A stretch of 64,000 nucleotides of DNA from an uncultured Chitinophagaceae bacterium (GCA_947085175.1 CAMTVJ010000004.1:150541-214540); one strand, 5' to 3'. Shown: positions 1 through 64,000, counted from the stretch's first letter. A program made the numbers and translations. Notes: a model not told the origin generated them from the sequence alone.

Positions 1-154
1 TTTTTATTGGATTGACATCCTGCAATTAAGGAAAGGCTTAAACAAGCAAGAAAATACGATTTCATGATATCTATTTGTAAACAAAGTACAAGGTAAGAAA
101 TCAAAAAAATACTGATCGATTTCTGATCAACTTAAATTGACTTTATCGTTTTTT

Positions 155-1546
155 TTACACTTTTGTGTTTTTCCATTTCCCTTTACTAAAAAGCCATAGC
201 GTAAAAAGACCCACAGAGGTTTCGGAAATAAAAATGGCCCAAAATACTCCAGAATGCCCCCATTTTAATTGTATTGCTAACCAATAGGCAAGGGGGATTT
301 GTATGAGCCAAAAGAATACCAGATTGATATAGGTAGGTGTTTTTGTGTCACCTGCACCATTAAAAGCCTGAACAGAAACCATCCACCAACCATACACAAA
401 GAAAGCATAGGAGAGTATTTGTAGCCATTCCGATCCTATAGCAATAACAACTGCGTTATTAGAAAATATACCAACCAATTGCTTATTGAATAAAAAGAAG
501 ATGATTGAAATGACAATTAAGAAAAACATGTTATAGATACCAATTTTCCAAACTGTTGATTCAGCTCTTTCTGGGCTGCCAGCTCCTAAGTTTTGGCCAA
601 CTAAAGTAGCTGCGGCATTGGAAAGGCCCCAGGCTGGCATGATTGTAAACATCATGATACGAATAGAAATAGTTGCACCTGCCACTGCTTCGCTTCCAAT
701 ATCCGATAAGATTCTCATTAAAAATATCCAGGAACTCATAGCAATAAACATTTGGGCAATGCCTCCAAAGGATGTTTTTAACATGTTAATCATCACTTTA
801 GCATTCAACTGAATTTGGTTGAATGCCACTTTGATGTGTTTACCTCCTCTAATGAGTAAATAAAGTTGAACGATAACAGCTGTACCTCTACCAATATTGG
901 TGGCAATGGCTGCCCCTTCAATTCCCATGGCAGGTATTGGGCCCCATCCAAATATTAATAAGGGGTCTAACAATATATTTAGGCCATTAGCAATCCAAAG
1001 TATTTGCATGGCTATTGCTGCATCTCCTGCACCACGAAAAATGGCATTGATGACAAATAGTAAGATGATGACCATGTTTCCGCCCAGCATCCATTGTGTA
1101 TAGCGGAATCCCTCATTCAATGTCCAAACATCGGCACCCATTAAAAACAGCATGTCCTTTGCAAAATAGATGCCTGCTATGGCGAAGGGTATAGAAATAA
1201 TAATACCAATGAAGATGGCTTGAACTGCTGAAATGGATGCTGCCTTGTTATTTTTTTCTCCAACCCTACGTGCAATTATGGCAGTAACTGCCATTGACAA
1301 ACCCATGGCTACGGCATAAAGCAAAAACAAATAGGTTTCTGTTAATCCAACAGTAGCAATGGCAGATGAGCCCAGCTTGCCAACAAAAAATATGTCTACT
1401 ACTGCAAAAGTTGATTCTAAAACAAGTTCTAATATCATAGGCACAGCCAACAAAAAAATGGCTTTGTTCATACTTATCTGAGTATAATCAGCCTCAGTGC
1501 CTCTAATGGCATTTTTTAATTCATGCCAAATATTTGCTCTAGCCAT
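155..1546 (-). CDS. MATE family efflux transporter
   Basis: 463-aa polytopic ORF starting at ATG 1546. N-terminal 'AVPMILELVLESTFAVVDIFFVGKLG' and the overall roughly 12-TM pattern are typical of NorM/DinF-type MATE pumps. Confidence 0.85.
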   Translation of the reverse strand: MARANIWHELKNAIRGTEADYTQISMNKAIFLLAVPMILELVLESTFAVVDIFFVGKLGSSAIATVGLTETYLFLLYAVAMGLSMAVTAIIARRVGEKNNKAASISAVQAIFIGIIISIPFAIAGIYFAKDMLFLMGADVWTLNEGFRYTQWMLGGNMVIILLFVINAIFRGAGDAAIAMQILWIANGLNILLDPLLIFGWGPIPAMGIEGAAIATNIGRGTAVIVQLYLLIRGGKHIKVAFNQIQLNAKVMINMLKTSFGGIAQMFIAMSSWIFLMRILSDIGSEAVAGATISIRIMMFTIMPAWGLSNAAATLVGQNLGAGSPERAESTVWKIGIYNMFFLIVISIIFFLFNKQLVGIFSNNAVVIAIGSEWLQILSYAFFVYGWWMVSVQAFNGAGDTKTPTYINLVFFWLIQIPLAYWLAIQLKWGHSGVFWAIFISETSVGLFTLWLFSKGKWKNTKV

Positions 1547-1561
1547 GAAGTGAAAATTAGA

Positions 1562-2527
1562 TTAGTTTGTAACTTGGATAATTACATTGCCTATTTTTTG
1601 TTTTAATTCCACATATCGATAGGCTTCCACAATTTCATCCAAGTTATAACTTCTATCAACTACAGGTTTATACTTTCCTGCCTCAGCCAATCCTTTTAAA
1701 AAAATGATATCATCCTTGCTTGTAGTAGGTATTGGAAACAATACTTTCTTTTTGCCAAAGAGCGGAGTGGTTAATGCTAAAAAAATGTTTTCGCCATTTT
1801 TACCCAGCTCTGTTGAAATGAAAATACCATTTGGCTTGAGTATTTTTTTGCATTGTGAAAACGAGGTTTTACCCACGGCATCAAATGCAAAATCAAATTT
1901 TTGTTGCGTATTGCTAAAGTCTTGTTTAGTGTAATCAATTACATGGTCAGCCCCAAGTGATTTCACCAACTCAAGATTTTTAGTATCACAAACAGCCGTG
2001 ACTTTTGCTCCAAAGTATTTAACTAATTGCACTGCTGCCGAACCAATGGCTCCTGTAGCTCCATAAATCAAAATATGTTGACCAGGTTTAACTTTTGCGG
2101 CCCTTATATTACACAAAGCATAATGTGCTCCTTCAGTTAGGGGAGCTGCTTCTTCAAAATTAAAATTGTTGGGCATGGTTGTAATCGCTTCCTTCTCTTT
2201 CATAATCATGAACTCGGCATGAGCCCCAAACCTTTCATCATTATAACCAAATACTTTATCGCCTATTTTAAATGAGCTTACATTTTTTCCAATGCCTTCA
2301 ATAACGCCAGCAAATTCACATCCAAGTGTTTGATATTTTGGCCGAAAAAGCCCAGACCAAAATCGGGAAACAAAGTACTCGGCACTTCTAAAACCACAGT
2401 CGGTTCGGTTTACAGTGGTTGCATAAACTTTAATGAGTACTTCATCATATTTAGGGATGGGCTTATCTATTTCTTTAATGCTAACCACTTCAGGTGGACC
2501 GTAATTATTATGTACTGCAGCTTTCAT
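1562..2527 (-). CDS. NAD(P)-dependent medium-chain dehydrogenase/reductase (quinone-oxidoreductase/ADH-like)
   Basis: 321 aa. GroES-like N-terminal domain followed by the Rossmann motif 'ILIYGATGAIGSAAVQL'. ATG start. Confidence 0.8.
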   Translation of the reverse strand: MKAAVHNNYGPPEVVSIKEIDKPIPKYDEVLIKVYATTVNRTDCGFRSAEYFVSRFWSGLFRPKYQTLGCEFAGVIEGIGKNVSSFKIGDKVFGYNDERFGAHAEFMIMKEKEAITTMPNNFNFEEAAPLTEGAHYALCNIRAAKVKPGQHILIYGATGAIGSAAVQLVKYFGAKVTAVCDTKNLELVKSLGADHVIDYTKQDFSNTQQKFDFAFDAVGKTSFSQCKKILKPNGIFISTELGKNGENIFLALTTPLFGKKKVLFPIPTTSKDDIIFLKGLAEAGKYKPVVDRSYNLDEIVEAYRYVELKQKIGNVIIQVTN

Positions 2528-2647
2528 TATTACACTTGTGCTTTAATTTTGGTAAAGTTTCAAACAAATATTAAGTAGATATGCGTTCAGCTAATAGTTA
2601 GCCTTACACTATTCAAATTAGTTTAAATTGTTTAAAAGTTACGCTGT

Positions 2648-3511
2648 TTATTTCTTTACGGATGCGGGGAAATTAAATTTTATCCACTGGCTTAAAGTTA
2701 TTTGGTTTGGATATTCATTTTTAAATGATGCCAAATCTTTAATAAAAATGGCATCATTATGATTAAACCATTTAAACATTTTGTAAAGATTTTTGCCCAT
2801 AATAAGCCTGACAATTATCAAGGGTAAGTTTTGGTATTTAATTATTTTGCCAAACTGCTCCGAAAAAATACTTGCAACTTCTTGCATGTTCATTTCTTCT
2901 GAGGCAATTGTTATTGTTTTTCCTAAGTACTTGTCTTTATTAAGAAAAATGTTGGCACTAATTTCTCCAATATCAATTGTACTTATCATTTGCAGCTTTT
3001 TATTTTTATTGAATGGAGATGCTAGTTTGCCTTTTAGTATCCTGCTTTTTACATCTGGAATTAAAAAGTTTTCAAAGAATGATACTGGTCTTATGATGGT
3101 GTAGGGTAGGTTTAGTTGTTTAATGTGATTCTCAATTACAAACTTGCTGTCAAAGTGTGGAATGCCAGTTTTTAAATCGGCGCCACAAACAGAGGAGTAG
3201 ATGAAATGATTGATGCCATATTCTTTTGCAAGGTTCGCCAGGTCTATTCCCTGTTTTATTTCTTTATCAATGCCGTTTTCAAAAGTTTGTACACTAAAAA
3301 TTCCATCAATGCCTTCTAGATGATCTCGGTATGAATTTAAATCATCTAAATCGCCTTTTACTACCACAATATTTTTATTGTGTAAATTTTTTGCTTTTGG
3401 GGCATCAATATCTCTTGTTAAAGCCTTAACCTTAAAGCCATTTTTCAAGAGACTTGTTACAACAGAAGATCCTTGATTTCCTGTTGCACCAGTTACAAAA
3501 ATTGTTTTCAA
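2648..3511 (-). CDS. NmrA-family NAD(P)-binding protein
   Basis: 287 aa with 'IFVTGATGNQGSSV' at the extreme N-terminus. The start codon is TTG (3509-3511) and there is no upstream in-frame ATG. Confidence 0.75.
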   Translation of the reverse strand: MKTIFVTGATGNQGSSVVTSLLKNGFKVKALTRDIDAPKAKNLHNKNIVVVKGDLDDLNSYRDHLEGIDGIFSVQTFENGIDKEIKQGIDLANLAKEYGINHFIYSSVCGADLKTGIPHFDSKFVIENHIKQLNLPYTIIRPVSFFENFLIPDVKSRILKGKLASPFNKNKKLQMISTIDIGEISANIFLNKDKYLGKTITIASEEMNMQEVASIFSEQFGKIIKYQNLPLIIVRLIMGKNLYKMFKWFNHNDAIFIKDLASFKNEYPNQITLSQWIKFNFPASVKK

Positions 3512-3664
3512 AGTAGTTTTGTTATAGCGTTTAAGAAAAAACAGTGAGTTTGATTTATTTTATTATTGATATAGCTTTTGTAAATCCTAATTGCACATAA
3601 CAGCCTTTTAAAGCCATATTATTTCCATGATTTTTTAAATAGTTTTTAAATGCTAATCCGCATA

Positions 3665-3937
3665 TTATTCAGAAGTTGTAGGATCAATGATGGTTGAAAC
3701 TTCGCTTACAAGATTAGCAGGAAAACCCCCTAGCTTAGCATGTTCTCTAACCATATCTTCATTTGGTGCAATGTAAACACAAAAGATTTTATCAACAGTA
3801 ACATAGCTATGCAGCCATTGTATTTGAGATCCCATCTTGCTAAGTACAGCACAAGAAGTTTGTGAAATACCTTTTAATTGTTCTGCATTTAATTTTCCTG
3901 CGCCAGGAATTTCTCTTTCAATTACATACTTAGGCAT
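3665..3937 (-). CDS. small DUF4242-like protein
   Basis: 90-aa ORF 'MPKYVIEREIPGAGKL...WLHSYVT.DKIFCVY.A' resembles the DUF4242 family. ATG start. Confidence 0.55.
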   Translation of the reverse strand: MPKYVIEREIPGAGKLNAEQLKGISQTSCAVLSKMGSQIQWLHSYVTVDKIFCVYIAPNEDMVREHAKLGGFPANLVSEVSTIIDPTTSE

Positions 3938-4173
3938 AATAAATAAGTTTAAAAATCCTACTCGTTTGGCTTTTCGGTTTCGCCCCGTTTTTTTAAGTAG
4001 TATCTGGACTCTACTATTAAAAGTTTCATTTCAGAGATTTAAAATACAAAAAGATTCTAATAAATGTAAAAAATATATTTGTTAGAATAGGATTCCATTT
4101 ACTAAATAGGAATAAAGGATTTATCCTCAAGTCGATTGTGCTTTTAATTTGCCTTAAGTGTCATTAATGATTA

Positions 4174-4578
4174 TCAACACTCATTTTGTAAACACTTAAA
4201 TAACAAATGAAGCCAGAAGCTGATGTGAAAGGGAGGAACAAGTACAAGGGTAAAACCCAGATATAAATTGCAACTCTTTTTCCTATTGTTATAGCTTAAA
4301 CTGCTAATTTCGAAAGCTTTTTGAGCTGAATAAAAATCATTTAATTTTGGGTATAAAAATTTTGAAAATAAAGAAATGAACTTTGTTTTATTGGGTATAG
4401 AAGTTACATAAGTATAAGTTTGAATTGTTTTAGCATCTATAAAAGTTTCTTTCCAAGCAGTAGGTACCCATGGCCTTTTAGAAATTTTCTTATTTGGAAA
4501 ATTAACCTGAAAATTAATTTTATCTATTGATTCATCAATTTTATCAGTTTCATAAAAAACAATAAATCAAAATCCCAT
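4174..4578 (-). pseudogene. start-less 130-codon open frame preceded by ATG-GGA-TTT-TGA (probable nonsense-inactivated gene of unknown function)
   Basis: Reverse-complement reading: ATG (4576-4578) GGA TTT TGA (4567-4569), then 130 sense codons to TGA (4174-4176). There is no ATG/GTG/TTG until the last few codons. A frame this long is improbable by chance in such AT-rich DNA. Product not recognised; the C-terminus is hydrophobic. Confidence 0.4.
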
Positions 4579-4735
4579 TTCTTGATTGTTTTAATAGTAA
4601 AAAACTAAGTAGTGATTATAAATATAAATATCCCCACCAAGTTTTACATATATGTAATATAGACCTTAATTAAATTAGTTGTCTTTTAATAAAGGGCTAT
4701 TAAAAAACCAAAAAGTAGTTAAAAGTATTGAGCAT

Positions 4736-4766
4736 AAAAAATCCCACCAGTATGGTGGGATTTTTA
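4736..4766. terminator. bidirectional rho-independent terminator downstream of lpd
   Basis: 'aaaaatcccacc-agtat-ggtgggattttt': 8-bp GC-containing stem flanked by an A-run and a T-run. Confidence 0.75.
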
Positions 4767-4806
4767 CTTTTAAAAAGATTTTTACTACTTAGGAAAGGCA
4801 AATGTC

Positions 4807-6195
4807 TTAAATATCTGTAGCCTCGCCATAAGCAACAGCAGTTGCTTCTTTCATGCCTTCACTCATTGTAGGGTGTGGGTGTACCGCATTTAGTATTTCG
4901 TGGGCTGTGGTTTCCAGTTTACGGGCAACTACAGCTTCGGCAATCATTTCGGTAACATTCATGCCAATCATATGGCAACCTAAAAACTCGCCGTACTTGG
5001 CATCGTAAATTACTTTTACAAAACCTTCGGTGGCACCTGCCGCACTGGCTTTACCACTAGCTACAAATGGAAATTTACCCACCTTTACTTCGTACCCAGC
5101 TTCTTTGGCAGCTTTTTCGGTATAACCTACGCTTGCAATCTCAGGACTGCAATACGTACAACCTGGGATATTATTATAATCCATCGCTTCGGGATGGTGA
5201 CCACAAATATGCTCAGCTGCATTGATGCCTTCTTTAGCAGCAACGTGTGCCAATGCTTGTCCGGGTGTGCAATCGCCAATGGCATAAATGCTAGCCACAT
5301 TTGTTTGTCCGTTTGCATTTACCGCAATCTTTCCTTTTTCGGTTTTTATACCCAGGGCTTCTAATCCCATATTTTCGATATTGGCTACAACACCCACTGC
5401 ACTTAATAAAATATCGGCTTCTAAAACCTGCTCGCCAGCAGTTGTTTTAACGGTAGCTTTTACGCCAGCGCCACTAATATCAACTTTGGTTACTTCGCTA
5501 TTGGTCATGATGGTCATGCCCTGCTTTTTAAATTGCTTCTCCAATTCTTTGCTGATATCATCATCTTCCACTGGTACCAATCTTGGCATAAACTCTACAA
5601 TAGTTACTTTGGTGCCAATGCTATTATAGAAATAAGCGAACTCGCTGCCAATGGCACCGCTTCCGCAAATGATCATGCTTTTAGGTTGAGTAGGTAAAAC
5701 CATGGCTTCACGGTAACCAATTATCTTTTTACCATCAATAGGCATGGTTGGTAATTCACGAGCCCTGCCTCCAGTAGCTAAGATGATGTTCTTTGCTTCT
5801 ACCACCTGCTTGGTACCATCTGTAGCAGTTACTTCCAGTTTATTGGCGGCAATCAATTTGCCATTACCCATTATCACATCAATCTTGTTCTTCTTCATTA
5901 AAAACTGAATACCCTTGCTCATTTTATCGGCAACGCCACGGCTACGGGCTATTACGTTTCCAAAATTGGCGGTTGGGTTTTCTACACTAATACCATAGGT
6001 ATCGGCGTGTTTGGCATATTCGAACACCTGGGCGCTTTTTAATAAGGCTTTGGTTGGAATACAACCCCAGTTAAGACAGATGCCACCAAGACTTTCTCTT
6101 TCAACAATTGCTACTTTTTTCCCAAGCTGACTAGCTCTAATTGCTGCAGGATAACCACCGGGTCCGCTTCCAAGTACTATAACGTCGTATGCCAT
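4807..6195 (-). CDS. lpdA: dihydrolipoyl dehydrogenase (E3)
   Basis: FAD motif 'GSGPGGY', redox-active disulfide 'GGICLNWGCIPTK', NAD motif 'GSGAIGSE'. I start it at the internal ATG 6195 ('MAYDVIVLG'), because the 35-codon extension in the ORF track is not Lpd-like. Confidence 0.93.
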   Translation of the reverse strand: MAYDVIVLGSGPGGYPAAIRASQLGKKVAIVERESLGGICLNWGCIPTKALLKSAQVFEYAKHADTYGISVENPTANFGNVIARSRGVADKMSKGIQFLMKKNKIDVIMGNGKLIAANKLEVTATDGTKQVVEAKNIILATGGRARELPTMPIDGKKIIGYREAMVLPTQPKSMIICGSGAIGSEFAYFYNSIGTKVTIVEFMPRLVPVEDDDISKELEKQFKKQGMTIMTNSEVTKVDISGAGVKATVKTTAGEQVLEADILLSAVGVVANIENMGLEALGIKTEKGKIAVNANGQTNVASIYAIGDCTPGQALAHVAAKEGINAAEHICGHHPEAMDYNNIPGCTYCSPEIASVGYTEKAAKEAGYEVKVGKFPFVASGKASAAGATEGFVKVIYDAKYGEFLGCHMIGMNVTEMIAEAVVARKLETTAHEILNAVHPHPTMSEGMKEATAVAYGEATDI

Positions 6196-6332
6196 TTTTA
6201 TAATTATAAGTTGTGAATGATAAATTATGAGTTGCAAATTTAGCTTGAATGAGGGGATTAGCCAAAAGCTTATTTGATCTTGTTTTAACTTATTTCTCAC
6301 TTGAGCTAGCTCATTTATGTGTATTTTTAAGG

Positions 6333-6824
6333 ATGATGAAAAGACTGCTGTTGATAGTACTGGTTGTTAGTTTTGGGATGGGAGCTTTTAGTCAAGCGAT
6401 CCCTAAAATGAAGATTGAAGAAGTTGTAAAATCTTTTACCAATAGCAGCGATTCGGTATATGTAGTTAATTTTTGGGCAACTTTTTGTGCCCCTTGTAAT
6501 GAAGAAATCCCCTATTTCTTAAAGCTGGCAGAAAAATACAAAGCTCAAAAAGTAAAACTGATATTGGTGAGTTTGGACCTTCCATCTTACTATGCGGTTA
6601 AATTGCCTGCTTTTATCAAAAAGCATGGGTATAAAACCAACCATGTTTGGTTAAATGAAACCAATGCCGATATTTTTTGCCCGGCCATTGATGAGAAGTG
6701 GAGTGGGGCTATTCCGGCTACGGTAATTGTAAAAGGGAAAACGGGGTTTAAGCATTTTTTTGAAGACCAAATTGAAGAAGAAGAATTTGAAGCCATTATT
6801 AAAAAGGCTATAGCAGATAATTAA
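6333..6824 (+). CDS. TlpA-like thiol:disulfide oxidoreductase (secreted)
   Basis: Signal peptide 'MMKRLLLIVLVVSFGMGAFSQA' and CxxC motif 'WATFCAPCNEE'. Start moved to ATG 6333. Confidence 0.8.
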   Translation: MMKRLLLIVLVVSFGMGAFSQAIPKMKIEEVVKSFTNSSDSVYVVNFWATFCAPCNEEIPYFLKLAEKYKAQKVKLILVSLDLPSYYAVKLPAFIKKHGYKTNHVWLNETNADIFCPAIDEKWSGAIPATVIVKGKTGFKHFFEDQIEEEEFEAIIKKAIADN

Positions 6825-6840
6825 GAAACTTAGGGGAAAA

Positions 6841-6874
6841 GTAAAACACTCCAATGCTGGAGCGTTTTACTTTT
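6841..6874. terminator. hairpin terminator between convergent genes
   Basis: 'gtaaaacactcca-atgc-tggagcgttttac': 13-bp stem with one mismatch, followed by 'tttt'. Confidence 0.6.
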
Positions 6875-6935
6875 ATATCAAAAATCAAAATTCAAAAAAA
6901 AATAAACTACTAAATTACAACTCATCATTCATCCT

Positions 6936-7550
6936 TCAATTCTTATTTCTCTTAATAGTACATCCAACACTTTTGCTTTCCTTAACTGTAACTTCTTTGC
7001 CGGTAACCATTTCATTAATGGCTTCTTGCAAATGAATACGCTTAATAGCTGAAATATCAGAAGGGCTATCATCAATAGCTCCATGATAAGTTAATACCAT
7101 GTCCTTATTAAACAAGAAACACTCTGGTGTACGATTGGCGCCAAAGGCATCAGCCACTTCGTGGTTTTTATCAATTACATAACTCCATTTGTAATTTTGA
7201 TCTTTGGCGTATGCCTTCATCGCATCATAGCTATCATCTTTACTACGGTAGGCTTCATTACTGTTTAAAATGATTACACCTACTTTATTTTTGTCGGCAA
7301 ATTCACTTATGGCTATAGTGCGTTCCTGGTTTTTAATTACATAGGGACAGGTATTGCAACTGAACATCACTAAAACGCCATTTTTTTTCATGGCATCCTT
7401 CATCGAAATTTCTTTGCCAGAAATATCCTGCATTTTTAAGTTGGATTTTGGCATGTTGCTACCAATTTGTAATGGGTCGCCAAATGTAAATGCCAGTGCA
7501 GCAACTGAAGCTAAAGCTGTAAAAGCCAATATTATCTTTTTCATAATCAT
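6936..7550 (-). CDS. thioredoxin-fold (redoxin/AhpC-TSA-like) protein, secreted
   Basis: 204 aa with a signal peptide and the CxxC motif 'FSCNTCPYV'. Confidence 0.75.
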   Translation of the reverse strand: MIMKKIILAFTALASVAALAFTFGDPLQIGSNMPKSNLKMQDISGKEISMKDAMKKNGVLVMFSCNTCPYVIKNQERTIAISEFADKNKVGVIILNSNEAYRSKDDSYDAMKAYAKDQNYKWSYVIDKNHEVADAFGANRTPECFLFNKDMVLTYHGAIDDSPSDISAIKRIHLQEAINEMVTGKEVTVKESKSVGCTIKRNKN

Positions 7551-7593
7551 CTTTTTTTAAAGGTAAGCATTAGGGAATGTGATAAAAAACCGC

Positions 7594-8568
7594 TTATGTA
7601 TTTTTTAATGAATTTAGCAATGCTTTTTCATCAGCAAATCGTTTAGCCGCAATTAATTTCAAAGACTTGATACTTACGTTAAGCTCGAAGCCTATTAGTA
7701 GCACTAAGGAATTGATGAAAATAAGGGCCATTAAAACTATTATAGTACCAATAGAGCCATAGAGGGCATTGTATCGGCCAAACTCATTTACAAAATAAGA
7801 AAATCCAACAGAGGATAAAATACTTAGAAAAGTAGCCAATATAGCACCTGGTGAAATCAGTTTCCATTTTTCATTTACTGCGGGAGCATATTTATAAATA
7901 AAGGCAATGGAATAAAAGACAAGTGCTACAATAAAAAACCATCGAACATAGGCAATAAGGTTTAACCAAAAATCACTTTTTAAGCCAAACCATTTTAATA
8001 CGGCTCCCTGGGTAATTAAAAGTATGAGACAGCCCAATACCAATCCAAAAATCAGTACTGTTAAACGGATGGCTATCCAACGGTCGTGCCAGCCCTTTCT
8101 TTTTTGAAAGCCTAAATATTCTTTATTGAAAGAACGCATTAAACCCATCATAGCATTGGATGCAAAAAATAAAGCCAGTAAAAGCCCAAAAGATAATAAG
8201 CCAAAAACCGGGGTTTTAAAAAAGGTGTCATCAATAAAATTGATAACCGTTTTATTAAACCCTTCAGCCGGAACTATATCTTTAATAACGAGCGAAAGCT
8301 GTTTTAATATTTCCTTTTTTTTAATAAAGGGTAAATTGGGAATAAGCGTGAATAAAAAAAGAAAGGAGGGCGGGATAGCCATAATAAAATTATAGGCCAC
8401 TGCAGATGCCCGTTCGGTTAAACCAATTGTTTTTACTTGCTTGATGAAAAAACTAGCAACATCATATAGAGGTACTCCTTCAAAACCGGGCAAATACCAA
8501 TGCTTGCTTTTGATGATGAGAAAAGCAATGGGTGTTTTTGTAATTAGTATACGTTCCAGTTTGGTCAT
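7594..8568 (-). CDS. YihY/BrkB family membrane protein
   Basis: 324 aa with 6 TM segments. 'ERASAVAYNFIMAIPP' and the C-terminal pattern are typical of the YihY family. Confidence 0.75.
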   Translation of the reverse strand: MTKLERILITKTPIAFLIIKSKHWYLPGFEGVPLYDVASFFIKQVKTIGLTERASAVAYNFIMAIPPSFLFLFTLIPNLPFIKKKEILKQLSLVIKDIVPAEGFNKTVINFIDDTFFKTPVFGLLSFGLLLALFFASNAMMGLMRSFNKEYLGFQKRKGWHDRWIAIRLTVLIFGLVLGCLILLITQGAVLKWFGLKSDFWLNLIAYVRWFFIVALVFYSIAFIYKYAPAVNEKWKLISPGAILATFLSILSSVGFSYFVNEFGRYNALYGSIGTIIVLMALIFINSLVLLIGFELNVSIKSLKLIAAKRFADEKALLNSLKNT

Positions 8569-8623
8569 AATAGAGAGGCCGTTGTTGCAAGATAACTAAA
8601 TGTTGTTTTGCATAACATTTTTG

Positions 8624-9646
8624 TTATTGGGCTTTTTGTTGCATCAATTTGTCCAATGCCTGTTGGTAGGCTTTAGCATAGACCAAGTGCTGTGCATAGC
8701 TGTTGGCAAAATTGGAGTAGCCATTAAAATCGGGTTTGGCCACAAAGAAAATATAATCAGTAAAGGGTGCATCCAGCACTGCATCAATGGTAGTGATGGC
8801 TGGCGTACAAATTGGCCCGGGGGGTAGCCCCAGGTTTTGGTAAGTATTATAAGGCGATGGATATGTCAAGTGTTTGTGCATAATCCTTGTGATTGTAAAA
8901 TCGCCAATGGCAAATCTTATTGTAGGGTCGGCCTGTAGTTTCATTCCTGTCTTTATCCTGTTCATATATACACTGGCTATCTTTCCTTTATCACTTTGTT
9001 TATTGGTTTCTTCTTCTACGATGCTGGCCAAGATATATACTTGTGCCGTAGTTAAATTTAATTTTCTGGCTTTTGCTTTTCTTTCATCTGTCCAGAATTT
9101 ATTTTTTTCCGCTTCCAGCTTTTTAAAAATTTTGGAAGCGGAATTGTTCCAAAGCATTTCATAAGTATTGGGAACAATTGCCGTCATGGCTATATTAATA
9201 TTTAAGTTGTACAGCTTTAATGAATCGTCACTGTTCAAAATTTGCATTACCTCTATGGAGTCACATTCAAAATTAGCTGCCAGTTTTTGAGCCAGGTCTT
9301 CTTTGGTTCTTAATTTATTGATCACCAGTTTTACATGCGATTGCCTTCCTGAGCGAAGGACTCTCAGCAAATTATAGACATTGCTTAATTTTTTTATTTC
9401 GTATCGCCCTGCTTTAACTTTCTGGTCGTATTTAATTTGTTTGGCCAACAAATCAAAGAAAAAAGGGTTTCCAATAATTCCTTGATCTATCAAGGCTGTT
9501 TTCACCTCGGCATAGGTTGAACCCGTTTTAATGAAAAAATATTTTTCGGCAGGTGCCAATACGGTAGGTCCAAAAACTTGCCAGGCAGTATAGCCAAATA
9601 CAAGAGCCATCATTAACAGGGTGCCAAAAACAATTTTCTTTTTCAT
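8624..9646 (-). CDS. mltG: endolytic murein transglycosylase MltG (YceG-like)
   Basis: N-terminal TM segment and the conserved 'YNTYQNLGLPPGPI' motif. The track start is TTG (9655); I prefer ATG 9646 ('MKKKIVFG'). Confidence 0.85.
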   Translation of the reverse strand: MKKKIVFGTLLMMALVFGYTAWQVFGPTVLAPAEKYFFIKTGSTYAEVKTALIDQGIIGNPFFFDLLAKQIKYDQKVKAGRYEIKKLSNVYNLLRVLRSGRQSHVKLVINKLRTKEDLAQKLAANFECDSIEVMQILNSDDSLKLYNLNINIAMTAIVPNTYEMLWNNSASKIFKKLEAEKNKFWTDERKAKARKLNLTTAQVYILASIVEEETNKQSDKGKIASVYMNRIKTGMKLQADPTIRFAIGDFTITRIMHKHLTYPSPYNTYQNLGLPPGPICTPAITTIDAVLDAPFTDYIFFVAKPDFNGYSNFANSYAQHLVYAKAYQQALDKLMQQKAQ

Positions 9647-9663
9647 GAAGGACAAAGTAAAAT

Positions 9664-9692
9664 AAAAAACCCCGTCTTACTCAGACGGGGTT
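9664..9692 (-). terminator. rho-independent terminator after secG
   Basis: 'aaccccgtct-tactc-agacggggtt'. The minus-strand reading is followed by 'ttttttatt'. Confidence 0.8.
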
Positions 9693-9710
9693 CAAAATAT
9701 TTTGCAAAAA

Positions 9711-10064
9711 TTACTGTGCTGTATTTGAATCGCCGGTATTTGGCATTGGAACCGTAGTAGCCGGGGCAGGTGTTGCTTTTGGCTGCTGGGTTGATACCCC
9801 TTTTAAAAGGTCATCATTTTTTGTATTACTTCCGCCTTCTTTTGGAATAAAAGCAGGAGAAACAACACATAGAATACCAATAATGGCTGCAAACAACCAG
9901 GTTCCTTTCTCTAAAACATCGGTGGTTTGTTTAACACCCATGATTTGGGTTCCAAATCCGCCAAAGCTAGAAGATAAGCCACCACCTTTTGGATTTTGTA
10001 CTAAAACGATAAAACCTAAGATAACAGAGGCAACAATGATTAAAATTCCGAATAAAACTAACAT
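9711..10064 (-). CDS. secG: preprotein translocase subunit SecG
   Basis: 117 aa with two TM helices. 'LVQNPKGGGLSSSFGG' is the characteristic SecG loop. Confidence 0.85.
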   Translation of the reverse strand: MLVLFGILIIVASVILGFIVLVQNPKGGGLSSSFGGFGTQIMGVKQTTDVLEKGTWLFAAIIGILCVVSPAFIPKEGGSNTKNDDLLKGVSTQQPKATPAPATTVPMPNTGDSNTAQ

Positions 10065-10065
10065 A

Positions 10066-10806
10066 TTATGATCCTTTTAATTGTTCTAATTTGGTTGCAA
10101 AGTAAGCGCTTTTAGTAGGATTGAGCAAACTTAATTTTTCATATACCTCAGCGGCTTTTTTAAATTTTCCCTGATAGGCAAAAACCTCAGCCATCGATTC
10201 GGTAATTACCTCATCTTCTGTATTGCTTTTTTCGGCCAGCGTTTGGATGGCAGTGTCTGACTGGCCAGCTTCTTCATTCTTATTTTCTACATGTACCTTC
10301 TTCATCACTTTAAGCCACTCGGTAAAGCTTTTAAGCTGCTTGCCCAGTTTGTCGGATGCAATCATTTCCTCAGTTAGTTTAATACCTTGAGATGCAAAAT
10401 AATCTACCATATGCATGGGCTCAAACAACATATTTTCGTTGATGGGAGTATTAATCAGGTCTAACTTAAGTTCAATCTTCATTGGCTCAATCTCTGTTTC
10501 CATATCCGAATCTTCGGTTTGGTCAGTATCATTGATATCTACTTCTTCCAATTCAATTGAAGGCAAAGGTTGGGAGGTTTGATGCAATTGAAAATGCAAC
10601 CAGTGCGGATTATTAAAGAAGATATTTGATTTGGCAAGTTGGTTTTTGTATTCTTCAGTACCCTCGTTGGTTTGCAGCAATAAAAAAAACTGAGCCGGAC
10701 TAAAGTAGGGGTGTTCCTTTACAAATTGCTGAAGGAACGCCTTATTTCCGGGGTCGGAAAAACTCCTGCCGAATAGGTTTTCAAAAATGGCCTGGTTATG
10801 CTGCAT
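10066..10806 (-). CDS. hypothetical protein (acidic middle region, TPR-like C-terminus)
   Basis: 246-aa ORF whose stop lies 1 nt from the secG ATG, so it is in the operon. No family recognised. Confidence 0.6.
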   Translation of the reverse strand: MQHNQAIFENLFGRSFSDPGNKAFLQQFVKEHPYFSPAQFFLLLQTNEGTEEYKNQLAKSNIFFNNPHWLHFQLHQTSQPLPSIELEEVDINDTDQTEDSDMETEIEPMKIELKLDLINTPINENMLFEPMHMVDYFASQGIKLTEEMIASDKLGKQLKSFTEWLKVMKKVHVENKNEEAGQSDTAIQTLAEKSNTEDEVITESMAEVFAYQGKFKKAAEVYEKLSLLNPTKSAYFATKLEQLKGS

Positions 10807-10826
10807 CTTACAAATCTATACTACTG

Positions 10827-11387
10827 TTACCAATTTGAAAAAATCTTATTAAAAATGGCGTCGGTGAGGTTGCGAACCATTTCTTCTCCTTTCTGACTTT
10901 CTACTTGGGAAAGGCTAAGGTTAGAGTCGAAATCGACGCTATAACTTACATCCGATTCAAAATTCTTCTTATCATCTAAACTATTTTTAAAGTAAAGATG
11001 AAACTGAACATTCAGCCTGTTTAAGCTTGCTGAAACACCTGTGATACCTGTTGTGCTGGTGTAATATGCCGAAACATATCCACTAATGTCATAATCAGCA
11101 TCTTCACTATTTGTTTGCCTAAGCCTGGTAGTGCTTATGATTTTCTGTTTAAGTTTTTCAGTAATCTGAGGGCTTAGCTGTGGGTTTTTATAATCTGCTT
11201 TATTCTCAAAATAATTAACCCTAAAAGTTTTTACTTCAACCGGAATGGGAGAGGTATCCTTAAAGCCATATTTGCAGGTTGCAAAGTTGAAAGTAAATAA
11301 AAGCAACATTCCAATAGTAAAGGTTTTAAATTTACCAATTGTTGATAGCATAAGGCTTAAAGTGCTTTTCTTATTCTTCAATATCAT
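10827..11387 (-). CDS. lptE: LptE-like LPS-assembly lipoprotein
   Basis: 186 aa with a hydrophobic leader ending '...FNFATC'. Position between the sigma-54 activator and secG is conserved in Bacteroidota. Confidence 0.65.
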   Translation of the reverse strand: MILKNKKSTLSLMLSTIGKFKTFTIGMLLLFTFNFATCKYGFKDTSPIPVEVKTFRVNYFENKADYKNPQLSPQITEKLKQKIISTTRLRQTNSEDADYDISGYVSAYYTSTTGITGVSASLNRLNVQFHLYFKNSLDDKKNFESDVSYSVDFDSNLSLSQVESQKGEEMVRNLTDAIFNKIFSNW

Positions 11388-12594
11388 ACTCTTTTAATTT
11401 ACGGTACAAAGTACGCTCACTTATGCCAAGGTCGAGTGATGCATCTTTACGTTTTCCCTTATGTTTCTTTAATGCTTTTATGATGAGCTCTTTTTCTTTA
11501 TCAACAATACTTAATGATTCCTCTACGTCTTCATGTTGAGCTATACCATCGGAATGATGGGATAAAAAAACGGGTTTGGAGGAATTGGTATTGCCAGGGG
11601 ATGAATTTAGTTCATTATAGGGTTGATTATTATAAACTGGTGTATGATTTGCCAAATCTGGATTTTGTAAAAGATCATAAAACATTTTCTTCAACTCGTT
11701 TACATCTTTCTTCATGTCGAAAAAAAGTTTGTAAAGCATATCTCTTTCATTAGCAAATTCCGACTGGCTTACATGCCCACTGCCCCCAGCTAGCACAGGC
11801 AAACGAGAATAATTATGTTCGGGTAAAAAATTTTGTAAAGTTGCTTTTGAAATGGACTTTTCCTTGCTTAAAACCGACATCTGTTCTGCAATGTTTTTAA
11901 GTTCTCTTACATTGCCCGGCCATGGATAATTTTGAAGCAATTCTTTTGCATCGTCATCCAATTGCACAGGACTGGCTTTGTACTTATCCGAAAAGTCGGT
12001 TACAAACTTGCGGAACAATAAATTGATATCTTCTTTTCTATCTCTTAAGGCTGGAACCTTTATAGGAACTGTATTTAAACGATAATATAAATCTTCTCTA
12101 AAACGATTGGTTTTGGTTGATTCCAATAAATCTTTATTGGTGGCGGCAATTACCCTAACATCGGTTTTTTGTACTTTACTGCTACCTACACGTATGTATT
12201 CGCCTGCTTCCAATACCCTTAGTAAACGGGCCTGTGTGCCCAGTGGCAATTCGCCAATCTCATCTAAAAATATAGTGCCACCGTTTACCGTTTCAAAATA
12301 TCCTTTGCGGCTGTCGAGTGCTCCAGTAAAAGACCCTTTCTCGTGGCCAAATAATTCCGAGTCAATGGTTCCTTCTGGAATAGCGCCACAGTTTACCGCT
12401 ATAAAATTATTGTGTTTTCTTGCGCTTAAGGAATGGATGATTTGAGAAAATACTTCCTTACCCACACCACTTTCTCCATTAATTAAAACACTTAAATCGG
12501 TATTTGCTACCTGAACCGCAATATTTAATGCATGATTAAGTCCCGGAGAGTTTCCGATAATACCGTAACGATTTTTTATTGATTGTAAATCCAT
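11371..12594 (-). CDS. sigma-54-dependent transcriptional activator (AAA+ and HTH only, no receiver domain)
   Basis: Walker A 'GESGVGKE', sigma-54 contact loop 'GSFTGA', C-terminal HTH 'ISERTLYRKLKEY'. Overlaps lptE by 17 nt. Confidence 0.88.
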   Translation of the reverse strand: MDLQSIKNRYGIIGNSPGLNHALNIAVQVANTDLSVLINGESGVGKEVFSQIIHSLSARKHNNFIAVNCGAIPEGTIDSELFGHEKGSFTGALDSRKGYFETVNGGTIFLDEIGELPLGTQARLLRVLEAGEYIRVGSSKVQKTDVRVIAATNKDLLESTKTNRFREDLYYRLNTVPIKVPALRDRKEDINLLFRKFVTDFSDKYKASPVQLDDDAKELLQNYPWPGNVRELKNIAEQMSVLSKEKSISKATLQNFLPEHNYSRLPVLAGGSGHVSQSEFANERDMLYKLFFDMKKDVNELKKMFYDLLQNPDLANHTPVYNNQPYNELNSSPGNTNSSKPVFLSHHSDGIAQHEDVEESLSIVDKEKELIIKALKKHKGKRKDASLDLGISERTLYRKLKEYDIEE

Positions 12595-12640
12595 AATTTA
12601 TTTTACAAAGTTCACAAAAGCAAGGACTGAAGCATTAATT

Positions 12641-14137
12641 TTAATTGACTGAAATCACACTGCCAATTAATGTGCCAGCCGTACAATTGTCAATTTTGAC
12701 AGTAACATAATCTCCTTTCTTCAAATTTCCTTTTGGAAAAACCACCACTTTATTTTGATCTGTTCTTCCATACAAATCATTTTCACTTTTTTTAGAAGAG
12801 CCTTCAATGAGTACTTTTCTAATTTTACCCAGTTCTTTTTGCATGGCATGCAAAGAATGGCCACGATAGAGATCTACCATTTCCTGTAACCTTCTTTTTT
12901 TTACTTCTAAAGGCACATCGTCTTCAAACCTTCTGGCAGCTAAAGTGCCGGGTCTTTCCGAATAAAAATACATATAGGCCAAGTCATATTTACAATACTC
13001 CATCAAGCTTAATGATTCCTGGTGTTCTTCTTCAGTTTCAGTACAAAATCCAGTAATCATGTCGGTTGATAATCCGCAGTCTGGAATGAGTTCTCTAATC
13101 CTATCTACCTTGGCAATATACCATTCCCTGCTATAAGTACGGTTCATCATTTGTAAAACACGACTGCTACCGCTTTGTACTGGAAGATGTATGTAGTTAC
13201 AAATATTATCGTACTTAACAATGGTATGCAACACATCGTCAGTAATATCTTTTGGATGAGAAGTGGAAAAACGTACTCTTAAGAGAGGAGAGATTTGAGC
13301 AACCATTTCTAATAGCATTGCAAAAGTTATGGCCCCCCGGGGAATTATGGAAGTCTGTAAATTCAACTTGCTTTTATCTTCGCTAATATCTTCTCCGTTT
13401 CCTCCCCCTTTGGGGGAGATAGAGGGGGCTTGATAATAACTATCAACATTCTGGCCTAATAAAGTCACTTCCCTATATCCTTCTTCAAACAAGGTTTTAC
13501 ATTCGTTGATGATGGATTCGGCATCACGACTTCTTTCTCTACCTCTAGTAAAGGGTACTACACAAAACGAACACATATTGTTGCATCCACGCATGATACT
13601 TACAAAAGCAGTTACGCCATTGCTGTTTAAACGGATGGGCGCTATGTCGGCATAGGTTTCATCCCGGCTCAATAAAACATTCACTGCTTTTTGACCTGTT
13701 TCTGCTTCTTCAATCAAACCTGGTAAAGTGCGATAGGCATCCGGGCCTACTACCAGGTCAACTAATTTTTCTTCTTCTAAGAATTTTTCCTTTAATCGCT
13801 CTGCCATACATCCTAAAACGCCCACTAGCATACCGGGGTTTTCTCTTTTCAAAATTTTGAATTCGGTAAGGCGTTTTCTTACTGTTAATTCTGCTTTTTC
13901 ACGAATGGAGCAGGTATTTATAAAAATGAGATCAGCTTCTTTAAAGTTGTTGGTAGCTCCAAAACCATTATCTAATAGGATAGATGCTACCACTTCACTA
14001 TCGGCAAAATTCATGGCACAACCATAGCTTTCAATATAAAAATGCTTTTTATACTTATTAGTATCACTGACAAAAGGGGCAAATGCTTCACCCTGTCTTG
14101 CTTCATTGTGTTCTTTATTTAAAGCTACATCCAACAT
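12641..14137 (-). CDS. miaB: tRNA-2-methylthio-N6-dimethylallyladenosine synthase MiaB
   Basis: N-terminal '[13 protein letters not shown]', radical-SAM '[11 protein letters not shown]', C-terminal TRAM domain. Carries the in-frame insert described in findings. Confidence 0.92.
13376..13431. repeat. short G-run repeat, copy A (inside the miaB coding sequence)
   Basis: 'atcttcgctaatatcttctcc-gtttcctccccctt-tgggggagatagagggggctt'. Its two 21-nt arms match copy B at 20/21 and 19/21. It contains the perfect hairpin ctccccc-ttt-gggggag. Confidence 0.7.
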
Positions 14138-14159
14138 TAATCTTCCTTTTTTAGAGCTG

Positions 14160-14167
14160 CAAAGATA
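14160..14167 (-). promoter_or_regulatory. putative Bacteroidota -7 box TATCTTTG upstream of miaB
   Basis: Reverse complement of 'caaagata', 23 nt upstream of the miaB ATG. Matches the TAnnTTTG consensus. Confidence 0.4.
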
Positions 14168-14222
14168 TAGAAAAGCAATGGTTTGGTGACAGGATGGCAG
14201 AAAGACTTTGATAAACCTTTAT

Positions 14223-14250
14223 AAAAAAGCCGGAACAAGTTGTTCCGGCT
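14223..14250 (-). terminator. rho-independent terminator after the M13 peptidase gene
   Basis: 'agccggaaca-agt-tgttccggct'. The minus-strand reading is followed by 'ttttttat'. Confidence 0.8.
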
Positions 14251-14269
14251 TAAGATACTTAAAGAGAAT

Positions 14270-16300
14270 TTACCAAATTCTAGTTCTGGTTTCAGGGGCT
14301 TTATACATTTTATCTCCTTCTTTTACATTAAAGGCTTTGTAAAAAGCATCTATATTAGTCAAAGGGCCATTGGAGCGATATATTCCTGGAGAGTGGTTAT
14401 CTGTTAAAATACGTTGAGCAATGGTTTCTGGTAATGAGTTATTACGCCAAACTTGGCTCCAATTTAAAAAGAAGCGTTGATCGGGTGTAAATCCATCAAT
14501 TTTCTTGTTGCTTTTCCCTTGCTTGGTATTTTTAAATGCTTCATAAGCAATGCTTAGTCCTCCAAGGTCGGCTAGATTTTCGCCTAAAGTAAGTTTGCCA
14601 TTAACATGTAAAGTATCCAAAACAGTATAATCATTGTATTGATTAACTACTTCAGTGGCACGTTTTTTAAATTCATCTGCATCAGATTTACTCCACCAAT
14701 TTACCAAGTTGCCATCGGCATCAAACTGACTTCCCTGGTCATCAAAACCATGGGTCATTTCGTGGCCAATAACGGCGCCAATACCTCCATAGTTAATGGC
14801 ATCATCTGCTTCAAAATCGAAAAAAGGAAAACGTAGGATAGCAGCAGGGAAAACAATTTCATTTTTTTGAGGGCTGTAATAAGCATTCACAGTGGGTGGT
14901 GTCATTCCCCATTCTGTTTTGTCAATTGGCTTACCCAACTTACTAATATTCTCTTGATACTGCCATTGGTTGCAGCGCAACACATTTCCAAGGAAGTCAT
15001 TTTTATCAATAACCAGTCCATCATAATTTTTCCATTTATCGGGGAATCCAATCTTTTTTGTAAAAGCATGAAGTTTGGATAGAGCCCTTAATTTGGTTTC
15101 GTCACTCATCCAATCTAATTGCTTAATGCGGCTATCAAATGTGGTTTGCAAATTATTTACTAATTCTAACATTCGGGCTTTAGCGGCCTGGTTAAAATAT
15201 TTGTCTACATAAAGTTGTCCTAATAAATCACCTAATTGGCGATCAATTAAACCACTCATTCTTTGCCAACGAGGTGTTTGTTCTTTTTGTCCGCTTAAGG
15301 CCTGATTGTAAGCAAAATTGGCGTTAACAAAATGGCTGCTGAGGTAAGCAGAGGCATCTCTCATAACACCCCACTTTAAATAGGTTTTCCAATCGTCAAC
15401 AGGTACAGCAGCAAATAAGGAATCGATAAAAACCATAAACTTTGGATTGCTTACCACCAAACTATCCTGCTTGGTTTTATATCCAAGTTTTGATAAAATA
15501 CCATTCCACTCCATATTTGGCGTTTTTGCAGAAAGGCCATTCACAGAAAATTTATTGTAAAGTTTAACAGGGTCACGCATTTCTACACGGCTCATTTGAG
15601 CTTGAGCAATGGCAGTTTCCATCATTAAAATAGTAGCTGTGCTGGCCATTGCTTTTGCTTGATCGGCACCACAAAGCATAAACAAACTGGTGATGTATAA
15701 ACTGTATTCAGTTCTAATTTTTTGACTACGAGCATCGTTTTTTAAATAATAATCTCTGTCGGGTAATGTAGTACCTCCTTGTCCAATGTTGATGATGTAT
15801 TTGGTTACGTCTTTGGCATCTTGTCCTACCCCAATTCTAAATAAAGGTGAGCTAATAGAGTTTGACCTTAAGAAACTCATATGGCTAAGCACCTGTTCTT
15901 TAGAGAAAAGCATTTCAATATCATCAAGCTGTTTTTTGATAGGTTGGTAACCAAGTTTTTCAATGGCAATACTATCCATTCCACTACTGAAAAAATCACC
16001 CACTCTTTTCATTAATTCATTTTTGCCAGGGTTGCTAGCAGCATCTTCCAACAAACCTTTTAAAGCTTTTGAACTTTCTTCGGCTAGCATATCAAAGCTT
16101 CCCCATCGGGTTTTAGAACCTGGAATGGTTGTGTTTTTAAGCCAGGTACCATTGGCATACTGATAAAAGTTGTCTCCTGGCTTTACGGATAGATCCATAT
16201 TGGCGGGGTCGATAAATTTACGGTTAGTTTGTGCTTGTATTGGTTGTAGGCTTACTACAAGAAAAAAGCATAAAAAAATGACTGAAGCAATCTTATTCAT
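14270..16300 (-). CDS. M13 family zinc metallopeptidase (PepO/neprilysin-like), secreted
   Basis: 676 aa with a signal peptide, 'HEMTHGFD' (HExxH) and 'GENLADLGG' (third zinc-ligand motif). Confidence 0.9.
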   Translation of the reverse strand: MNKIASVIFLCFFLVVSLQPIQAQTNRKFIDPANMDLSVKPGDNFYQYANGTWLKNTTIPGSKTRWGSFDMLAEESSKALKGLLEDAASNPGKNELMKRVGDFFSSGMDSIAIEKLGYQPIKKQLDDIEMLFSKEQVLSHMSFLRSNSISSPLFRIGVGQDAKDVTKYIINIGQGGTTLPDRDYYLKNDARSQKIRTEYSLYITSLFMLCGADQAKAMASTATILMMETAIAQAQMSRVEMRDPVKLYNKFSVNGLSAKTPNMEWNGILSKLGYKTKQDSLVVSNPKFMVFIDSLFAAVPVDDWKTYLKWGVMRDASAYLSSHFVNANFAYNQALSGQKEQTPRWQRMSGLIDRQLGDLLGQLYVDKYFNQAAKARMLELVNNLQTTFDSRIKQLDWMSDETKLRALSKLHAFTKKIGFPDKWKNYDGLVIDKNDFLGNVLRCNQWQYQENISKLGKPIDKTEWGMTPPTVNAYYSPQKNEIVFPAAILRFPFFDFEADDAINYGGIGAVIGHEMTHGFDDQGSQFDADGNLVNWWSKSDADEFKKRATEVVNQYNDYTVLDTLHVNGKLTLGENLADLGGLSIAYEAFKNTKQGKSNKKIDGFTPDQRFFLNWSQVWRNNSLPETIAQRILTDNHSPGIYRSNGPLTNIDAFYKAFNVKEGDKMYKAPETRTRIW

Positions 16301-16431
16301 ATTAATTGTTTAGTAGATAAAAATATATAAGTTGAGTGAAACTCAATTAATATATTTTTTCAACGGTAATAAATATTGATGAATCAAATGTTAAGAAATA
16401 GTAAGATGAGGTTTTAATTTTTCTCAGAGAA

Positions 16432-16929
16432 TTAAATTCGTTTTGCCAGCCAGCTTTCTTTGATGGGAATAATCCAGTTTGAAAGAATTTCTTTTTTGGT
16501 AAGCACTGTATTGTTGAAGTAAAGGGTATCAGCGCTAATAAAATTATTTTCAACAGCATATGCCATTTGGCTAAGAGGCAATAACTGAATTTTATCTTTA
16601 ACCACAAATGCCAAACTATGGCGGTCGAACATTTGAACTTTGTATTTTTCTTCTATTGCTTTTATTAAACGAACAGAGCTGTCGGTACTACAGCCGCTTA
16701 CGCCTTCTGCTGTTTCATCAGCCATTAAAACTATAAACTGGTCAAACAATAAATTGGCAAATCCTTTAACAGTTGCTCCATGGGTTTTCCATTGGTTTAC
16801 AAATTCGTTCAACATTTCTTCTATCTCCAATGCTTCATGCTTTGGAAACAAACGGCTGCTTTGGTAAATCCATACACGGGATTTATCGTCAAAATTGGAG
16901 GGAATATGTTCTTTGAAATCTAAGTTCAT
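16432..16929 (-). CDS. conserved hypothetical protein
   Basis: 165-aa ORF immediately downstream of the CCG-domain Fe-S gene. From memory this family is widespread in Bacteroidota, but I cannot assign a function. Confidence 0.6.
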   Translation of the reverse strand: MNLDFKEHIPSNFDDKSRVWIYQSSRLFPKHEALEIEEMLNEFVNQWKTHGATVKGFANLLFDQFIVLMADETAEGVSGCSTDSSVRLIKAIEEKYKVQMFDRHSLAFVVKDKIQLLPLSQMAYAVENNFISADTLYFNNTVLTKKEILSNWIIPIKESWLAKRI

Positions 16930-16982
16930 AATTTAAATCATTTGAAGGAAGCGTATTGACGAAAGTAGGATGAAATTAAATT

Positions 16983-17765
16983 CTACTTTACCATTTCGGA
17001 AGCCACCAACTCAGCAATATCCAATACCTGTACTTCTTCTTCTTTATTATTATTTTTTACACCATCCATCATCATGGTATTACAAAACGGACAAGCCGAT
17101 GCAATAACTGATGCCCCAGTTTGAAGCGCTTCTGCGGTACGTTCGTTATTGATGCGTAATTCTCCATTCTCTTCTTCCTTAAACATTTGAGCGCCACCAG
17201 CACCACAGCAAAGTCCATTACTCTTGCAACGTTTCATCTCCACTAAAGAAACGTCTAAAGCTTCCAGCACTTTTCGGGGAGCTTCATAAATTCCATTGGC
17301 ACGTCCTAGGTAACAACTATCGTGGTAAGTAATTTTTTTACCTTTGAAAGCACCGCCTTCTGTCATTTTAATTTTGCCTTCATCAATCAATTGTTGTAAA
17401 AAAGTTGCATGATGAATGACTTCAAAAGTGCCTCCCAATTCTGGGTATTCATTTTTTAAAGTATTAAAACAATGCGGACAAGCGGTTACTATTTTTTTAA
17501 TACCATACCCATTTAATATTTGGATGTTTTGGTAAGCCATCATTTGAAACATAAATTCATTTCCTGCTCTGCGGGCCGGGTCACCGGTACATAATTCCTC
17601 TTTTCCTAAAATGGCATACTTAGTTCCTACTTTATCTAAAATGGTAATAAATGCTTTCGTAATTTTTTGAGCTCTTTGATCAAAGCTGCCTGCACAACCC
17701 ACCCAAAAAAGAATTTCTGGATTTTCGCCATTAGCTGCCATCTCTGCCATTGTAGGAACATGCAT
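16983..17765 (-). CDS. (Fe-S)-binding protein with cysteine-rich CCG domains (HdrD/GlcF-like)
   Basis: 260 aa with two CCG-type motifs: 'WVGCAGSF...CTGDP' and 'HDSCYLGR...LCCGAGG'. Confidence 0.8.
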   Translation of the reverse strand: MHVPTMAEMAANGENPEILFWVGCAGSFDQRAQKITKAFITILDKVGTKYAILGKEELCTGDPARRAGNEFMFQMMAYQNIQILNGYGIKKIVTACPHCFNTLKNEYPELGGTFEVIHHATFLQQLIDEGKIKMTEGGAFKGKKITYHDSCYLGRANGIYEAPRKVLEALDVSLVEMKRCKSNGLCCGAGGAQMFKEEENGELRINNERTAEALQTGASVIASACPFCNTMMMDGVKNNNKEEEVQVLDIAELVASEMVK

Positions 17766-17890
17766 ATTATAATATTTAAACTTTTAAGTAAGTAATTTAA
17801 TTAAAAGAAATTACTTCATCACAAAAGTAATTCATTCACTTTTAATGAAACTCAACAAAGCTGCTTTTTAAATATCTTCGCTGAAGTAGG

Positions 17891-18940
17891 ATGCTAAAAA
17901 ATATATTACATAAGATTACGAATTGGGAGGCCTGGCCTTTTAAGTTATTGTATGCCCCAATTACTCCCATGTGGTTTTGGTATATGATTAAATCAAGATC
18001 GGTTTGGTTTTTTACACCAAGTAATCCAAAAATTACATTTGGCGGTATGGATGGTGAACCCAAAAAGGAAATGTACGATCTGCTTCCTAAGCATTTGTAT
18101 CCGACAACGTTTAGTATTTTACCGCCACAGAATTTTGATTTTGTAAAAACAGATTTACAAAAAAGCGGCATTCAATACCCTTTTATTGTTAAACCCGAAG
18201 TGGCTTGTCAGGGAATTTTGTTCAGAAAAATTGATAGTGAAGCAGAATTACAAAATTATCATTCAAAAATTCCGGTTGAATATATGGTACAGGAAATGGT
18301 GAATTACCCCATGGAAGTGAGTGTATTTTATATTCGTCATCCAAAAGATTCGAAAGGGATAGTTACTGGTTTTTTACATAAAATACCTTTGCAGGTAGTT
18401 GGGAATGGAAAAAATACTTTGGAAGAATTGGTTAAGCAACATCCAAAAGGGGAAAAAAGAATGGATGAAATGTACTCTAAACATAAGAACCGTTGGACAG
18501 AAATCATTCCGGAAGGCCAAAAATACATGTTAAGTTATGCAGCCAACCACAACAGAGGTGCTCAGTTTGTTGACTTAAAAGAACATATCGACGACAAATT
18601 GGTATCAATGTTTGATGAAATAAGTGTTGATATCAATGATTTTTTTTATGGACGTTATGATATTATGTGTGCCAATGTTGAGGATTTAAAAAACAAAAAG
18701 AACTTTTCAATTTTGGAGTTTAATGGTTGCGGTGCCGAGCCAAATCATTTTTACGACACGGGTTATACCTTACTTGGTGCCTATAGGGAAATTTTAATGC
18801 ATTGGAAAGCATTATATCAAATTTGTAAATACAATAGTCAACAGGGTATTAAGCCATGGCCTTTTCAAAAGGGAAAGAAATTTTTAGCTCAGATAAAAGC
18901 ACATTTTAAACTGATTCGGGAGGTGGATGAAAAGATTTAG
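17891..18940 (+). CDS. uncharacterised ATP-grasp-like protein
   Basis: 349 aa. 'FIVKPEVACQGILFRKI' resembles the ATP-grasp Lys strand and 'ILEFNGCGAEPNH' resembles the E-x-N Mg/ATP site. N-terminus is hydrophobic. Its stop overlaps the stop of the convergent oxidoreductase gene (TTAG, 18937-18940). Confidence 0.55.
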   Translation: MLKNILHKITNWEAWPFKLLYAPITPMWFWYMIKSRSVWFFTPSNPKITFGGMDGEPKKEMYDLLPKHLYPTTFSILPPQNFDFVKTDLQKSGIQYPFIVKPEVACQGILFRKIDSEAELQNYHSKIPVEYMVQEMVNYPMEVSVFYIRHPKDSKGIVTGFLHKIPLQVVGNGKNTLEELVKQHPKGEKRMDEMYSKHKNRWTEIIPEGQKYMLSYAANHNRGAQFVDLKEHIDDKLVSMFDEISVDINDFFYGRYDIMCANVEDLKNKKNFSILEFNGCGAEPNHFYDTGYTLLGAYREILMHWKALYQICKYNSQQGIKPWPFQKGKKFLAQIKAHFKLIREVDEKI

Positions 18941-20076
18941 AATGATTTTCCGTGTGTTTGCTTTATTAATGATTTTGTAAGGGTAGGAAATTTTTTCATT
19001 ACCCAAATAAAAAAGTTTGTGATCCAAACTTTTCCAAACAAAGCCTGTATCCACCTGCCGGCTTGTAATCTTTTACTGAATGTCGATTTCCACTGCAGTA
19101 TATACCCTGCTTCCAAACTTGCTCTTTTTATCTTTCCAGACAAAAACTCATGAATAAATCCAGAAGCAATTTTGCTGCTTTGCAATGCCATACTCATACC
19201 ATTACCACAAAGCGGTGTTATCATGCCAGCTGCATCTCCCAACATCAAAATGTGATTTTCAACCAATGTTTTTTTGTTGAATGATATTTGGGAAATAGTT
19301 ACCGGTGAATCGTATAATTTTTCACAGTTTTCAAAAATGCTTTTAAGATGGGGATTTTTTTGCAGAATATTCTTTTCCATCGCATCAATGGAATTATTGT
19401 TGGCTTTCAGGTTTTCGGCATTGGTTAAATAACATATACAATATTTATCTTCTTCAATCTTTGAAATGCCACAATAGCCGTTATCGAAATTATGCAGAGC
19501 AATGGTATCGTCTGGAAATATTGTTTTGACATGGTATTTTATGCCGATATAGTTATTGAGTTTGTTGGGCTTTTGATTAGCGAAAGGCCGGTTCCATTTT
19601 ACATCCAGGTTACTGCGTTTGCCAAAACTACCACAACATATCCGGCATATAAAATCGCCCTTTGATGTTTGTAAATGAGATTCATCATTTAAAAAGATCA
19701 CATCATTTACTTTACAATTATCAAACAGGTACACGTTATTTGTTATAGCGATTTCTTTTAGAGCTGCATCAAGTTTATACCTACTGATGCCAAAACCGCC
19801 TAATGGTAATGTTTGCTGTAATTGGTTCCCGTTGGGGGCTGTTACAATTAGTTTAGTAAGAATGGGTAATTGCATTTTAGTGAGTGAAAGGCCCAGGCTC
19901 TCTATAAAATCCCAGCTTTCAAGACTGATGTATTCGCCACAAACTTTATGAAAAGGATATTGTTCTTTTTCGAATAAGGCCACCTCATAACCAAGTTTTG
20001 CCAATTGAATGGATAAAGCCAGGCCTGCAAGGCCGCCTCCAATAATACAGGCATCATATGTTTGCCGTTCAATCAT
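18937..20076 (-). CDS. FAD-dependent oxidoreductase (aromatic hydroxylase / geranylgeranyl-reductase-like)
   Basis: 379 aa with the dinucleotide fold 'IIGGGLAGLALS...FEKE' and 'GDAAGMITPLCGNG'. Its ATG region overlaps the methyltransferase stop. Confidence 0.8.
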   Translation of the reverse strand: MIERQTYDACIIGGGLAGLALSIQLAKLGYEVALFEKEQYPFHKVCGEYISLESWDFIESLGLSLTKMQLPILTKLIVTAPNGNQLQQTLPLGGFGISRYKLDAALKEIAITNNVYLFDNCKVNDVIFLNDESHLQTSKGDFICRICCGSFGKRSNLDVKWNRPFANQKPNKLNNYIGIKYHVKTIFPDDTIALHNFDNGYCGISKIEEDKYCICYLTNAENLKANNNSIDAMEKNILQKNPHLKSIFENCEKLYDSPVTISQISFNKKTLVENHILMLGDAAGMITPLCGNGMSMALQSSKIASGFIHEFLSGKIKRASLEAGYILQWKSTFSKRLQAGRWIQALFGKVWITNFFIWVMKKFPTLTKSLIKQTHGKSF

Positions 20077-20776
20077 TACTGCAAATGATTAAATGCCGGA
20101 AAGCCCATTTCCATTTGATAGAAATATTTTTGATACTGGCTGTTTTAAAAAGATGAATCCATTCTTTTCTTTTAAATCCTCTTGCTACAGATAGCGGGGC
20201 ATCATTTTTTACCAGATAGGATCTTGAGAATAAAGCAGTGATCCATTTAATAAAGTAATAAGCCAAATGATGCCGATGAAGATCATTAATAAAAAAACCT
20301 TTTGTTGCATTTAGTTTCATCCATTGTAGCATAGAGGTTAATTCCTTTTCAGTAAAATGATGACAAAATAGTGATGAGAAAATGAAATCGGGTTTGGCAT
20401 CTCCAAAATCTACTTCCCTATAATCATTAGTGATCCAGGTAGAATTTAATGTTGCAAATTGCTCACGTGCAAAATCAATGCATTCCTTTTTAATATCAAT
20501 ACCAATAAAGTTGACACTTATCTTTTTTTTGAAACAATAGTTGTTGATGGCTTTTAAATTATCGCCACCACCACAACCAATTTCACAAATGCAGATTTGT
20601 TTTAAGTCTGCATGTTTTGTAGCCAATGCATGTACACCGGCAATGGTTATTTTATGTCCACCTAGGTATTTATTGATTGTATTCAACTCCTTCATGTTTT
20701 GCTTAATATCAATAAAAGGAATAGTTTCATTGTCCAGCAGTTCTTTCTTATATGATCTGGTTGTAAGATTAATCAT
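20069..20776 (-). CDS. class I SAM-dependent methyltransferase
   Basis: 235 aa with motif I 'ICEIGCGGGD'. Its ATG lies within the last codons of the PKS gene (8-nt overlap). Confidence 0.85.
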   Translation of the reverse strand: MINLTTRSYKKELLDNETIPFIDIKQNMKELNTINKYLGGHKITIAGVHALATKHADLKQICICEIGCGGGDNLKAINNYCFKKKISVNFIGIDIKKECIDFAREQFATLNSTWITNDYREVDFGDAKPDFIFSSLFCHHFTEKELTSMLQWMKLNATKGFFINDLHRHHLAYYFIKWITALFSRSYLVKNDAPLSVARGFKRKEWIHLFKTASIKNISIKWKWAFRHLIICSND

Positions 20777-21869
20777 AAGAAGCGATAAAAGTTTCCATGG
20801 TTAGGCCGGGGCCAAAAGCAGCCGCAAATATTTTAGATGTATGTAGCTGTTGATCTTTTTGCAGATCATCAAAAATTTTTTGTAAAACAAATAAGATGGT
20901 TGGGGAGCTCATATTGCCATAATCATTTAACGTTTGGTAGGAGTAACGCAGATAATCTTTAGGTATCGAAATGCTTTTTTCAATGGCCTCCAGAATTTTT
21001 TTTCCGCCAGGATGAATACACCAGTGTGTTATTTCTTCTTTGGAAAGAGATGCATGTTGGAGTGCTTTTTTAACTAAGCCATCAAAATCTTCCTTTACCA
21101 GGTCTGGTACATAACCGGATAACGTCATTAAAAAACCCTTTGATGAAAGTTTCCAGGACATATCATTTTTGCCTTTAAAAGCTACATCTGAAAAAAAACT
21201 GTTGATGTTGATTCCATTAGAAGGAGATTTTGCAGACTGTACAAAAACGGCAGCGCAGCCATCTGCAAATAAAAGGGTAGAAGTGATATTGTCTACTGAA
21301 ATTTCTTTTTGAAAATGCAGGGTACAAAATTCTGTACATACAATGATAACATTTGCTTTTTCATCAGCTTTGCAAATTGCATCAGCTAGCTTTAGAGCAT
21401 GAATGGCTGCATAGCAACCCATAAAATTAATTGAAGTACGGAAAATATTTCTGGGCAAATTCATTTTCTCCATAATTTCCAGGTCAAGTCCCGGGGCACT
21501 CATACCTGTACAACTTACAGTTATTAAATGCGTCAATTCATCTTTAGTGATTTTTTCTTTTATACATTTTTCTATTGTTGTTACAGAAATATCTGCAGCA
21601 TTGTTGGCATACCATTGCATTCTTTTTTCCAAGGAGGGAAATGGTTCAAGATCGGCTGATGTAGAGTAAAATTGTCTGTTAGCAGCAGCTAAGCTATAGT
21701 CTGGTATAATGGAATACCTGGTTTGAATACCACTATGCCGGTATAAGAATTTTAATTTACGGCTTTCGGTTGCATCATTACAATAAATTTTATCTGCAAA
21801 ATCTGCGATAGCATTTTGTTCATGTTGATGGGATGGCACTTCGGTTGCTATGGAAATTATCTTGCTCAA
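20769..21869 (-). CDS. type III polyketide synthase (chalcone/stilbene synthase superfamily)
   Basis: 366 aa. Cys in 'VSCTGMSAPGLD', His in 'WCIHPGGKKIL', Asn in 'YGNMSSPTILF', and C-terminal 'AFGPGLT'. The TTG start shares TTGA with the UbiA stop. Confidence 0.9.
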   Translation of the reverse strand: MSKIISIATEVPSHQHEQNAIADFADKIYCNDATESRKLKFLYRHSGIQTRYSIIPDYSLAAANRQFYSTSADLEPFPSLEKRMQWYANNAADISVTTIEKCIKEKITKDELTHLITVSCTGMSAPGLDLEIMEKMNLPRNIFRTSINFMGCYAAIHALKLADAICKADEKANVIIVCTEFCTLHFQKEISVDNITSTLLFADGCAAVFVQSAKSPSNGININSFFSDVAFKGKNDMSWKLSSKGFLMTLSGYVPDLVKEDFDGLVKKALQHASLSKEEITHWCIHPGGKKILEAIEKSISIPKDYLRYSYQTLNDYGNMSSPTILFVLQKIFDDLQKDQQLHTSKIFAAAFGPGLTMETFIASYD

Positions 21870-22672
21870 TATTTTTCAAGTATTAATAAAGTTATAAACG
21901 CACAATTACTGCAAAAGGATGCTAACATGTTCATGCGCATGGTGTTTTTATAATTTGCTGATTCAGTATTTGTAATTACTTTTTTAAACCACCATAAAAA
22001 AAAGATAAGTATTGGAATAAAAAAAATCTGTATAATATAAAAGTTAATTTGTTGTAAACCTAGGATCAGGTAAAAGCCTAGGCTGCACATGGCAAATACA
22101 TATACTATGGCAGTAAAAATAAAAGTGCCTTTATAACCCAACAAACTGCTAAGTGATATAACTCCATCTGCTTTGTCCTGTTTGTGCTGATAAATTTGCG
22201 TTAATGGATAAAAACTTCCAATCAGCAGAATGGCTGTAAGCATTCCGATTACCGGAACATTAATTATTTTTTCAATACTACTGCCATGCATCACCAAAAA
22301 AAAAGTTAAACCTCCCTGAATGAGAACAACGGTTAAATAGCCGATCACCGGATATTTTTTTAACCTGATGCCCCTGTAACTGTAGGCACGTGAAGCAAGT
22401 ATATAACAAAGGATACCAATAAGGAAATACAAACTGATAAAGCAGCTGAGTATTATGGCAATTACGTCTAATATTACAGTGATATAGAATAATTGTTTAG
22501 TTGGTTGCATTGGATCCTTAATACCTCCAATGCTGTCCGTATCTCTGTCCATATAACTGTTATAACCGTTGCTGGCCGGGTAAACCAATATATGCAGAAT
22601 GCAAAATATTAATATTGTATGTTGCACATGTATAGCTATAGTTTGGCTTAAAGCAAACCAGTAAATGGGCAT
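21866..22672 (-). CDS. UbiA-family aromatic prenyltransferase
   Basis: Polytopic, with the 'NGYNSYMDRDTD' (NxxxDxxxD) motif. The frame stays open for 20 more codons upstream ('YFLIKTSTIQLLRFHFSFFL') without an ATG/GTG/TTG, so the true start is uncertain. Confidence 0.8.
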   Translation of the reverse strand: MPIYWFALSQTIAIHVQHTILIFCILHILVYPASNGYNSYMDRDTDSIGGIKDPMQPTKQLFYITVILDVIAIILSCFISLYFLIGILCYILASRAYSYRGIRLKKYPVIGYLTVVLIQGGLTFFLVMHGSSIEKIINVPVIGMLTAILLIGSFYPLTQIYQHKQDKADGVISLSSLLGYKGTFIFTAIVYVFAMCSLGFYLILGLQQINFYIIQIFFIPILIFFLWWFKKVITNTESANYKNTMRMNMLASFCSNCAFITLLILEKY

Positions 22673-22936
22673 TAGAAAAAAAGAAAAATGAAACCGTAAT
22701 AGTTGTATCGTTGAAGTCTTAATCAGAAAATACTATTTGTTTAAAAGTACAATCTTATTTAGTAATGTTTTAAACCCTTCTGTAATTAATTACGTATATA
22801 GAAAATATAAGTTAAATTAATGTAAAAATAATTTAAGTAAAAAATTTGGGTAGGGGTTGCTTTTGATGCCATTAGTATTGGCGTAACGTTAACTTAAAAA
22901 AATTAAAGAAAGATAGATTTTAATTATATTTAGTAT

Positions 22937-23482
22937 ATGAAAAAAATAGTCACCTTAATTGTTCCTTTTTTAATATTTACTAATTTTATAACAGCACAAA
23001 CAACTTATACGCCTGTTGATGCTGATAGTAAAGTTCATTTTGTAATCAGAAATTTTGGTATTAAAACCGGTGGAGATTTTTCGGGCCTTAAAGGCAGTAT
23101 TCATTTTAATCCTACTGATTTAAATGCATCTTCTTTTAATGTTACGGTTGATGCCAAAACAATTGATACGGATAATTCCTCTAGGGATGGCCATCTTCGC
23201 AAGGCAGATTACTTTGATGTTGACAAATTTAATACTATACAATTTAAAAGTACTAAAATCACCAAATCTACAATCGAAGGCAGGTTTTACATTTTCGCAA
23301 ACCTTACCATAAAAGGAATAACCAAACCTGTTGAATTTGCATTTGCTGCAACTCCTAAAGATGGAGGTTTTGTTTTTAATGGAGAGTTTGACATTAATCG
23401 CCGTGATTTTGGAGTTGGCGGAAGCAGTATCAGCATATCTGATAATTTAACGGTTTCACTTTCTGTGGTTACCAAAAAATAA
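22937..23482 (+). CDS. YceI-family (polyisoprenoid-binding) periplasmic protein
   Basis: 181 aa with a signal peptide. 'NSSRDGHLRKADYFDV' and the lipocalin-like beta pattern are typical of YceI. Confidence 0.8.
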   Translation: MKKIVTLIVPFLIFTNFITAQTTYTPVDADSKVHFVIRNFGIKTGGDFSGLKGSIHFNPTDLNASSFNVTVDAKTIDTDNSSRDGHLRKADYFDVDKFNTIQFKSTKITKSTIEGRFYIFANLTIKGITKPVEFAFAATPKDGGFVFNGEFDINRRDFGVGGSSISISDNLTVSLSVVTKK

Positions 23483-23542
23483 AATACTGTTTAGACGCTT
23501 TGATCATCAGCTTTCCATTTCAATAGCCTTTATCTTTGTTTG

Positions 23543-24202
23543 ATGCCAAAATTATTACAGGTTTTCTTTTGGGGATTACTCATTAGTTTTTTAGGAACGC
23601 TGCCCATGGGTACGCTCAATGTAGCGGCCATGCAAATAGGTATTCAGGAATCGGTTAAACAAGCTTTGTATTTTGTTTTTGGCTCTTTGTTGGTGGAAAT
23701 GATTTATGTACGCTTGTCGCTGGTAGGGGTTGATTGGATACGTAAGCAGGAAAAACTGATGAAGGCAATGGAATGGATAACTCTTGCCATCATTGTTGCA
23801 TTGGCTGTTGGTAGTTTTTGGGCAGCATCCAAAGAAGGAGACGATGCAAAAAATGTTTTTTTACAAAATAATATGCACAGGTTTTTATTGGGTATGACCA
23901 TGTGTGCTATCAACCCGGTTCAAATACCTTTTTGGTTTGGATGGAGTACTGTGTTGTTTACTAAAAAAATATTACTGCCAATAAAAAGTCATTATAATAT
24001 TTACATTGTAGGTATTGGATTAGGAACATTGTTGGGTAATTGTATTTTTATATTTGGTGGTAGATGGGCTGCAGATCGTATCAATAATAGTCAACAATAC
24101 ATTAACTGGGTAATTGGGGGGATATTTGCCATCACCGCCTTAATTATGTTTTTTAAGATGTTGAAAAATAGAGATGCGGTTTCAAAATTCATTAAACCAT
24201 AA
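23543..24202 (+). CDS. LysE/RhtB-type exporter-like membrane protein
   Basis: About 219 aa with 5-6 TM segments and a LysE-like N-terminus 'LISFLGTLPMGTLN'. The track start is TTG 23540; an ATG follows at 23543. Confidence 0.6.
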   Translation: MPKLLQVFFWGLLISFLGTLPMGTLNVAAMQIGIQESVKQALYFVFGSLLVEMIYVRLSLVGVDWIRKQEKLMKAMEWITLAIIVALAVGSFWAASKEGDDAKNVFLQNNMHRFLLGMTMCAINPVQIPFWFGWSTVLFTKKILLPIKSHYNIYIVGIGLGTLLGNCIFIFGGRWAADRINNSQQYINWVIGGIFAITALIMFFKMLKNRDAVSKFIKP

Positions 24203-25565
24203 AATACATCTATTGTTATATGCTATTGTAGATATCGAAACAACAGGAGGTTATGCCTCGGCAAATGGGATTACTGAAATTTCTGTTTTTATACATAATG
24301 GTGAGCGGGTAGTTAAGCATTTTGAAACACTGATTAATCCTCAACAATATATTCCCCAACACATAACGGCTTTAACTGGCATTGACAATTCAATGGTGGA
24401 AAATGCCCCAACTTTTGATGAGATCGCTGATGTGCTGTATGATTTGTTGAATGAAGTTGTTTTTGTAGCCCACAATGTAAATTTTGATTACTCCTTTATT
24501 AAACAAGCTTTTAAAAATTCGGGATACGATTTTAATAGTGCTAAACTTTGTACAGTAAGATTGGGAAGAAAAGTTTTTCCAGGATTGCCATCCTACAGTC
24601 TTGGTAATTTATGCAGGGCATTGGATGTGAAAATAGAAAGCAGGCATAGGGCGGGAGGAGATGCTAAAGCCACTGTAAAGCTATTTGAATTGATGTTGGC
24701 AAATGAAGGACAGGTACATATTGATCAGATGTTAAAAAAAACTTCGTCAGAACAATGGCTACCACTGCATCTCGAAAAAAATGTTATTGATAAGCTCCCC
24801 TCAAAACCGGGGGTGTATTATTTTCATAATAACAAAGACAAAGTGATTTATGTTGGAAAAGCCATCAACATAAAAAAAAGGGTGAGCAGTCATTTTACCC
24901 ATAACGATCCTGATAAAAAAAGACAAAATTTCATTCAAAATATTTTTAAGATTTCTTATAAGCAATGTTCCACCGAACTGGAAGCACTAGTTTTTGAAAG
25001 CACAGAGATTAAAAGGCTTTGGCCTAAATACAATAGCAGCCAAAAGCAACCGGTTCAAAAGTTTGCACTATACAGTTTTGAAGATGCAAGAGGGTATATA
25101 AGACTAGCAATAGATAAAAAGAAAAAGACCATTCCTTATTTGTATTCTTTTAATCTTTTGCATGAAGGGCTAGTGCTGCTTAAAAGAATGATTGAAGAAT
25201 TTGAACTGGATGCCAGACTTTGTTTTATAGATAAAACGCCTTTTACTAAAGCTGAAGATGATGCACTTGATCCTCCTATTATTTACAACGGACGAATTAA
25301 AAATGCACTGGATGCTTTGGAAGAAAAATTGCCCAGTTTTGTGCTGTTGGATGATGGGATATCTAAAGACGATAAATTATGTTTGTTGATTGAAAGAGGA
25401 AGCTTTTGGGGGATGGGATATATTCCCAAAAAAATGAAGATTGCATCAGCGATGGATTTGAAAAATTATCTAAATCCATATACCGATAATGATTATATAC
25501 GTAACAGTATTTATGCATTTGCAGAAACTCATCCCGAAAAAAGATTCTCCTTAAATCAGCATTAA
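24174..25565 (+). CDS. DEDDh 3'-5' exonuclease (DnaQ-like) fused to a GIY-YIG (Cho/UvrC-N-like) nuclease domain
   Basis: 'AIVDIETTGG' (Exo I), 'VAHNVNFDYSF' (Exo II), 'HRAGGDA' (Exo III), then 'PGVYYFHNNKDKVIYVGKAINIKKR' (GIY-YIG). Overlaps the preceding gene by 29 nt. Confidence 0.85.
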   Translation: MRFQNSLNHKIHLLLYAIVDIETTGGYASANGITEISVFIHNGERVVKHFETLINPQQYIPQHITALTGIDNSMVENAPTFDEIADVLYDLLNEVVFVAHNVNFDYSFIKQAFKNSGYDFNSAKLCTVRLGRKVFPGLPSYSLGNLCRALDVKIESRHRAGGDAKATVKLFELMLANEGQVHIDQMLKKTSSEQWLPLHLEKNVIDKLPSKPGVYYFHNNKDKVIYVGKAINIKKRVSSHFTHNDPDKKRQNFIQNIFKISYKQCSTELEALVFESTEIKRLWPKYNSSQKQPVQKFALYSFEDARGYIRLAIDKKKKTIPYLYSFNLLHEGLVLLKRMIEEFELDARLCFIDKTPFTKAEDDALDPPIIYNGRIKNALDALEEKLPSFVLLDDGISKDDKLCLLIERGSFWGMGYIPKKMKIASAMDLKNYLNPYTDNDYIRNSIYAFAETHPEKRFSLNQH

Positions 25566-26059
25566 TGTGCTTCAAAAAATTTGGCAACCCCAAATGCTGC
25601 AGCCCCTGCCAATGCACCAATCATCATTACTTTAATAGCGCCCCACCATGCATCTATTCCTGTCATTTTGTTTTTAATAAATCCAAAAACAAATAAGCAA
25701 ACAAGAGTAGCAATGATGGAATAACTTAACGCTTCGTTAGAATCAGCAATAAAAAAATAAGGGCTTAAAGGAATTATTCCTCCCACCACATCAGAAAGCC
25801 CAATATTGAGTGCACTGTTTGTAGCTCTTTTTGGATTTGATTTATCCAATCCCAATTCATATTTCATCATAAACTCCACCCATCTGTCTTTATCTTTTGC
25901 AATTTCATCTGAGGCCTGAATTTGGATAGCTTCACTTAATCCTGCTGCTAAAGCAAAATGGAACTGTTAAGCCGTCGCTCATACCTATAACACATCTCTT
26001 AAAAAGTCGGAACTTTTTAAATGGGATTCAATATGATCATGATGAAGATGTGTATCCAT
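25562..26059 (-). pseudogene. decayed VIT1/CCC1-family (iron/manganese transporter) gene
   Basis: ATG 26059 opens 'MDTHLHHDHIESHLKSSDFLRDV', then three in-frame stops follow (25967-25987). The family signature 'VIGMSDGLTVPF' is readable only in another frame. The original frame resumes with 'ALAAGLSEAIQ...' and continues into the 105-aa ORF 25562-25879. Confidence 0.7.
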
Positions 26060-26061
26060 TT

Positions 26062-27297
26062 TTAAGCTAATTTTTGTAAACTTTTATGGATAATTTCCAC
26101 ACATTCCAATATCTGTTCCTTAGTAATTGACAATGGTGGTGCAAATCTAATCTTATCGCCATGAGTTGGTTTTGCCAACAAACCATTTTCCTTTAAGGAT
26201 AAGCATAATTCCCAGGCGGCATTTGGGTTGCTGTGTTTTATCACAATAGCATTTAGTAAACCCAATCCTCTAATCGTTGTGATAAAAGGAGAATTTAGTT
26301 TGGCCAATTCACTTCGTAATAAAATGCCCATAGCTTCGGCATTGGCTGCCATATTTTCGTCTTTCAAAACTTGCAGGGCAGCCATGGCTACTGTGCATGC
26401 CAACGGATTACCACCATAAGTACTGCCATGTTCTCCAGGTTTTATGGTTATCATAATGGCATCGTCACTTAAAACAGCACTTATTGGTAAAACACCTCCA
26501 CTTAAGGCTTTGCCTAATATCAAAATATCGGGACGAACATTTTCATGATCACAAGCCAGCATCTTTCCAGTTCTTGCCAAACCGCATTGTATCTCATCGG
26601 CCACCATCAATACATTGTACTCAGTACATAAAGCCCTTACTCCGGTAAAATATCCTTTATCTGGTAATACTACGCCAGCTTCACCTTGAATGGGCTCAAA
26701 TAAAAAAGCTGCTATGTTCTTATTTTGAAAGGCTTTTTCCAATGCAACTAAATCATTGTGGGGGATCGATTCGTACCCTGAATTAAAAGGGCCATAATTA
26801 GTTTTGGCTATAGGATCGCTACTGAATGAAATCACATTAATGGTTCTACCATGAAAGTTATTATCACATACCAGAATTTTTGCCTGATCTTTTTCAATAC
26901 CTTTTACTTCATAAGCCCATTTACGGGAAAGTTTTAAAGCGGTTTCTACTGCTTCTACTCCCGAGTTCATGGGTAATACTTTGTCATAGCCAAAATAGGT
27001 TGTTATATATTTTTCATACTCCCCTAATTTGTCGCTATGAAAAGCACGGGAGGTAAGGGTAAGTTTTTGTGCCTGTTCAATTAACGTAGCAATAATCTTT
27101 GGATGACAATGACCTTGGTTTACTGCAGAATAGCCACTTAGGAAATCGAAATACCTTTTCCCATCTACATCGTATACAAAAACACCTTCGCCACGGTTTA
27201 ACACTACTGGTAGAGGGTGATAATTATGAGCACCATATTTTTTTTCTAGATCTATAAAATATTGGGTACTGGCTGATGTATTAATAGTTGAGTTCAT
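26062..27297 (-). CDS. rocD: ornithine--oxo-acid aminotransferase
   Basis: 411-aa class-III aminotransferase. '[11 protein letters not shown]' and the PLP-lysine context '[11 protein letters not shown]' are typical of OAT. Confidence 0.88.
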
Positions 27298-27483
27298 TGT
27301 AATGAATTTGAAATGTTGAAGTTGGAAACTGTAAAAACTGAAATAGATGATTGCACCCTTCGCTTTTGGCGAAAGGTTAAACAGGACTTATCCTCAATGA
27401 TTGAGTAAATCGAGATTGCTGTGTAAAAAAGACGGTATGTTGTACAGCTTGTTGATGTGAATAATTTTAAGGCAAGTTAAAAA

Positions 27484-28305
27484 CTAATTAACGATTTTCA
27501 TAAAATAGTTCTTGTTGAAGTTGAGTATTGGGTTTTGCTGTTTGTCAAAAATGCCAAAAACTGTACTTCCACTTCCACTTAGGGAGGCATACAAAGCCCC
27601 TTGCTGATAAAACGATTCTTTGATGCTTTTTATTGGTGGATGAGAATTAAATATTGGCGTTTCAAAATCATTCAACAACTGATCTTTCCAATTAATGATG
27701 GGTTGCATAACAATTTCTTTGATGGATTGTGAAGGGTTGGAGGGATTAATTTTAGAAAATGCCCAACCAGTATTGATGTGAATGCCAGGATTAATTAATA
27801 CAATGGTATAATTCGAAAGGTCAATGCTAATAGGTTCCAATAATTCACCTCTTCCTGAAGCAATACATGGTTTGTTTTGGATAAAGAAAGGGCAGTCGCT
27901 GCCAAGTTGAATAGCATAGTTCAATAGTTGACCATGCGAAAGGCATAAATTAAATTTATCATTCAGCATTTTTAACACAAAACTGGCATTGGAAGAACCG
28001 CCTCCAAGTCCTGCACCCATTGGTATTACTTTATGTAAATGCATTTTTACATTTGGCAAATGCGGAAAATCATTCTTTAATAGATGATATGCTTTACTGC
28101 AAAGATTATCTTCTTCTTCTACATCAATCATTAAGCCACTGGATATAAATTCAACAGGTTTAGTGCCATGTGGGTTTGAAATTAGTTCAAGTATATCTGT
28201 AAATGGAATTGGGTAAAACAAGGATTCAATATCATGAAATCCATCTTCCCGCTTGCGGAGAATAGAAAGCCCCAGGTTTATTTTACAGTAGGGAAAGACT
28301 ATCAT
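27484..28305 (-). CDS. ispE: 4-(cytidine 5'-diphospho)-2-C-methyl-D-erythritol kinase
   Basis: 273-aa GHMP kinase with motif 'PMGAGLGGGSSNA' and N-terminal 'KINLGLSI'. Confidence 0.88.
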   Translation of the reverse strand: MIVFPYCKINLGLSILRKREDGFHDIESLFYPIPFTDILELISNPHGTKPVEFISSGLMIDVEEEDNLCSKAYHLLKNDFPHLPNVKMHLHKVIPMGAGLGGGSSNASFVLKMLNDKFNLCLSHGQLLNYAIQLGSDCPFFIQNKPCIASGRGELLEPISIDLSNYTIVLINPGIHINTGWAFSKINPSNPSQSIKEIVMQPIINWKDQLLNDFETPIFNSHPPIKSIKESFYQQGALYASLSGSGSTVFGIFDKQQNPILNFNKNYFMKIVN

Positions 28306-28314
28306 ATTAAAAAC

Positions 28315-28896
28315 CTATTTTTTCTGTCTGCTTTTAATTTCATCTCTTATGGAAATAGCTTTAATATAATCCTCCTGGTCCAATACTTCGGTAAGCATGG
28401 TTTCCAGTTCCTCAATCGACAATGCTTTAAGGTCATTACCTCCTGTTTCAGATGTTACGGCTGTTGTAATTTTCTCTTTATCGTCATCTTCCATTAAAAT
28501 ACCGGCTTGCTCTAAGATTGTGTCGTAAGTAAAAATAGGGCAACCAAAACGTACCGCTAAAGCCAATGCATCTGAAGTACGGGAGTCAATTTCAACGGTG
28601 TCGTTTTCGCTACTACAAACCAATTTGCTATAAAATATTCCTTCCTGTAAATCATTAATCACTACTTCGTGCAGATCTACATTAAAAGCCATCATAAAAT
28701 TTTTCATCAGGTCGTGGGTGAGGGGTCGGCTTGGGCTCATTCTTTCCAATGCTACAGCTATGGCCTGCGCTTCAAATCCACCAATCACAATAGGTAAACG
28801 GCGTAAACCATTGATTTCACCAAGTACCACTGCATACGAATGGGTTTGCGTAATGCTATGTGATAATGCTACTATTTCCAGTTCTATTTTTTTCAT
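28315..28896 (-). CDS. bifunctional nuclease family protein (DUF151 plus UVR motif)
   Basis: 193 aa. 'RLPIVIGGFEAQAIA...RPLTHDL' is DUF151-like, and the C-terminal 'EDYIKAISIRDEIKS' is a UvrB/C-type motif. Confidence 0.8.
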   Translation of the reverse strand: MKKIELEIVALSHSITQTHSYAVVLGEINGLRRLPIVIGGFEAQAIAVALERMSPSRPLTHDLMKNFMMAFNVDLHEVVINDLQEGIFYSKLVCSSENDTVEIDSRTSDALALAVRFGCPIFTYDTILEQAGILMEDDDKEKITTAVTSETGGNDLKALSIEELETMLTEVLDQEDYIKAISIRDEIKSRQKK

Positions 28897-28938
28897 ATCC
28901 CTTCAGCTTGTTGCAATAATATGTTTGTATGATGATTA

Positions 28939-28946
28939 CAAAGATA
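28939..28946 (-). promoter_or_regulatory. putative -7 box TATCTTTG
   Basis: Reverse complement of 'caaagata', 43 nt upstream of the ATG at 28896. Confidence 0.35.
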
Positions 28947-29012
28947 AATTAAAAGCCTTTCAAATATAGTTGAAAGGCTTCTAATTATCATGCTTATGAA
29001 CTTTATAACAAT

Positions 29013-29975
29013 TTATGATTGCTTCAGCTTTCTAACTGCTTCAATAATTTTGGGCATTACTTCAAAAGCATCACCAACAATACCATAATCTGCTGCTTTA
29101 AAAAAAGGAGCTTCGGGGTCTTTATTAATCACAACAATTACTTTGCTTCTGTTTACACCAGCCAGGTGCTGAATGGCTCCTGAAATTCCAATTGCAAAAT
29201 ATAAGTTAGGTGCAATTGCAAGACCTGTTTGTCCTACATGCTCGTGGTGCGGCCTCCAATGAATGTCAGCAACCGGACGACTACAAGCAGTTGCAGCTCC
29301 TAATAATTTAGCAAGGTCGGTAACCAATGCCCAGTTTTCAGGTCCTTTTAAACCACGTCCTCCGCTGATTACGATTTCTGCTTCGCTCAAAGGAATTTCA
29401 CCTACTACTTTATTAGTAGCAGTAACTTGAACTTTTGCCGCATCAATGGTTGCTGTAAAAGCAGCCACTTCGGCTACAGCATCACTAGTAGTAATGTTGT
29501 AAGAATTGGTATTAAGACTAATAATTTTAATATCGGTACTTAATGAGATATGGGCAAAAGCCTTACCACTAAAAACGTTTTTCTTAACTGTAAATCCATT
29601 GCTGGTATCAGGTAAGGCAACTGCACCCGAAACCAAACCAGCTTTCAAACGCACACTTAACCTTGGCGCAATGGCTTTGCCATTAAAATTATTAGAGAAA
29701 ATGATGACTTTGGCACCAAAAGCAATTGCAGCTTCAGCCAATATTTTTGTATAAACTTGCGCATCTACATTGTTTAATGAGGCATCAGCTACAGTATGCA
29801 CTTTTTTAACACCGTACTTGCCTAATGATGCGGCATCATCTTTTAAAGTACCCAAAACAATGGCTTCTGCTGTTGTGCCCAATTGCTCAGCTACTTTTGC
29901 ACCATAACAAGCTGCTTCTATTGAAGATTTTTTTATTTGGCCTTCTGATTGGTCTAGAAATATTAAAACTGACAT
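29013..29975 (-). CDS. etfA: electron transfer flavoprotein subunit alpha
   Basis: 320 aa with the C-terminal FAD-binding signature 'PNLYFAIGISGAIQHLAG'. Confidence 0.92.
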   Translation of the reverse strand: MSVLIFLDQSEGQIKKSSIEAACYGAKVAEQLGTTAEAIVLGTLKDDAASLGKYGVKKVHTVADASLNNVDAQVYTKILAEAAIAFGAKVIIFSNNFNGKAIAPRLSVRLKAGLVSGAVALPDTSNGFTVKKNVFSGKAFAHISLSTDIKIISLNTNSYNITTSDAVAEVAAFTATIDAAKVQVTATNKVVGEIPLSEAEIVISGGRGLKGPENWALVTDLAKLLGAATACSRPVADIHWRPHHEHVGQTGLAIAPNLYFAIGISGAIQHLAGVNRSKVIVVINKDPEAPFFKAADYGIVGDAFEVMPKIIEAVRKLKQS

Positions 29976-30001
29976 ATAATTATTTTTTTATTAAAACTTG
30001 A

Positions 30002-30047
30002 ATCTTCGCTATTATCTTCTCCTCAATGGGGGAGTTATAGGGGGCTT
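30002..30047. repeat. short G-run repeat, copy B (etfB-etfA spacer)
   Basis: 'atcttcgctattatcttctcc-tcaa-tgggggagttatagggggctt'. It abuts the etfB stop codon. Same arms as copy A, but it lacks the 10 extra nt that complete the hairpin in A. Confidence 0.7.
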
Positions 30048-30790
30048 TAAATCGCTTTTGCTTCTTCGTTCAACAACCTCACTAATTCTTCCGGGTTGTC
30101 TGGTGAAATTAATTTAACACCTGCTTTGGCAGGAGGTAATTCAAAAGATGCAATACTGGTTAAAGCATCAACAGCGATTGGTTCCACTACATTAAGTGGT
30201 TTACTTCTGGCTCCCATAATACCTTTCATATTAGGGATACGCTGCTCGGCCATTCCTTTTTGACAACTCACAACAATCGGTAAAGAAACCACATTCGTTT
30301 CTTCTCCACCTTCAATTTCCCGAACGATGGTAGCTGTACTGCCTTCCAAATCGAACTTTGTGGCTAAAGAAACATAGGGTAAGTCTAATAGCTCGGCAAC
30401 CATTCCGCCAATAGAAGAGCCATTATAGTCAATGGTTTCTTTTCCTGTAAGTATTAAATCATAATTGCCTGATTTTGCAACAGATGCAATTTGAGAAGCA
30501 ATGTAAAAGCTGTCTTGGCTATCGGCATTCACCCTGATGGCCTCATCGCCACCTAGGGCAAGTGCTTTACGGATGATAGGATCGCAATCGGCAGCGCCAA
30601 CTGTAACCAAATTAATTACAGTAGTAGCATCTGCTTCTTTCAATTCAATGGCTCGTACCAAGGCATACCATTCATCGTAAGGATTAATGATCCACTGTAC
30701 TCCATCAGCAGCGAATTTCGTATTGTTATCGGCGAAGGTTATTTTTGCCGTAGTATCAGGTGTTTTACTGATACAAACTAAAATCTTCAT
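30047..30790 (-). CDS. etfB: electron transfer flavoprotein subunit beta
   Basis: 247 aa, 'MKILVCISKTPDTTAKI...' is the typical EtfB N-terminus. Lies directly upstream of etfA. Confidence 0.92.
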   Translation of the reverse strand: MKILVCISKTPDTTAKITFADNNTKFAADGVQWIINPYDEWYALVRAIELKEADATTVINLVTVGAADCDPIIRKALALGGDEAIRVNADSQDSFYIASQIASVAKSGNYDLILTGKETIDYNGSSIGGMVAELLDLPYVSLATKFDLEGSTATIVREIEGGEETNVVSLPIVVSCQKGMAEQRIPNMKGIMGARSKPLNVVEPIAVDALTSIASFELPPAKAGVKLISPDNPEELVRLLNEEAKAI

Positions 30791-30837
30791 GTAGTATAAT
30801 TTAAAAATCCTGAAATAGGTTGTTTATGCAACTAATG

Positions 30838-30845
30838 CAAAGATA
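30838..30845 (-). promoter_or_regulatory. putative -7 box TATCTTTG upstream of etfB
   Basis: Reverse complement of 'caaagata', 48 nt upstream of the etfB ATG. A second TAACTTTG lies at 30853-30860. Confidence 0.4.
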
Positions 30846-30893
30846 AGTGAAGCAAAGTTAATTGGAAATAGAAACGTAAAAAATTATTAAAGT

Positions 30894-31205
30894 ATGACAA
30901 GGATTGAAAAATTGCTGGAGTTTATGAAAACATCTGATAAAGATAGTTTTCTGCAACATGCTCTGGCACTGGAGTATATAAAGATTGAAAATGATGAAGA
31001 AGCCCGGAAATTGTTTAATGAGATCTTATTGAGGGAGCCTACTTATATCGGGTCCTATTATCATTTGGGCAAATTATTGGAACGTGCCGGTGATTTTGAC
31101 AGGGCAGTAAGGGTGTATAAAAGGGGAATGGAAGAGGCAAAAAAGGCAGATGATTTTCATTCTTTAACAGAGTTGAGAGCTGCTTTGGAAGATATAGAAG
31201 AGTAG
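30894..31205 (+). CDS. small TPR-repeat protein
   Basis: 103 aa, helical, with a TPR-like pattern 'ALALEYIK...A...F..IL...P.Y...YY.LG.LL...G....A...Y..G'. Confidence 0.6.
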   Translation: MTRIEKLLEFMKTSDKDSFLQHALALEYIKIENDEEARKLFNEILLREPTYIGSYYHLGKLLERAGDFDRAVRVYKRGMEEAKKADDFHSLTELRAALEDIEE

Positions 31206-31257
31206 CTTTGTTTAGATGCAACGCCCTAGATTTTAAGTTAGGGGTAAAATTTTAAAA

Positions 31258-32598
31258 ATGAACTTGCTAGAAAAATTTAGGGCCAACATACAAAATGAAA
31301 ATCTTTTTAATCAAAAAGATGTGCTTTTAATTGCGGTAAGTGGTGGGGTAGATTCTGTGGTTTTATGTGAATTGTGTAAGCAAGCTGGCTATGATTTTGC
31401 TATTGCTCATTGCAATTTTCAACTGAGAGGAGATGAAAGTAACAGGGATGAGACATTTGTAAAAACCCTGGCCGCAAAATATAGCGTTGAAGTATTGGTA
31501 AATAAATTTGAAACAAATGCATTTGCCAGCGCAAATAAAATGAGCATTCAGGTAGCAGCAAGGGTTTTGAGATATGGTTGGTTTAAAGAATTGATTAATG
31601 ACAAAACCTCATCCTACAAATACTTGCTTACAGCCCATCATGCCAATGATAATATTGAAACCTTGTTAATGAATTTTTATAAGGGGACGGGTATAACTGG
31701 TTTGCGTGGCATTTTACCAAAACAAGGGAATATTATTCGTCCATTACTTTTTGCAAAAAAAGAAGAACTGGTTGCATTTGCGAAAACAAATGATCTAAGT
31801 TTTGTAGAAGACTCATCCAACGCATTGGATAAATACAGTCGCAATTATTTGCGGAACCAATTCATTCCAGTTGTAGAAAAACTCTATCCTCAGGCCGAAG
31901 AAAATTTGATAGATAACCTGCATCGATTTAGGGATATTGAAATCTTGTATCAGCAATCTATACAACTGCATAAGAAAAAATTAATTGAGCAAAAAGGTAA
32001 TGAAATTCATATTCCTGTATTAAAACTAAAGAAAACAGTACCCTTACATTCGGTGTTGTATGAAATTTTAAAAGACTTTGGTTTTACTGCAAAACAAACT
32101 GATGATGCCATTCATTTGCTGGATGCCGAGTCGGGTAAATACATTTTGTCATCCAGCCACAGGCTGATTAAAAACCGCAACTGGTTGATCATTGCAGCTA
32201 TTGATACCAAAGATACCGGGCAGATTTTAATTGAAGGAGAGGCTGATGTTGATTTTATAAATGGGCAATTGGAGATAAAGAAAATAGTAAATAAGCAAAC
32301 TTCAATTGTAAATAACCAAACGGTTGCTCAATTAGATTTTGCAACTATTCAATATCCCTTTTTACTTCGTAAATGGAAGAAAGGAGATTATTTTTATCCA
32401 TTGGGAATGACAAAAAAGAAAAAGCTCAGTCGTTTTTTTGGCGACCTTAAACTATCCCTTCTTCAAAAAGAAAAAATTTGGGTGATTGAAATGAATAAAA
32501 AAATCATTTGGGTAGTAGGCTATCGCATAGATGACCGTTTTAAATTGAGTGATCAAACCAAGGAAATACTGGAAATTAAGTTAATCGCTTCCAAATAG
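31258..32598 (+). CDS. tilS: tRNA(Ile)-lysidine synthetase
   Basis: 446 aa with PP-loop 'AVSGGVDS' and 'TAHHANDNIETLLMN'. The 3' end overlaps the convergent rhomboid gene by 18 nt. Confidence 0.9.
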   Translation: MNLLEKFRANIQNENLFNQKDVLLIAVSGGVDSVVLCELCKQAGYDFAIAHCNFQLRGDESNRDETFVKTLAAKYSVEVLVNKFETNAFASANKMSIQVAARVLRYGWFKELINDKTSSYKYLLTAHHANDNIETLLMNFYKGTGITGLRGILPKQGNIIRPLLFAKKEELVAFAKTNDLSFVEDSSNALDKYSRNYLRNQFIPVVEKLYPQAEENLIDNLHRFRDIEILYQQSIQLHKKKLIEQKGNEIHIPVLKLKKTVPLHSVLYEILKDFGFTAKQTDDAIHLLDAESGKYILSSSHRLIKNRNWLIIAAIDTKDTGQILIEGEADVDFINGQLEIKKIVNKQTSIVNNQTVAQLDFATIQYPFLLRKWKKGDYFYPLGMTKKKKLSRFFGDLKLSLLQKEKIWVIEMNKKIIWVVGYRIDDRFKLSDQTKEILEIKLIASK

Positions 32599-33234
32599 AC
32601 GAGGGTGCTTTAACTCTTCAATAATACCAGTAAATAAGCCTGGCTGTTGTTGTGCAATTAGTATTAAAATAAAACCAAGGCCAAACAAGGAGCCCCATAA
32701 GTGGGCATCGTGGTTAATATTGTCGCCACCTCTTTTACCCATATATACACAGTATAAAATGTAGAGTATAGCATACACAGTTGCCGATATTTTAATAGCC
32801 CCATACAAGTAAATACTGCTCCAGGGGCTAAAAATGATAGTAGCAAACACAACGGCAGATACAGCACCCGATGCACCTAAGGAACGATAATGTTGATTGT
32901 CTTTATTTTTGAAATAGCTAGGTAAATCCGATGCAATTAAGCCTAAAAAATAAAGTGCTAAATAAGATACGCTTCCACCCAGCTCATAAAATTTTAAATA
33001 AAACTCGAGGTTTATACCAAAAAAGAAAAGGGTAAACATATTGAAGAACAGGTGAACAAAATCGGCGTGTAAAAACCCCGAAGTAATAAAACGGGAGTAT
33101 TGATTTTCTCTGGCAACCCGGTAGGGCCACATAATGGTTTTTTCAACCATGGCAGCATTGGAAAAGCCAATTAGAGAAAAGATAACATTGGCAGCAATTA
33201 AGCCTAGTGTAATGGGATAGTTTTCTAAAAACAT
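32581..33234 (-). CDS. rhomboid family intramembrane serine protease
   Basis: 217 aa with 6 TM segments. 'HADFVHLFFNM', catalytic Ser in 'GASGAVSAV', His in 'HDAHLWGSLFG'. Confidence 0.85.
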   Translation of the reverse strand: MFLENYPITLGLIAANVIFSLIGFSNAAMVEKTIMWPYRVARENQYSRFITSGFLHADFVHLFFNMFTLFFFGINLEFYLKFYELGGSVSYLALYFLGLIASDLPSYFKNKDNQHYRSLGASGAVSAVVFATIIFSPWSSIYLYGAIKISATVYAILYILYCVYMGKRGGDNINHDAHLWGSLFGLGFILILIAQQQPGLFTGIIEELKHPRLFGSD

Positions 33235-33284
33235 AGAAGTTGGTTGTATAAAAGTTGTTTAAATTTCAAATCTAAAGCATTTGA

Positions 33285-33758
33285 TTAACTATGGTGGTAT
33301 TTTTCGTTGCGGTTAATGGTACAGGCACGATAAACCTGCTCGGCCAATAGTAACCTTACCAATTGATGTGGAAAAACCAGTATGGAAAGCGCCCAAGTAT
33401 AATTAGCCCTTTGCTTCAGTTCCTCACTTACTCCATAGGCCCCGCCAATTAAGAATATCATTTTTTTAGTACTGGCATCGGCTTTTGACTGAATGAACAA
33501 AGCCAAATCTTGGCTGCTTAGTTGTTTGCCCGTTTCATCAAGCAATACCAAAAAGTCTTCCTTTTGTAATAGGGCTAAAATGCTTTCTCCTTCTTTTTTC
33601 TTTAGTTCCATATCATTAAGCGATCCTGCATTTTTGGGCATGGGAATAATTTGCCATTCGGTAGGGTAGTAATGTCCCAGTCGTTTGGTAAAAAGTTCAA
33701 TGCCTTCTTTAACATAGGTTTCATGTGCTTTACCTACCGAACAAAAAAGAATTTTCAT
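33285..33758 (-). CDS. rlmH: 23S rRNA (pseudouridine1915-N3)-methyltransferase
   Basis: 157-aa SPOUT fold with 'FLIGGAYGVSEE' and C-terminal 'HQLVRLLLAEQVYRA'. Confidence 0.88.
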   Translation of the reverse strand: MKILFCSVGKAHETYVKEGIELFTKRLGHYYPTEWQIIPMPKNAGSLNDMELKKKEGESILALLQKEDFLVLLDETGKQLSSQDLALFIQSKADASTKKMIFLIGGAYGVSEELKQRANYTWALSILVFPHQLVRLLLAEQVYRACTINRNEKYHHS

Positions 33759-33949
33759 AATGTTTTACAATTAATAAGTTCAAAAGTAAGAGAATCGAAT
33801 TTAGTATCTCTAATGTTGGTAATACTTGTGTAATAATGATAAGAAATAGCTACAACAATAAACATATAAAGCAAATTGGGGGATACTATTTTTTTTATCT
33901 ATAAGAATCAAAATTGTTAATGAACCTTCATAGTTAACTTAATTGGCTG

Positions 33950-33957
33950 TATGTTTG
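33950..33957 (+). promoter_or_regulatory. putative -7 box TATGTTTG upstream of the UpxY-like gene
   Basis: Matches TAnnTTTG, 34 nt upstream of ATG 33991. Confidence 0.35.
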
Positions 33958-33990
33958 TTTACTATAATATAAGCATCTTTAAATCTATTT

Positions 33991-34497
33991 ATGAACAACA
34001 ATAATACATATTGGTATGTTGTGTATACTCGGCCTCGCTGGGAAAAAAAAGTAGCATCTTTTTTAGCTGAAAAAGGGATTAATTATTATTGTCCTTTAAA
34101 TAAAGTGATGAAGCAATGGAGTGATAGAAAAAAACTTGTGCTAGAGCCACTTTTTAAAGGATATGTTTTTGTACAAGTGGCAGAGGATACGAAATGGGAA
34201 TTATTGAATATTACAGGTATAGTAAATTTTGTTTATTGGCTAAAAAAACCTGCTAAAATAAAAGATAGTGAAATTGATACTATCCGAATATTTTTAAATG
34301 AATTTAAAGAAGTAGAAGTGTCTAAATCGGTTTTATCAATCAATGATACTGTACGAATTAAAAATGGTGTGTTAATGAATTACCAGGGTATTTTAGTGGA
34401 GATGAAAGGCAATAAAGTAAAGGTGAGAATTGAAAGTATGGGTATCCAGCTAAGTGCTTTTTTCGAAAAAAGAAATATTCAATCGATTCATATTTAA
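33991..34497 (+). CDS. UpxY-family (NusG-like) transcription antiterminator
   Basis: 168 aa. NGN-like 'WYVVYTRPRWEKKV...L...GI..YCP' plus a C-terminal KOW-like segment 'DTVRIKNGVLMNYQGILVEMKGNKVKV'. Confidence 0.8.
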   Translation: MNNNNTYWYVVYTRPRWEKKVASFLAEKGINYYCPLNKVMKQWSDRKKLVLEPLFKGYVFVQVAEDTKWELLNITGIVNFVYWLKKPAKIKDSEIDTIRIFLNEFKEVEVSKSVLSINDTVRIKNGVLMNYQGILVEMKGNKVKVRIESMGIQLSAFFEKRNIQSIHI

Positions 34498-34620
34498 AAG
34501 ACTCAGGTGTATACTTTAATTAATTATCCTCAGCTTTCAAATGGACTTGTGTAAAATGTGGTTGTTAATTGAAGAGGCCTTGGCAAGTCTATTCATAAAT
34601 CTATAAGTTTTTAAAAGTAA

Positions 34621-34650
34621 AAGGGCATCAATAAATTGATGCCCTTTTTT
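34621..34650. terminator. bidirectional hairpin terminator (serves UpxY on + and tRNA-Arg on -)
   Basis: 'agggcatcaa-taaa-ttgatgccct' followed by 'ttttt'; an A-rich tract lies on the other side. Confidence 0.75.
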
Positions 34651-34652
34651 AG

Positions 34653-34726
34653 TGACCGCGTTAGGATTCAAACCTAAAACCTTCTGATCCGTAGTCAGAT
34701 GCTCTATTCAGTTGAGCTACGCAGCC
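34653..34726 (-). tRNA. tRNA-Arg (anticodon ACG)
   Basis: Folded by hand as a cloverleaf: acceptor GGCTGCG/CGCGGTC, D-arm GCTC..GAGC, anticodon stem TCTGA/TCAGA with loop CTACGGA, T-arm TTAGG-TTTGAAT-CCTAA. No encoded CCA. Confidence 0.88.
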
Positions 34727-34743
34727 ATTATTTTTTCGGATGG

Positions 34744-34751
34744 CAAAGATA
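34744..34751 (-). promoter_or_regulatory. putative -7 box TATCTTTG upstream of tRNA-Arg
   Basis: Reverse complement of 'caaagata', 18 nt upstream of the mature tRNA 5' end. Confidence 0.45.
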
Positions 34752-34774
34752 GGCATTTAACCTATTGCTTCAAA

Positions 34775-35887
34775 CTACAATCCACTTAAAAATTCTGAAT
34801 GAATAAAATCTACCACATTCACAAGGTTTTTACTTTCTTCAAATACCTTTAACTGCCTGTCGGCACCTGTACCTTGTTCAAGCATATTGTGTACATAATT
34901 TATTGCGTGCCTACTACCTAATTCTGGTACAACATCATCAATAAAATCAAGTAATTCATATATTAATACCCTGGTATTAACCTCCATTTCTTTCCCAAAA
35001 TCTATCAAACTGCCGTCAATGCCATACCTGCCAGCCCTCCATTTGTTTTCGGTAATTAAGGCTCTGGAGTAAATCATGAAATTTAAATTCTGACTGCGTA
35101 ATTTGTAAATTTTTGCACATACCGCCTGAAACAAAGCTGCTATTGTGGTGGTTTCTTGAACTGTTAAGGGTACATCACAAATCCTAAATTCAACGGTGTT
35201 AAAGAAGGGGTGTACCCTTAAATCCCACCATATTTTTTTTGCATTGTCAATACAATTTGTTTTTATTAATAACTTGATATAGTTATCATAGGTTTCTATA
35301 CTATCATAGTAATCGGGGATGCCGGTACGGGGGAATTTGTCAAATACTTTGGTACGGAAAGATTTATAGCCAGTTGTTCTTCCTTCCCAAAAAGGAGAAT
35401 TAGTACTTAAGGCATAAATATGAGGAAGGAAATAACGGGCCGAATTGGCTATATGAATTGCCATTTCTCGATTTTCCATACCCACATGAACGTGTAATCC
35501 AAAGATTAAATTACTCCTTGCAGCTTCTTGTAATTCATTTACGATTTCATTATAACGAATATGCTCTGTTATTAACTGCCTTTCCCAGTGACTAAAGGGA
35601 TGTGTGCCTGAAGCCCCAACCCAAAGGCCAAGTTCATCTGCAATGCCGCTGATCGTTTTTCTTAATGTGCCTACATCAATAAAAGCTTCATCAATATCCT
35701 GACATATATCAGTGCCTACCTCTACAACCGCCTGATGCATCTCTGCCTTTACTTTGTCTTTAATTACTTTTTGCCCTTCATGAACAATTTTTTGTTCATG
35801 ACTTTTTAGTTCCCTTGTTTCAGGATCAATTACCATATACTCTTCTTCTATACCAAGGGTAAAATGTTTATAAGATAAGTTTGACAT
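34775..35887 (-). CDS. YbdK-type carboxylate-amine ligase (GCS2 family)
   Basis: 370 aa with 'FTLGIEEEYMVID', 'FGLHVHVGMEN' and 'WWDLRVHP.F.TVEFRICD', all typical of the glutamate-cysteine-ligase-2 family. Confidence 0.85.
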   Translation of the reverse strand: MSNLSYKHFTLGIEEEYMVIDPETRELKSHEQKIVHEGQKVIKDKVKAEMHQAVVEVGTDICQDIDEAFIDVGTLRKTISGIADELGLWVGASGTHPFSHWERQLITEHIRYNEIVNELQEAARSNLIFGLHVHVGMENREMAIHIANSARYFLPHIYALSTNSPFWEGRTTGYKSFRTKVFDKFPRTGIPDYYDSIETYDNYIKLLIKTNCIDNAKKIWWDLRVHPFFNTVEFRICDVPLTVQETTTIAALFQAVCAKIYKLRSQNLNFMIYSRALITENKWRAGRYGIDGSLIDFGKEMEVNTRVLIYELLDFIDDVVPELGSRHAINYVHNMLEQGTGADRQLKVFEESKNLVNVVDFIHSEFLSGL

Positions 35888-35917
35888 ATTGTGTAATTGA
35901 AATGACTTAGATGATGA

Positions 35918-36871
35918 TTAATACAACTTTTGTTTATTTGAACTTCGAGTTATATAAGTACCCCAAGTTAAATTATCTGCCTGCTCTTTATGTTCCTGAG
36001 CTTTTTCAATAGCGTAGGTTGCAGCTGTTTCAACCACCCAATCAAAATTTTCCTGTCCTACACTGCTTACTTCGGCATCTGGAGCCGGATTGCAAAAATC
36101 AATGGCATAGGGTACACCATCTCTTACTGCCAATTCTACGGTATTAAAATCATAACCAAGGTAATGGCAGATTCTAAGTACAATTTCTTCCATTTGCTTC
36201 AGTCTTTCAGCCGAAGGCTTAAAGTCGGCAACATACCTTAAATGGTGAGGGTTACGTGGCTCATAAGACATGATTCTTACATATTTTCCCCCAATACAAT
36301 AACATCTGTAATATTCCTCAAACTTAATTTCTTCCTGAAGCATCATTACTAATTGTTCAGTTTCGGCATGTTTTTCAAAAAACTCTTCCATACTATTCAA
36401 TTGATAAACACTTTTCCATCCACCTCCTGCATAAGGTTTCATGTAAGCTGGGAATCCTATATATTTGAATATCCCTTCCCAGTCCATAGGATAAGCTAGG
36501 TTGGAAAAGGACTCTTCGCTTGTATCTGGAGGTAAATCTCTGGAAGGTAAAATCACAGTTTTAGGAACAGGGACATCAATTTTAGTTGCCAAACAATTAT
36601 TAAAAAACTTTTCATCGGCACTCCACCAAAATGGATTATTAATGACCGTGGTTCCACATAAGGCTGCATTTTTTAGATAAGCACGGTAAAATGGAACATC
36701 CTGGGAAATACGATCAAAAATAACTGCATAGCCCGAAGGCTCGCCTTGCATCACTTTATCAATACGTACTGGCTCAGCCATAATGCCCGGCACATTTTTA
36801 CTGTTTACTCTTTCAATAAAAGCATCTGGGAAACTTCTTTCTTTGCCATATAAAACACCTATTTTCTTCAT
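35918..36871 (-). CDS. ATP-grasp domain protein (RimK/GshB-like amidoligase)
   Basis: About 317 aa counted from ATG 36871 ('MKKIGVLYGK'); the track start at 36925 is TTG. 'FPAYMKPYAGGGWKSVYQL' and 'FNTVELAVRDGVPYAIDFCNPAPD' fit ATP-grasp strands. Confidence 0.7.
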   Translation of the reverse strand: MKKIGVLYGKERSFPDAFIERVNSKNVPGIMAEPVRIDKVMQGEPSGYAVIFDRISQDVPFYRAYLKNAALCGTTVINNPFWWSADEKFFNNCLATKIDVPVPKTVILPSRDLPPDTSEESFSNLAYPMDWEGIFKYIGFPAYMKPYAGGGWKSVYQLNSMEEFFEKHAETEQLVMMLQEEIKFEEYYRCYCIGGKYVRIMSYEPRNPHHLRYVADFKPSAERLKQMEEIVLRICHYLGYDFNTVELAVRDGVPYAIDFCNPAPDAEVSSVGQENFDWVVETAATYAIEKAQEHKEQADNLTWGTYITRSSNKQKLY

Positions 36872-37044
36872 ATAATTTACTTTTAGATTTCGATTAATAA
36901 AAACGTTGCATACAACGTTATCCAATCAAATATATTTTTTCACAGGCATAAAAACAAATTTGTTTATATGTCAGATCAGTTTGACTGAATTTTATTTTTT
37001 TAATACGCAAACTCTTTAAACAGTTATTTCTTAATTTTGAACCT

Positions 37045-37857
37045 ATGTCAATTGTAACGACAGCCAATGTCTCTGTTGAAAATTACTCTATTTGCTCTCT
37101 TTTTTTAAATCGTGAGGTAATTATTAATTGTTACCTCCCCAAAAATTACAAACAAAGTTCAAATCTCAGTTTATTATTGGTTAATGACGGACAGGATTTA
37201 GTTACCATGAATTTTGAAGAGATATTAAATAATTTGTTTGATGAGAATGAAATTGAAGGCTTAATATGTATAGGTATTCATTGTGCTTCTGACAGAAAGA
37301 ATGAGTATGGCACCGCTAAATATTTAGATTATAAAGGGAGAGGAGCTAAAGCAGCTTTATTTAACCGGTTTATTTTTGAAGAATTGATACCATTTATCCG
37401 AAGCAATTTTTCAATCTCCTCATTTAAAGAAAAAGCATTTGCAGGTTTTTCCCTTGGTGGATTATGTGCTTTAGATATTGTTTGGAATCAGCCGGCTGAG
37501 TTTAGTAAAGTTGGAGTTTTTAGTGGATCATTATGGTGGCGGGATAAAGATCAGGAAGATGTTGATTTTAATGAAGATACAGACCGCATAATGCATAGGC
37601 AAATTCGAGAATCAAGCCAATTTGCTCCCTGGTTGAAATTCTTTTTTGAAGTGGGAACCTTAGATGAAGTAGCTGACAGAAATAATAATGGTATCATTGA
37701 TGCCATTGATGATACCCAAAGTTTAATAGTTGAATTAAGAGAAAAAGGATACCCTAAAGAACATATTGAATACCTTGAATTAGAGGATGGGCGTCATGAT
37801 GTGATAACCTGGGCAAGAGCTTTTCCTTCCTTTTTAAAATGGGGTTGGGGTATTTAA
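37045..37857 (+). CDS. alpha/beta-hydrolase esterase (esterase D / enterochelin-esterase-like)
   Basis: 270 aa with nucleophile elbow 'AGFSLGG' and C-terminal 'GRHD' (catalytic His). Confidence 0.75.
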   Translation: MSIVTTANVSVENYSICSLFLNREVIINCYLPKNYKQSSNLSLLLVNDGQDLVTMNFEEILNNLFDENEIEGLICIGIHCASDRKNEYGTAKYLDYKGRGAKAALFNRFIFEELIPFIRSNFSISSFKEKAFAGFSLGGLCALDIVWNQPAEFSKVGVFSGSLWWRDKDQEDVDFNEDTDRIMHRQIRESSQFAPWLKFFFEVGTLDEVADRNNNGIIDAIDDTQSLIVELREKGYPKEHIEYLELEDGRHDVITWARAFPSFLKWGWGI

Positions 37858-37900
37858 TTGAATGAAAGTAAATAGTAAAAAGTTCACTTCAACAGAAATT

Positions 37901-37932
37901 AAAAAAGGCTATCAAATTTGATAGCCTTTTTT
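37901..37932. terminator. bidirectional terminator between convergent genes
   Basis: 'aaaaaaggctatc-aaattt-gatagcctttttt'. Confidence 0.75.
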
Positions 37933-37952
37933 AATTGTATTATTTATTAAGA

Positions 37953-40900
37953 TTAGAAGTTTAAGCGTAAGCCTAAGTTCATTCTCCAAGTATTACCAAC
38001 TGTAACAACACTTTGAAAAGTTTTAGTTGGTAAGGCACCACTTACAAGGTTCATACGGTAAGTAGCTGCTGTAGTAGCAGTAGGTGCTGCAGCTACAGCT
38101 AAAATAGCACCATTATTATAATTGGTTCTTTGACTTACTCCCCAATCTGAATTTAGTAAATTGGTAAAGTTCTCAACTTCCAAGCTAAACTGAAGACCGT
38201 AGTTTTTGTGCTTAGTTAATGGAAGAATGTCTTGTAATAATCTAAAATCTAACATACTCATCCAAGGCGCTTTAGCACCATTTCTAGCAGACATTTTTCC
38301 TTTCATTTTGCTCAAGTATTTATCTTGATCAACATAAGCAAAAAAGGCAGCACTTTGTTGCGCAGGAGTAAATGCACCATTTGTTACAAAGGTAATTTCA
38401 GATGCATCTTTTGGTACATAAATCAAATCGTTAGTACCAACACCATCTTGGTTATAGTCATTTGAGTATCTATAGCTAAAGCGAAATTGCTCAAAACCTT
38501 TATATACTAAAGTGAAAGTAGTGCTTGTGTACTTCATCCAATTTACTTTGTATGAGGCAAAAGCAATTACTCTGTTTGGAGTACCAAAATCACTATAAGC
38601 TAAATCTAAATCATTATTACCTCTTACACTTTGTATATTACTCCAAGCACTTGAAGCTTGAGAACCAGGGTTTCCACTAATATCAAATGATTCAGTATGT
38701 GTATATGCAACAGATAAATCCCAATTTTTGCTAAATCTCTTTGAAATTTGAGCAGTGAAAATGCCTTGTCCTCCTTTATGAGTATTGGCTAATACCATTG
38801 CTTCAGCAATAGCTGGATTGTATCTACGAGTTGCATTTGAATTGCCAAACAAAGGACGTCCGCCTGGCCCAAATGTAGTTCCAATTGGATTTCTTTGGTT
38901 AGCATTGTATTGCATGATATTATTAATATCTCTGTTTACAATACCTTCTAATGAAATAGTCCAATCTTTTCCTAATTTTTTATCAACAGCAGCACTAATT
39001 CTCATTACCTGCGGCATTCTAAAATCAGGAGATGCAGTAGCAATAGAGCCTGGAGATGATGTTCCTGGAGCCGATGGGAAATTACCTACATAAGCCATAG
39101 GATTAGGATTAAACAAATAACCAGATAAACCTGTAGTTAACTCAACAGTATTTTGAATTACACCACTGTTGGTAGGTTGGTTGGTAAACCAAACAAATGG
39201 GAATCTACCAGTAAATACACCAAATCCACCTCTAACAATGAAATCTTTTGTGCCATTTACATCCCAGTTAAATCCAATACGAGGGCTGATATAAGTTCTT
39301 TCTTTAGGCCATTTGCTAACATCTAAATTAAGTGGTTTGCCATTTAAGTCTGCAAAAGTTAAAGCAGAAATAGCAGGGTTGTTAGTTAAATTGTTCTGAA
39401 ACAATGGTCTGTCAGCTCTTAAACCTAATGTTAATTTAAACTTCTCATTAAATTTAATTTCATCCTGGAAGTATAAACTTGCCTGACCAAAATCTAATTC
39501 AACAAAAGGCTTTTGTCCTGCATATGGATAAGTTAATCCAAAAGCAGTAGGAGCTTGGTTAGTTAAGAAATCAGATACAGAAGCAAAACGGTAATAACTT
39601 GTACCGTAGCGCAAGAACTGATTCTTTACATAAATGTTTTCGTAAGCAGCACCTGCAGTGATAACATGTTTACCAGTATTGTAAGTAACATTATTATTAA
39701 TGGTTAAGGTATTGTTTTGAACTTCATTTCCAAAACTAAAAAGTTCATAACCTGCACTTATATAATTATCCCCACCATTCCAAATATCTATGAAAGGGAA
39801 ATCAGAAGATTTGCTGCTTCTTTTAGGATCATTAGCTTCTGTATAAGTAGCAATGAATTGGTTAGATAAGCGTGAGTTGAAATTACTCTTAAATTCAAAA
39901 GCATAAGAAGAAAGTACATTGGTATTAGCATAGTTCGAATTCTCATAACTCATACTATTTACACTCCATCTGTTACTTGCAGCTCTTGGATTGGGAGCAC
40001 TATTTCCATTCAATAACTGATCGTCTTCAGTTTTTGAATAGTTATATCTAACAGAAGCTGAATGCTTGCTATTGATAATCCAGTCTAATCTTCCTAAAAT
40101 CTTCCTATTAGTAGTTAAGAAATTACCAAGATTCTCATATGGACCTGTTTCATAACCATACCTTGATTTAAGGTAAGTACTTACTGCATCTAAATCAGTA
40201 GCTTGAGTTCTTGATTCATTCGGGTCTGTTGTAGCAGCACCACGTCTAGCTTTCCACTGTACACCTGGTACATCTACATCAACCGTTTCTCCACTTACAA
40301 AGAAGAATAATTTATTTTTGATAATTGGACCACCAATTAAAGCACCTTTAATTTTAGATGAAGATTCTACTACTGTAGGAACTTTTTGACCTACAGCTTC
40401 TCTTCCCAAAAAGCCTTCGTTTCTGTAAAATCCATAAACAGAACCTCTGAATTTGTTAGTACCTTTTTTAGTGGTAGCATTAATACCAGCACCAGTAAAA
40501 TTAGCTTGACGAACGTCAAAAGGAGCAATGTTTACAGAAATTTCATCAATCGCATCAATTGAAATTGGCTGAATAGCACCTCCAGGTAATGGACTGCTAC
40601 TTAAACCAAAATTGTTATTGAAGCTAGCTCCATCAATTTGGATATTATTCATACGGCCATCTCTTCCACCAAATGAATTATTTCCACCAGCTTGTGGAGT
40701 TAAATTAGCAAGGTTGGTAATGCTACGGTTGATATTTGGCATACTGTTAATCACTCTTTGATTAAAGTTGCTTGAAGTACCAGTTTTTATAGTACGAGAT
40801 ACTTGGCTGCTAATTACAACTTCTTCCAATAGATTGGATTGAGTTACAGCTGCAAAATCCAAAACCTCAGTATTACCAAGTTGTAGAATAACACCAGTTT

Positions 40901-41174
40901 TTTCTGGGATAGTTAATCCTACAAAACTTGCTGTAACGGTATAAGGACCGCCTGCATCTAAGTTTGGAATAAAATAACGTCCGGTTTTGTCTGTTTTAGA
41001 CATTTTAACCGCACCATTTAGATTGTTTACAACTCTAATAGTTGCACCATCTAAATTTTCGCCTTTGGCTCCCTTTACATATCCACTAATTTCAGAGGTT
41101 GTAACCTGTGCACTTAAGGCAAAAGGGAAAATTAAGAGTAACGTAAATAAACGTACAATTTTGTTCATTCTCAT
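37953..41174 (-). CDS. TonB-dependent outer-membrane receptor with N-terminal carboxypeptidase-regulatory-like domain (Oar-like)
   Basis: 1073 aa with a signal peptide, a 'GYVKGAKGENLDGATIRVVN' CarbopepD_reg-like domain, plug and barrel, and a terminal '...LGLRLNF'. No adjacent SusD-like gene. Confidence 0.88.
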   Translation of the reverse strand: MRMNKIVRLFTLLLIFPFALSAQVTTSEISGYVKGAKGENLDGATIRVVNNLNGAVKMSKTDKTGRYFIPNLDAGGPYTVTASFVGLTIPEKTGVILQLGNTEVLDFAAVTQSNLLEEVVISSQVSRTIKTGTSSNFNQRVINSMPNINRSITNLANLTPQAGGNNSFGGRDGRMNNIQIDGASFNNNFGLSSSPLPGGAIQPISIDAIDEISVNIAPFDVRQANFTGAGINATTKKGTNKFRGSVYGFYRNEGFLGREAVGQKVPTVVESSSKIKGALIGGPIIKNKLFFFVSGETVDVDVPGVQWKARRGAATTDPNESRTQATDLDAVSTYLKSRYGYETGPYENLGNFLTTNRKILGRLDWIINSKHSASVRYNYSKTEDDQLLNGNSAPNPRAASNRWSVNSMSYENSNYANTNVLSSYAFEFKSNFNSRLSNQFIATYTEANDPKRSSKSSDFPFIDIWNGGDNYISAGYELFSFGNEVQNNTLTINNNVTYNTGKHVITAGAAYENIYVKNQFLRYGTSYYRFASVSDFLTNQAPTAFGLTYPYAGQKPFVELDFGQASLYFQDEIKFNEKFKLTLGLRADRPLFQNNLTNNPAISALTFADLNGKPLNLDVSKWPKERTYISPRIGFNWDVNGTKDFIVRGGFGVFTGRFPFVWFTNQPTNSGVIQNTVELTTGLSGYLFNPNPMAYVGNFPSAPGTSSPGSIATASPDFRMPQVMRISAAVDKKLGKDWTISLEGIVNRDINNIMQYNANQRNPIGTTFGPGGRPLFGNSNATRRYNPAIAEAMVLANTHKGGQGIFTAQISKRFSKNWDLSVAYTHTESFDISGNPGSQASSAWSNIQSVRGNNDLDLAYSDFGTPNRVIAFASYKVNWMKYTSTTFTLVYKGFEQFRFSYRYSNDYNQDGVGTNDLIYVPKDASEITFVTNGAFTPAQQSAAFFAYVDQDKYLSKMKGKMSARNGAKAPWMSMLDFRLLQDILPLTKHKNYGLQFSLEVENFTNLLNSDWGVSQRTNYNNGAILAVAAAPTATTAATYRMNLVSGALPTKTFQSVVTVGNTWRMNLGLRLNF

Positions 41175-41469
41175 AATATGATTGTTTTACGGTGGCAAAG
41201 AAACTAAATAAAAGTTGAAATCTATCAACTTTTATTAACAAATTATTAGGCAATTATATCTAGTAATTGGTTACTTCTTAAAAAGTAAATTAATTAATCA
41301 TAGGCATACTACAAAATTGATTTAACTAAAGCTTAAAATCATTTTCTATATATGATATTTTACTATAATTACTTAATGGGGTAATATTTTAAAATACCAG
41401 CTTTTATTTTTTTAAAATATCCCATTTAAGTTTTACCAATTACGAAAATTGAAAACTTTTAAAACACAC

Positions 41470-41477
41470 TAACTTTG
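41470..41477 (+). promoter_or_regulatory. putative -7 box TAACTTTG upstream of ribBA
   Basis: Matches TAnnTTTG, 21 nt upstream of ATG 41498. Confidence 0.4.
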
Positions 41478-41497
41478 CAGCTTATTAAACCCAAATT

Positions 41498-42703
41498 ATG
41501 TTAGATAGTATAGAAAGTGCCATTGAAGATATCAGAAACGGGAAAATGATTATTGTTGTTGATGATGAGGATAGAGAAAATGAAGGTGATTTTGTTACAG
41601 CTGCTGAAAATGTAACTGCAGAAGCCATCAATTTTATGAGCAAAAATGGCAGGGGGTTAATATGTGCCGCCATTACAGAAGAAAGATGTAACGAATTGGA
41701 TTTACAACCGATGGTTACCAATAATACTTCCTTGCATGAAACTGCTTTTACAATAAGTGTAGACTTAATTGGCCAAGGCTGCACAACTGGGATCTCGGCA
41801 CTTGATAGAGCCAAAACCATTCAAGCTTTAATTAATCCTAAAACTAAAGCAGAAGATTTAGGGAGGCCGGGGCATATTTTTCCACTAAAAGCTAAGAAAG
41901 GAGGTGTTTTGCGTAGGGCCGGTCATACCGAAGCCACTATCGACTTTGCACAATTGGCAGGTTTTGCTCCTGCAGGTGCATTAGTAGAGATTATGAATGA
42001 AGATGGTACTATGGCCAGATTGCCTCAATTGAGAGAAATTGCCAAGAAATTTGATTTGAAGCTCGTGTCAATTAAAGACTTAATTGAATTCAAATTAAAT
42101 AAGGAAAGCCTTATAAAAGAAGAAATAAGAGTACAATTGCCTACAAAATTTGGAGATTTTGAATTGGTGGCATTTGAACAAATTAATACCGGAGAAATTC
42201 ATTTGGCATTAAAAAAGGGAGAATGGACAAGTGATGAACCAGTTTTGGTAAGGGTGCATAGTAGTTGTATGACGGGTGATATTCTGGGTTCTTTACGGTG
42301 TGATTGTGGCGATCAACTACATCAAGCTATGCAAATGATTGAAATTGAAGGAAAAGGACTAGTACTGTATATGAACCAGGAAGGAAGAGGAATTGGACTG
42401 GTGAATAAATTAAAAGCCTATAAATTACAGGAAGAAGGAATGGATACAGTTGAAGCCAACCTGGAGTTAGGGTTTGATATGGATGAAAGAGACTATGGAA
42501 TAGGGGCACAGATTTTAAGACATATGGGTATTAGTAAAATGAAATTGTTGAGTAACAACCCTCGTAAACGGGCCGGATTACTTGGATACGGTTTAGAAGT
42601 AGTGGAAAATATTCAAATTGAAATAAAGTCGAACCCCCACAACGAAAAATATTTAAAAACCAAAAGAGATAAATTAGGGCACGAAATTTTAAATGGACAT
42701 TAA
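41498..42703 (+). CDS. ribBA: bifunctional 3,4-dihydroxy-2-butanone-4-phosphate synthase / GTP cyclohydrolase II
   Basis: 401 aa. N-domain '[13 protein letters not shown]', C-domain zinc site 'LRCDCGDQL' and '[12 protein letters not shown]'. Confidence 0.93.
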
Positions 42704-45700
42704 TCCATACCTTTTTTAGCCAATCTAATTTTTCTTTTTTCTTCATTGGGTGCAAACAATTCCGAGAATTTGTCAAAATCACTACGGTAACTTAAACTAA
42801 TACCTTGTCGGTTTCTTTGCCCCAAAGTAAAATCAAGGTTGGTTCTTCTAAAGCCAACTATTCTTAATTTTCCATCTTTACTTAATAACCATTCTGCTGT
42901 AAAATCTGGTGTTAGTAATAAATTAGAGGTGGCCAAGTAGGGATTATTATAATCAAGGTTTCCGCCTAAAGAAACAATGAGTTTATTATTAAAATAGCTT
43001 TTTGTGATTCCTAATTTTACAGCTCCTTGTAATTGCGAAGTGCTGTTCCTTAAATCCAAACTTGAGTTTACATCAAAATAAGAGGTAATGGTATTGTCAT
43101 TTAAAGCTTTTTGTAAAAATTTACTGAATGTTGAAGTTAGTGCACTTGATAAAAGCTGACCAATACTGTTTGCTGCTAATGCCAATGTATTATCACTATT
43201 CAAAAAACCTTCATTTTCGGAAATGAAAGTATTTAACAAAAGCAAAGAAGCTACTTGTTTCAACATTTCATTTTTATCATTTTTGATATCTTCTAGTTTT
43301 TTCATTGCAATAAAATCCCTTTCTACATTTTCGGGTAAAACAAAGTCAAAGCTTACTTCGGGCTTGTTTAATACACCTGTTAAATGCGAAACAATAGTGA
43401 TATCGCTTTTTTGTTTAAAAGAAGAGGAGATGCTTCTTAGGTCAATATTTTTTGCTAAATATTCTGCATCAATATTTATTCGAGCCAAATAAGGATCTCC
43501 ATTCCAAACAATTGAACCCTGTTTGATGGTAAAGTATTTTTTAAGAAAGGTTTGAAAATTAAAAGTGTATTCCCCTTCCTTAATATCAAAATGCCCTCGC
43601 ATAGTTAACGGCTCTCTTGTACCCACTTGAATATTTAATTGCCCAGTGCCTTTTCCTTTAATAATATCGCCTAATGCCTCATCCAATATCACATCAATTT
43701 GACAAGCCGGATTGGCAGCTAAATTCATATTGAGGAAAAAGTTGGTTTCTCTACGACTTTTAAACTCATCTTCCATTTTAGTTCCGTACTCAATAAATTG
43801 TATATAATCAATCTTACCAATTTCCTTGCTGCTACCAGTTGGTATATATATGTGGCTACTGTCTACAGAGGAAGGTTGACCAGTAATATCAATTTTCATA
43901 TCAGTAATTGGCCCAGTAAGTTTCATAAAAGCTTGGCCAATTACTTTGCCATAAAACTGGCTATTGTCTTTTTTAGTGGTATTTAGCAACAACATTTTGC
44001 CAGTTTCAAACCGAAGGTTATCAAAAGAAAAATCATTGAAAAAATTATGATGCATTTTACCCGAAGCGGTTCCTGTATTATTTAATGTATCAATTAATCG
44101 AAGGGTTCCCAAGTCAATTTCATCGGGATTGAACTGGATGATTTCATTATTAAAACTGTATTTACATTGTGTGTACTTTACAACCAAAGAGCCTTTTGGA
44201 ATCGTTACTGAGCCTGTAATATAACGATGGTCATTGCCACCTGATAGTTTTAAATTACTTTGTACAACACCAGTCATATTGCTAAAAACATCGCCCAAAT
44301 ATTTATCCAATAAACTAATATCAAATTTCTCTGCAATGAAAGCGATATCCATTTGGCTTTGAGTCGTATCCTTATAATTGTAACTTCCATCAATATTAAA
44401 TTTGAACAATTCTCCATTGGCATCAGCCTTAAGTTTAATTAATCCCGATGTTAAATTTACATTGCCCTTTACATTTAATTTACCAATGGCTTTGTTTTCG
44501 AATCTAAAATCATCTACATAAGCATCATATTCAATAAGCTGTTTTCCAAATGGGTCTATTAATTTAAGTGTACCTGTTAATTCACCTTCAAGCCTAGGAT
44601 CGGTAAGTATAAACGGAACAAAATCGTTAATGATTACTTTTTTAAGGTTAGCAACAATATTGGTATGATCTAATAATTCATCCAATTCGGTGTTAATAAC
44701 AATCTCTTGATTACCCGAACTAAATTTTACATCTTCAGCCTCTATTAAATTCCTTCTTAAAGTAAGGTGTCCATTTTTTGCTAAATTCCATTTCTTGTCG
44801 TTGAATATAAAAGAAGAAGGAGAGAAGTTTATTTTTACACCATCAGTAAGTGTTTGTACCTGTGCATTCAATTGGGCTTCGCTTAATGTATTACTGGCAC
44901 TGGTAGTTAATTGTAGGTCGGTAAAATCATTCTTTGAAGTAAAAACCAATTTGGTTTTTGGGAGTTGAATGCTATCTGTTAAAATGATATTAAAAACAGT
45001 TACTTCTGTTTTTAATTCTTCAAGATTACCTTTTCCTGTTAAACTGATATTCTGAAATATTCTTCCGTCGTAGCTGAATTCAGGCACAGAGGCGGTTATG
45101 TTCAATTCGTTTTTTGCTAATTTCAAATTACCTGAAAACTCCGAATTATTAAATCCACTTAATTTTTTATCCAACAGATGTATATAATCATCCACCTGAT
45201 TAGTTTTTATCCTGAAAGTAAAATCCTGATCGCTGATGTTTCTGGTTGATTTAGGTACATAAGCAGGGTAGTATCTGTTTAAGAAAACTTTAAAAGCATC
45301 TGGTAATTCAAGTATTTGAAATTTACCTGTAAGGTTCCCTTCTACTTCATTAGATTGAAAGCGAAGTATTTTATTCTCTTCATACTGCTCGGAGTAAATG
45401 GCTAATGAATCAAAAGATAATCTTTTGCTCCCTTGTAATAAATTTGCATCAAACACTTTTGCCGATCCTAAAAAGTTATCGATGTTTGAGCCAACAAAAT
45501 CAAATTTTAATCTACCCGAAAAATTAAACTCATCTTTAGTTAAATTCAATTTTTGCAAATTGGCGTATTTCAAAAAAGCATCAAAATTAAAACTAGTTTT
45601 TTCACCTGCCAAGCTAATTGCTCCATTCAGGTTTTCAATTTTTAAATTAGGGTCATCAATATCCAATTGGCCAGTAAATAAGTTTTTTACAAAATTACCT

Positions 45701-47496
45701 TTTGCAGTTATGTTTTGATATGAGTAATTGGCAAATTCCAGTAAGTGAATTTTGCCATCGAAAGAAGTATTAAGATCTTTACTATTAAAACCACTTCCTT
45801 TTACTTTTCCATCAAGCGAAATTTTACCAAGCTGATATTTGTTTAAAAGTTTCCCTAATTGAAATCCATTGGAAGATATTTTGCCAGAATAAGTTGGGGT
45901 TTTGCCTGTTGGCAATTTCATATTTAGGTCGGCATTGAGGTTGCCAAGATTTGTAGAAACATTACCATAGGTTACAAAGTCATTAAGGAAACCTGTAAAG
46001 TTACCTTTAAATCTAATGTTTCCTAATTGCCTTAATTGCGATTGTCCTACTGTTTTTAAGGTAGGAACAAGGATAACTAAGTCGTTATAATTTGTACTTG
46101 AATTATTTGACTTAAAATCGATAAAGGTAGTCCAGATGTCAGGCAATCCTTTTAATGTAATATCACCGTCAACAGTGGTGTTGCCACTTTTTAATATCAT
46201 TTTGGTAGCCGATAAATTATCGATGGTGCCCTTTGCTTTTCCCGAAAAAGTAAATAACCTGTTCCAGGGTTTAAGCTCGGGGGCAAAGTAAGCAATATCA
46301 TCACTATGAATTTTGCTGTCTGCAAAATGGCCTTCCAGTTTTACCCGTTGCATGAACCTGCTCATATCGGCATTAAAATCTTTAAACCGCATAGAATAGT
46401 AATTACCCAGTCTGCTTTTAGGAGTAATTATTTCTAAATCATTAAATTCCATCATTTCAGATGTTACCAGCATACGGGATTGTAGCTTTTTAACTTCAAA
46501 TCCACTTTTTTCTATTGTAGATAAACTAATTTCATTTGTGAGCGAATCGTTGGCTAGGTTTACATTCTTTATATCAGCATTTATTTTTCCAAACTGAAAA
46601 TGTTGTCCATCAAAATGGTGAGTAAAAGCAAGTCGTTCTGTTGCCTGTTCATTAATAAATGTTCCATCTTTTATTGAAATAGTTTTTGCCGATAATTGCC
46701 AACCAGTTGTAATTTCTTTACCCTTTTCCTCATTCAATCCTTTGGAGAGAAGTTTTATTATTTGATTGGGAATTGGCCGGTTTCCGGTGTAATCATTAAT
46801 CGAGAATAGAGGTTCTACGATCGATATATTATTTATAGCAACAATTTTTTTATTTAAATCAATAACATCTGCCAATAGGTCAAGCTTTTTTAATGTACCA
46901 GTCATATTTTGACCAACCCATTTGTCTTTATAATTAAACCTGATATTGTTTAATTCTAATTCTTTTAAGTCAAGGGCTATGTTGTTTTTGTTGCTAGGTT
47001 TTGCTGACTTTGGAACAGAAAAGTAATCAATCAGGAACTGATAATTCCAAATAGAATCGGTCCGGTTCATATTTATCACTGCATCTATAAGGCCAGCATG
47101 AGAAATATTTATTTTATTGTTGAGGAAAAACCAATCCGTAAGATTAACCTTAAGTATTCCGGCATAAAGCAGCGTGTCTTTATTTCTGTCTTCTACTAAA
47201 ACTCCTTTAAAAAGAATTTTATTGAACAAAGTAAAATCAACATGGTTTACTTCTACTTTGGTATTAAGGTTTTGAGACAGAACAGTTGTAGCTTTTTTAA
47301 CCAACCAGTTTTGAACCGAGTTTACATGTAATAAACCCCAAGTGAACACAACAAAGAATATCAATGTTAGAAAAAAGCCTATCCTATGTTTGTGTTTTTT
47401 AAAAACAAATGACCAAGCCGTGGCTAATCCGAGTATTAATAATATGAACAATAATGAAGAGGCTGGATAAACATACAGGAATAGCAATACAAACAA
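42700..47496 (-). CDS. tamB: translocation and assembly module protein TamB (DUF490)
   Basis: 1598 aa with an N-terminal TM anchor, a long beta-rich body and a DUF490-like C-terminus. There is no in-frame ATG near the N-terminus; candidate TTG starts lie at 47496, 47487 and 47451. Its stop overlaps the ribBA stop (TTAA). Confidence 0.8.
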
Positions 47497-47649
47497 CAGC
47501 CAAAAAAGCAGTGTAAGTGAAAACCATTTTAGTATGTTCAGAATTCTTTGCAGGGTTATGTATTAGTTGTAAAAATAGTTAATCGGAGTGTATAGACAAA
47601 TACGATACCAAAATTTACATGAATTTTATAAATAAGCAGTTGCGTTTTT

Positions 47650-48174
47650 TTAAGGCTTCATTTTTTTGTTAAACTCATTGGATTTCCCTTTTGGAATTGA
47701 AAGGCTTTGCCAGTCATTGTCTTTAATAATTTTGGCGATGAAAATGATTTGACCTACATGATAGGGATAATGTGCCATCTGCCTGTTAATGGCATCAATA
47801 GCAGAGAGTCCTTCGCATCTGATATAAATAATTTTTAAAAGGTCTTCTTCAGTTAAGGATTGCAATGTACCTAAAAAACAAGCCCATCCCTTTTGCCAAT
47901 AAGCCATCATTTCTTCACGAGATTGATTTTGAATTTCAAACTCAGTATCTCTTTGGCGCCAATCCTTTTCCCCGTCAGTGGTTAAAAAATCAGTCCACCG
48001 GCTGAGCATATTACCAGCCATATGATTTATAATGATGGCTATACTGTTGTTTTCTGGGTTGGGTTGAAAATGAAAATCTCTGTCCTTTAATTGATCAAAA
48101 GCTTTTTCACCCAGTTCCTTATAATAGGTAAGTCGGTTAATAGCTGAGTTAAGAAATGTATTTCCTACTGTCAT
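47650..48174 (-). CDS. DinB-superfamily protein (DUF1572-like)
   Basis: 174-aa four-helix pattern with His ligands in 'INHMAGN' and 'AHYPYHVGQI'. Confidence 0.7.
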   Translation of the reverse strand: MTVGNTFLNSAINRLTYYKELGEKAFDQLKDRDFHFQPNPENNSIAIIINHMAGNMLSRWTDFLTTDGEKDWRQRDTEFEIQNQSREEMMAYWQKGWACFLGTLQSLTEEDLLKIIYIRCEGLSAIDAINRQMAHYPYHVGQIIFIAKIIKDNDWQSLSIPKGKSNEFNKKMKP

Positions 48175-48195
48175 TTTGATTGGTTTTATTAATAC

Positions 48196-49920
48196 TTAAT
48201 ATCCTCTTGCATCATCATCACCTCTTTTATCGGCTATGGTCATTATTTTTTTATTCATAATAAGAATCAGTTCCGTTCTTCCAATATTACTTCTAGGGTT
48301 TACTTTATATCCCATTGCTTCCAGTTCGGCTTTGACCGATGCAGGAAAATCTCTTTCCACAGAAATCAGGTCGGGCAACCACTGGTGATGAAATTTTGGT
48401 TTGTTCACTGCATCTTCGGCACTCATGTTAAACTCTAAAACATTTACCAGGGTTTGAAATACGCTTGTAGGAATTGTTGTACCACCTGGAGTACCTACTA
48501 CTAAATAGGGATTACCATCTTTTAAAACTAAGGTAGGCGTCATACTACTCAGCATTCGTTTACCTGGAGCGATGGCATTTTTTTCGTTACCCAATGCACC
48601 ATACATATTGGGTACTCCTGGTTTAACACTAAAGTCGTCCATCTCATTATTTAATAAAAAGCCAGCTCCTGATACCACCGTACGGCTACCATATCCACCA
48701 TTTAAAGTGGTAGTAACTGAAACGGCATTGCCTGCTGCATCTATTACACTCAAATGGGTTGTTTCTTCACTTTCAGGAATATTTCCAGCCTTAATAGTTT
48801 TGCTGTTGCTTGCTTTCCCAGGGGTAAAATCTTTCATTCTTTCATTTAAATAGTCATGACTCAACATCTTTTTTACCGGCACTTTCACAAAATCGGGGTC
48901 ACCTAAAAATTCGGCTCTGTCGGCATAAGCCCGTCTTTCTACTTCGGTCATTAACTGAACAGAAGCAGCCGTTTGAAATTGCATAATAGCAATATCTTTA
49001 TCTTCAATCATCCTCATCATTTGCTGTAATATAATACCACCACTACTGGGTAATGGCATGGTTATCACTTGATAGCCTTTGTACATAAAGTCAATAACTT
49101 CTCTTTCCTTAGCCTCGTAGTTTTTTAAATCTTCCAAGCTAATGATTCCTTTTCCTTTGTTCATTTCGGCCACAATCAGTTTGGCAGTTTCACCTTCATA
49201 AAAGCCTTTTTTGCCCAAATCCCTGATTCTTTTTAAGGTATTGGCCAGCTCTTTTTGAAAAAGTGTATCGCCTGCTTTCCATGGATTTTCTTTTACATAG
49301 GCAACTGGGGAAGTATTGAGTGCAACAAATTCTTTTTTAGTATAATTAAAGGAAGAAGCTTGATCGAGGGTAATTACAAATCCAAACTCAGCTAAATCAA
49401 TGGCAGGTTGAATTAATTTGGCAAAAGGTAGTTTGGCATATTTCATACTGGCAAATAAGCCTGCTACTGTTCCTGGTACCCCAGCAGCTAAATGCCCATC
49501 TTGCGATAAATTCAATTGAGGATTCCCTTTTTCATCAAGGTACATATCCCTACTTGCTTTTCCCGGGGCTTTCTCTCTATAATCTAAAGCTATATTTTTT
49601 CCTTTGCTATTGGGTTTGTGTAAGTTTTTAAGATGAGCAATCATAAATCCACCACCACCTATATTACCGGCACCAGGGTATACTACGGCTAAAGCAAGTT
49701 GCGTAGCTATAGCTGCATCCACAGCATTACCACCCTGTTTAAGAATCTCAACCCCCACCATACTTGCCAAAGGATGTGCCGATACCACCGAACCATTTTT
49801 ACATTCAATATATTTTTGAATAGCGTATGTAAATGCTATGTTTTTGGGGAGCTGAGCTTGGGAAGTATTAAAAATTGAATTCAATAAGATACCTGCCAAC
49901 AATAGTTTGAAAAATTGCAT
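48196..49920 (-). CDS. ggt: gamma-glutamyltransferase
   Basis: Signal peptide 'MQFFKLLLAGILL...AQ'; start taken at ATG 49920 because the track start 49938 is TTG. Autoprocessing Thr context 'ESEETTHLSVIDAAGNAVS' and 'GTPGGTTIP'. Confidence 0.9.
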   Translation of the reverse strand: MQFFKLLLAGILLNSIFNTSQAQLPKNIAFTYAIQKYIECKNGSVVSAHPLASMVGVEILKQGGNAVDAAIATQLALAVVYPGAGNIGGGGFMIAHLKNLHKPNSKGKNIALDYREKAPGKASRDMYLDEKGNPQLNLSQDGHLAAGVPGTVAGLFASMKYAKLPFAKLIQPAIDLAEFGFVITLDQASSFNYTKKEFVALNTSPVAYVKENPWKAGDTLFQKELANTLKRIRDLGKKGFYEGETAKLIVAEMNKGKGIISLEDLKNYEAKEREVIDFMYKGYQVITMPLPSSGGIILQQMMRMIEDKDIAIMQFQTAASVQLMTEVERRAYADRAEFLGDPDFVKVPVKKMLSHDYLNERMKDFTPGKASNSKTIKAGNIPESEETTHLSVIDAAGNAVSVTTTLNGGYGSRTVVSGAGFLLNNEMDDFSVKPGVPNMYGALGNEKNAIAPGKRMLSSMTPTLVLKDGNPYLVVGTPGGTTIPTSVFQTLVNVLEFNMSAEDAVNKPKFHHQWLPDLISVERDFPASVKAELEAMGYKVNPRSNIGRTELILIMNKKIMTIADKRGDDDARGY

Positions 49921-50079
49921 ACTGTTTCTTTTGCTCAATTTACTTTATTAGACTCAAAAATGAGAAAGGAATGTTCGATTTTCGTTCTATTAAAATTTCT
50001 TATGTTAACATTAAGGATAAGTGGAATGCCTAAGTCATCTGCTTTCTTTATTTTCACAGAATATTTTTAAAAATTTACA

Positions 50080-52593
50080 ATGAAAAATACACTGCTAATT
50101 ATTGCTTTTTTACTTTTTGCAGGGATAGCTAATGCTCAGTTAAAATCGCCTGATGCTTTTTTGGGTTATCCTTTGGGACAAAAGTTTACACCGCATTATA
50201 AGATTGTTAATTATTTCAATCAGGCAGCATTGGTTATGCCGCAGATGATGAAATTGGAGAAATATGGCGAAACCAATGAAGGCAAAGAATTGTTACTAGC
50301 CTATGTTTCTACAACAGAAAATATGGCTAGGCTTGAGGAAATCCGTAAAAATAATTTAAGACTTACAGGGATATTAAAAGATAAACCTGCAGATATTAAT
50401 GCTCCCACAATCGTTTGGCTAAGCTATAATGTGCATGGCAATGAGGCCAGTTCGTCCGAAGTGTCAATGAAGACTTTGTTTGAATTACTTAACCCTTCCA
50501 ATCACCAAACAAAAGAGTGGTTAAAAAATGTGGTAGTGATTATTGATCCTTGTTTAAACCCAGATGGGAGAGACAGATATGTACACTGGTACACACAAAT
50601 GCAAGGAAAAAATTCAGATGTAAATGTGGTAAGCAGGGAACATAGAGAGCCTTGGCCCGGAGGTAGATTGAACCATTATAATTTTGATTTAAACCGTGAT
50701 TGGGCCTGGCAAACCCAGGTTGAAACACAGGGGCGAATAAAAAAATACAATGAGTGGATGCCACAAATTCATTGCGATTTTCATGAGCAAGGCATTAATA
50801 ATCCTTACTTTTTTGCTCCGGCTGCCGAGCCTTTGCATGAAGTAATTACGCCATGGCAACGCCAGTTTCAAAATACGATTGGTCGCAATCATGCTAAATA
50901 TTTTGATGCCAATGGCTGGTTGTATTTCACCAAGGAAGTTTTTGATTTGTTTTATCCAGCCTATGGCGATACATATCCTACTTATAATGGAGCAATAGGT
51001 ATGACTTATGAGCAAGCAGGGCATAGCCAGGGTGGATTAGCCGTAATGACTAATGATGGCGATACCCTTACTTTATATGACAGGATTGCCCATCATTTCA
51101 CCACTAGTATGAGCACTATTGAAATTGCATCTGGCAACGCCAATAAATTATTACAAGAGTTTAAAAAATATTTTGATGATGCCAATACAACTGGAATTGG
51201 CCCCTATAAAACTTATATCATCACCGAAAATAATGTTGGGAAAAGAAATGCGGTGCAAAAATTCTTTGATGCCAATGGTATTGTTTATGGCAGTGCTGAT
51301 GGACTTGGCTTAAAAGGATACAATTACTTTACAGGAAAAGATGAAACTTTTGCCGCAGCTAATAGTTTAGCTGTAAGTGCCTATCAACCAAAATCTGCTT
51401 TGGTAAAAGTACTTTTTGAACCTAAGTCAAAATTAAGTGACTCGGTTACTTATGATATTACAGCCTGGAGTTTACCTTATGTGTATGGGTTACAATCCTA
51501 TGCTGTAAAAGAAAAAATGGTATTAAGTAATTACCAGCAAGCTAAAAATGAGAGTGCAATTTCTACATCAGCTTACGGTTATTTGATTAAATACAATTCA
51601 TTTGCCGATGTAAAGTTTTTAACTACTATTTTAAATGCTGGTATAAAAGTAAGATTGGCTGAGAAAGATTTTGTTTTTAATAAAAAGACTTTTTCAAAAG
51701 GAACGCTAATTGTTTTGAAAAAGGGGAATGAAACAAAGATGACTCAGTTTGTGGATATGGCAGTTGCCTACAATGCATCTGTTACTGAGGTGAGTGGAGG
51801 GTTTATGGAAGCAGGGTTTGATTTTGGTAGCGAGAAAGTTCAGTTGTTAAAAAAGCCAAGAGTGGCTTTGTTAACTGGTAATGGAATTAATGCTAATGCT
51901 GCCGGTGAAGTTTGGCATTTGTTTGATCAACAATTGAATTATCCTATCAGCCTTTTAAATGCCGAAACAGTGAGCAGCAGTCAATTAAAAAATATGGATG
52001 TGCTGATATTACCTGATGGAGGCTATAAGTTTTTAAAAGATAAAGAGTCGGCTGCAGACATAAAAATGTGGGTACAGCAGGGAGGTAAAATAATTGCCCT
52101 GGATAATGCAGCGGTGCAGGTTGCTAAAGTAGATTGGGGTATTAAACTTAAAAAAGATGATAAGGATGACAAGGATGATAAAAAAGGCGATAAAAAAGAT
52201 GGAGATATTTATGCCGACTTGAAAAGGTATGAAAACAGGGAAAGAGATGAAATTGTAAACAGTATCTCAGGTGCTATTTATAAAGTAGAAATGGATGATT
52301 CACATCCCCTGGCATTTGGATATGGGAAAGACTATTTTTCATTGAAATTGGGTGGTGATTTATTTGAGTTCATGAGTGAAGGCTGGAATGTGGGCGTAAT
52401 TAAAAAGGAAACACAAGCCGCAGGATTTGTAGGTAGTAAAACCATACAAAAGATAAAGGATGGTACAGTAATAGGGGTAAAGCCCTTAGGAAACGGGTCG
52501 GTCATAATTTTTGCCGACGATCCAGTATTTCGCAATTTTTGGGAAAATGGAAAGATGTTGTTGGCGAATGCTGTGTTTTTAGTAGGTCAATAA
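50080..52593 (+). CDS. M14-family zinc carboxypeptidase with a long C-terminal extension
   Basis: 837 aa with a signal peptide, zinc site 'NVHGNEASS' (HxxE) and a downstream 'DFHEQG'. KD-rich linker 'KKDDKDDKDDKKGDKKDGD'. Confidence 0.8.
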   Translation: MKNTLLIIAFLLFAGIANAQLKSPDAFLGYPLGQKFTPHYKIVNYFNQAALVMPQMMKLEKYGETNEGKELLLAYVSTTENMARLEEIRKNNLRLTGILKDKPADINAPTIVWLSYNVHGNEASSSEVSMKTLFELLNPSNHQTKEWLKNVVVIIDPCLNPDGRDRYVHWYTQMQGKNSDVNVVSREHREPWPGGRLNHYNFDLNRDWAWQTQVETQGRIKKYNEWMPQIHCDFHEQGINNPYFFAPAAEPLHEVITPWQRQFQNTIGRNHAKYFDANGWLYFTKEVFDLFYPAYGDTYPTYNGAIGMTYEQAGHSQGGLAVMTNDGDTLTLYDRIAHHFTTSMSTIEIASGNANKLLQEFKKYFDDANTTGIGPYKTYIITENNVGKRNAVQKFFDANGIVYGSADGLGLKGYNYFTGKDETFAAANSLAVSAYQPKSALVKVLFEPKSKLSDSVTYDITAWSLPYVYGLQSYAVKEKMVLSNYQQAKNESAISTSAYGYLIKYNSFADVKFLTTILNAGIKVRLAEKDFVFNKKTFSKGTLIVLKKGNETKMTQFVDMAVAYNASVTEVSGGFMEAGFDFGSEKVQLLKKPRVALLTGNGINANAAGEVWHLFDQQLNYPISLLNAETVSSSQLKNMDVLILPDGGYKFLKDKESAADIKMWVQQGGKIIALDNAAVQVAKVDWGIKLKKDDKDDKDDKKGDKKDGDIYADLKRYENRERDEIVNSISGAIYKVEMDDSHPLAFGYGKDYFSLKLGGDLFEFMSEGWNVGVIKKETQAAGFVGSKTIQKIKDGTVIGVKPLGNGSVIIFADDPVFRNFWENGKMLLANAVFLVGQ

Positions 52594-52597
52594 TTTA

Positions 52598-55105
52598 ATG
52601 TTCAAAATAAATATTATGGTAAAGAAATGGCTCACCGCATTTTTAATTTTTAATCTTTCTTTTTTAATTGCCTTTGCTCAGGCTCCTAAATCATACACTT
52701 CATCTGAAGTTTTATTGCAACTAAAAAAGCTCAATATTTTGGGTTCTGTGTTATATGTTGCTGCACATCCCGATGATGAGAATACAAGGTTGTTGAGTTA
52801 TTTGGCTAATGAAAAATTGTATCGCACCGGTTATTTAAGTATGACGAGAGGTGATGGTGGGCAAAATTTAATTGGTGATGAACAAGGGGTAGATCTTGGA
52901 TTAATCCGCACACAGGAATTGCTTGCAGCAAGACGAATTGATGGAGCTGAACAATTCTTTACTACTGCTTTTGATTTTGGATACAGTAAAAGTCCGGAAG
53001 AAACCTTTAAAATGTGGAATCACGAAAAAGTATTGAGCGATGTTGTGTGGGTAATAAGGAAATTTAAGCCTGATGTGATTATTACTCGTTTTCCTACTAC
53101 TGGCGAAGGAGGGCACGGGCATCATACCGCTTCAGGCATTATAGCCGTAGAAGCCTTTGATGCAGCAGCTGACCCAAGCAGATTTCCTGAACAATTAAAA
53201 CATGGAGTTACAGTTTGGCAGGCCAAAAGATTGCTTTGGAATAGTTTTAATTTTGGGGGAACTAATACCCAGCGTGAAGATCAGTTTAAAATGGACTGTG
53301 GAGATTATAACCCCATCCTTGGTAAAAGTTATGGCGAAATTGCAGCAGCAAGTCGTAGTCAACATAAGAGTCAGGGGTTTGGAGTTCCTTCTCAAAGAGG
53401 AACGATAATGGAATATTTTAAAACCATTAAAGGTACAGCCCCTGTTATTGATTTATTTGATGATATTGCGGTGAGTTGGAACAGGATTAATGAAGCTGGA
53501 ATAACCAATCAGGTAAACCAGATTATCAGCAATTTTAATGTAGAGCAACCTCATAAATCTTTATTAGCGCTAACTAAATTGTATAAAAAAGTTGAGTTAG
53601 TTAAAGATGAATATTGGAGAACACAAAAGTTAAAATCCTTAACTGATTTAATTGAAAGTAGCAGCGGATTATTTATGGAAGCAACTACAAAAAGTCAGTT
53701 TGCTGTGCAGGGCGACTCCATGAAAGTAAACTTAGTTGTGAATAATAGAACTGGGGCAAATATTTTGAGTGCCGATGTTTTTATTGATAATACTTATTTA
53801 ATTTTTGATCAGCTAAAGAAGAATGATAATGCGGTAAAAAATTACAGCATGTTTATCCATCCAACTACTAAACCTACACAACCCTATTGGTTGCAAAATC
53901 CCATGAATGAAGGGAGTTTTAATGTTACTGATCAACTGCAAGTAGGTAAAGGAGAATCTGATCCAATATCAGTTGTTTTTTCTGCAATGATTGAAGGAAC
54001 TGAGTTTAAATTTGTAAAACCTATTCGCTATAAATTTACCGATCCAGTGAAAGGGGAATTGTATCAGCCAGTTTCCATCTTGCCAAAATTGGAATTGAAT
54101 TATGATGGCAATGTGTTTTTAGCTATCAATAAAAAACCAGTTGAAATAAAAACCCAGATCAAGTCAAATATTACTGACTCAATAAAATATAATGTGCAAA
54201 AACAAAGCACTTCAAGAATAACCAATTCTAGTAATCCGTTTGTTTATTACAATAATGTTAGTCAAAGTAAAAAAACAGAATCATCAGTATTTATTGTAAA
54301 TGGAGTTGATGAGGATTATATAGAAGAAATAAAATTGCAGGCTACTGATGGAGATGCGGTTTTCAATCAGTATAAAAAAGCCATAGAGTACGATCATATT
54401 CCATCTATCGTTTATTTTCATGATGCTACAGCCAAAATTTCTAAAATAGATTTAAGAATAGAAGGGAATTTTGTGGGGTATATTCCCGGAGCAGGTGATA
54501 AAATACCAGATGCATTACTGCAAATGGGATATAAAGTAGTAACACTTAAAGAGCAAGATATTACAGCTGCTAATTTAAAACAGCTAGATGCTATTGTTAC
54601 CGGGGTTAGAGCATACAATACGAACGATTGGATGAATAATGTTTACGACGAACTAATGCAGTATGTAAGTGAAGGAGGCGTTTTAATGGTTCAATACAAT
54701 ACCAGTAATCAATTTGGTCCGGTGAAGGCAAAAATATCGCCCTATCCATTTAATATTACACGTAATAGAATTACTGATAATGATGCTACGGTTAATTTTC
54801 TATTACCCAATCATCCAGCAGTGAATCATCCTAATAAATTAACTCAAAACGATTTTAAAGGTTGGGTTCAGGAGCGTAGTATTTATCATGCGGAAACAAC
54901 TGACACAGCGTTTAAGAAAATCTTTAGCATGAAAGATCCTGGTGAAAAAGAGCATGATGGTAGTTTAATTATTGCCAATTATGGTAAAGGAAGATTTGTA
55001 TATTCAGGTTTGGTTTTCTTTAGAGAATTACCTGCAGCTGTGCCGGGTGCCTATCGCCTGTTTGCCAACTTAATAGCTAACAACAGAAGTAAATACGTAA
55101 AATAA
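52598..55105 (+). CDS. PIG-L/LmbE-family deacetylase with a long C-terminal extension
   Basis: 835 aa with a signal peptide. 'VAAHPDDENTRL' and 'EGGHGHHTASG' are the LmbE zinc motifs. Starts 4 nt after the M14 gene. Confidence 0.8.
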   Translation: MFKINIMVKKWLTAFLIFNLSFLIAFAQAPKSYTSSEVLLQLKKLNILGSVLYVAAHPDDENTRLLSYLANEKLYRTGYLSMTRGDGGQNLIGDEQGVDLGLIRTQELLAARRIDGAEQFFTTAFDFGYSKSPEETFKMWNHEKVLSDVVWVIRKFKPDVIITRFPTTGEGGHGHHTASGIIAVEAFDAAADPSRFPEQLKHGVTVWQAKRLLWNSFNFGGTNTQREDQFKMDCGDYNPILGKSYGEIAAASRSQHKSQGFGVPSQRGTIMEYFKTIKGTAPVIDLFDDIAVSWNRINEAGITNQVNQIISNFNVEQPHKSLLALTKLYKKVELVKDEYWRTQKLKSLTDLIESSSGLFMEATTKSQFAVQGDSMKVNLVVNNRTGANILSADVFIDNTYLIFDQLKKNDNAVKNYSMFIHPTTKPTQPYWLQNPMNEGSFNVTDQLQVGKGESDPISVVFSAMIEGTEFKFVKPIRYKFTDPVKGELYQPVSILPKLELNYDGNVFLAINKKPVEIKTQIKSNITDSIKYNVQKQSTSRITNSSNPFVYYNNVSQSKKTESSVFIVNGVDEDYIEEIKLQATDGDAVFNQYKKAIEYDHIPSIVYFHDATAKISKIDLRIEGNFVGYIPGAGDKIPDALLQMGYKVVTLKEQDITAANLKQLDAIVTGVRAYNTNDWMNNVYDELMQYVSEGGVLMVQYNTSNQFGPVKAKISPYPFNITRNRITDNDATVNFLLPNHPAVNHPNKLTQNDFKGWVQERSIYHAETTDTAFKKIFSMKDPGEKEHDGSLIIANYGKGRFVYSGLVFFRELPAAVPGAYRLFANLIANNRSKYVK

Positions 55106-55144
55106 ATTGGGTTACCGTTTGGGTATTTCAGTGAAACTAAATAA

Positions 55145-55249
55145 ATGAAAAACGAAAAATCATATTGGAATAAATGGTACCTGGCAGTATTGCTGTTCCT
55201 GGTATTACAAATCATTATTTATTATTTGATAACCAAGTCATTTTCATGA
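55145..55249 (+). CDS. 34-codon single-TM micro-ORF translationally coupled to the symporter
   Basis: MKNEKSYWNKWYLAVLLFLVLQIIIYYLITKSFS*. Its TGA overlaps the symporter ATG (ATGA at 55246-55249). Too short for the ORF track. Confidence 0.45.
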   Translation: MKNEKSYWNKWYLAVLLFLVLQIIIYYLITKSFS

Positions 55250-56874
55250 GTAGTATAGACTGGGCCATATTGTGTTTTACACTAAGTGGAATTATTATTT
55301 ATGGTATTTATAAAAGCCGAACCACTAAAAATCTGGAGGGTTATTTTTTAAGTAATCGGTCGTTGCCATGGTATTTGGTGTTGTTAAGCATTATGGGTAC
55401 ACAGGCCAGTGCCATAACTTTTTTAACTGGTCCCGGACAAGCTTATAGTGATGGAATGCGGTTTGTTCAATATTATTTTGGTTTGCCTTTCGCAATGATT
55501 ATCATCAGTATATTCTTTGTTCCAGTTTACAGTCGGTTGAAAGTATATACGGCGTATGAATTTTTGGAGAACCGTTTCGACCTAAAAACCAGAACACTCA
55601 CTTCCTTTTTATTTTTGGTTTCAAGGGGCCTAAGTACTGGTATCAGTATTTATGCACCTTCCATTGTTTTAAGCTCTTTAATGGGCTGGAATATTTATTA
55701 CACCAACTTAGTGATGGGTGGGTTGTTGATAATTTATACAATGAGTGGAGGTGCAAAAGCGGTGGCACATACCCAAAAGCTGCAAATGATTATTGTGTTT
55801 ATTGCTTTGTTTTTGGTGGGATATATGGCGGTTAATTTATTGCCGGATGCCATTGGGTTTGTTGGTGCTTTGCAAAAAAGTGGAGAGATGGGTAAGATGA
55901 ATATCATTACCACTGGCTTTACCGAAAACGGATTTGATTGGAAAGACAAATACAATATTTGGAGTGGATTGATTGGTGGATTTTTTCTGTCACTAAGTTA
56001 TTTTGGAACCGATCATAGCCAGGTGGGGAGGTATCTTACCGCTAAAGATGTAAAAGAAAGCAGAAGAGGTTTGTTAATGAATGGATTGGTGAAAGTGCCT
56101 ATGCAGTTTTTTATTTTGTTGCTAGGCATATTGATATTTTCGTTTTATCAGTTTCACAAAGCGCCCATTTATTTTGATCAGGCTAAAGTAAGCATCGCAA
56201 AAGAAACTGTGTACAAGGATCAATTAAATGTGCTTGAAGGAAAGTATACTGTTGCAATAAATACAAATGCTATTAAGGAAACTAAGTCATTAAGAGCCGA
56301 ATACAAAGAGGTTTTGCAAAAAGCCCTACCAGGGCAAGATACAAACGATAATAACTATATCTTCCTTCGATTTGTGATGGATTACCTGCCCCAGGGACTA
56401 ATAGGGCTAATTATTGCCATCATATTTTTAGCCAGCTGGGGTAGTATTGCGGCAGCATTAAATTCCTTGGCAGCATGTACAGTAATTGATTTTCATAAAA
56501 AGTTTTTTGTAAAAGAAGAAACTGAAATTAAGGATTACAGGGTTTCGCAATGGTACACATTTGGTTGGGGGGTGTTTTGTATTATTATTGCCATGTTTGC
56601 CCAAAACATTGGTAACAGTTTAATTGAAGCAGTCAATATCCTTGGTTCACTTTTCTATGGAGTAATCCTGGGTATCTTCCTGGTAGCTTTTGGGATTAAG
56701 TATATTAAAGGACACGCTGTGTTTTATTCAGCGATCATTTCAGAAATATTGATTGTATTTATTTATCAGCAAAACATTGTTTCCTTTCTTTGGTTAAATG
56801 CCATTGGCGCAATCCTGGTAATTTTCTTTGCCATGCTTTTTCAAATTTTTCATAAACAAAAAGCGATGCAGTAA
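55246..56874 (+). CDS. sodium:solute symporter (SSS family)
   Basis: About 542 aa and 13-14 TM segments. The N-terminus 'MSSIDWAILCFTLSGIIIYGIY' and 'LPWYLVLLSIMGTQASAITFL.GPG' are SSS-like. I prefer ATG 55246 over the track's 55174. Confidence 0.85.
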   Translation: MSSIDWAILCFTLSGIIIYGIYKSRTTKNLEGYFLSNRSLPWYLVLLSIMGTQASAITFLTGPGQAYSDGMRFVQYYFGLPFAMIIISIFFVPVYSRLKVYTAYEFLENRFDLKTRTLTSFLFLVSRGLSTGISIYAPSIVLSSLMGWNIYYTNLVMGGLLIIYTMSGGAKAVAHTQKLQMIIVFIALFLVGYMAVNLLPDAIGFVGALQKSGEMGKMNIITTGFTENGFDWKDKYNIWSGLIGGFFLSLSYFGTDHSQVGRYLTAKDVKESRRGLLMNGLVKVPMQFFILLLGILIFSFYQFHKAPIYFDQAKVSIAKETVYKDQLNVLEGKYTVAINTNAIKETKSLRAEYKEVLQKALPGQDTNDNNYIFLRFVMDYLPQGLIGLIIAIIFLASWGSIAAALNSLAACTVIDFHKKFFVKEETEIKDYRVSQWYTFGWGVFCIIIAMFAQNIGNSLIEAVNILGSLFYGVILGIFLVAFGIKYIKGHAVFYSAIISEILIVFIYQQNIVSFLWLNAIGAILVIFFAMLFQIFHKQKAMQ

Positions 56875-56887
56875 TGCATCGCTTTTG
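56861..56887 (+). terminator. hairpin terminator overlapping the symporter stop codon
   Basis: 'gcgatgca-gtaa-tgcatcgc' followed by 'ttttg'. Confidence 0.6.
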
Positions 56888-56913
56888 TAAATATTAAAAC
56901 TTTGATTGTAAGA

Positions 56914-57747
56914 CTATTTCAATTTTTTCTGTAAATCCATATTCATTTTTATATAATCATCATTCTTTGCAGCCTTAGCTAAGTCAAGTGATTTTTTAGA
57001 ACTTTCCATGGCACCTGCATTGTCACCCATGTCATGTTGAATCTTTGCTTTGTATATGAATATCCAAAAGGCTTTGTCATTTGCTTCCGTAGCTTTAGTT
57101 ACATACTCAAGTGCTTTTGGTAAATTTTTATCGTACTCATAAAAAAACTGAGCTGCTTGCCAATAAGGCTTCTTATCAGTTTGTAAAGCGGCATTAAGTT
57201 GAGCTCTTACTTTATCTTTTATATTTACTGTTACAGGAATGCTAACGATTGTCTTATCCCACATTATGTCAAGGTTGCAGCTTTCTGCCATGATGTTTGA
57301 AAATTGCATGGTAAAAGTTTCGGCCCTGTTTTTTAATTTCATAGGAGATACTTTAAACCTTGCAACATCTTCCGATTCTTTATAACCATCTGTTCCCCAA
57401 TTGGAAAGTCCTTTGTTAATGATGATCTCCCAGGAATCAACCCCTGGAATACTGTACAAAACATAAGTACCAGTATCTACTTTTTTGCCACCCAATTCTA
57501 CTGCATCTTTAAAAATAATTTTTGTAGCGGCATTGGCACCAGTACGCCAAACTTTATTATAAGGCACCAAGTCTCCAAATATCTTTCTATCCTTAGCAGA
57601 AGGCCTAGAATATGTCAATTCAATTGAGGAAAGGCCAAAGTCCTGCTTTAAAGTTTGAGTAGGAGAAGGTGCAGGCATTTTTACTTGAGCTATACTTACA
57701 ATTGGAATACTGAAAAGTAAGATGACAAGTGTTAATATTCTTTGCAT
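56914..57747 (-). CDS. DUF2911-like secreted protein with TPR-like C-terminus
   Basis: 277 aa with a signal peptide. 'VWRTGANAATKIIF...GTYVLYSIP' resembles DUF2911. Confidence 0.65.
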   Translation of the reverse strand: MQRILTLVILLFSIPIVSIAQVKMPAPSPTQTLKQDFGLSSIELTYSRPSAKDRKIFGDLVPYNKVWRTGANAATKIIFKDAVELGGKKVDTGTYVLYSIPGVDSWEIIINKGLSNWGTDGYKESEDVARFKVSPMKLKNRAETFTMQFSNIMAESCNLDIMWDKTIVSIPVTVNIKDKVRAQLNAALQTDKKPYWQAAQFFYEYDKNLPKALEYVTKATEANDKAFWIFIYKAKIQHDMGDNAGAMESSKKSLDLAKAAKNDDYIKMNMDLQKKLK

Positions 57748-57850
57748 AACTAATTTGTTTTATTAATAAAGTTACTAAGATTAAGTGCTTTGTTGGATAG
57801 TAAATGATAAATGGGGAAAAACTTGCTTAAATAATTAGAAAGTAAAGGGA

Positions 57851-58678
57851 TTATTCGAAATGAATTTTTACTGTTTGATAAAACAAACGACTATTCATAT
57901 GATGGCTTTGTTGCTGTTGCTTTTCGGAGAAGCCTTGTAGTCCCAATAATCCGGCAGCGTTTCCTTTATTGATAGCAATTTCGAGATAGCCAGCTGAGTT
58001 GAATAAAGCCAGTTTTTCACCTTCATGAACATCGGCATAGGTTTCACTGATCTTTTCAATTACTTCATCTCTTTTAAAAATAATTTTAAAACTACGGCCT
58101 TTACGCTGTTCTTCAAATTCTTCTTTATGGATATTGACAATCACGTTTTCAAAATTGTCGATAAATATAATTTGCCCCTCAATTATGTTATTACTTACCA
58201 AAGGCCTGAGTGGATTTTTAACCTGAATGGAAATTTCAGGGTCCCCAACTTCTTCTAAAGTTTTGCCATTATTAATGGCATTGAATGCTTTTGCAAATAC
58301 TTCAGCAAAATAAGTGGCGTTTTTTGGAAAGCCCTCTTCTAGTTTAAGGGATATTACTTTTTGAGGAATCTCTTCCAATATCATTGTTAATAAACCATTA
58401 TCGGCACAGCCAATATAATGGCCATTATGCTCAACTAATAACAAATGTTCGGGTGGTTCATCAAATAGGTTAACCATTATTAAATGAAAGCTGCCTAAAG
58501 GAAAATGTTTAATAGCATTTCGGCAAACATAGGCTGCCTGCGGATAATTGAAGGGCGGAATTTGATGGGTAACATCTACTAATGTAAAATTTTCACTGTT
58601 TTGTAACAATGTACCTTTTATTGCAGCAACAAGAAAGTTTTGTTGGCCAATGTCGGATGTAAGCGTAAGTAATGGCAC
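57851..58678 (-). CDS. SAM hydrolase / SAM-dependent halogenase family protein (DUF62)
   Basis: 275 aa. The N-terminus 'LLTLTSDIGQQNFLVAAIKG' and overall pattern are typical of the S-adenosyl-L-methionine hydroxide adenosyltransferase family. GTG start. Confidence 0.75.
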   Translation of the reverse strand: MPLLTLTSDIGQQNFLVAAIKGTLLQNSENFTLVDVTHQIPPFNYPQAAYVCRNAIKHFPLGSFHLIMVNLFDEPPEHLLLVEHNGHYIGCADNGLLTMILEEIPQKVISLKLEEGFPKNATYFAEVFAKAFNAINNGKTLEEVGDPEISIQVKNPLRPLVSNNIIEGQIIFIDNFENVIVNIHKEEFEEQRKGRSFKIIFKRDEVIEKISETYADVHEGEKLALFNSAGYLEIAINKGNAAGLLGLQGFSEKQQQQSHHMNSRLFYQTVKIHFE

Positions 58679-58747
58679 GTTTAAAAGTACTTATTTAAAA
58701 TGAAAATTGAATTTGGATAAATTCGTCCTTTGTATTCTCTTTAAAAT

Positions 58748-59557
58748 CTAGCGTACTAGTTCACCATTTTTAAAAAAGAATTTATTTACTAGTTTATCAG
58801 CCAGCTTTGGAAAAAATTTATTCATAAATACGGTTCTCTTTCCGGTGAAAGTAAGTACAAGGGTTCTTTTCCTTTTTTCAATGGCGGTTATAATATGACG
58901 TGCACATTCATCAGAACTCATCATCTTGCCTTCATCCATTGGGCTTTCGCCCTGAGCCTGTCCTTTGTCATTTAAAGCAGCATTACGAATGTTGGATGCT
59001 GTAAATCCAGGGCAAACCCACATTACATTAACACCATCATGCAATAACTCTGTTCTTAATGCTTCTAAAAAGCCATTCATGGCAAATTTACTGGCCGAGT
59101 AACCACTTCGACCTGGTAAGCCCCTGAAGCCAGCAATAGAGGAAACCCCAACAATGGTACCTTTTCTTTGTATGATAGAGTCTAAAGCTAATTTAGTGCA
59201 ATAGAGGGTGCCATTAAAGTTTACATCCATTAGTTTTTCAATCACTTCAATGTCGGCATCTTTTAAAAGTGCCCTCATGGAAATGCCAGCATTATTAATT
59301 AGGATGTCTATTCCTCCAAAAACCTGGATGGTTGAGTTTATAAAATGTTTTGCATCATCCAATCTGCTGATATCTGCAACAACGGTATGCAAAGATTTGC
59401 CTGAATGCATCAGTTGGAGGTCGTACAATTTTTCTTGGTTTCGGGCACAAGTGGATACTTTGGCGCCACTTTGAATTAGAATATCTACTAATGCTTTACC
59501 TATTCCATCGCTGCCACCTGTAATGGCTACTACTTTGTTGTTGAAAAATGTTGTCAT
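58748..59557 (-). CDS. short-chain dehydrogenase/reductase (SDR)
   Basis: 269 aa with 'ITGGSDGIGKA', 'NNAG' and catalytic 'YSASK'. Confidence 0.88.
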   Translation of the reverse strand: MTTFFNNKVVAITGGSDGIGKALVDILIQSGAKVSTCARNQEKLYDLQLMHSGKSLHTVVADISRLDDAKHFINSTIQVFGGIDILINNAGISMRALLKDADIEVIEKLMDVNFNGTLYCTKLALDSIIQRKGTIVGVSSIAGFRGLPGRSGYSASKFAMNGFLEALRTELLHDGVNVMWVCPGFTASNIRNAALNDKGQAQGESPMDEGKMMSSDECARHIITAIEKRKRTLVLTFTGKRTVFMNKFFPKLADKLVNKFFFKNGELVR

Positions 59558-59612
59558 AATGAAGAGTTACAAAAATAGAGGGATTAATTGGGGAACACAA
59601 TTAATTATAAAT

Positions 59613-59638
59613 AAAAAACCCCCAATAAAGGGGGTTTT
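59613..59638 (-). terminator. rho-independent terminator after tRNA-Lys
   Basis: 'aaccccc-aataaa-gggggtt'. The minus-strand reading is followed by 'ttttttat'. Confidence 0.75.
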
Positions 59639-59639
59639 G

Positions 59640-59712
59640 TGAACTGGCAGGGACTCGAACCCTGGGCCCATACATTAAAAGTGTATTGCTCTACCAACTG
59701 AGCTACCAATTC
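59640..59712 (-). tRNA. tRNA-Lys (anticodon TTT)
   Basis: Folded by hand as a cloverleaf: acceptor GAATTGG/CCAGTTC, D-arm GCTC..GAGC, anticodon stem ATACA/TGTAT with loop CTTTTAA, T-arm CAGGG-TTCGAGT-CCCTG. Confidence 0.88.
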
Positions 59713-59780
59713 ATCCTTTTAAACTTAAAAGTAAAATTGAATACATAATATTCAATCTTGTCTTTTTAATTTTTGGATTG

Positions 59781-59788
59781 CAAAGATA
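59781..59788 (-). promoter_or_regulatory. putative -7 box TATCTTTG upstream of tRNA-Lys
   Basis: Reverse complement of 'caaagata', 69 nt upstream of the tRNA 5' end. Confidence 0.3.
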
Positions 59789-59863
59789 GGGATAATGAGT
59801 TAATAAATTCAATCATTAAAATGATTTTTTATAATTGAATTTGAAAAAGGGAAAATGATAAAA

Positions 59864-60859
59864 TTAAATGGCCAGTAAACTGCATCCTCTTATATCTGAA
59901 GAGTCCATCCGGCCAAGAATTTCAAAGTTTCCCGTATCATGCAATTTACCCAAATCGTCTGTGGCAATAAAAGCGCAACTGTAAATATTGGCAAGATCAA
60001 TAATATTAATCACGCCAGTAATTGGTTTATGTGTTACACTTTCTTCAGTTGTTATTTGAAAAGGGTCATCTTCGGATCTAATTAAAACTTTCATCCAGTT
60101 GGGACAATGAAAAATACCATCACCTTTTGAATAAGCTTGAGATAATAATTCTGTCATTCCATATTCGGAATGTACCAGGTTTATTCCTAGGTTTTTTTGT
60201 AATTCAAAATGAACTTCTTGCCTGGTCATTTCAACACGCCTGCCCTTCATTCCACCAGTTTCCATCACAATGGTATTTCTTAACTGCATCGGAAACTTTT
60301 CTGCAAAATCCAGTAAGGCATAAGTTACTCCAATAAGCAGGGTAGGTGTTTTTAATAATTCATTATGCATTATGGTGCGATGCAACTTTTCAAGATCATA
60401 CAAATAAAAGCCGCTTAAATCATTGTTGCTAGCCTTTATCAATTCTTCAGTCATCATTACCAAAGAAGAATTTTTCCTTTCAAGGTATGAAGGCAGTAAA
60501 CCCAGTATGCATTTGTTTTTTGGTTGGCCATAAAACTTTTCGAAACAAGTAGTAAAACTTTTCCGGTATAAAGAAACTGACTTGATATGATGTTTACTAT
60601 TTACTGTTTGTGTAGTGCCACTGCTTTCAAAAATAGTTTCAGCTTCAAACGCTGTTGTTTTTACAGTATGTGTTTTAAAAAATGAAATGGGTAGAAAAGG
60701 GATTTTAAGAATAGAGTCAACTTCTTCTGAATTGATGTGTAAAGAATTGCAATAACTATGGTATAATTCATTATTTGTATATTGGTATTGAAACAATTCA
60801 AGGGCTTGGGAGGCAAATGCTTCCTTTGATGCAGCGAATATCCGCTTATCGAGGTCCAT
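59864..60859 (-). CDS. LuxE/PaaK-like acyl-adenylate-forming enzyme (acyl-protein synthetase family)
   Basis: About 331 aa counted from ATG 60859 ('MDLDKRIF'); the track start 60886 is TTG. 'FESSGTTQ' resembles the adenylate-forming P-loop. The family assignment is from memory of Bacteroidota 'acyl transferase/LuxE' proteins. Confidence 0.6.
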   Translation of the reverse strand: MDLDKRIFAASKEAFASQALELFQYQYTNNELYHSYCNSLHINSEEVDSILKIPFLPISFFKTHTVKTTAFEAETIFESSGTTQTVNSKHHIKSVSLYRKSFTTCFEKFYGQPKNKCILGLLPSYLERKNSSLVMMTEELIKASNNDLSGFYLYDLEKLHRTIMHNELLKTPTLLIGVTYALLDFAEKFPMQLRNTIVMETGGMKGRRVEMTRQEVHFELQKNLGINLVHSEYGMTELLSQAYSKGDGIFHCPNWMKVLIRSEDDPFQITTEESVTHKPITGVINIIDLANIYSCAFIATDDLGKLHDTGNFEILGRMDSSDIRGCSLLAI

Positions 60860-60915
60860 ATTTTTAACGGGATGTTTCAACTTCAATCATTAAATTTGAT
60901 AAACAAAACACAAAG

Positions 60916-61377
60916 ATGCGATACACTTTACTATTATCACTGATTTTTTTACTATTTGCAGGTTGCAAAAAAGACAAATTTACAACAGCTCCGCAAATAA
61001 CTTATAAATCAATTAATCCCAATGCTGCAGTAAGCAATGTGAGTTGTAATTTTCAGGTTATTCCTACTTTAACAATTCATATTACTGATGCGGAAGGGGA
61101 TTTAGGTTTGATTGTTGGGAAAGACACTTCCCTGATTTATATCCGGAATTTACTTACTAATAAATTTGATTCTGTACGATTACCAGACATTCAAGCATCA
61201 GTTGGAAAAAATTTTAAAGCAGATATTGATATTAATCTATGTAATTTTTTAGGTGCCAGCACAAGGCCTAGACCCAAAACCGATACATTGTATTTTGAGA
61301 TTTATGTAAAAGATTTCGCTAAAAATAAAAGTAATGTCATCCGTACCACCGACCCGGTATTTTACATTACGCCATAA
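60916..61377 (+). CDS. hypothetical lipoprotein
   Basis: 153 aa with a lipobox 'LLFAGC'. No family recognised. Confidence 0.6.
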   Translation: MRYTLLLSLIFLLFAGCKKDKFTTAPQITYKSINPNAAVSNVSCNFQVIPTLTIHITDAEGDLGLIVGKDTSLIYIRNLLTNKFDSVRLPDIQASVGKNFKADIDINLCNFLGASTRPRPKTDTLYFEIYVKDFAKNKSNVIRTTDPVFYITP

Positions 61378-62207
61378 TGAAGTGGTTTCATTTCATCTTA
61401 TCACATTCACTTTTTATTGCCTTATGTGCAGTGGCGCTGGCATTCCAAACACATATTTTATTATCGATAGAAAGTAGTATTTACAATTATGGGTTTATTT
61501 TTTTTGCCACACTAAGTAGTTATAATTTTTATTGGCTTTTAAGTAAATATTCATTTTCACAAGCCCCCAATTTTATTTTATTTCTTAGGAAAGAATCATC
61601 TACAGTTATTGTAATGGTTTTAGCATTCTTGGGATTATTGTTTTGTTTGCAGGAGTCTACATTTTATATGCCTTATATAGTAACTGCCGCAATTCTTACC
61701 ATAATTTATACTGTTCCATTATTGCCTTTTTCTGTTTTGCATTTTAGCAGACGAGCGGGATTTTTAAAAACAATTTTATTATCATTAGCCTGGACCTATG
61801 TAACCGCATTTTTGCCCATGCAAAAAATTTATGTATTACTCAATGCTGCTGATTTGTTTATACTGTCACGCAGGTTTTTATTTATGATGGTGCTCTGTAT
61901 CATATTTGATAATAGGGATATCGCTATAGATAAAATAAGGGGTTTACATAGTTTGGCAACAGATCTAAAGCCTAACATACTCCGTTTGCTGATGTTTGCC
62001 ATTTTTGGAATATTGTTTATCAGCAATTTTTATACAGTACTATTTGGTTTCAGTTACAATCAATCCATAGCTTTGCAAGTAACTACCATTTCTTTGTTAG
62101 TAATTTATTTACTCTCTGCCAGAAAACGAGGCTACTTGTTTTATTACTTTATTGTAGATGGTATGATGATATTTTCGGCTTTAGCAACATACATAGCTAG
62201 TATTTAA
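61377..62207 (+). CDS. polytopic membrane protein of unknown function (contains a UbiA-like DxxDxxxD motif)
   Basis: 276 aa with about 8 TM segments and 'IIFDNRDIAIDK'. Its ATG overlaps the stop of the preceding gene (TAATG). Confidence 0.55.
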   Translation: MKWFHFILSHSLFIALCAVALAFQTHILLSIESSIYNYGFIFFATLSSYNFYWLLSKYSFSQAPNFILFLRKESSTVIVMVLAFLGLLFCLQESTFYMPYIVTAAILTIIYTVPLLPFSVLHFSRRAGFLKTILLSLAWTYVTAFLPMQKIYVLLNAADLFILSRRFLFMMVLCIIFDNRDIAIDKIRGLHSLATDLKPNILRLLMFAIFGILFISNFYTVLFGFSYNQSIALQVTTISLLVIYLLSARKRGYLFYYFIVDGMMIFSALATYIASI

Positions 62208-62235
62208 TTAGTTTTGCAGTTCTTAAATATAAATT

Positions 62236-63342
62236 ATGGCTAAAGCGAAAAAAGTGAAGAGTATCTTAAACGACCAATCTTACAGTTTTTTAGAAAAATA
62301 TATTAATACCGCTTCACCAACAGGTTTTGAAACCAGTGGCCAAAAAGTATGGCTAGAGTATTTAAAGCCTTATGTTGACACTCATTTTACAGATCCTTAC
62401 GGAACTGCAGTAGGAGTAATTAATCCAAGTGCAGCCTTTAAAGTAGTTATTGAAGCTCATGCCGATGAAATCAGTTGGTTTGTAAATTATATATCTCCCG
62501 AGGGCTTAATTTACCTAAAACGGAATGGAGGTGTTGATCACCAGATTGCTCCTTCCATGAGGGTGTTGATACATGGTAAAAAGGGAATTGTAAAAGCAGT
62601 ATTTGGGTGGCCAGCCATTCATACTCGTATAGCAAATACAGATTCGAAAGAAACACAACCAAAAGTGGATAATTTATTTTTGGATTGTGGAGCCCGTAAT
62701 AAAAAAGAAGTAGAAGCACTGGGAATTCATATTGGAGCTGTTGCAACTTATGCAGAAGGCTACGAAGAATTGGCACACGATTATATCATTGGCCGTGCTT
62801 TTGATAACCGAATAGGCGGTTTTATGATTGCTGAAGTGGCCAGGCTATTAAAAGAGAATAAGAAAAAACTACCTTTTGCTTTATACATTGTAAATGCAGT
62901 ACAGGAAGAAATTGGATTACGTGGCGCCGAAATGATTGCCCGAAGGATAAAACCTGATGTAGCCATCATTACTGATGTAACTCACGATACTACAACTCCA
63001 ATGATTAGTAAAATGATTGAAGGAGAATGCAGTTGTGGCAAAGGCCCATCTCTTACATTTGGACCAGCAGTGCATAATAAATTATTGGATCATATTCAGG
63101 CAGCTGCAGCAAAAAATAAAATTCCGGTTCAATACCATACTGTAAGCCGTAGCACAGGCACCGATACCGATGCTTTTGCTTATTCTAATGATGGTTGCCC
63201 ATCTGCTTTAATTTCTATTCCATTGCGCTATATGCATACCACCGTTGAGATGCTACATAAGTCGGATATAGAAAATACTATTAAGTTGATTTACGAATCG
63301 TTGTTAACCCTTACACCGAAAACCAAGCTGAGTTATTTTTAA
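62236..63342 (+). CDS. M42-family metallo-aminopeptidase (FrvX/PepA-like)
   Basis: 368 aa with 'EAHADEISW', 'RAFDNRIG' and 'VQEEIGLRGA', which are typical M42 metal-ligand motifs. Confidence 0.85.
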   Translation: MAKAKKVKSILNDQSYSFLEKYINTASPTGFETSGQKVWLEYLKPYVDTHFTDPYGTAVGVINPSAAFKVVIEAHADEISWFVNYISPEGLIYLKRNGGVDHQIAPSMRVLIHGKKGIVKAVFGWPAIHTRIANTDSKETQPKVDNLFLDCGARNKKEVEALGIHIGAVATYAEGYEELAHDYIIGRAFDNRIGGFMIAEVARLLKENKKKLPFALYIVNAVQEEIGLRGAEMIARRIKPDVAIITDVTHDTTTPMISKMIEGECSCGKGPSLTFGPAVHNKLLDHIQAAAAKNKIPVQYHTVSRSTGTDTDAFAYSNDGCPSALISIPLRYMHTTVEMLHKSDIENTIKLIYESLLTLTPKTKLSYF

Positions 63343-63354
63343 TTTAATTGAACA

Positions 63355-63819
63355 ATGGAGGATAAGTTTGTAAAATATTCGAAGCTATACGCACTCATAT
63401 TTTTATTGTTTTTGTCGATACCAGTTTTGTTGGCATTAATTGTATTCTCATTTTATGGGTTATCTAAGGTCATTTCCAATGGCCCGGTTGAAGTGGCTAT
63501 TGAACTGGGGATGATATCCTTGGGACCAGCCGTTTTTATAACCGCTTTTTTTATCTTTTTTAAAAGAACCAAAACGCATCCGGCAGCTACAGTGGCTTTT
63601 ATTTCAAAAATATTGTTTGTTATAGGTATTGTTATCAGTTTATTTGTTTTGATTAGGGATTTTTATACCTTTTTCAATCATCATAGTTTGGATATATCGG
63701 GTTATTACTGTTTTAGCTTAACCTATATGGCAGGCAATGTTGCTAGTTTATTTCTTATCGCCATTATACAGGCATTTACTACTAAAAAAGAAGTGGACTG
63801 GATGGACAGGAATAATTAA
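63355..63819 (+). CDS. hypothetical membrane protein
   Basis: 154 aa with 4 predicted TM helices. No family recognised. Confidence 0.5.
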   Translation: MEDKFVKYSKLYALIFLLFLSIPVLLALIVFSFYGLSKVISNGPVEVAIELGMISLGPAVFITAFFIFFKRTKTHPAATVAFISKILFVIGIVISLFVLIRDFYTFFNHHSLDISGYYCFSLTYMAGNVASLFLIAIIQAFTTKKEVDWMDRNN

Positions 63820-63837
63820 ATTATCATCTACATAAAA

Positions 63838-63870
63838 GAAAATCCCGCTGATTAATCAGCGGGATTTTTT
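63838..63870 (+). terminator. rho-independent terminator
   Basis: 'aaatcccgctgat-taa-tcagcgggattt' followed by 'tttt'. Confidence 0.8.
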
Positions 63871-64000
63871 CATTAACCCAAACCTGTGACCAGACAGGCC
63901 TGAAAAACTCAACAGAATGTGTTGAGATACTTAACTTATATTCAATACGAGTTGGTATAATAAAAGGTTGTCTTTACTTTAAACTAATGCAATATCCAAT

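Follow-up and report, generated by a model that had tools for sequence, protein, structure and literature searches.

A conserved UbiA and type III polyketide synthase operon of Chitinophagaceae with a predicted role in membrane phenolic lipid synthesis

In 64,000 nucleotides of DNA from an uncultured Chitinophagaceae bacterium of soil or freshwater (the window), four co-oriented, overlapping minus-strand genes encode a UbiA prenyltransferase, a type III polyketide synthase (PKS), a SAM methyltransferase and an FAD flavoprotein (Table 1). On balance, we think it probable that they form a conserved operon, with translational coupling between its genes, that directs the synthesis of a phenolic membrane lipid, the predicted product being an alkyl(hydro)quinone or resorcinol that bears methyl and prenyl groups. 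In such a pathway the PKS would extend an acyl starter, probably a fatty acyl group, with malonyl units and close the chain by aldol condensation to an alkylresorcinol. The methyltransferase would then methylate the ring or a ring hydroxyl, the flavoprotein would hydroxylate the ring to a methoxy-hydroquinone that could be oxidised to a benzoquinone, and UbiA, in the membrane, would move a prenyl group from a prenyl diphosphate to a ring carbon or ring hydroxyl. The overall chemistry would be that of srsABC/pkqABC plus an agqD-type step.

Table 1. Features of the operon and its flank, with positions counted from the first letter of the window.
Feature	Position	Strand	Basis or remark
UbiA-superfamily membrane prenyltransferase, 286 aa	21866-22726	-	PF01040 5e-18; probable CTG start
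Type III PKS, 366 aa, TTG start	20769-21869	-	Chal_sti_synt N + C; PDB matches 7e-42
Class I SAM-dependent methyltransferase, 235 aa	20069-20776	-	Methyltransf_25 7e-13; PRK06202 2e-33
FAD flavoprotein, 379 aa, presumed ring hydroxylase	18937-20076	-	TIGR02032 3e-26, below cutoff
Intergenic region, 210 bp, between operon and divergent YceI gene	22727-22936		presumed operon promoter region
YceI-like protein	22937-23482	+	PF04264 4e-36
First Asp-rich motif of UbiA, N56-S-Y-M-D60-R-D62-T-D64	22535-22561	-	alignment of 56 subfamily members
PKS catalytic Cys152 codon (in NFMGCYAA)	21414-21416	-	alignment to 7cb3 and 4b0n
PKS His286 codon (IHPGG)	21012-21014	-	alignment to 7cb3 and 4b0n
PKS Asn319 codon (GNMSS)	20913-20915	-	alignment to 7cb3 and 4b0n

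Gene junctions and conservation of the operon

An initial annotation of this DNA had described a chain of four ORFs joined by overlaps, and this description holds: the ORFs were found, the overlaps are readable in the sequence, and the Pfam matches are far beyond chance. The TTG start of the PKS (21869-21867) lies over the TGA stop of UbiA (21868-21866), the two sharing TTGA. The PKS and methyltransferase genes overlap by 8 nt (ATGATTAA, 20776-20769), as do the methyltransferase and flavoprotein genes (ATGATTGA, 20076-20069). TTG is the PKS start in 79 of 80 relatives, and the UbiA stop and PKS start overlap by 4 or 8 nt at 71 of 78 junctions, with a PKS/methyltransferase overlap of 8 nt in 60 loci. 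This conserved weak start, lying inside the UbiA stop, suggests that translation of the PKS is coupled to that of UbiA. No sigma-70-type or Rfam signals were found in the intergenic region upstream by a scan whose coverage did not extend to Bacteroidota promoter types.

The same annotation had the UbiA gene running from 22735, which needs correction as 22735-22733 is an in-frame TAG stop. The ORF defined by ATG spans 21866-22672. However, three observations place the start further upstream: UbiA homologues are about 286-300 aa long, the 18 codons 5' of ATG 22672 are kept as protein in all 80 relatives, and the homologous start position is ATG or TTG in most relatives, with CTG in the window and those closest to it. 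From these comparisons the gene most likely begins with CTG at 22726-22724, and ATG 22672 would be the internal Met19.

The order UbiA-PKS-methyltransferase-flavoprotein was found at every Chitinophagaceae species locus where the contig permits (80/80), as well as in Solitalea and Catalinimonas. In Cyclobacteriaceae-like genomes the genes are rearranged and divergent but still linked (rearranged linked loci: L090, L092). Across metagenomes, a type III PKS sits beside a UbiA of the same subfamily in 31 of the 37 loci with enough flank, and one homologue (P0122) is a UbiA-PKS fusion protein. The UbiA gene is thus co-conserved with the PKS, in keeping with its initial placement as a member of the operon, and the four-gene pathway is widespread. 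Against our main reading, there are subfamily members with no PKS nearby, namely those of Hymenobacter and Microscilla and those linked to cydAB. Deinococcus, Psychrobacter and Microvirga have homologous PKS-methyltransferase-flavoprotein cassettes that lack UbiA.

Divergent from the operon is the gene for a YceI-like protein, a member of a polyisoprenoid-binding family with an N-terminal signal-like segment. A YceI gene also adjoins UbiA in about 17 Chitinophagaceae loci and in L091, L119, L147, L154 and L172. It is possible that this protein is an accessory carrier.

Enzyme classes and catalytic residues

All four enzyme classes named in the initial annotation were recovered by domain searches, and the motifs 'EIGCGGGD', 'GGGLAG', 'IHPGG', 'GNMSSPT' and N56-x3-D60-x3-D64 are all present in the translations. 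The window UbiA scores 65.6 bits against PF01040 (gathering cutoff 34.2). Its AF2 model (pLDDT 97.4) has the nine-helix UbiA fold, and Foldseek with this model matched AfUbiA (4tq4, TM 0.75) as well as DGGGPS, ApUbiA and UBIAD1. The NxxxDxxxD motif proposed earlier can be read in the window, but the 56-member alignment shows that the subfamily instead keeps N56, D60 and D62 invariant while D64 varies. The second motif is non-canonical (Q180xxxD184), the first Asp being replaced by an invariant Gln, and the conserved residues comprise N56, D60, D62, R121, K123 and D184. None of the curated families covers this protein; the best, PRK12884, gives 37.4 bits against a cutoff of 269, the MenA model gives 15.9 bits against 555, and EboC gives no match. 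Judged by its sequence, the window UbiA is a member of a separate subfamily, newly recognised here, that lies outside every curated model and is distributed mainly in Bacteroidota. The unusual second motif and the position outside all curated models count against our main reading.

Both Chal_sti_synt domains of the PKS score far above the cutoff of 27 bits (N, 84.7 bits, e-value = 8e-24; C, 87.9 bits, e-value = 9e-25), and alignment against solved type III PKSs reveals a complete Cys152/His286/Asn319 triad. These three residues are invariant in 14 orthologues and conserved in the cassette PKSs of other phyla, to which identity is about 36%. Of the active-site contexts first proposed, the His ('IHPGG') and Asn ('GNMSSPT') contexts stand but 'SCTGMSAPG' does not: its Cys (C120) aligns with the Thr132 position of CHS, and the nucleophile is C152 in 'NFMGCYAA'. 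A further residue, Trp239, is invariant among orthologues, is kept in all 8 cassette-type PKSs aligned, and occupies what we take to be the CHS Gly256 position (gapless alignment, CHS2 numbering). Through this numbering, rather than through the ArsB sequence, Trp239 is taken to be at the position of ArsB Trp281. PMC9927152 cites Trp at ArsB 281 as the resorcinol-type rule, with Gly in the pyrone-forming ArsC.

The methyltransferase matches the NCBIfam model PRK06202 at 115.8 bits, under the cutoff of 243. The cassette methyltransferases of Psychrobacter and Microvirga score 107-109 bits and that of Deinococcus scores 334 bits, above the cutoff. With 23-29% identity to the cassette methyltransferases of three other genera and a BLASTP match to the Microvirga enzyme (e-value = 1e-31), the window protein is shown, at the level of sequence comparison, to belong to a family present in PKS-methyltransferase-flavoprotein cassettes of other phyla.

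The flavoprotein carries GxGxxG at residues 13-18 and matches FAD_binding_3 (e-value = 4e-9), but it falls below the cutoff of every curated family, including its best match, the GG-reductase superfamily model TIGR02032 (92.8 bits against 158.8). When its family profile was compared with the PDB, halogenases (5buk, 9e-25) and DGGGPL reductase (2e-13) were retrieved. The segment 'GYCGISK' stands where a halogenase would have WxWxIP and a GGR would have YxWxFP, the Lys position is K, H or R among orthologues, and only the Cys of 'VCGEY' is kept from the GGR cysteine motif. Identity to the Psychrobacter cassette flavoprotein is 24% over 322 aa (e-value = 5e-9), and the Deinococcus one gives hardly any match. 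By these profile and motif comparisons the protein is a GGR/halogenase-like flavoprotein without the signature motifs of either group, a type new here. The initial label of flavoprotein oxidoreductase holds, but by sequence this is not a classical group A hydroxylase of the UbiH/SrsC style; since it is most closely related to halogenase-like enzymes and the GG-reductase superfamily, ring hydroxylation is a role that we infer, and its relationships count against our main reading.

Alternative products and enzyme roles

The alternative that survives best is a respiratory-type prenylquinone, in which the PKS would supply only the aromatic head, possibly from a short starter, and UbiA the main polyprenyl tail. 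A benzoquinone, completed by the methyltransferase and flavoprotein, would then shuttle electrons to terminal oxidases as a ubiquinone- or plastoquinone-like carrier made by a polyketide route. In mycobacteria and Streptomyces, polyketide quinones do serve as alternate carriers of electrons (PMC9927152), and the combination of prenyltransferase, methyltransferase and flavin enzyme mirrors the ubiquinone biosynthesis set. In three distinct contigs (L086/L087, L093, L094) a gene of the UbiA subfamily stands immediately upstream of cydA-cydB-rubrerythrin; in L098 and L105 one adjoins rubrerythrin alone, and in L100 a monooxygenase-PKS-methyltransferase-UbiA-rubrerythrin cluster abuts COX1/COX3. 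These linked members come from anaerobe-like bacteria, among them a Treponema MAG, and their neighbours, genes for cytochrome bd, heme-copper oxidase and rubrerythrin, point tentatively to a redox-quinone role. However, the oxidase linkage is seen in a minority clade, two such members being 70% identical, and no oxidase gene was found beside the window's operon among its ORFs and Pfam domains. The operon also lacks a prenyl diphosphate synthase gene, the starters of cassette PKSs in other phyla are long-chain, and Chitinophagaceae are reported to use MK-7. We consider the prenylquinone possible but doubtful, and it is with similar reserve that we raise an unrecognised class of isoprenoid quinones, made by the operon and the UbiA subfamily, with a PKS-built head and a role as electron carrier to terminal oxidases. 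If true, a type III PKS would replace chorismate as the origin of the head group, and both the presence of the subfamily in cytochrome bd, heme-copper oxidase and rubrerythrin operons of anaerobe-like bacteria and the wide retention of the cluster in aerobic Bacteroidota would be explained.

It is less likely that the flavoprotein acts as a GGR/MenJ-like reductase of the prenyl chain, which would yield a methylated alkylresorcinol with a partly saturated prenyl group comparable to the dihydrogeranyl of the Agq products. TIGR02032 is its best curated match, the solved DGGGPL reductase is among its relatives, the invariant 'VCGEY' is similar to the GGR 'CGG' cysteine motif, and we know of no reductase identified as acting on the Agq prenyl chain. 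Yet a similar, TIGR02032-like flavoprotein occurs in the Psychrobacter cassette, which has no prenyltransferase, and both the missing YxWxFP and the shortfall against the TIGR02032 cutoff argue against such a function.

Some sources automatically name homologues of the UbiA 1,4-dihydroxy-2-naphthoate octaprenyltransferase and some members have no PKS near them, as might be expected of a MenA- or EboC-like housekeeping prenyltransferase that is a mere neighbour of the PKS cassette. We regard this as highly improbable given the MenA and EboC results, the fusion protein, the overlapping stop and start codons, and a PKS linkage that is found in most metagenome loci, outlasts rearrangement and spans several orders. 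Least probable of all is that the flavoprotein works as a flavin-dependent halogenase and the methylated polyketide ends up halogenated, along the lines of the DIF-1 pathway of Dictyostelium with its type III PKS, halogenase and O-methyltransferase. Phenol/pyrrole halogenases (5buk, ChlB4, PltA, Bmp2, CmlS) head the solved structures matched by the family profile, but WxWxIP and a conserved Lys are both absent.

Comparison with known systems

The logic of our preferred pathway to a prenylated phenolic lipid is that of ubiquinone and menaquinone biosynthesis (UbiA/MenA, UbiG/UbiE, UbiH/F/I), with an aromatic head, membrane prenylation, methylation and flavin-dependent hydroxylation. However, the ubiquinone/menaquinone head derives from chorismate while the window's would come from a type III PKS, and the three tailoring proteins all score below the Ubi/Men equivalog cutoffs. 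EboC/Ubi-297 from the ebo cluster of marine Flavobacteria (PMC9235831) is likewise a Bacteroidota UbiA-like aromatic prenyltransferase in a conserved operon and distant from MenA/UbiA, but its neighbours are eboA-E and its motif is DxxDxxxD, whereas the window UbiA stands next to a PKS and has no EboC-type match.

At its core, the operon is the known srsABC/pkqABC/hidABC cassette of PKS, methyltransferase and flavoprotein. The likeness to srsABC and to the polyketide-quinone operon of mycobacteria that the initial annotation pointed out holds, and the three genes are adjacent and co-oriented in 80 loci. Like the window, srsABC (Streptomyces griseus) and pkqABC (Mycobacterium smegmatis, Streptomyces sp. 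MNU77) combine PKS, methyltransferase and flavin oxidoreductase in one operon, and the window methyltransferase is PRK06202-like, as in homologous cassettes. The hidABC genes of picocyanobacteria and a Planctomycetota methyltransferase-oxidoreductase-PKS operon have the same three classes in a gene order unlike the window's. All of these operons lack the prenyltransferase that the window has. In the Deinococcus cassette the flavoprotein is of the classical UbiH-like monooxygenase type, in contrast to the GGR/halogenase-like one found here.

The closest parallel in composition is agqABCD of Actinoplanes missouriensis, which, as described in PMC4044012 and PMC10896814 (citing Awakawa et al. 2011), encodes a type III PKS, a monooxygenase, a methyltransferase and a membrane prenyltransferase and yields alkyl-O-dihydrogeranyl-methoxyhydroquinones. 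It has all four enzyme classes in common with the window, among them a UbiA-like prenyltransferase that is membrane-bound and modifies a small type III polyketide, but its host is an actinomycete and its gene order differs; the likeness is one of cluster composition. The related losA locus of Micromonospora endolithica is a UbiA-methyltransferase-oxidoreductase-PKS cluster, and its flavoenzyme is annotated as acyl-CoA dehydrogenase-like. The initial statement that no product of this kind had been characterised was too strong, because agqABCD is a characterised precedent that joins a membrane prenyltransferase to the cassette; as to Bacteroidota it stands, our literature search having found no paper on a version of UbiA with the PKS cassette from that phylum. 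The operon is a variation on known bacterial pathways rather than one new in kind.

Gene overlaps and the start of UbiA

We found four consecutive minus-strand open reading frames (ORFs) in the window, encoding a UbiA-family membrane prenyltransferase, a type III polyketide synthase (PKS), a SAM methyltransferase (MT) and a flavoprotein (see table). The overlaps described in the initial annotation were all read exactly in the reverse-complement sequence: the TGA of UbiA (21868-21866) is nested with the TTG of the PKS (21869-21867), the PKS and MT genes share ATGATTAA (20776-20769) and the MT and flavoprotein genes share ATGATTGA (20076-20069). With Pfam matches far beyond chance, the overlapping four-gene operon is upheld. 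A UbiA gene reaching 22735, as first annotated, is not, since an in-frame TAG occupies 22735-22733.

Coordinates of the operon and other features (positions are those of the window unless a locus is named; L numbers denote loci of related genomes or metagenome contigs)
Feature	Location	Strand	Basis or remark
UbiA ORF	21866-22672 (ATG-defined)	minus	Pfam UbiA, 5e-18
PKS ORF	20769-21869	minus	both Pfam chalcone/stilbene synthase domains, 8e-24 and 9e-25
MT ORF	20069-20776	minus	Pfam class I methyltransferase domains, 7e-13
Flavoprotein ORF	18937-20076	minus	Pfam FAD_binding_3, 4e-9
ATP-grasp-like ORF, 349 aa	17891-18940	plus	convergent with flavoprotein gene, 4-nt overlap
YceI-like gene	22937-23482	plus	adjoins UbiA
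DUF805 RNA motif and two tRNA genes	3951-4019, 34653-34726, 59640-59712	minus	Rfam gathering-score matches
YceI-like genes elsewhere	L091 3308-4048; L119, L147, L154, L172		beside UbiA
UbiA-cydA-cydB-rubrerythrin apparent operons	L086/L087 6001-9861; L093 6001-9733; L094 2110-5740		gene neighbourhood
Monooxygenase-PKS-MT-UbiA-rubrerythrin	L100 1172-9135		abuts COX3/COX1
AP_endonuc_2/xylose-isomerase-like gene	L092 6905-7840; L112 5122-5508	minus (L092)	between UbiA and flavoprotein
303-aa gene	L084 4987-5898		Hymenobacter jejuensis, upstream of UbiA

An exhaustive HMMER search returned UbiA homologues of 286-300 aa, with Met1 of the ATG-defined window protein aligning at about residue 20. In all 80 relatives, the 18 codons 5' of the ATG at 22672 (LIKTSTIQLLRFHFSFFL) show conservation at the protein level together with synonymous changes, and they encode Arg11, which is invariant across the UbiA subfamily. 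Most relatives begin the gene with ATG or TTG at the homologous position, whereas a CTG stands there in the window, in the relatives closest to it (L001-L003) and, when a 1-nt indel is allowed, in L027. Because these upstream codons are conserved and the start position is homologous, the UbiA gene most likely spans 21866-22726 with a CTG start at 22726-22724. ORF callers restricted to ATG, GTG and TTG would cut 18 residues off the protein, invariant Arg11 among them.

Across 80 Chitinophagaceae species loci, the PKS starts with TTG in 79 and GTG in one, the UbiA/PKS overlap is 4 nt in 41 and 8 nt in 30, and the PKS/MT overlap is 8 nt in 60. This conservation of a weak TTG start overlapping the UbiA stop suggests that PKS translation is obligatorily coupled to that of UbiA. 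Scans of the operon for sigma-70 promoters and terminators gave no enrichment over shuffles, and no Rfam element lies close to it. Unrelated to the operon, a DUF805 RNA motif (82.7 bits) and two tRNA genes were matched at gathering score elsewhere in the window.

Conservation of the UbiA-PKS linkage

The nearest PKS homologues bear the name Ferruginibacter sp. In a scan covering a single genome for each GTDB species, at least 597 species genomes match the PKS motifs, making the cassette (the PKS-MT-flavoprotein trio) very common; related proteins scored numbered about 8000. Bacteroidota are abundant in soil and freshwater. Among cultured relatives, Ferruginibacter paludis and Ginsengibacter hankyongi (L018, L049) have the cluster. 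The best 80 of these relatives are all Chitinophagaceae (PKS identity 54-79%), and every one with enough contig has the identical UbiA-PKS-MT-flavoprotein order. The flanking LysE, YceI, ATP-grasp-like and CCG-domain genes are retained only in nearer relatives. Outside the family, the window order recurs in Solitalea (Sphingobacteriales) and Catalinimonas (Cytophagales). A divergent form, with MT and PKS pointing away from UbiA and the flavoprotein gene close by, is found in a Bacteroidia MAG and a Cyclobacteriaceae-like contig. The Cyclobacteriaceae-like form has an AP_endonuc_2/xylose-isomerase-like TIM-barrel gene between UbiA and the flavoprotein gene that recalls EboE of the ebo cluster.

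A profile of distant UbiA-subfamily members recovered 80 metagenome loci, 37 of them flanked by 1.3 kb or more on each side, and a type III PKS lies beside UbiA in 31 of these 37. The linkage between UbiA and PKS is therefore strong, and a lack of co-conservation, named earlier as a possible ground for refuting the prediction, does not hold given these loci and the order kept across relatives. One representative of the subfamily, P0122 (652 aa), even joins an N-terminal UbiA domain and a complete type III PKS in one polypeptide, which may be an artefact of gene calling or read-through. A tblastn search with UbiA against 72,556 plasmids gave no match.

Hymenobacter-type UbiA genes (L084, L118, L124, L158) have no PKS within 6 kb and retain a 303-aa gene upstream. 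Its product has no Pfam or NCBIfam match, and by eye it has motifs of a SAM methyltransferase (ELGAGAGGG, FSAFHHF) that resemble those of the window MT. The ATP-grasp-like ORF of the window has no Pfam family and weak ATP-grasp-type NCBIfam matches (carbamoyl-phosphate-synthase-like, cyanophycin synthetase). We rejected it as a fifth operon member because its conservation does not extend beyond the Ferruginibacter-like synteny block; in Solitalea, a convergent gene of equal geometry also encodes 349 aa and shows no similarity to it.

Predicted enzymes and product

The UbiA subfamily is compact: among 1.84 billion cluster representatives, 681 match at E <= 1e-3, and 205 still do at 1e-30. Its conserved features are LRxPFS, YPASNGYNSYxDxD, YSxxxxRLK, QG and YPLTQIYQHxxDxxxG, an invariant Gln replacing the first Asp of the second UbiA motif. 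No curated NCBIfam model covers it, the best score being 37 bits where the cutoff is 269; MenA was rejected at 16 bits (cutoff 555), and there was no EboC match. Nor does the protein belong to the EboC/Ubi-297 group, which has been investigated in marine Flavobacteria. A preprint on isoprenoid quinone distribution had nothing on the subfamily. Since its AlphaFold2 model is confident (pLDDT 97.4) and has the full UbiA fold (TM 0.75 to the solved AfUbiA structure), we treat it as a putatively active prenyltransferase. Single-sequence PDB searches with UbiA and MT gave no informative match.

Alignment to solved type III PKSs identifies the nucleophile as C152 in 'NFMGCYAA' (compare 'NFMGCAAA' in 7cb3 and 'GFMGCAAA' in 4b0n), which His286 and Asn319 complete to a triad invariant in orthologues and in cassette PKSs of other phyla. 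The 'IHPGG' and 'GNMSS' contexts first proposed for His and Asn were thus correct, but 'SCTGMSAPG' was not the Cys site. Residue W239, which we take to map to Gly256 of chalcone synthase, is Trp in all aligned cassette PKSs, including that of the window. It would correspond to Trp281 of ArsB in the ArsB-Trp281/ArsC-Gly rule separating resorcinol from pyrone formation, as that rule is cited in PMC9927152.

In Deinococcus radiodurans, Psychrobacter urativorans and Microvirga terrae, replicon annotations place PKS, MT and flavoprotein genes together without a prenyltransferase; the MTs of these three share 23-29% full-length identity with the window MT. The window MT also matches NCBIfam PRK06202, which the Deinococcus MT matches above cutoff. 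The srsABC-like architecture initially proposed is borne out by these homologous MTs, and to judge by gene content the core is the known cassette of srsABC (alkylresorcinol to methyl ether to alkylquinone), pkqABC (polyketide quinones that serve Mycobacterium and Streptomyces as alternate electron carriers), hidABC (hierridins) and a Planctomycetota operon shown to yield alkylresorcinols (PMC9927152, PMC10896814).

The flavoprotein is less conventional. An 11-orthologue profile matched phenol/pyrrole halogenases best in the PDB (9e-25), with a flavin monooxygenase and DGGGPL reductase next; a halogenase was rejected for lack of WxWxIP and the conserved halogenase Lys. The top curated match of the flavoprotein is the GG-reductase superfamily, an identity rejected on a score below cutoff and a missing YxWxFP motif. 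The Deinococcus cassette flavoprotein is a classical UbiH-like hydroxylase, whereas that of the window is not. Because the Psychrobacter cassette has a flavoprotein of the window's type and no prenyltransferase, ring hydroxylation is the most likely role of the window flavoprotein. In the resulting scheme, the PKS would synthesise an alkylresorcinol, the MT would methylate it, the flavoprotein would perform a flavin-dependent oxidation and UbiA would prenylate in the membrane. The product is, on balance, probably a prenylated methoxy-alkyl(hydro)quinone or resorcinol.

Respiratory neighbours and comparison with known systems

A YceI-family (polyisoprenoid-binding) gene recurs beside UbiA, with or without a PKS. 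The type III PKS operon of 'Saltatorellus ferox', described in a Planctomycetota paper, also includes a gene for a lipid/isoprenoid-binding protein, and the YceI-like protein may be a carrier of the lipid product. Subfamily UbiA lies directly upstream of cydA-cydB-rubrerythrin in three contigs, one of them from a Treponema MAG. UbiA is paired with rubrerythrin in L098 and L105, and with PKS, MT and rubrerythrin in L101. In L100 (64% GC), a similar set abuts heme-copper oxidase subunits III and I (COX3/COX1). These oxidase-linked members form a minority clade, two of which are 70% identical. Based on such neighbours and the mycobacterial polyketide-quinone precedent, a redox-carrier role for the product is plausible.

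If the product were a prenylated polyketide quinone, polyketides would be a second head-group origin for bacterial respiratory/antioxidant lipids, and the UbiA subfamily could be used as a genomic marker, including in anaerobes with cytochrome bd. Should it be no more than an Agq/Srs-type phenolic lipid, the operon would carry a known pathway into a new phylum, a useful yet ordinary step that still offers a new prenyltransferase subfamily for biocatalysis.

A literature search returned no paper on a Bacteroidota version of the prenyltransferase-linked cassette. The initial reading of a prenylated phenolic lipid or quinone is partly supported, by the linkage, the cassette and the enzyme classes; the idea that it has no characterised counterpart goes too far, given the Agq system of Actinoplanes missouriensis and a Micromonospora locus. 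According to papers citing Awakawa et al. 2011 (PMC4044012, PMC10896814), alkylresorcinols formed by the type III PKS AgqA undergo hydroxylation, methylation and O-prenylation, the last through a membrane-bound prenyltransferase, a likeness to our operon in the enzyme classes those papers describe. The Micromonospora locus holds, side by side, a UbiA-family prenyltransferase, a methyltransferase, an acyl-CoA-dehydrogenase-like protein and a type III PKS. Because of these precedents, a hybrid polyketide-isoprenoid phenolic lipid, as predicted here by analogy, is an already known kind. Read from its genes, the pathway is srs/pkq chemistry with an agq-type step, in which the prenyltransferase subfamily and the flavoprotein both differ, and it is widespread in Bacteroidota.
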